From positions 1 to 17,196 of the forward strand of contig JBBCAX010000083.1 in NCBI GenBank assembly GCA_051382335.1: DNA of 17,196 nt. Direction: 5' to 3'. The DNA comes from Deltaproteobacteria bacterium TL4. GTDB taxonomy: Bacteria; SAR324; NAC60-12. How positions within the stretch are numbered: the first letter of the stretch is position 1; each line of letters begins with the position of its first letter. Made by a program: the position numbers and the translations under genes. Of the stretch, positions 1 through 17,196 are shown one piece after another. The notes beneath the pieces were generated by a model that saw only the letters and a program-made list of their open reading frames with translations, had not been told where the DNA came from and searched no databases.

Positions 1-2
1 AT

Positions 3-161
3 TATTTCCCGTTTTTCAGGCCAAACCTATCATTAATTCTAATACGACTTTATAAGTCTCTGATTTTATTCAGGAGTAATATTGAGCAAATTGTTCAAAG
101 TCGAGTAGACACAGACGCTCTTAAAGAAGTAGAACCTGAAAGTATGAACATCATCAAATAA
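3..161 (+). other. Open frame running in from the window edge; possible 3' end or remnant of an upstream gene, tail resembling ABC-type (SsuA/NrtA-like) substrate-binding proteins
   Basis: Frame 3..161 has no stop until TAA 159-161, 11 nt before the kinase ATG. It ends ...VDTDALKEVEPESMNIIK*, which from memory resembles the tail of SBPs found upstream of such kinases. The first ~35 codons do not look SBP-like. Confidence 0.3.
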
Positions 162-172
162 ACGGAACGCCA

Positions 173-2206
173 ATGCTGATTAAAACCAGATTCAAAGTGA
201 GTATCCTCTTTACCTTCAGCGTACTGCTGTTGATAGGATTGATGAAATTCATTCAATTTAACGAAATCAATTCGGTCCTTAAAAAGGGTGACCTTGTAGG
301 TGAAGTCGTTCAAAGCGCGTTTGAACTTAATCTTATAACCTATGAATACTTGTTGAACCCCGCCAAGCGACCTCGGATTCAATGGAATTTAAGACATGAT
401 TCGCTATCAACATTAATCGGGAAATTACAATTTAAGACTGATGCAGAACTCCAATTACTTGATAAAATCAGACGTAATCATGATGAGATGAAAACTATTT
501 TTCCGATGCTTGTTGAAATTTTGGAAAACCAGAAAAGGGAAGAACAGCAAACATTCAAGTCAAGGGTTTTGCTGGAACAGTTTTCCGGTCTAATGTTGAT
601 AAAATCACAAAACGTTGTTACAGGCGCGGAACAATTGAACAGAATAAACCGTCAGGAAGTGATCACACTTCAACAGAACAGTAGCTGGATTATTTTGTCC
701 ATGGTCCTTTTTATTGCTCTGATAATAACGGCGAACTTGTTTTCGATTGGCAGAAGTATCATCCAGCCTATTCAAAAACTTCGAGATGGCGCAAAAATTG
801 TCGGCGATGGGGATTTAGACCATAGACTCGCTGTAACCACAAAGAATGAGCTCGGTGAACTTTCCAGAGCCTTTGATCAAATGACGCAAAATCTGGCAAC
901 CATCACCGTATCACGAGACAAGCTTACTGAAGAAATCCATGAACGAAAAAGCATGGAAGAACAATTACGCCAAACTAAACATGAGTTGATGGCTTTAAAC
1001 GAACAACTTCAACAGGAAATTATTGAATACAAACGGGTGGAAGCAGAACGCGATCGCATGGAAGTTCAGATTCGACAATCCCAAAAAATGGAAGCGATTG
1101 GAACCTTGGCCAGTGGAATAGCTCATGACTTCAACAATCTCCTAACTCCCATTCTGGGCTATGCTCAACTCGTTCAAACAAAGCTTGATCCCGACAGTAA
1201 GGAGGTCCAGTACCTCATGCATGTTTCAGAATCAGCAACCAGAGCGAAGGATTTGGTTAAAAAAATCCTGCTCATCAGTGATCCGTCCCTAAAACACACC
1301 GAAGCGGTACAGCTTGAAAAGTTGGTTGACGAAGTCTTAACCGTCCTTCAAGCGTCAGTTTCCCCGAATATCAGCATCCACCGAGAGATTGATCCTGAAC
1401 TCTCGCCTATTTATGCGGACCCCTCCCTAATCCATCAGGCGGTCTTAAATTTATGCACCAATGCGATTGAAGCCATGGGGCAAGAAGGCGAGTTGAGGAT
1501 TAAACTGAAGGAGCTCCAACACCATCGAATCCATCCGAATCAAGAAGATTCCACTGAGGCGTTTCTTTGCCTGAGTATTCAAGATAATGGCTGTGGAATG
1601 ACTGACCAAACCCTGGAACGTATCTATGAACCCTTCTTCAGTACCAAGGAACGAGGAGGAGAACGAGGTACCGGTTTGGGGCTTTCCATCGTCGATAGTA
1701 TCGTCAAACAGCATGGAGGACACATTGAAATAGAGAGTGTTCCAGAAATGGGAACGACTTTTCGTGTTTACTTTCCTGCGGTGATACCGGCTGAAGAGCT
1801 GTTTTCATCCACAGAACCGGAGTTTTTCGGCAAGGGGCATATCTTGTTAGTTGATGACGAAAGCTTGGTCAACATGATGGGAACCAACGTCCTGGAAAAC
1901 TCGGGTTATCAGGTAACCAGTTTTACCAACAGCCTCAAAGCGTGGGAGACCTTTAACGCGAATCCCGCAGCTTTTCAATTGCTGATCACCGATTATTCCA
2001 TGCCACAGTTGACGGGCCCTCAACTGATGGAGCGAATAAAATTCCTTCGACCGGACATCCCCATGATTCTGGTCACGGGATATTCAAATCTGGTAACCCA
2101 GGAAAACCTCCAGGAATGGCGCTGTGACGATATTATTGCCAAACCCTATAAGATCAACACGCTCAGACAGAGTGTGAAAAAAGTGCTGGAGAAATCAAAA
2201 AAATAA
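173..2206 (+). CDS. Membrane-bound hybrid sensor histidine kinase (2 TM, extracytoplasmic helical sensor, HAMP, HisKA, HATPase_c, C-terminal receiver)
   Basis: TMs at VSILFTFSVLLLIGLM and WIILSMVLFIALIITANLF. HAMP: PIQKLRDGAKIVGDGDLDHRL...NELGELSRAFDQM. H-box GIAHDFNNLL, N-box LNLCTNA, G1 DNGCGM, F-box YEPFFSTK, G2 GTGLGL. Receiver motifs LVDDE, LITDYSMP, VTG, KP. Confidence 0.95.
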   Translation: MLIKTRFKVSILFTFSVLLLIGLMKFIQFNEINSVLKKGDLVGEVVQSAFELNLITYEYLLNPAKRPRIQWNLRHDSLSTLIGKLQFKTDAELQLLDKIRRNHDEMKTIFPMLVEILENQKREEQQTFKSRVLLEQFSGLMLIKSQNVVTGAEQLNRINRQEVITLQQNSSWIILSMVLFIALIITANLFSIGRSIIQPIQKLRDGAKIVGDGDLDHRLAVTTKNELGELSRAFDQMTQNLATITVSRDKLTEEIHERKSMEEQLRQTKHELMALNEQLQQEIIEYKRVEAERDRMEVQIRQSQKMEAIGTLASGIAHDFNNLLTPILGYAQLVQTKLDPDSKEVQYLMHVSESATRAKDLVKKILLISDPSLKHTEAVQLEKLVDEVLTVLQASVSPNISIHREIDPELSPIYADPSLIHQAVLNLCTNAIEAMGQEGELRIKLKELQHHRIHPNQEDSTEAFLCLSIQDNGCGMTDQTLERIYEPFFSTKERGGERGTGLGLSIVDSIVKQHGGHIEIESVPEMGTTFRVYFPAVIPAEELFSSTEPEFFGKGHILLVDDESLVNMMGTNVLENSGYQVTSFTNSLKAWETFNANPAAFQLLITDYSMPQLTGPQLMERIKFLRPDIPMILVTGYSNLVTQENLQEWRCDDIIAKPYKINTLRQSVKKVLEKSKK

Positions 2207-2229
2207 AAACTTCTCCAATTCACCCTAAC

Positions 2230-5200
2230 TCACTTGTGGGTTAGATTGACACTGCCATCCCAATCCTCAGGTAACTTCGCGAATTTCAGGACACGACACT
2301 GGTTGAGGTGATACAGAGCTAACCTGTCTTCAGGATAGAGGTCCAAGGCTTTTTTGAAAAACTTCATACACTGCTCCCAATCTCGGTTGATTCTACAAAT
2401 CAGACCTTTTCCAATGTAGCGACTGGATTCTGCTTTGAGGTCTTGTATTTCCTTCAGTTCATGATTAAAAATTTCATAGATCCCTATGGGCTCTTTTTTT
2501 CCATAAACACGAACCATATCGACTTCACGATATTTGAGGGATGAGAGGTTTTGTAACAAGTTCAACGTTTCAAAACTGACCAGAATATCGGTCCCATAGG
2601 TTTTGGTGAGTCCTTCCAAACGAGAAGCCACGTTGACCGTATCCCCCAAGACCGTTGTATCCATGCGGTTTTGAGATCCAACAGTTCCAAAAATCACAGG
2701 TCCGCTGTGAATGCCAATCCCCATCTTGATGGGGGGATATCCACTTTTTGCTCGATAGGTATTGTATTCTTTCAAAACACCATGCATTTCAATCGCCGCG
2801 CAAATTGCGTTTTCAGCTTCCACGTTGTCTGTTGCTTGAGGGATGTCAAATAAAGCCATGATGGCATCCCCAATATATTTATCAATATAACCTCTGTAAG
2901 CATGAATAGGCTCACTTATTTTTTGCGTATAAGCATTGAGAAAACGCAGCAATTCCTGAGGGGTCATTGTTTCCGCCAAAGAAGTAAAAGAGCGGATGTC
3001 TGAAAACAAAATTGTAACATTATCCGCATCCGCGTCTCCAAGTTTGAGATTGACCAACCCCTCATGAGCAATTCTGCTTAAAAACTGTTTAGGCACAAAT
3101 TTTTCGAAAATAGCGGTCATTTCAGTAATTTTTTTGCTTTCCGCTAATTCCACTTGTGTTGTTTTCAACTCGTTATAAAGGTGCGCATTGTTGATTGCGG
3201 TCGCGATCGGATTGACATAGCGTTCGACTCTTTTCAGTTGTGAGTCGCTTAAGACAAAAGGGGTTCGGCTATCGGCAAAGCTAATCACCCCGATTAATTG
3301 TTTTTGAACTTCCAGAGGACAAAACAAATACGACTTGGACTGGGATATGTTGTGGATTTTCTGATCTTCAGGCCACAGGTTTTCCAGAATCTCAGCTGTT
3401 ATTTCAGGAAGATACACCACTTTTTTTGAAAGAGCGGCCTTCACCATAAAACTCACATCCTCATGAAACGGCATTAAGATGTTTTTTAATTGTTCTACCT
3501 GTTTGGTGCTAAAACCGCTGCCATAACATCGACTCAACACAAGATTTTGCTTGTCCGCATCAAACAGCAAAATTCCTACTTGATCGAATAAAAAAACGTC
3601 TTGCAGAGAAGCCACGATGGACAGCATGGTTTCATCTAAATCTAACGAAGCGTTAACCGTTTTTACAACTTCATTGATGTGCGTGATTTCCCGTTCTTTG
3701 GCCTGTGTCTCCTCATATAAGGAGGCATTTGCAAAATGTTGAGAAAGATCCAGGGTGATATTATCCAACAGCAGTTGATCATGCCTGGTATAAGGTGCCT
3801 GGAGATCATACTGTGAAATGGTTACCAAGCCCAGGGTTTTTTCATTGGAGACCAAGGGACTGATCAACTGCTGAACATATTGTCTTCCTAAATGAAGTTT
3901 CAAACTCTCTTCATTCTGGAATGGCTTTAACGTATCCAAATCAAAAATCATGGAATGTTTCGAGGCAAAAACCTCATAAGAATATAAGGTTTGAGGGGAC
4001 ACTTCCAATTCGAATTCTTTGACGTACTTGGGATTCAAGCCAAAACTTGAATGAAGCATCAGCGTGTTTTTTTCTTCATTGTAAAGGAGAACGGAACCTG
4101 AACCTTTGCTTCGAATCAACGGGACAACCTCGGTAATAAAGGTCTTGGAGGCGGCTTCCAAATCAAGAGTACTGTGGACTTTCTTTGCGATTTGATTAAT
4201 TTGAAGTAATTGGTTTTGAGCTGTTTGCAACTCGTGCGTACGGTGCTCTACTTTTTTCTCAAGATTTTTTGAGAGATCTTCCACCATGACAAAAGCTTTT
4301 GAAAAACGCAACGAAAGTAAAAAAGACTGGGAAAAAATAAAAACGAACAAGCCTAAGGAGAAAAAATTACCTGTAGCAATGATTAAATTCACATACAGCA
4401 AATCATTGACGAAGGTAATGGAAAAAAACAACATTCCCCCTAATATTAATAGAGCGCCTTCTCTTTTTCGTACAGACGCTAATACCAGCCCGTAGAGGAT
4501 ATAAAGTACAAACGATAAAGCCACAACTTGATAGGGAATCGCGGTATGCGTGTATATTGACGATTTGGTAAATAACACAAAAAGAGAAAAAAAGACACCC
4601 AGGCACTGAGCCATAAATAGAATTTTCTCAGAAATTTCGTTTTCATAAAGGCTTCTGACATACATTAAAAAAAACGGAGGCCCGAAGTAAAAACTGATAT
4701 ATTCCATTTCCAAGGCGAGTTCCCAACTGAAATCAGGAAATAGTAAAAATATGGTTTTTTCACCGGTGCAGAGGATTCTTACGGAAATGAGCAAACAAAC
4801 CGTGCCAAAATAAAGTGGAGATTGGTCTGTTTTGCGAAGACTGTACAAACCCAAATGATACAGGGCCATAATGAGGATGGAACCCAGTAAAAAAACTTCA
4901 AGAAAGATCCAGCGATCTCTTTTTTTATGAATCTGAGGTTCAAGGCCAAGAACAATAGGATACCAAACCCCTCCCTTCCTGTAATAGAAATTCGAGACTT
5001 GGAGTACCAACTCCATGGTTGTTGAGGAGTGCCTGATACTTGTTGCGTAAGGCAGGAATTGAGGGATCATTTCAGACGGTGTTTTACCAACCGTGCCATT
5101 GCGTCCCGCAACCTCATTGTCTATCCAAAGCAGGAAAGCCGTAGCTTGCTCCGGCAAGTTCAACGCATATTGATTCTTTTGCTCAGGAAGTTGAACTTTG

Positions 5201-5550
5201 AGTTTAAAGGTAGCGTATCCCTCCCCAGAAAGCGTTTTCCCTGCGACTTGATATCCATTCCAGACACTAGGGAGCGTGATGAGACCTGTTTTCTGTGGGG
5301 AGTTTTGATAATTAAAATCATTCGGATCCAGTAATTGTTCCCAATAAAATTCCCATTCCCCACTCAAATCAACGGGCCCTTCTTGCTCAAAGTCCCACGC
5401 TCTGAGATCCAATACGCCATTGACGCCTTTGGGTGTCAGTTTTACGGGTTTTTGCTGTCCACATGAACCGATAATAAGCCCCCCCAGCAGGAGGAATAAT
5501 AATAAAATCCGAGTGCTTGATGCCATAACGAGGACTCTAACTCTACGCAT
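2230..5550 (-). CDS. Class III adenylate cyclase: lipoprotein-like signal, extracellular beta-rich domain, 7TMR-DISM membrane region, two GAF domains, cyclase domain, TPR-like C-terminal tail
   Basis: Cyclase motifs TILFSDIRSFT, IDKYIGDAIMA and RMDTTVLGDTVNVASRLEG (both metal Asp, ATP-specifying Lys/Asp, Asn/Arg). N-terminal GVLDLRAWDF...LSGEWEFYWEQLL precedes seven hydrophobic segments. GAF-type ends PLVSNEKTLGLV...ANASLYEE and PLEVQKQLIGVI...INNAHLYNE. The true start may be ATG 5526. Confidence 0.93.
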   Translation of the reverse strand: MRRVRVLVMASSTRILLLFLLLGGLIIGSCGQQKPVKLTPKGVNGVLDLRAWDFEQEGPVDLSGEWEFYWEQLLDPNDFNYQNSPQKTGLITLPSVWNGYQVAGKTLSGEGYATFKLKVQLPEQKNQYALNLPEQATAFLLWIDNEVAGRNGTVGKTPSEMIPQFLPYATSIRHSSTTMELVLQVSNFYYRKGGVWYPIVLGLEPQIHKKRDRWIFLEVFLLGSILIMALYHLGLYSLRKTDQSPLYFGTVCLLISVRILCTGEKTIFLLFPDFSWELALEMEYISFYFGPPFFLMYVRSLYENEISEKILFMAQCLGVFFSLFVLFTKSSIYTHTAIPYQVVALSFVLYILYGLVLASVRKREGALLILGGMLFFSITFVNDLLYVNLIIATGNFFSLGLFVFIFSQSFLLSLRFSKAFVMVEDLSKNLEKKVEHRTHELQTAQNQLLQINQIAKKVHSTLDLEAASKTFITEVVPLIRSKGSGSVLLYNEEKNTLMLHSSFGLNPKYVKEFELEVSPQTLYSYEVFASKHSMIFDLDTLKPFQNEESLKLHLGRQYVQQLISPLVSNEKTLGLVTISQYDLQAPYTRHDQLLLDNITLDLSQHFANASLYEETQAKEREITHINEVVKTVNASLDLDETMLSIVASLQDVFLFDQVGILLFDADKQNLVLSRCYGSGFSTKQVEQLKNILMPFHEDVSFMVKAALSKKVVYLPEITAEILENLWPEDQKIHNISQSKSYLFCPLEVQKQLIGVISFADSRTPFVLSDSQLKRVERYVNPIATAINNAHLYNELKTTQVELAESKKITEMTAIFEKFVPKQFLSRIAHEGLVNLKLGDADADNVTILFSDIRSFTSLAETMTPQELLRFLNAYTQKISEPIHAYRGYIDKYIGDAIMALFDIPQATDNVEAENAICAAIEMHGVLKEYNTYRAKSGYPPIKMGIGIHSGPVIFGTVGSQNRMDTTVLGDTVNVASRLEGLTKTYGTDILVSFETLNLLQNLSSLKYREVDMVRVYGKKEPIGIYEIFNHELKEIQDLKAESSRYIGKGLICRINRDWEQCMKFFKKALDLYPEDRLALYHLNQCRVLKFAKLPEDWDGSVNLTHK

Positions 5551-5679
5551 ATAGAATAAGTGAATTTCCTGAGCAGAAAGTCATCAACTCAAATAATTTA
5601 GTCACGAAATCCACAAAAAACAGTCACGGAACAACTACGCAAAAAAGCGTCATCTCCTAAAGTAGAACAGAGCATATTA

Positions 5680-5706
5680 TTCATTAGAAATGCATTTCGT
5701 AATGAA
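5680..5706. promoter_or_regulatory. Near-perfect 27-nt palindrome, candidate operator
   Basis: TTCATTA-GAAATGCATTTC-G-TAATGAA: a perfect 12-bp core (5687-5698) plus 7-bp arms with a one-base bulge, in the divergent cyclase/regulator region. Confidence 0.4.
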
Positions 5707-5828
5707 AAAAATCCGCATACTCCATTATTTATATGAATCATTAGGGGCGATTCGTAAAGCATTTTCTCAGCCGCGCAACTTATTTAGTCGTCTTCCATGA
5801 GGTGCAAAACAACGGCTAATCACATAAG

Positions 5829-5900
5829 TCAGGCAGACCTAAGTTTGAGTTCTTGAATTTCTTTGGAAACCTGATTAAACACTTCATAAATCCCTACTGC
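5829..5900 (-). pseudogene. Short relic of an adenylate cyclase paralogue C-terminus
   Basis: Translates AVGIYEVFNQVSKEIQELKLRSA*, versus PIGIYEIFNHELKEIQDLKAESS in the cyclase. Bases 5844-5896 align ungapped to 2434-2486 at 41/53 nt by hand count. Confidence 0.75.
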
Positions 5901-5980
5901 CCACATTGAGCAGGTGGATAAATGCCTTTCAAACATTGAAAAATCCAGCGCATGGTCGGTCTGAGCGTCGGTTGATACTT
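5899..5980 (-). mobile_element. Decayed IS1634-family transposase C-terminal fragment
   Basis: Minus strand reads KYQPTLRPTMRWIFQCLKGI, then after a frameshift near 5920 IHLLNVG. This matches the PT.RPT(L/M)RW(I/V)FQ.F.GIHLL motif I recall from IS1634 transposase C-termini. The frame is bounded by stops. Confidence 0.6.
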
Positions 5981-6022
5981 AATGCCTCTCCTTGTATTAT
6001 CGGGTCGCTACGGCTAAAGATG

Positions 6023-6045
6023 AAAGATATTTTAAGAATATCTTT
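6023..6045. promoter_or_regulatory. 9-bp inverted repeat upstream of the response regulator, candidate operator
   Basis: AAAGATATT (6023-6031), TTAAG spacer, AATATCTTT (6037-6045), about 80 nt before ATG 6127. The context is AT-rich, so chance is possible. Confidence 0.3.
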
Positions 6046-6126
6046 ACAATCATGGGTAGCATGATAAAGATAAAAAATGTATTAGTTTGCTTCAAAAGTA
6101 CAGAGCATAATAAAGAAAGGTCTGCT

Positions 6127-6615
6127 ATGAATCAATATACAATTTTATGTGTCGATGATGAACGGGAAGTACTGGATAGTCTTCTTCAGGATATTAAATA
6201 TTTTTCAAACTATTTTGAAATTGAAGGCGCCGAGAGCGTTTCTGAAGCGAGAGCGATCGTGGAAGAGTTAAGTCTTAAAAACAAAAAATTGGCGCTCATT
6301 CTTTGTGATCATGTGATGCCCGGAGAAAATGGGGTCGATTTTTTGATTGATTTAAACACCCATGAAGAAACTCAAAACACGTGTAAAATACTCGTTACTG
6401 GTCAAGCTGGGTTAGAAGCCACCATTGATGCGATCAACCGGGGAGGCTTGGATTACTATATTTCTAAACCGTGGGACGCGGAACACCTCAAGACGATTCT
6501 GATTGAGCACCTGACTCGCTATATGATTGCTAATGAAGAAGATCTGATGACTTATACACAGATACTTGATGGTCAAAAAATCTTTAATGCGATTCATAAA
6601 CGTGGTGATTTATAG
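6127..6615 (+). CDS. Stand-alone response regulator (receiver plus short C-terminal helical extension, 162 aa)
   Basis: ILCVDDE, ILCDHVMP (phospho-Asp), LVTGQ, ISKPW. ATG 6127 follows the SD-like GAAAGG (6115-6120) and coincides with the receiver start, so it is preferred over TTG 5992. Confidence 0.92.
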   Translation: MNQYTILCVDDEREVLDSLLQDIKYFSNYFEIEGAESVSEARAIVEELSLKNKKLALILCDHVMPGENGVDFLIDLNTHEETQNTCKILVTGQAGLEATIDAINRGGLDYYISKPWDAEHLKTILIEHLTRYMIANEEDLMTYTQILDGQKIFNAIHKRGDL

Positions 6616-6637
6616 TCAGTCGCTGAACGGAATGGGT

Positions 6638-6701
6638 TCCGGCTATAAATTTGGGTAGTGTTCCAGAGAGATCTACCCCGCTTTAGCCGGATAAGTTTTT
6701 C
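6638..6701 (+). terminator. Extended interrupted stem-loop followed by a T-rich tract (possible terminator or structured leader)
   Basis: TCCGGCTA (6638-6645) pairs with TAGCCGGA (6684-6691), and GGGTAG (6653-6658) with CTACCC (6673-6678); followed by TAAGTTTTTC. Confidence 0.4.
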
Positions 6702-6821
6702 TACAGTCCGTCGTCTGCTTTGATGTGCAGCGTGTCTCCGTAACGTCCCATAGAAATTATAGCGATGGACCACAAGGAGCAAGCATTAGCATTGTTCTTA
6801 AGTTAACGTTGGAGAGAAAGT

Positions 6822-8516
6822 ATGATAACGAAGATCATTGTCGTCCTGTCTATTGTTTTTACGACAGGTGCCATTTTTTATTTAAGGAAAAAGAAAGAAA
6901 TTGCTTCTCAAATCAGTTGGAAGTTATGGTTATCCACTTTTTATATCAGCCCTGTCTTTGGAACCTTATCCAGTGCGGCACTGGGAGAAACCATCTTGAT
7001 TCGCTGGGTTAATGGGGATTTTTTTCACCATGAAACGCATTCCCTGTGGGAGGCCTGGTGGATCACGGGACCGACGCTTTTTTGTATCTTGCATTGGGTA
7101 GTTCATTTGGGTTTATTGAGAAAATGGTGGTTTTTTCCTGGGGTCAGCCCCAAAACATTTCATGTGATTCCTGTTAGAATTGCTCAAACCACAGGCTTCG
7201 TGCTCGGTATTGCCTTTGGCATAGGCGTTCTGAGACTCATTCAACAAGGGTTATGGACTGAATTCATTCAATTTGCCGCGCCAGCACATATGCTCACTTT
7301 GACCTATTTCGCGATTTTATTGGGATATGTCAATGTGGAAAAATATATTCGCGTCCGAACTGAAATCAACTATGGTTCCTTGACGAGCCGCTTGACCTTA
7401 AATACCGTGTTCCCGCTGATCTTTTCCATCGCTTATATGATAGATGCCGCCTACCTGATCTATATCACAGAAAACCCAACTTATATTGTTGTGTTACGCC
7501 TCATTCTTGCGTTTCTAATGCTTAGCAGTGTGTTTACCTTTTCTCTCTATGAAACTTTGAAAATGGTGATCATTCCCACAAAACAATTGTCTAATGCGTT
7601 AGAGCGTATTTCTTCAGGCGATGGTGATTTAACCCGACGTTTGTATGTTGACACACGGGATGACCTGGGGCTTTTGTGTGTATTTTTCAACCGTTTTATT
7701 GCTCAAGTGCATGAAATTGTAAAAGTAATTGCGACCACCAGTGAAAAAGTCAGCGATTCGGCATCCAATTTGGTCGTAGCGTCAGAAACCACGTTGCGTT
7801 CTACCATGGAAATTTCTCATACGTTGGATATGGAACACAAGAGCATTGATTCTGTCAATGAACGGGTTCAACAAATGGATGTGGCGAGTGCGGGAATTGC
7901 GAGCAATGCAAATACGACAACGCAACACTCCAGGGAAATGGAAAAACTTGTAGATTGTGTTGTTGACAGCATGAGTCAGATGGTTGAGATTATGAGTCGT
8001 ATCAACGAAAGCACTTCCAACATTGGTGGAATTTTAGGTGAAATTCGCGGCATTGCCAAACAAACCAACTTACTTTCCCTCAATGCGGCCATTGAAGCCG
8101 CAAAAGCCGCCGAGCATGGAAGAGGTTTCGCTGTAGTGGCTCAACATGTAAGGGAGTTGGCGGAACGATCTACAAAAGCCACGTTGAATATCCAGGAACT
8201 GATCATGGAAAGCGCAAACCGTGTGCGGGAGGGAAATTTGGCAGTCGGAGACATTCAACGCATGCTGCATGAAGTCAGCGAACTGGTTCACGTGTCTACA
8301 GAAAGTGTCAATGAAATCAATGAGTCCGCAAAAGAACAGAGCGATTTCGTCCATGAGGTTTTTGATGAAATCACCTTACTCCAAGATCTCTCAAATACCA
8401 ACACTCAATCCACAAGGAACATAAAGGACACCGTAAATAACCAAAATAGGGCGGTACAATCCTTGGAAGATGAGGCTCACGCTCTGCATTCCTCCGTATC
8501 GAGGTTCAAAACGTAA
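6822..8516 (+). CDS. Methyl-accepting chemotaxis protein with a polytopic (~7 TM) N-terminal sensor, HAMP and MCP signalling domain
   Basis: Signalling tip IAKQTNLLSLNAAIEAAKAAEHGRGFAVVA; HAMP SSGDGDLTRRL...DDLGLLCVFFNRFI; about seven hydrophobic segments in the first ~245 aa; SD GGAG at 6811-6814. Confidence 0.94.
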   Translation: MITKIIVVLSIVFTTGAIFYLRKKKEIASQISWKLWLSTFYISPVFGTLSSAALGETILIRWVNGDFFHHETHSLWEAWWITGPTLFCILHWVVHLGLLRKWWFFPGVSPKTFHVIPVRIAQTTGFVLGIAFGIGVLRLIQQGLWTEFIQFAAPAHMLTLTYFAILLGYVNVEKYIRVRTEINYGSLTSRLTLNTVFPLIFSIAYMIDAAYLIYITENPTYIVVLRLILAFLMLSSVFTFSLYETLKMVIIPTKQLSNALERISSGDGDLTRRLYVDTRDDLGLLCVFFNRFIAQVHEIVKVIATTSEKVSDSASNLVVASETTLRSTMEISHTLDMEHKSIDSVNERVQQMDVASAGIASNANTTTQHSREMEKLVDCVVDSMSQMVEIMSRINESTSNIGGILGEIRGIAKQTNLLSLNAAIEAAKAAEHGRGFAVVAQHVRELAERSTKATLNIQELIMESANRVREGNLAVGDIQRMLHEVSELVHVSTESVNEINESAKEQSDFVHEVFDEITLLQDLSNTNTQSTRNIKDTVNNQNRAVQSLEDEAHALHSSVSRFKT

Positions 8517-8521
8517 AAAAG

Positions 8522-8713
8522 CTAAAGTTCTTCAACCTCCCATTTTTCAGAGCCAATGGTGCCCCATTTATGAGGCGGGGTGGCATCTTTTTGGATGGCT
8601 GTTGTGAGTCTTCCATTAGATTTTTCGATGAGAGTCTTGGCATGTGCTTTGCTGTTTGCCTCAACGATATAGGGTTGTTCCCAAATTTCCTTGACATAAA
8701 CTCTGTACTTCAT
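8522..8713 (-). CDS. Small hypothetical protein (63 aa); N-terminus reminiscent of DpnD/PcfM-like small proteins
   Basis: ATG preceded by SD GGAG (CCGGAGTAAAGAACG-ATG). It fills otherwise empty space without overlap. Pattern MKYRVYVKE.WEQ.Y.VEA.S...A...I suggests beta-beta-alpha. Confidence 0.65.
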   Translation of the reverse strand: MKYRVYVKEIWEQPYIVEANSKAHAKTLIEKSNGRLTTAIQKDATPPHKWGTIGSEKWEVEEL

Positions 8714-8828
8714 CGTTCTTTACTCCGGTTGTGATGAGTTGCGCCAATTGGTCAATTAGGAGGGGTAATATCTCATGATTCATCAAGAATGCCAAGACCA
8801 ATTTACACTGAAAAATAATAATTTTCCC

Positions 8829-8860
8829 CAAAAAATAACAGACTTCGCATAGCGAAGACT
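8829..8860 (-). terminator. Probable intrinsic terminator of the EAL gene
   Basis: Minus strand AGT-CTTCGC-TAT-GCGAAG-TCTGTTATTTTTTG, about 65 nt after the TAG at 8926. Confidence 0.45.
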
Positions 8861-8925
8861 ATGACGTTAAAGTGTGAGAACGATAACTTGAAAAGTTATT
8901 ATTTTGCTATTGTTTAGGAACGGCA

Positions 8926-11900
8926 CTATGGATGTGGAGTCGTTTTACTGGGTTGGGAATAAAGGTACCCTTGTGAATAATGGATCCCAATTTCTTCGAC
9001 AATATTCTGAATTTCCTGACTTTCTACGAACTCCGCTACAACCTCTGCGCCGATACGAGTCGCCAGGTCATAGATATTTTCCACAATAATTCGACTTTTG
9101 GAGTCATTGGGGAGGTTTTTAATAAATTTTGCGTCAATTTTAATATAGTCCGGTTCAAAATTCAGCAACCGCCCAATGTTTGACAGTTCCGCGCCAAAGT
9201 CATCAATCGCGATTTTGCATCCCAGAGTTTTCAGTCGGTCCAACATGATTGTGATTTGATTATAACTGTTCGAGCTGATGCCTTCCAATATTTCAAAGGT
9301 TACACGTTTGGGATCGATATGATTTCCTTCCAATTGATATTGAATAAAATCAAAAGTCCCTTCATCAACCAGATCTTTTTCTGTCAAGTTAATCGAAAAC
9401 TCAAAGGAGGTCTGACTCATGTGATCAAAACTTTTCATGATCATTAATTTTGTTGCTCGAGCAATACTTCCTGAGCGCTCCAAGGCCGCAAGAAAAAAGA
9501 AGGGCGCCAGAACTTTTTCTGGAGTTTGTAAACGCATCAAGCATTCGTATTTGTTAATTTTTCCATAAGAAGGACCTTTCCGATTATCTCTGATGCCCTG
9601 AAACACCGGGAAAAAAGCATTTTCCTCAAAGCCTTCCTGGACGCTCTGATATTGCTGAAGAGTTTTTAAATGCTCATCAGCAACCTGAAGTTCCTGAGTA
9701 TAAATCTCAATTTTACCCGATTTCTGAGATTGCCCTAGCGCGACGTGAGCATTTTTGTACATATCGCCACTTTGACGATCCGCAATCCCAATGGAAAGAT
9801 TTAAGATGAGCCGTAGATGACGATAATTGATTTTAGCGTCATTAATCGCTGTTTTGATAACTCCGCTGAGTTCCGTTCCTTTTTGCAGGTTTTCAGGGAG
9901 CAGAACACAAAATTCAGGGCCGGCGAGTCGGTAGAGCATCGCGCCCTCTGAAAGCAGAGGTTTGAGGGTATCTGCCATTTGACGTAAGGCCTCATCCCCG
10001 GCTTCAAAATTTAATCCTGAATTAATTTCACTAAAATTTATAATGCGAAGATAGAGTGACGTGAGATATTTCGTATTTTCCAAATCCTCAATAAATTTTC
10101 TTTGATTCCAGCAGCGCGTCAACGGATCATGAAATAACTCCTCAATATGATTTTCCAACTTCCGGTTTTGAGACTCAATCCCTTGCAAGAGTTCCGCGTT
10201 ATTGATGTAAGGTCCCAAAACAAGACCTAATTGACGAAAAAATTGCTTTTCAAATTGTGAGTAAAGGGTTCCGTCAATTTTATCAAAAATTAACAAAAGA
10301 CACGTAAGGCGTTCTTCAAAAAAAACAGGGAGTAACAAGGTCGCGTCACGTAATTGGTGTTGAGCAGGAATGGTAAAAGGTTGATTGAGGATCCACTCTT
10401 CCATTTCTTCCTGAGTACGTAACAAGGGATAGGTTTCAAAAATGGTAAGCAAGGGGTCTTTGAGATCAATCGTAATTAAATTACGATCATCCTCATGAGA
10501 TTTTTTTGAGAAAAAGAGAGTTTGTTCTTTCGAACTCCAAGTCTCCCACCCCCAGAATTGAGTCAATGAATCAGAACCGACAAGCATTACAAAACGTTGA
10601 CTCATGAAGGTGTTTAAAATCGGTTCCGTTAATGTTTGATAAATTTCCAAAAGGTGATTCGTTTTGGATAACCGATCAATCAGTTGTTTATAGGTCCGAG
10701 TTATTTCTTCGGCATGTTGACCAAAGAATAAACCTAGTAAAAACTGCCAAAATTGCTGGACTCTGGTAAAAGAAAGCCAGATCACAATAACTTCCAGAAC
10801 CTTGATGAAGTTTTGATGATCTGTCTTTATTAAAGCGCCAGGGCTCAGAGAGAGCAACCATAAGGTGGCAATGATTCCGATCCACAAAAAGAGCTGATGG
10901 ATGCTGTTGATCGCTTCTTTGAAATTATACCGAAACATTCCATACGCAAACAAAAGCATGGGGATGAAGGTGAAATTGCCCAAAGGGTAAATTTCCAGAC
11001 CATACATTGGAGGAATATTACTTAAATTGAAGAAAGCAGAACAGAGTAAGCCCAGAAACAAATAACGGAGACGATGTTGTTGAAAGGGGTTATCGGTTTT
11101 TTGAGAACTTCGATACAAAATCCAGATACCAAAGCCCACACCTGCCAAAATCACACCGCCAAACACGTCAAAAAGAAAGGCTTTCTTCGCGAAGAAACCC
11201 CAGTAATAATGGTACATTCCTTTTATGTAATAAGACGTCTGTGTCAAGGGCGACAGGATGGCGCCAAAACCATAGGCACCGTAAACCACCCACCAATGTT
11301 TGTTTTGTTTTGTGATGGTGAAGACTAGATGCAGATACAAGGCCAGCAAAAACACTATGGAAAGATGGCTCATCCTACTGAGCCGGAGTCCCACTTCTTC
11401 CAAGGTGATGATTCCATTGAGCAGGATGTCACAATTTAAAAAAGCGTACACCATACAAATCAAACTGAATAAGAGGACATCTTTTTGATTTTTACCAACA
11501 CGCAGGGAAATAAAAGAAAGTAAAGCACAACAGAGCAATGACAGTAAAGGCGGAATGCCGTAGGGGATAAGGCGACTCATGATATACGGAACTGTAAAGC
11601 CTTCCAACGCCCATACCGAGAGAGGTATCAGAACGAGAAATCCCAAAAGGATCACGGCCTGAATCAAATTGCTCACCATTCTTCTTCTGGCATAGACATT
11701 GATTTTAACCAGATTATGCCGAAACATTCCGAAGGTCATGAGCAGGTTGGGAACAAAAATAAAAGTGCCCAAAGGGTATAGCTCAAAACCCAACACGGCG
11801 GGAAGATTGCCAAAATTCAAAAAACTGCTCAGGATGACTCCAATAAAGATGTAGCTCAATTTCTTTTGATATTGAACATTAGCGGCATTTTCCCAGGATT

Positions 11901-13254
11901 GATGAATGAGGTAACTGTACCACAGCAGGCTCATAAAAGCGATGCCGGCAAAGAGGAGGATTCCCCAATCCGCCTGGGCAAAAACGCCAAAATAGTAGGA
12001 TTTGACGGTGTAAAAATAATGATCCGTTTGCGTTATTCCCATTAAAATGAAACTGATGAAATAACAACTGTAAACAAATATTCGTTGCTGACGGCGAATC
12101 ACCAAATAGATGAAATGACTGTAAATTCCTATGTTGAGCATCAGAAAAAAATGATCCACTCTCCCAATATATAAGGCCATGTCCTTTTTCAAAACCAACG
12201 CTAACAAGGTAACATCCAAATTAAACCAACCCCATAAAACGCTCAAAATTCCAAATAATAGGATTTCCAGCTTCAGTTTTTTTCTTGAGAAACTGAACGT
12301 CGCAATGACCAGGCAGGTAAGGAGTGATAGCAAGGAAGGAATGGCCAAGGGAAAAAGGTGTTGTAGGATATTCGAATAAAATAAATCTCCTTGTGTTTTG
12401 AACCACAAGATGACGCAGATAACCGGGGGAGTCCACGTGAGGGCGATGAGTATTGTGGAGGCATGTCCTTCTTCCGTTAACCAACTTTTGATCGTAGTAA
12501 CTATTTTATTTTCTAATACTCCGTAAGCCAGGAAAACCATGGGCAGAAACATAAAATGGGCAAGTGGGAAAATATTAATTTTCCATAGGGGGAGAACCTT
12601 GACAAGGGAGAGGCATAAATAGAGGAAGGCACCACCGACAATGAATTTATATTGGCGTAATTGGGTGGGGTCCTGGGTGATTCTAAGCTCTTTTAACAGA
12701 ATCCAGACTCCATAGAAAAGACTTAACAAGGAGACCAAACTGAATAAATAATATCCCGAACCTGGCTCCAAGAGCCTCCCATAATAAACAGGTTGATAGT
12801 TCAAAATGAAATAGTCGGTTTGAGTAAAAGGCATCAAGGCCAGAGCACTGAGGTACAACAGACGAACGATCCAGACTCTCAGGGGATAACGAAAAGAAGG
12901 AGTCGGACTGAGGCTCTCGGAAGAAAGCAAAGATGGCTTGTCTTTCGCGTATTCTTGAGAAAACTCGGTGAGGTGTTGAATGAAATGAAAAGAAATGGGA
13001 AGGATGAAGACGTAAAAACCATGAATAACTCTGGAGACAATCAACGCCATATGGTTCGAATACCAAAGTATTTCCAGGAGGTTATTCAAGGACAACAGGG
13101 TTTGTAAAAGACAGTAAAGAGTCAGAAGTTGATTTTCTTTTTTATTTCGCCCCGAATTGATGCTCACCGATGCCAAGAAAAAACACACTAACATCGAGAC
13201 GATGGAAGGAAGGGCAAATGGAAATAAAAAATCGAATCGGAAAAGTGATTCCAT
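8926..13254 (-). CDS. Giant membrane c-di-GMP phosphodiesterase: three tandem 7TM (HisKA_7TM-like) modules, GAF-like domain, degenerate GGDEF, EAL
   Basis: Three internal repeats at aa ~10-252, 300-516 and 562-778. GAF-type end LLLPVFFEERLTCLLL...INNAELL. GGDEF fold HDPLT...AGDEAL...YRLAGPEF. EAL motifs ECLMR, SINL, FEILE, IDDFG, IKID, VAEFVE, SQGY. Confidence 0.92.
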   Translation of the reverse strand: MESLFRFDFLFPFALPSIVSMLVCFFLASVSINSGRNKKENQLLTLYCLLQTLLSLNNLLEILWYSNHMALIVSRVIHGFYVFILPISFHFIQHLTEFSQEYAKDKPSLLSSESLSPTPSFRYPLRVWIVRLLYLSALALMPFTQTDYFILNYQPVYYGRLLEPGSGYYLFSLVSLLSLFYGVWILLKELRITQDPTQLRQYKFIVGGAFLYLCLSLVKVLPLWKINIFPLAHFMFLPMVFLAYGVLENKIVTTIKSWLTEEGHASTILIALTWTPPVICVILWFKTQGDLFYSNILQHLFPLAIPSLLSLLTCLVIATFSFSRKKLKLEILLFGILSVLWGWFNLDVTLLALVLKKDMALYIGRVDHFFLMLNIGIYSHFIYLVIRRQQRIFVYSCYFISFILMGITQTDHYFYTVKSYYFGVFAQADWGILLFAGIAFMSLLWYSYLIHQSWENAANVQYQKKLSYIFIGVILSSFLNFGNLPAVLGFELYPLGTFIFVPNLLMTFGMFRHNLVKINVYARRRMVSNLIQAVILLGFLVLIPLSVWALEGFTVPYIMSRLIPYGIPPLLSLLCCALLSFISLRVGKNQKDVLLFSLICMVYAFLNCDILLNGIITLEEVGLRLSRMSHLSIVFLLALYLHLVFTITKQNKHWWVVYGAYGFGAILSPLTQTSYYIKGMYHYYWGFFAKKAFLFDVFGGVILAGVGFGIWILYRSSQKTDNPFQQHRLRYLFLGLLCSAFFNLSNIPPMYGLEIYPLGNFTFIPMLLFAYGMFRYNFKEAINSIHQLFLWIGIIATLWLLSLSPGALIKTDHQNFIKVLEVIVIWLSFTRVQQFWQFLLGLFFGQHAEEITRTYKQLIDRLSKTNHLLEIYQTLTEPILNTFMSQRFVMLVGSDSLTQFWGWETWSSKEQTLFFSKKSHEDDRNLITIDLKDPLLTIFETYPLLRTQEEMEEWILNQPFTIPAQHQLRDATLLLPVFFEERLTCLLLIFDKIDGTLYSQFEKQFFRQLGLVLGPYINNAELLQGIESQNRKLENHIEELFHDPLTRCWNQRKFIEDLENTKYLTSLYLRIINFSEINSGLNFEAGDEALRQMADTLKPLLSEGAMLYRLAGPEFCVLLPENLQKGTELSGVIKTAINDAKINYRHLRLILNLSIGIADRQSGDMYKNAHVALGQSQKSGKIEIYTQELQVADEHLKTLQQYQSVQEGFEENAFFPVFQGIRDNRKGPSYGKINKYECLMRLQTPEKVLAPFFFLAALERSGSIARATKLMIMKSFDHMSQTSFEFSINLTEKDLVDEGTFDFIQYQLEGNHIDPKRVTFEILEGISSNSYNQITIMLDRLKTLGCKIAIDDFGAELSNIGRLLNFEPDYIKIDAKFIKNLPNDSKSRIIVENIYDLATRIGAEVVAEFVESQEIQNIVEEIGIHYSQGYLYSQPSKTTPHP
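10921..13227 (-). repeat. Three diverged protein-level tandem repeats of a ~217-aa 7TM module
   Basis: R1 13227-12499, R2 12357-11707, R3 11571-10921. Shared motifs: LFPFALPS/LFPLAIPS/LIPYGIPP, SRVIH/GRVDH/SRMSH, FTQTDY/ITQTDH/LTQTSY, YYG/YFG/YWG, IFPLAHFMFLP/LYPLGTFIFVP/IYPLGNFTFIP. Confidence 0.9.
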
Positions 13255-13360
13255 GAGAGTTTCTGTCTATAAATTCAATAAAGTGTCTTTCAAATGGGAA
13301 CTTCAATGGATTGCCTTTGGGGACTAGTAAACCGAAGAACACGATGCCCTTGCTGACCGT

Positions 13361-13729
13361 CTACTTTTTTTTCCTTCGATCTACATAGCCTTCTTCCATG
13401 TCACTGTCTTTTTTGGGAAACTGAAACAAAGAAGGTTCCTCATGGTCCGTCAAGATCGTCAAATATGAAATGGTTTGTCTGGTATCCACAAAATCTTTAA
13501 TATCTTGATGAAGTTGCAGATCCGTATCCTCTTTGAGGGTAATCGTCAGGGAAATATTTTTAGGAGATTTGTCCTTATCTCTTAAATGATACAGCAGCAT
13601 TTTATAAAGATTATGCAGAGAATCCATTGAATTAATCGAAATTTCCCACTTGAATAAATTTTGTTTCTTTTTTTTTTCTTCCATAATGCTCTTTTGATTA
13701 TTTTGAGTTTGTGTCAAGACACTTGCCAC
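13361..13729 (-). CDS. Hypothetical soluble protein (~107-122 aa)
   Basis: Non-overlapping ORF co-oriented with, and 106 nt upstream of, the EAL gene. GTG start preceded by AAGGAAAG; alternative ATG at 13684. No recognised domain. Confidence 0.6.
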   Translation of the reverse strand: MASVLTQTQNNQKSIMEEKKKKQNLFKWEISINSMDSLHNLYKMLLYHLRDKDKSPKNISLTITLKEDTDLQLHQDIKDFVDTRQTISYLTILTDHEEPSLFQFPKKDSDMEEGYVDRRKKK

Positions 13730-14021
13730 CTTTCCTTGCCTACTTTTAACATGCTATGCTGAAAAGTGGTATGAAAAAACACTTGGGAATAAAAATAAAT
13801 GACGTTCCTGACGTCACATAGAGTTTAAATGAAAGTTCCGTAGATAAAAATCCAGTTTTTCTCAAGCCGTCATCACAAGAAAACGGATTTTCTCCAATGG
13901 AACCGTGTTCTTTCTGAATGTTAAAATATCGGCTGGTTTCTTTCTCCGGAAGGTGTAAAAGAGGGGTTGCAGATTGACTGAATGGTTATAAGGCGTTTGG
14001 TCACTGCTGTATTTTGAACAC

Positions 14022-16343
<2,322 letters not shown>

Positions 16344-16357
16344 TCGCACCTGAACTA

Positions 16358-16381
16358 GACTGAGTTTATAGCAACTCAGTC
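16358..16381. terminator. 9-bp hairpin just after the icd stop
   Basis: GACTGAGTT-TATAGC-AACTCAGTC. There is no strong U-tract, so termination is uncertain. Confidence 0.35.
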
Positions 16382-16404
16382 CTCAAAACGCACTGCAACT
16401 CAAA

Positions 16405-16460
16405 AAAATCCCCCTTTTAGTCCTCTCCTTGAAAAAGGGGGGGAATTCAATAACTTCCCC
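16405..16460. repeat. C-run/G-run REP-like palindromic element between convergent genes
   Basis: CCCCCTTTT (16410-16418) pairs with AAAAGGGGG (16433-16441); alternative stem GGGGAA (16440-16445)/TTCCCC (16455-16460). On the minus strand the first stem is followed by ATTTTTTTG, so it could terminate the Rpn gene. Confidence 0.55.
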
Positions 16461-16507
16461 AGTTCAATGCCTCAGGCGATTCCACCAGTGTATTTGTATA
16501 CTAATCA

Positions 16508-17196
16508 CTACAATAGTTGTTGTTTTAGTTGTTCAAGCATCAACTCTAATTCCTCCATTGTTTTCGCCATCAACTCTTCTTTTGAGTTCTGAGTTTGCTT
16601 AAGCACTAATTGAAAGGCTCTAACCTGTCCAATCAAATCACCTTTCTCCAGTCCTTTTTGCAGTCCTTTTTGCAGTCCTTCTTCTCTGCCTTCTTTTCTG
16701 CCTTCAAGCTTTCCCATACCATAAGACGATTCCACCATACTTGCCTGATAATGCAAATCATCAACATAAGACTCATAAGTGGCTCTTTCCTCATCAGAAA
16801 GTTTCATAATATCCAATTTGTCTTTGGCTTCTTTGAGTCCCTTTGCTTGAAATTCCGTTTTGATTTCCTCGTGTTTCAAAAAATAAATCCATTCATCCAG
16901 GGGATCTTTCGCGTGATCATCAAACTGATTTACTTTGATCAAATAATATTCAGGATAAAGCTCATAAATCTTTTGTTTATGGTAAAGTTCCTTCTGACTC
17001 TCACTTAATTGAAGCTCATCGCTTTTATGAATTCCCTTAAACGTGGTGGTTCCCCTATAGACATAATCGGCTCCCTGTCCCAGATCAAAATAAAGGATAT
17101 TGATCGAAATCACCTTGATGATGGTGGAATAAGGTTCGGATTCATGAAGATGTTCGGTGATGATCCGGGAGGTTCCATATAAGATTCTTTGGAGAT
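16508..17196 (-). CDS. Rpn-family / PD-(D/E)XK nuclease-like protein (often annotated putative transposase), 5'-partial
   Basis: The frame stays open to the window edge (LQRILYGTSRIITEHLHESEPYSTIIKVISINILYFDLG). Family features: PEYYLI, LDEWIYFLK, A...L..MKLSDEERATYE and C-terminal G-x-x-E/K repeats. GTG 17113 is internal. Confidence 0.88.
   Translation of the reverse strand, partial: LQRILYGTSRIITEHLHESEPYSTIIKVISINILYFDLGQGADYVYRGTTTFKGIHKSDELQLSESQKELYHKQKIYELYPEYYLIKVNQFDDHAKDPLDEWIYFLKHEEIKTEFQAKGLKEAKDKLDIMKLSDEERATYESYVDDLHYQASMVESSYGMGKLEGRKEGREEGLQKGLQKGLEKGDLIGQVRAFQLVLKQTQNSKEELMAKTMEELELMLEQLKQQLL
16641..16716 (-). repeat. 12-nt in-frame tandem repeat encoding GKLE-GRKE-GREE-GLQK-GLQK-GLEK
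   Basis: Perfect period-12 stretch at 16649-16680 (CAGTCCTTTTTG x2.7), flanked by degenerate units. Confidence 0.85.

Follow-up and report, generated by a model that had tools for sequence, protein, structure and literature searches.

Three tandem HisKA_7TM-related modules head a probable c-di-GMP phosphodiesterase in a SAR324 bacterium

The locus and its three repeated modules

The window analysed here, a 17,196-nucleotide stretch of DNA from Deltaproteobacteria bacterium TL4, contains an uninterrupted open reading frame on the reverse strand (8926–13254) that encodes a protein of 1442 residues, P0001. The protein consists, in order, of a triple seven-transmembrane (7TM) head, two tail helices, a GAF-like domain, a degenerate GGDEF domain and an EAL domain, all on the same strand. 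Module 1 of the head (residues 8–250, 243 aa; 12505–13233) carries a 25-residue Ser/Pro insertion between TM3 and TM4, modelled with low confidence by AlphaFold. A short helix (residues 250–260) then precedes helix L1, the eighth helix of the first unit (residues 264–286; 12397–12465). Module 2 (residues 298–514; 11713–12363), helix L2 (residues 520–549; 11608–11697) and module 3 (residues 560–777; 10924–11577) follow, and the two tail helices (residues 787–844; 10723–10896) lead into the cytoplasm. There, a GAF-like domain with a coiled helix (residues 846–1029; 10168–10719) is followed by the GGDEF domain (9715–10134) and the EAL domain (8950–9645).

The sequence-only reading had described the head as three homologous modules with shared motifs, and both statements were upheld. 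Pairwise Smith–Waterman scores of 188, 268 and 364 (25.7, 28.8 and 31.2% identity) lie far above the maxima of 74–79 obtained with 1000 shuffles each, or 80–133 when shuffling was local over 10 residues. The repeat period is about 264 residues, made up of modules of about 218 residues, each then followed by an eighth helix. The motifs R-x-x-H then H in TM3, TQT, aromatic-G and PL-x-x-F-x-F-x-P occur in all three modules, the TM3 residues being R75/H78/H90, R365/H368/H380 and R627/H630/H642 in modules 1, 2 and 3 respectively.

The proposed 7+1+7+1+7+2 topology was likewise borne out when hydrophobicity was averaged over 38 homologues, a profile that gave 25 segments in residues 1–850, with one extra false peak on a GAF strand; P0001 by itself gave 21 segments at a KD cut-off of 1.3. 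All three modules face the same way, as had been suggested, with the same positive-inside bias: Lys plus Arg residues in loops 1–2/3–4/5–6 against loops 2–3/4–5/6–7 number 11:2, 9:3 and 9:4 in modules 1 to 3, and the inside excess is present in 32/32 near-complete homologues under the same topology model. The AlphaFold model runs TM7 of module 3 and the first tail helix together as a single continuous DSSP helix (763–808); this leaves the exact geometry of the last two helices uncertain, but the parity is even in both cases. An assembly chimera or collapsed repeat was ruled out, because the longest exact DNA words common to the modules are only 11–13 nt and the same triple architecture is found in other genomes.

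A promoter and terminator scan gave matches at chance level (10 versus 12.0 and 5 versus 6.0). We claim no partnership with the upstream 122-residue ORF, since the only orthologue found, in genome G009, lacks a triple gene in the surrounding 3.3 kb; its contig carries no module match.

Kinship, predicted fold and output

HisKA_7TM (PF16927) is the 7TM region found at the N-terminus of histidine kinases from bacteria and archaea. Module 1 scored 39.2 bits against this profile (38.5 bits in the genome search), above the gathering cut-off of 28.6. The kinship claimed earlier thus stands for module 1, while modules 2 and 3 alone fall below the cut-off, yet are homologous to it; by sequence, we regard all three as divergent HisKA_7TM relatives. 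The best ESM Atlas matches of module 3 plus tail were PF16927 clusters (0.94, 0.92 and 0.92). P0001 resembles HisKA_7TM proteins in having an N-out 7TM region, then a TM8, fused to a downstream cytoplasmic signalling enzyme; it differs from their usual single-copy arrangement in having three tandem copies. In a set of 155 relatives, skewed to multi-copy proteins because match scores add up, 85 had one module match, 27 two and 43 three. Only 3 of 28 modules matched PF16927 at E ≤ 0.01, and P0001 as a whole lacks a 7TM annotation because most modules lie below the Pfam cut-off; triple-head proteins take their names from their outputs alone, as standard annotation misses the head.

The linker helices had been read as orientation-restoring elements, a view we revise because an eighth helix follows the 7TM region in 66 of 68 single-copy relatives. 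The linkers are likely to be this ancestral helix, in which case the duplicated unit would be an even 8-TM block; newly recruited elements are disfavoured. Profile probabilities of linkers against ancestral TM8 (8.6/2.5/5.2, controls up to 2.8) and mean bits (3.8/3.3/4.6, controls 0.9–3.6) weakly support homology between them, and L1 showed no profile similarity to L2. L2 itself persists in natural descendants with one module, as a 'TM0' ahead of that module: the N-termini of all 14 such forms compared fit the L2 profile (E 4e-15 to 1e-6), as opposed to E ≥ 0.01 with the L1 or tail-helix profiles.

An AlphaFold model of 1030 residues has seven helices per module (pLDDT 90, pTM 0.80), and module 3 modelled by itself reached pLDDT 96.9. 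The latter model matched a designed GPCR-like fold (Z 16.0) and the adhesion GPCR ADGRL3 (Z 15.9, rmsd 3.9, 205 residues aligned). On this scale, Z of 13–14 is common among helical bundles, and microbial rhodopsins reach 13.9, just 2 short of the best match. Foldseek aligned the module 3 model with GABA-B (E 7.8e-4, TM 0.59), and found no match for the 1030-residue model at E ≤ 0.001. Module 3 is thus predicted to adopt a GPCR-type 7TM (GPCR/rhodopsin) fold. Searched by sequence, the module profile matched no solved structure at E ≤ 10, and a wider profile matched only kinase and GAF parts. From the pTM, the modules are predicted to pack in a defined arrangement. A complex prediction with the three units as separate chains scored 0.12 (mark 0.32) and is counted neither for nor against packing.

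From sidedness, conservation and covariation, we predict in each module a polar pocket that opens outward, made up of TM2 Asp, TM3 Arg/His, TM6 Asn and TM7 Tyr/Asn and covered by a β-hairpin lid, which in the module 3 model is the extracellular hairpin 677–691. The pocket is canonical in module 3 (D609, R627, H630, Y676, N746, Y756, N760), near-canonical in module 2 (D347, R365, H368, N483, Y493) and partly changed in module 1, which has N57, K219 and H233 at the positions of D609, N746 and N760. Top covariation pairs connect pocket residues (H630–Y676, H630–N746, D609–S629), and H642–Y661 is the second-ranked pair. A light sensor was ruled out from the alignments, the retinal-binding TM7 lysine being absent from all three modules.

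The GAF-like region had no Pfam match, and its best Foldseek matches, to GAF domains, were weak (E 0.01). In the GGDEF domain, AGPEF (residues 1111–1115) replaces the GG(D/E)EF motif of active diguanylate cyclases, and an Arg occupies the position of the first metal-binding Asp. The EAL domain retains the metal-binding and catalytic residues of active enzymes (E1237, N1289, E1321, D1351/D1352, K1372, E1408, Q1428). The usual consensus of EAL loop 6 is DFG(T/A)GYSS; P0001 has DFGAELSN, four paralogues in the genome have DFG(A/S)EQSN, and PA0861 deviates too. Given this departure, the EAL domain may be inactive or depend on activation. By its residues, the output is likely to be a c-di-GMP phosphodiesterase, which preserves the idea of a head controlling c-di-GMP breakdown for P0001 itself; the triple head as such is not tied to this reaction, as it occurs with other outputs.

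PA0861 (PDB 5xgb) is the best structural homologue of the GGDEF–EAL part by sequence (E 1.5e-32). P0001 shares domain order and EAL catalytic residues with hybrid phosphodiesterases that have an inactive GGDEF, and differs from GGDEF–EAL hybrids such as PA0861 in its AGPEF motif and 25-helix triple-head input. The GGDEF–EAL tail is 51–58% identical to four other proteins of the genome with different N-termini, and among 166 proteins compared only P0001 carries an EAL domain. The EAL on P0001 is likely to be a later swap, its tail taken from this resident phosphodiesterase family.

Distribution and reduction of the triple head

Intact triples number seven in the P0001 genome and 12 in a related genus labelled SAR324, with more in Desulfobacterota. 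Their outputs include histidine kinases, adenylate/guanylate cyclases, diguanylate cyclases and PP2C phosphatases, and the triple head recurs on many signalling enzymes of uncultured bacteria. A genome scan with module 3 alone gave 39 pattern matches, none of which was confirmed. In a FastTree phylogeny, 48 of 50 second modules of triples fell in one clade (support 0.80); modules thus sort by position, which argues that the triplication predates the paralogues. In one protein (G009 C9) the second module clusters with first modules.

In 38 SAR324-like homologues, the three modules are equally conserved (mean identity 33.6, 33.4 and 33.7%; linkers 25%, tail 19%). The TM3 Arg is retained in 77, 78 and 100%, and the His in 45, 78 and 70%, of modules 1, 2 and 3 (n = 31, 32 and 33), which suggests that modules 1 and 2 are still constrained, although their conservation could reflect folding, not binding. 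Across 23 Desulfobacterota-like homologues, identity is 51% in module 3 as against about 20% in modules 1 and 2, and module 2 lacks the Arg/His pair.

Writing R1 to R3 for the modules, reduced forms comprise R1+R3 (C37, C183, G008), R2+R3 (P0177) and L2+R3. Among 40 Desulfobacterota-like genome loci, 22 are L2+R3 and 17 have three modules; at the 22, no R1–R2 ORF was present in the DNA examined, which at two of them extends less than 100 bases upstream. Module 3 is kept in all reduced forms traced, with modules 1 and 2 decayed or lost, which tells against the earlier notion of three equivalent inputs and makes it likely that module 3 transduces the signal and modules 1 and 2 modulate it.

Proposed mechanism and meaning

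We consider it somewhat probable that P0001 is a membrane receptor-phosphodiesterase with three tandem HisKA_7TM-type modules of predicted GPCR fold, in which module 3 would signal to the enzyme and modules 1 and 2 would be accessory ligand-binding units. A small polar, probably anionic, ligand would enter the module 3 pocket from outside, and its binding would shift TM7 and the two tail helices; these in turn would act on the GAF-like domain and coiled helix within a dimer, switching EAL activity. Modules 1 and 2, by binding that ligand or related ones, would bias module 3 via membrane contacts, altering sensitivity or ligand range. A single ancient event may have triplicated a unit of eight helices (the 7TM and the ancestral TM8) to give the head, with gene expansion and output swapping thereafter, and the ancestral TM8 would keep each copy right side out.

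A multi-input logic, with a separate ligand for each module and each driving the output by lateral trans-activation in a compact covalent trimer of the kind proposed earlier, strikes us as rather unlikely. It would accord with position-specific signatures conserved across genomes, the equal conservation of modules in the SAR324-like group, the three polar positions at which the P0001 module 1 pocket differs from that of module 3, and the pTM for the whole head plus GAF; but modules 1 and 2 are lost, decayed or even replaced (G009 C9) in many natural relatives, the tail helices are joined to module 3 only, and the core pocket residues are largely common to the modules, which fits one ligand class. 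Equally tentative is a covalent heterotrimeric GPCR-fold receptor whose three diverged pockets trans-activate one another via the membrane to integrate input from several ligands, a dimer setting six modules over one enzyme; in some SAR324 and Desulfobacterota lineages it would serve as an all-purpose input head for cAMP, c-di-GMP, phosphorelay and phosphatase outputs.

Modules 1 and 2 might instead form a non-sensing scaffold for localisation, clustering or partner binding, attached to an ordinary single HisKA_7TM sensor. That single-module descendants occur, and that 17/40 Desulfobacterota-like loci retain three modules despite decay of the first two, speaks for such a role; the SAR324-like group, including P0001, nevertheless keeps the outward polar residues and hairpin of modules 1 and 2 at 45–92%, and we judge it improbable. 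We give very little credence to the binding of a metal or lipid-phase cofactor through the TM2 Cys, inner TM3 His and TM4 Tyr, by which the modules would sense membrane or redox state and not an outside solute. The Cys is present in 93% of 69 single-copy relatives and 74–84% of triple modules, and the H642–Y661 covariation would be consistent with the idea; against it, Ser replaces the Cys in module 2 of P0001, just 32% of single-copy relatives have the inner His, no other helix supplies a second His partner, and triads of this kind can have a structural role.

The receptor-phosphodiesterase that we favour would resemble GPCRs, of which adhesion and class C members gave the best matches, in the predicted fold of module 3, and would differ from them in that its signal passes to a fused enzyme rather than to a G protein. 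Bacteria are not known to possess heterotrimeric G proteins, and P0001 is not classed here as a GPCR. Class C GPCRs couple two 7TMs non-covalently. The closest tandem precedent found is that of the two-module bestrhodopsins (RR-B), which share with P0001 covalent tandem 7TMs, one connecting helix and a fused effector (PMC10962995); they are algal, retinal-binding and light-gated, with two modules and a pentameric channel as effector, in contrast to the three modules without TM7 Lys of P0001.

GPCR-fold 7TM domains have already been reported in prokaryotic histidine kinases and diguanylate cyclases (PMC13581589); section 5 of that paper makes no mention of tandem copies, and the portions of its supplementary files available gave no match for HisKA, PF16927 or SAR324. 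The two papers found to name HisKA_7TM (PMC5847659 and PMC6944256) list it as an archaeal sensor domain without going further in the passages concerned, and the available parts of PMC8638967 and PMC8846402 added nothing on the triple head. A search of the open literature, made mostly at the level of titles and abstract openings, listed no description of tandem HisKA_7TM or of triple 7TM sensors in bacteria. To that extent the system is undescribed, as had been proposed, but it is not unique, since triples occur in several genomes.

Prokaryotic GPCR-fold sensors are thus known, and no paper found gives a ligand or mechanism for HisKA_7TM. The family offers a natural series of heads, namely those with three live pockets, those with one live pocket and two decayed ones, and the reduced forms R1+R3, R2+R3 and TM0+R3, joined to enzymes that are interchangeable and easily assayed (cAMP, c-di-GMP). 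This combination makes it testable which ligands such modules bind, and whether GPCR-fold modules can signal sideways to one another without a G protein.

Three homologous modules facing the same way

In a 1442-aa ORF (8926–13254, minus strand), codons 1 to 778 encode the triple 7TM head. The full-length protein matches only GGDEF (aa 1041–1180) and EAL (aa 1204–1435) in Pfam. When the modules were cut out, module 1 matched HisKA_7TM at 39.2 bits (cut-off 28.6), and modules 2 and 3 gave no significant Pfam match. Pairwise module alignments scored 188, 268 and 364 (identity 26–31%) against shuffle maxima of 74–79, bearing out the homology of all three proposed in the sequence-only reading. The receptor belongs to the HisKA_7TM family of sensors and carries the module three times. 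The longest DNA word common to the modules is 11–13 nt, nucleotide likeness being nearly gone, and a collapsed-repeat artefact is therefore ruled out.

Averaging over 38 homologues gave 25 hydrophobic segments in aa 1–850, in the order 7+1+7+1+7+2. Basic residues prefer loops 1–2, 3–4 and 5–6 over the others (11:2, 9:3 and 9:4 in modules 1, 2 and 3), a bias found in all 32 near-complete homologues; each module is therefore oriented with its start outside and its end inside. The proposed topology, with modules facing the same way, is thereby upheld.

An AlphaFold model of aa 1–1030 (64 sequences; pLDDT 90.3, pTM 0.80) has seven helices per module, with a beta-hairpin between TM4 and TM5, and an alpha/beta domain downstream of the membrane part that matches GAF domains weakly (best E 0.01). 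In this model one continuous helix (763–808) covers both TM7 of module 3 and the first tail helix, and the shape of the tail is therefore uncertain. Modelled alone (pLDDT 96.9), module 3 resembles a designed GPCR-like fold (Z 16.0), ADGRL3 (Z 15.9, rmsd 3.9, 205 aligned) and other GPCRs and microbial rhodopsins (Z 13–15, where values to about 13 can be generic among helical bundles); Foldseek matched it to GABA-B at E 7.8e-4. Unlike rhodopsins, the modules have no retinal lysine.

GPCR-like folds on prokaryotic kinases and cyclases are already in print (PMC13581589), bestrhodopsins form a two-module tandem with a connecting helix (PMC10962995), and the two papers found to name HisKA_7TM give it as a list entry (PMC5847659, PMC6944256). 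The receptor shares the single connecting helix with bestrhodopsins and differs from them in having three modules. No account of the triple HisKA_7TM form was found in the searched literature, which has few subscription journals.

Distribution and history of the triple head

Thirteen ORFs of the window's own genome match the module profile: seven intact triples (contigs C83, C228, C287, C144 and C87, and two on C1), a broken triple on C339, doubles on C37 and C183, and three fragments. The broken paralogue (C339:12633–17899, minus strand) is read as 736-aa and 1065-aa ORFs because the reading frame shifts within the tail helices, either a real break or a sequencing error. The 544-aa C183 double (locus L007, positions 5535–7172, plus strand) joins modules 1 and 3, ends after the first tail helix without an output domain, and lies immediately ahead of ruvC–ruvA. 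At E ≤ 1e-10, 3 of 88 genomes of the phylum match, many of the 88 being incomplete: this one, G009 (a truncated single and 12 triples, the middle module of one being decayed) and G008 (one double). One G009 protein is labelled 'SAR324 cluster bacterium', and other triples Desulfobacterales, Desulfobacteraceae and CSSED10-310. An exhaustive profile search gave 3940 representatives at E ≤ 0.001; among the 150 matches listed, 42 contain at least three matched stretches. The module period is 260–269 aa in most relatives. The triple head is a family rather than a one-off.

In a tree of 261 modules (each at least 170 profile positions and at least 60 bits, duplicates removed), grouping follows position in the chain: 48 of 50 second modules form one clade (support 0.80), next to a group of weak support that takes in 49 of 51 third modules, with the first modules placed separately. 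Thus a single old triplication appears to predate the gene expansion. Independent duplications (proteins P0139/P0140 and P0130/P0145/P0149) also have one helix between modules. In one G009 triple (contig C9; locus L030, positions 2591–8188, minus strand) the second module clusters with first modules, which suggests replacement by a module 1 copy.

A hydrophobic helix directly follows TM7 in 66 of 68 single-copy relatives, and the P0139 linker retains its family's post-TM7 motif; the linker is thus likely an ancestral TM8 inside an even, 8-helix duplication unit. Of the orientation-restoring linkers first proposed, the single helix between modules stands, and its origin is better read in this way. 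Within the triple-head family, direct profile evidence for linker–TM8 homology is weak, and profile comparison found no resemblance between the two linkers, L1 and L2; we therefore infer an ancestral TM8 rather than assert it.

Output domains and neighbouring genes

The seven intact triples carry GGDEF–EAL (one), kinase–receiver (one), kinase–receiver–PP2C (two), adenylate/guanylate cyclase (one) and GGDEF (two); the twelve in G009 carry cyclase (seven), GGDEF (three), PP2C (one) and kinase ATPase (one). Among 166 proteins compared, EAL is confined to the receptor studied here. Its EAL domain retains the catalytic residues and has a divergent loop 6, and its GGDEF motif reads AGPEF. The suggested output, c-di-GMP breakdown, is likely for this protein but does not extend to paralogous heads, which carry other enzymes. 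Its GGDEF–EAL tail is 51–58% identical to four same-genome proteins with unrelated inputs, well above its 30–38% identity to membrane paralogues, which suggests a later output swap.

Longer architectures occur: a 2355-aa G008 protein (contig C52; locus L042, positions 549–7613, plus strand) has a Ser/Thr kinase and WD40 propeller before a double head and GAF and cyclase after it, and P0023 (3040 aa) has WD40 and a solute-binding domain ahead of a triple head. In the window, a 1106-aa protein (2230–5550, minus strand) combines 7TMR-DISM_7TM, two GAF domains, adenylate/guanylate cyclase and TPR; its GAF–cyclase tail shares domain order with those of several triple-head paralogues. A small ORF (13361–13729, minus strand; about 107–122 aa), 107 bases upstream of the receptor, has no Pfam or NCBIfam match; of 44 further genomes of the family, one (G009) has a 63% identical orthologue, set in a different neighbourhood. 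The window also encodes a methyl-accepting chemotaxis protein (6822–8516, plus strand) with an apparently multi-helical N-terminal region of ~250 aa that lacks any Pfam match, a monomeric isocitrate dehydrogenase (14118–16343, plus strand) and a PD-(D/E)XK nuclease family protein interrupted by the contig end (16508–17194, minus strand).

Unequal modules and a possible mechanism

In the SAR324-like group, conservation is equal (33.6, 33.4 and 33.7% in modules 1, 2 and 3) and all three modules retain the outward polar set. A trimer taking three inputs is a reading to which we give perhaps a quarter of our belief; that modules 1 and 2 are inert bulk we consider unlikely, and sensing of metal or membrane seems very improbable. 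The covarying pairs H630–Y676, H630–N746 and D609–S629 are consistent with a predicted pocket beneath the hairpin. Conservation is uneven in the Desulfobacterota-like group: 51% in module 3 against about 20% in modules 1 and 2, the Arg/His pair having gone from module 2. The 40 genome loci examined for this group comprise 17 single-ORF triples, one triple split by an in-frame stop where module 2 ends (L074), and 22 starting at helix L2, with no gene for modules 1 and 2 in the flanking DNA examined. The first 50 residues of L2-starting proteins match L2 in 14 of 14 tested. Doubles of modules 1 and 3 and of 2 and 3 also exist. Module 3 is the part retained in each reduced form traced, fragments that end early being left out of the count.

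Desulfobacterales diguanylate cyclases headed by TM0 (helix L2) and module 3 (L046–L063, L073, L085) are often followed immediately by a ~515-aa gene that resembles a GAF-type activator at its start, and often preceded by a ~200-aa hydrolase-like gene or a small lipoprotein (all labels from the first 70 residues).

We somewhat favour a receptor-phosphodiesterase. Ligand would bind module 3, which would then shift the tail helices and a GAF-like dimer core, and the moved core would switch the EAL domain. Kinase, cyclase and GGDEF outputs need dimerization, and by analogy with those needs the receptor is presumed dimeric. Modules 1 and 2 may adjust sensitivity or ligand range. The protein would act like an enzyme-linked receptor of predicted GPCR fold, and is itself neither a GPCR nor a rhodopsin.
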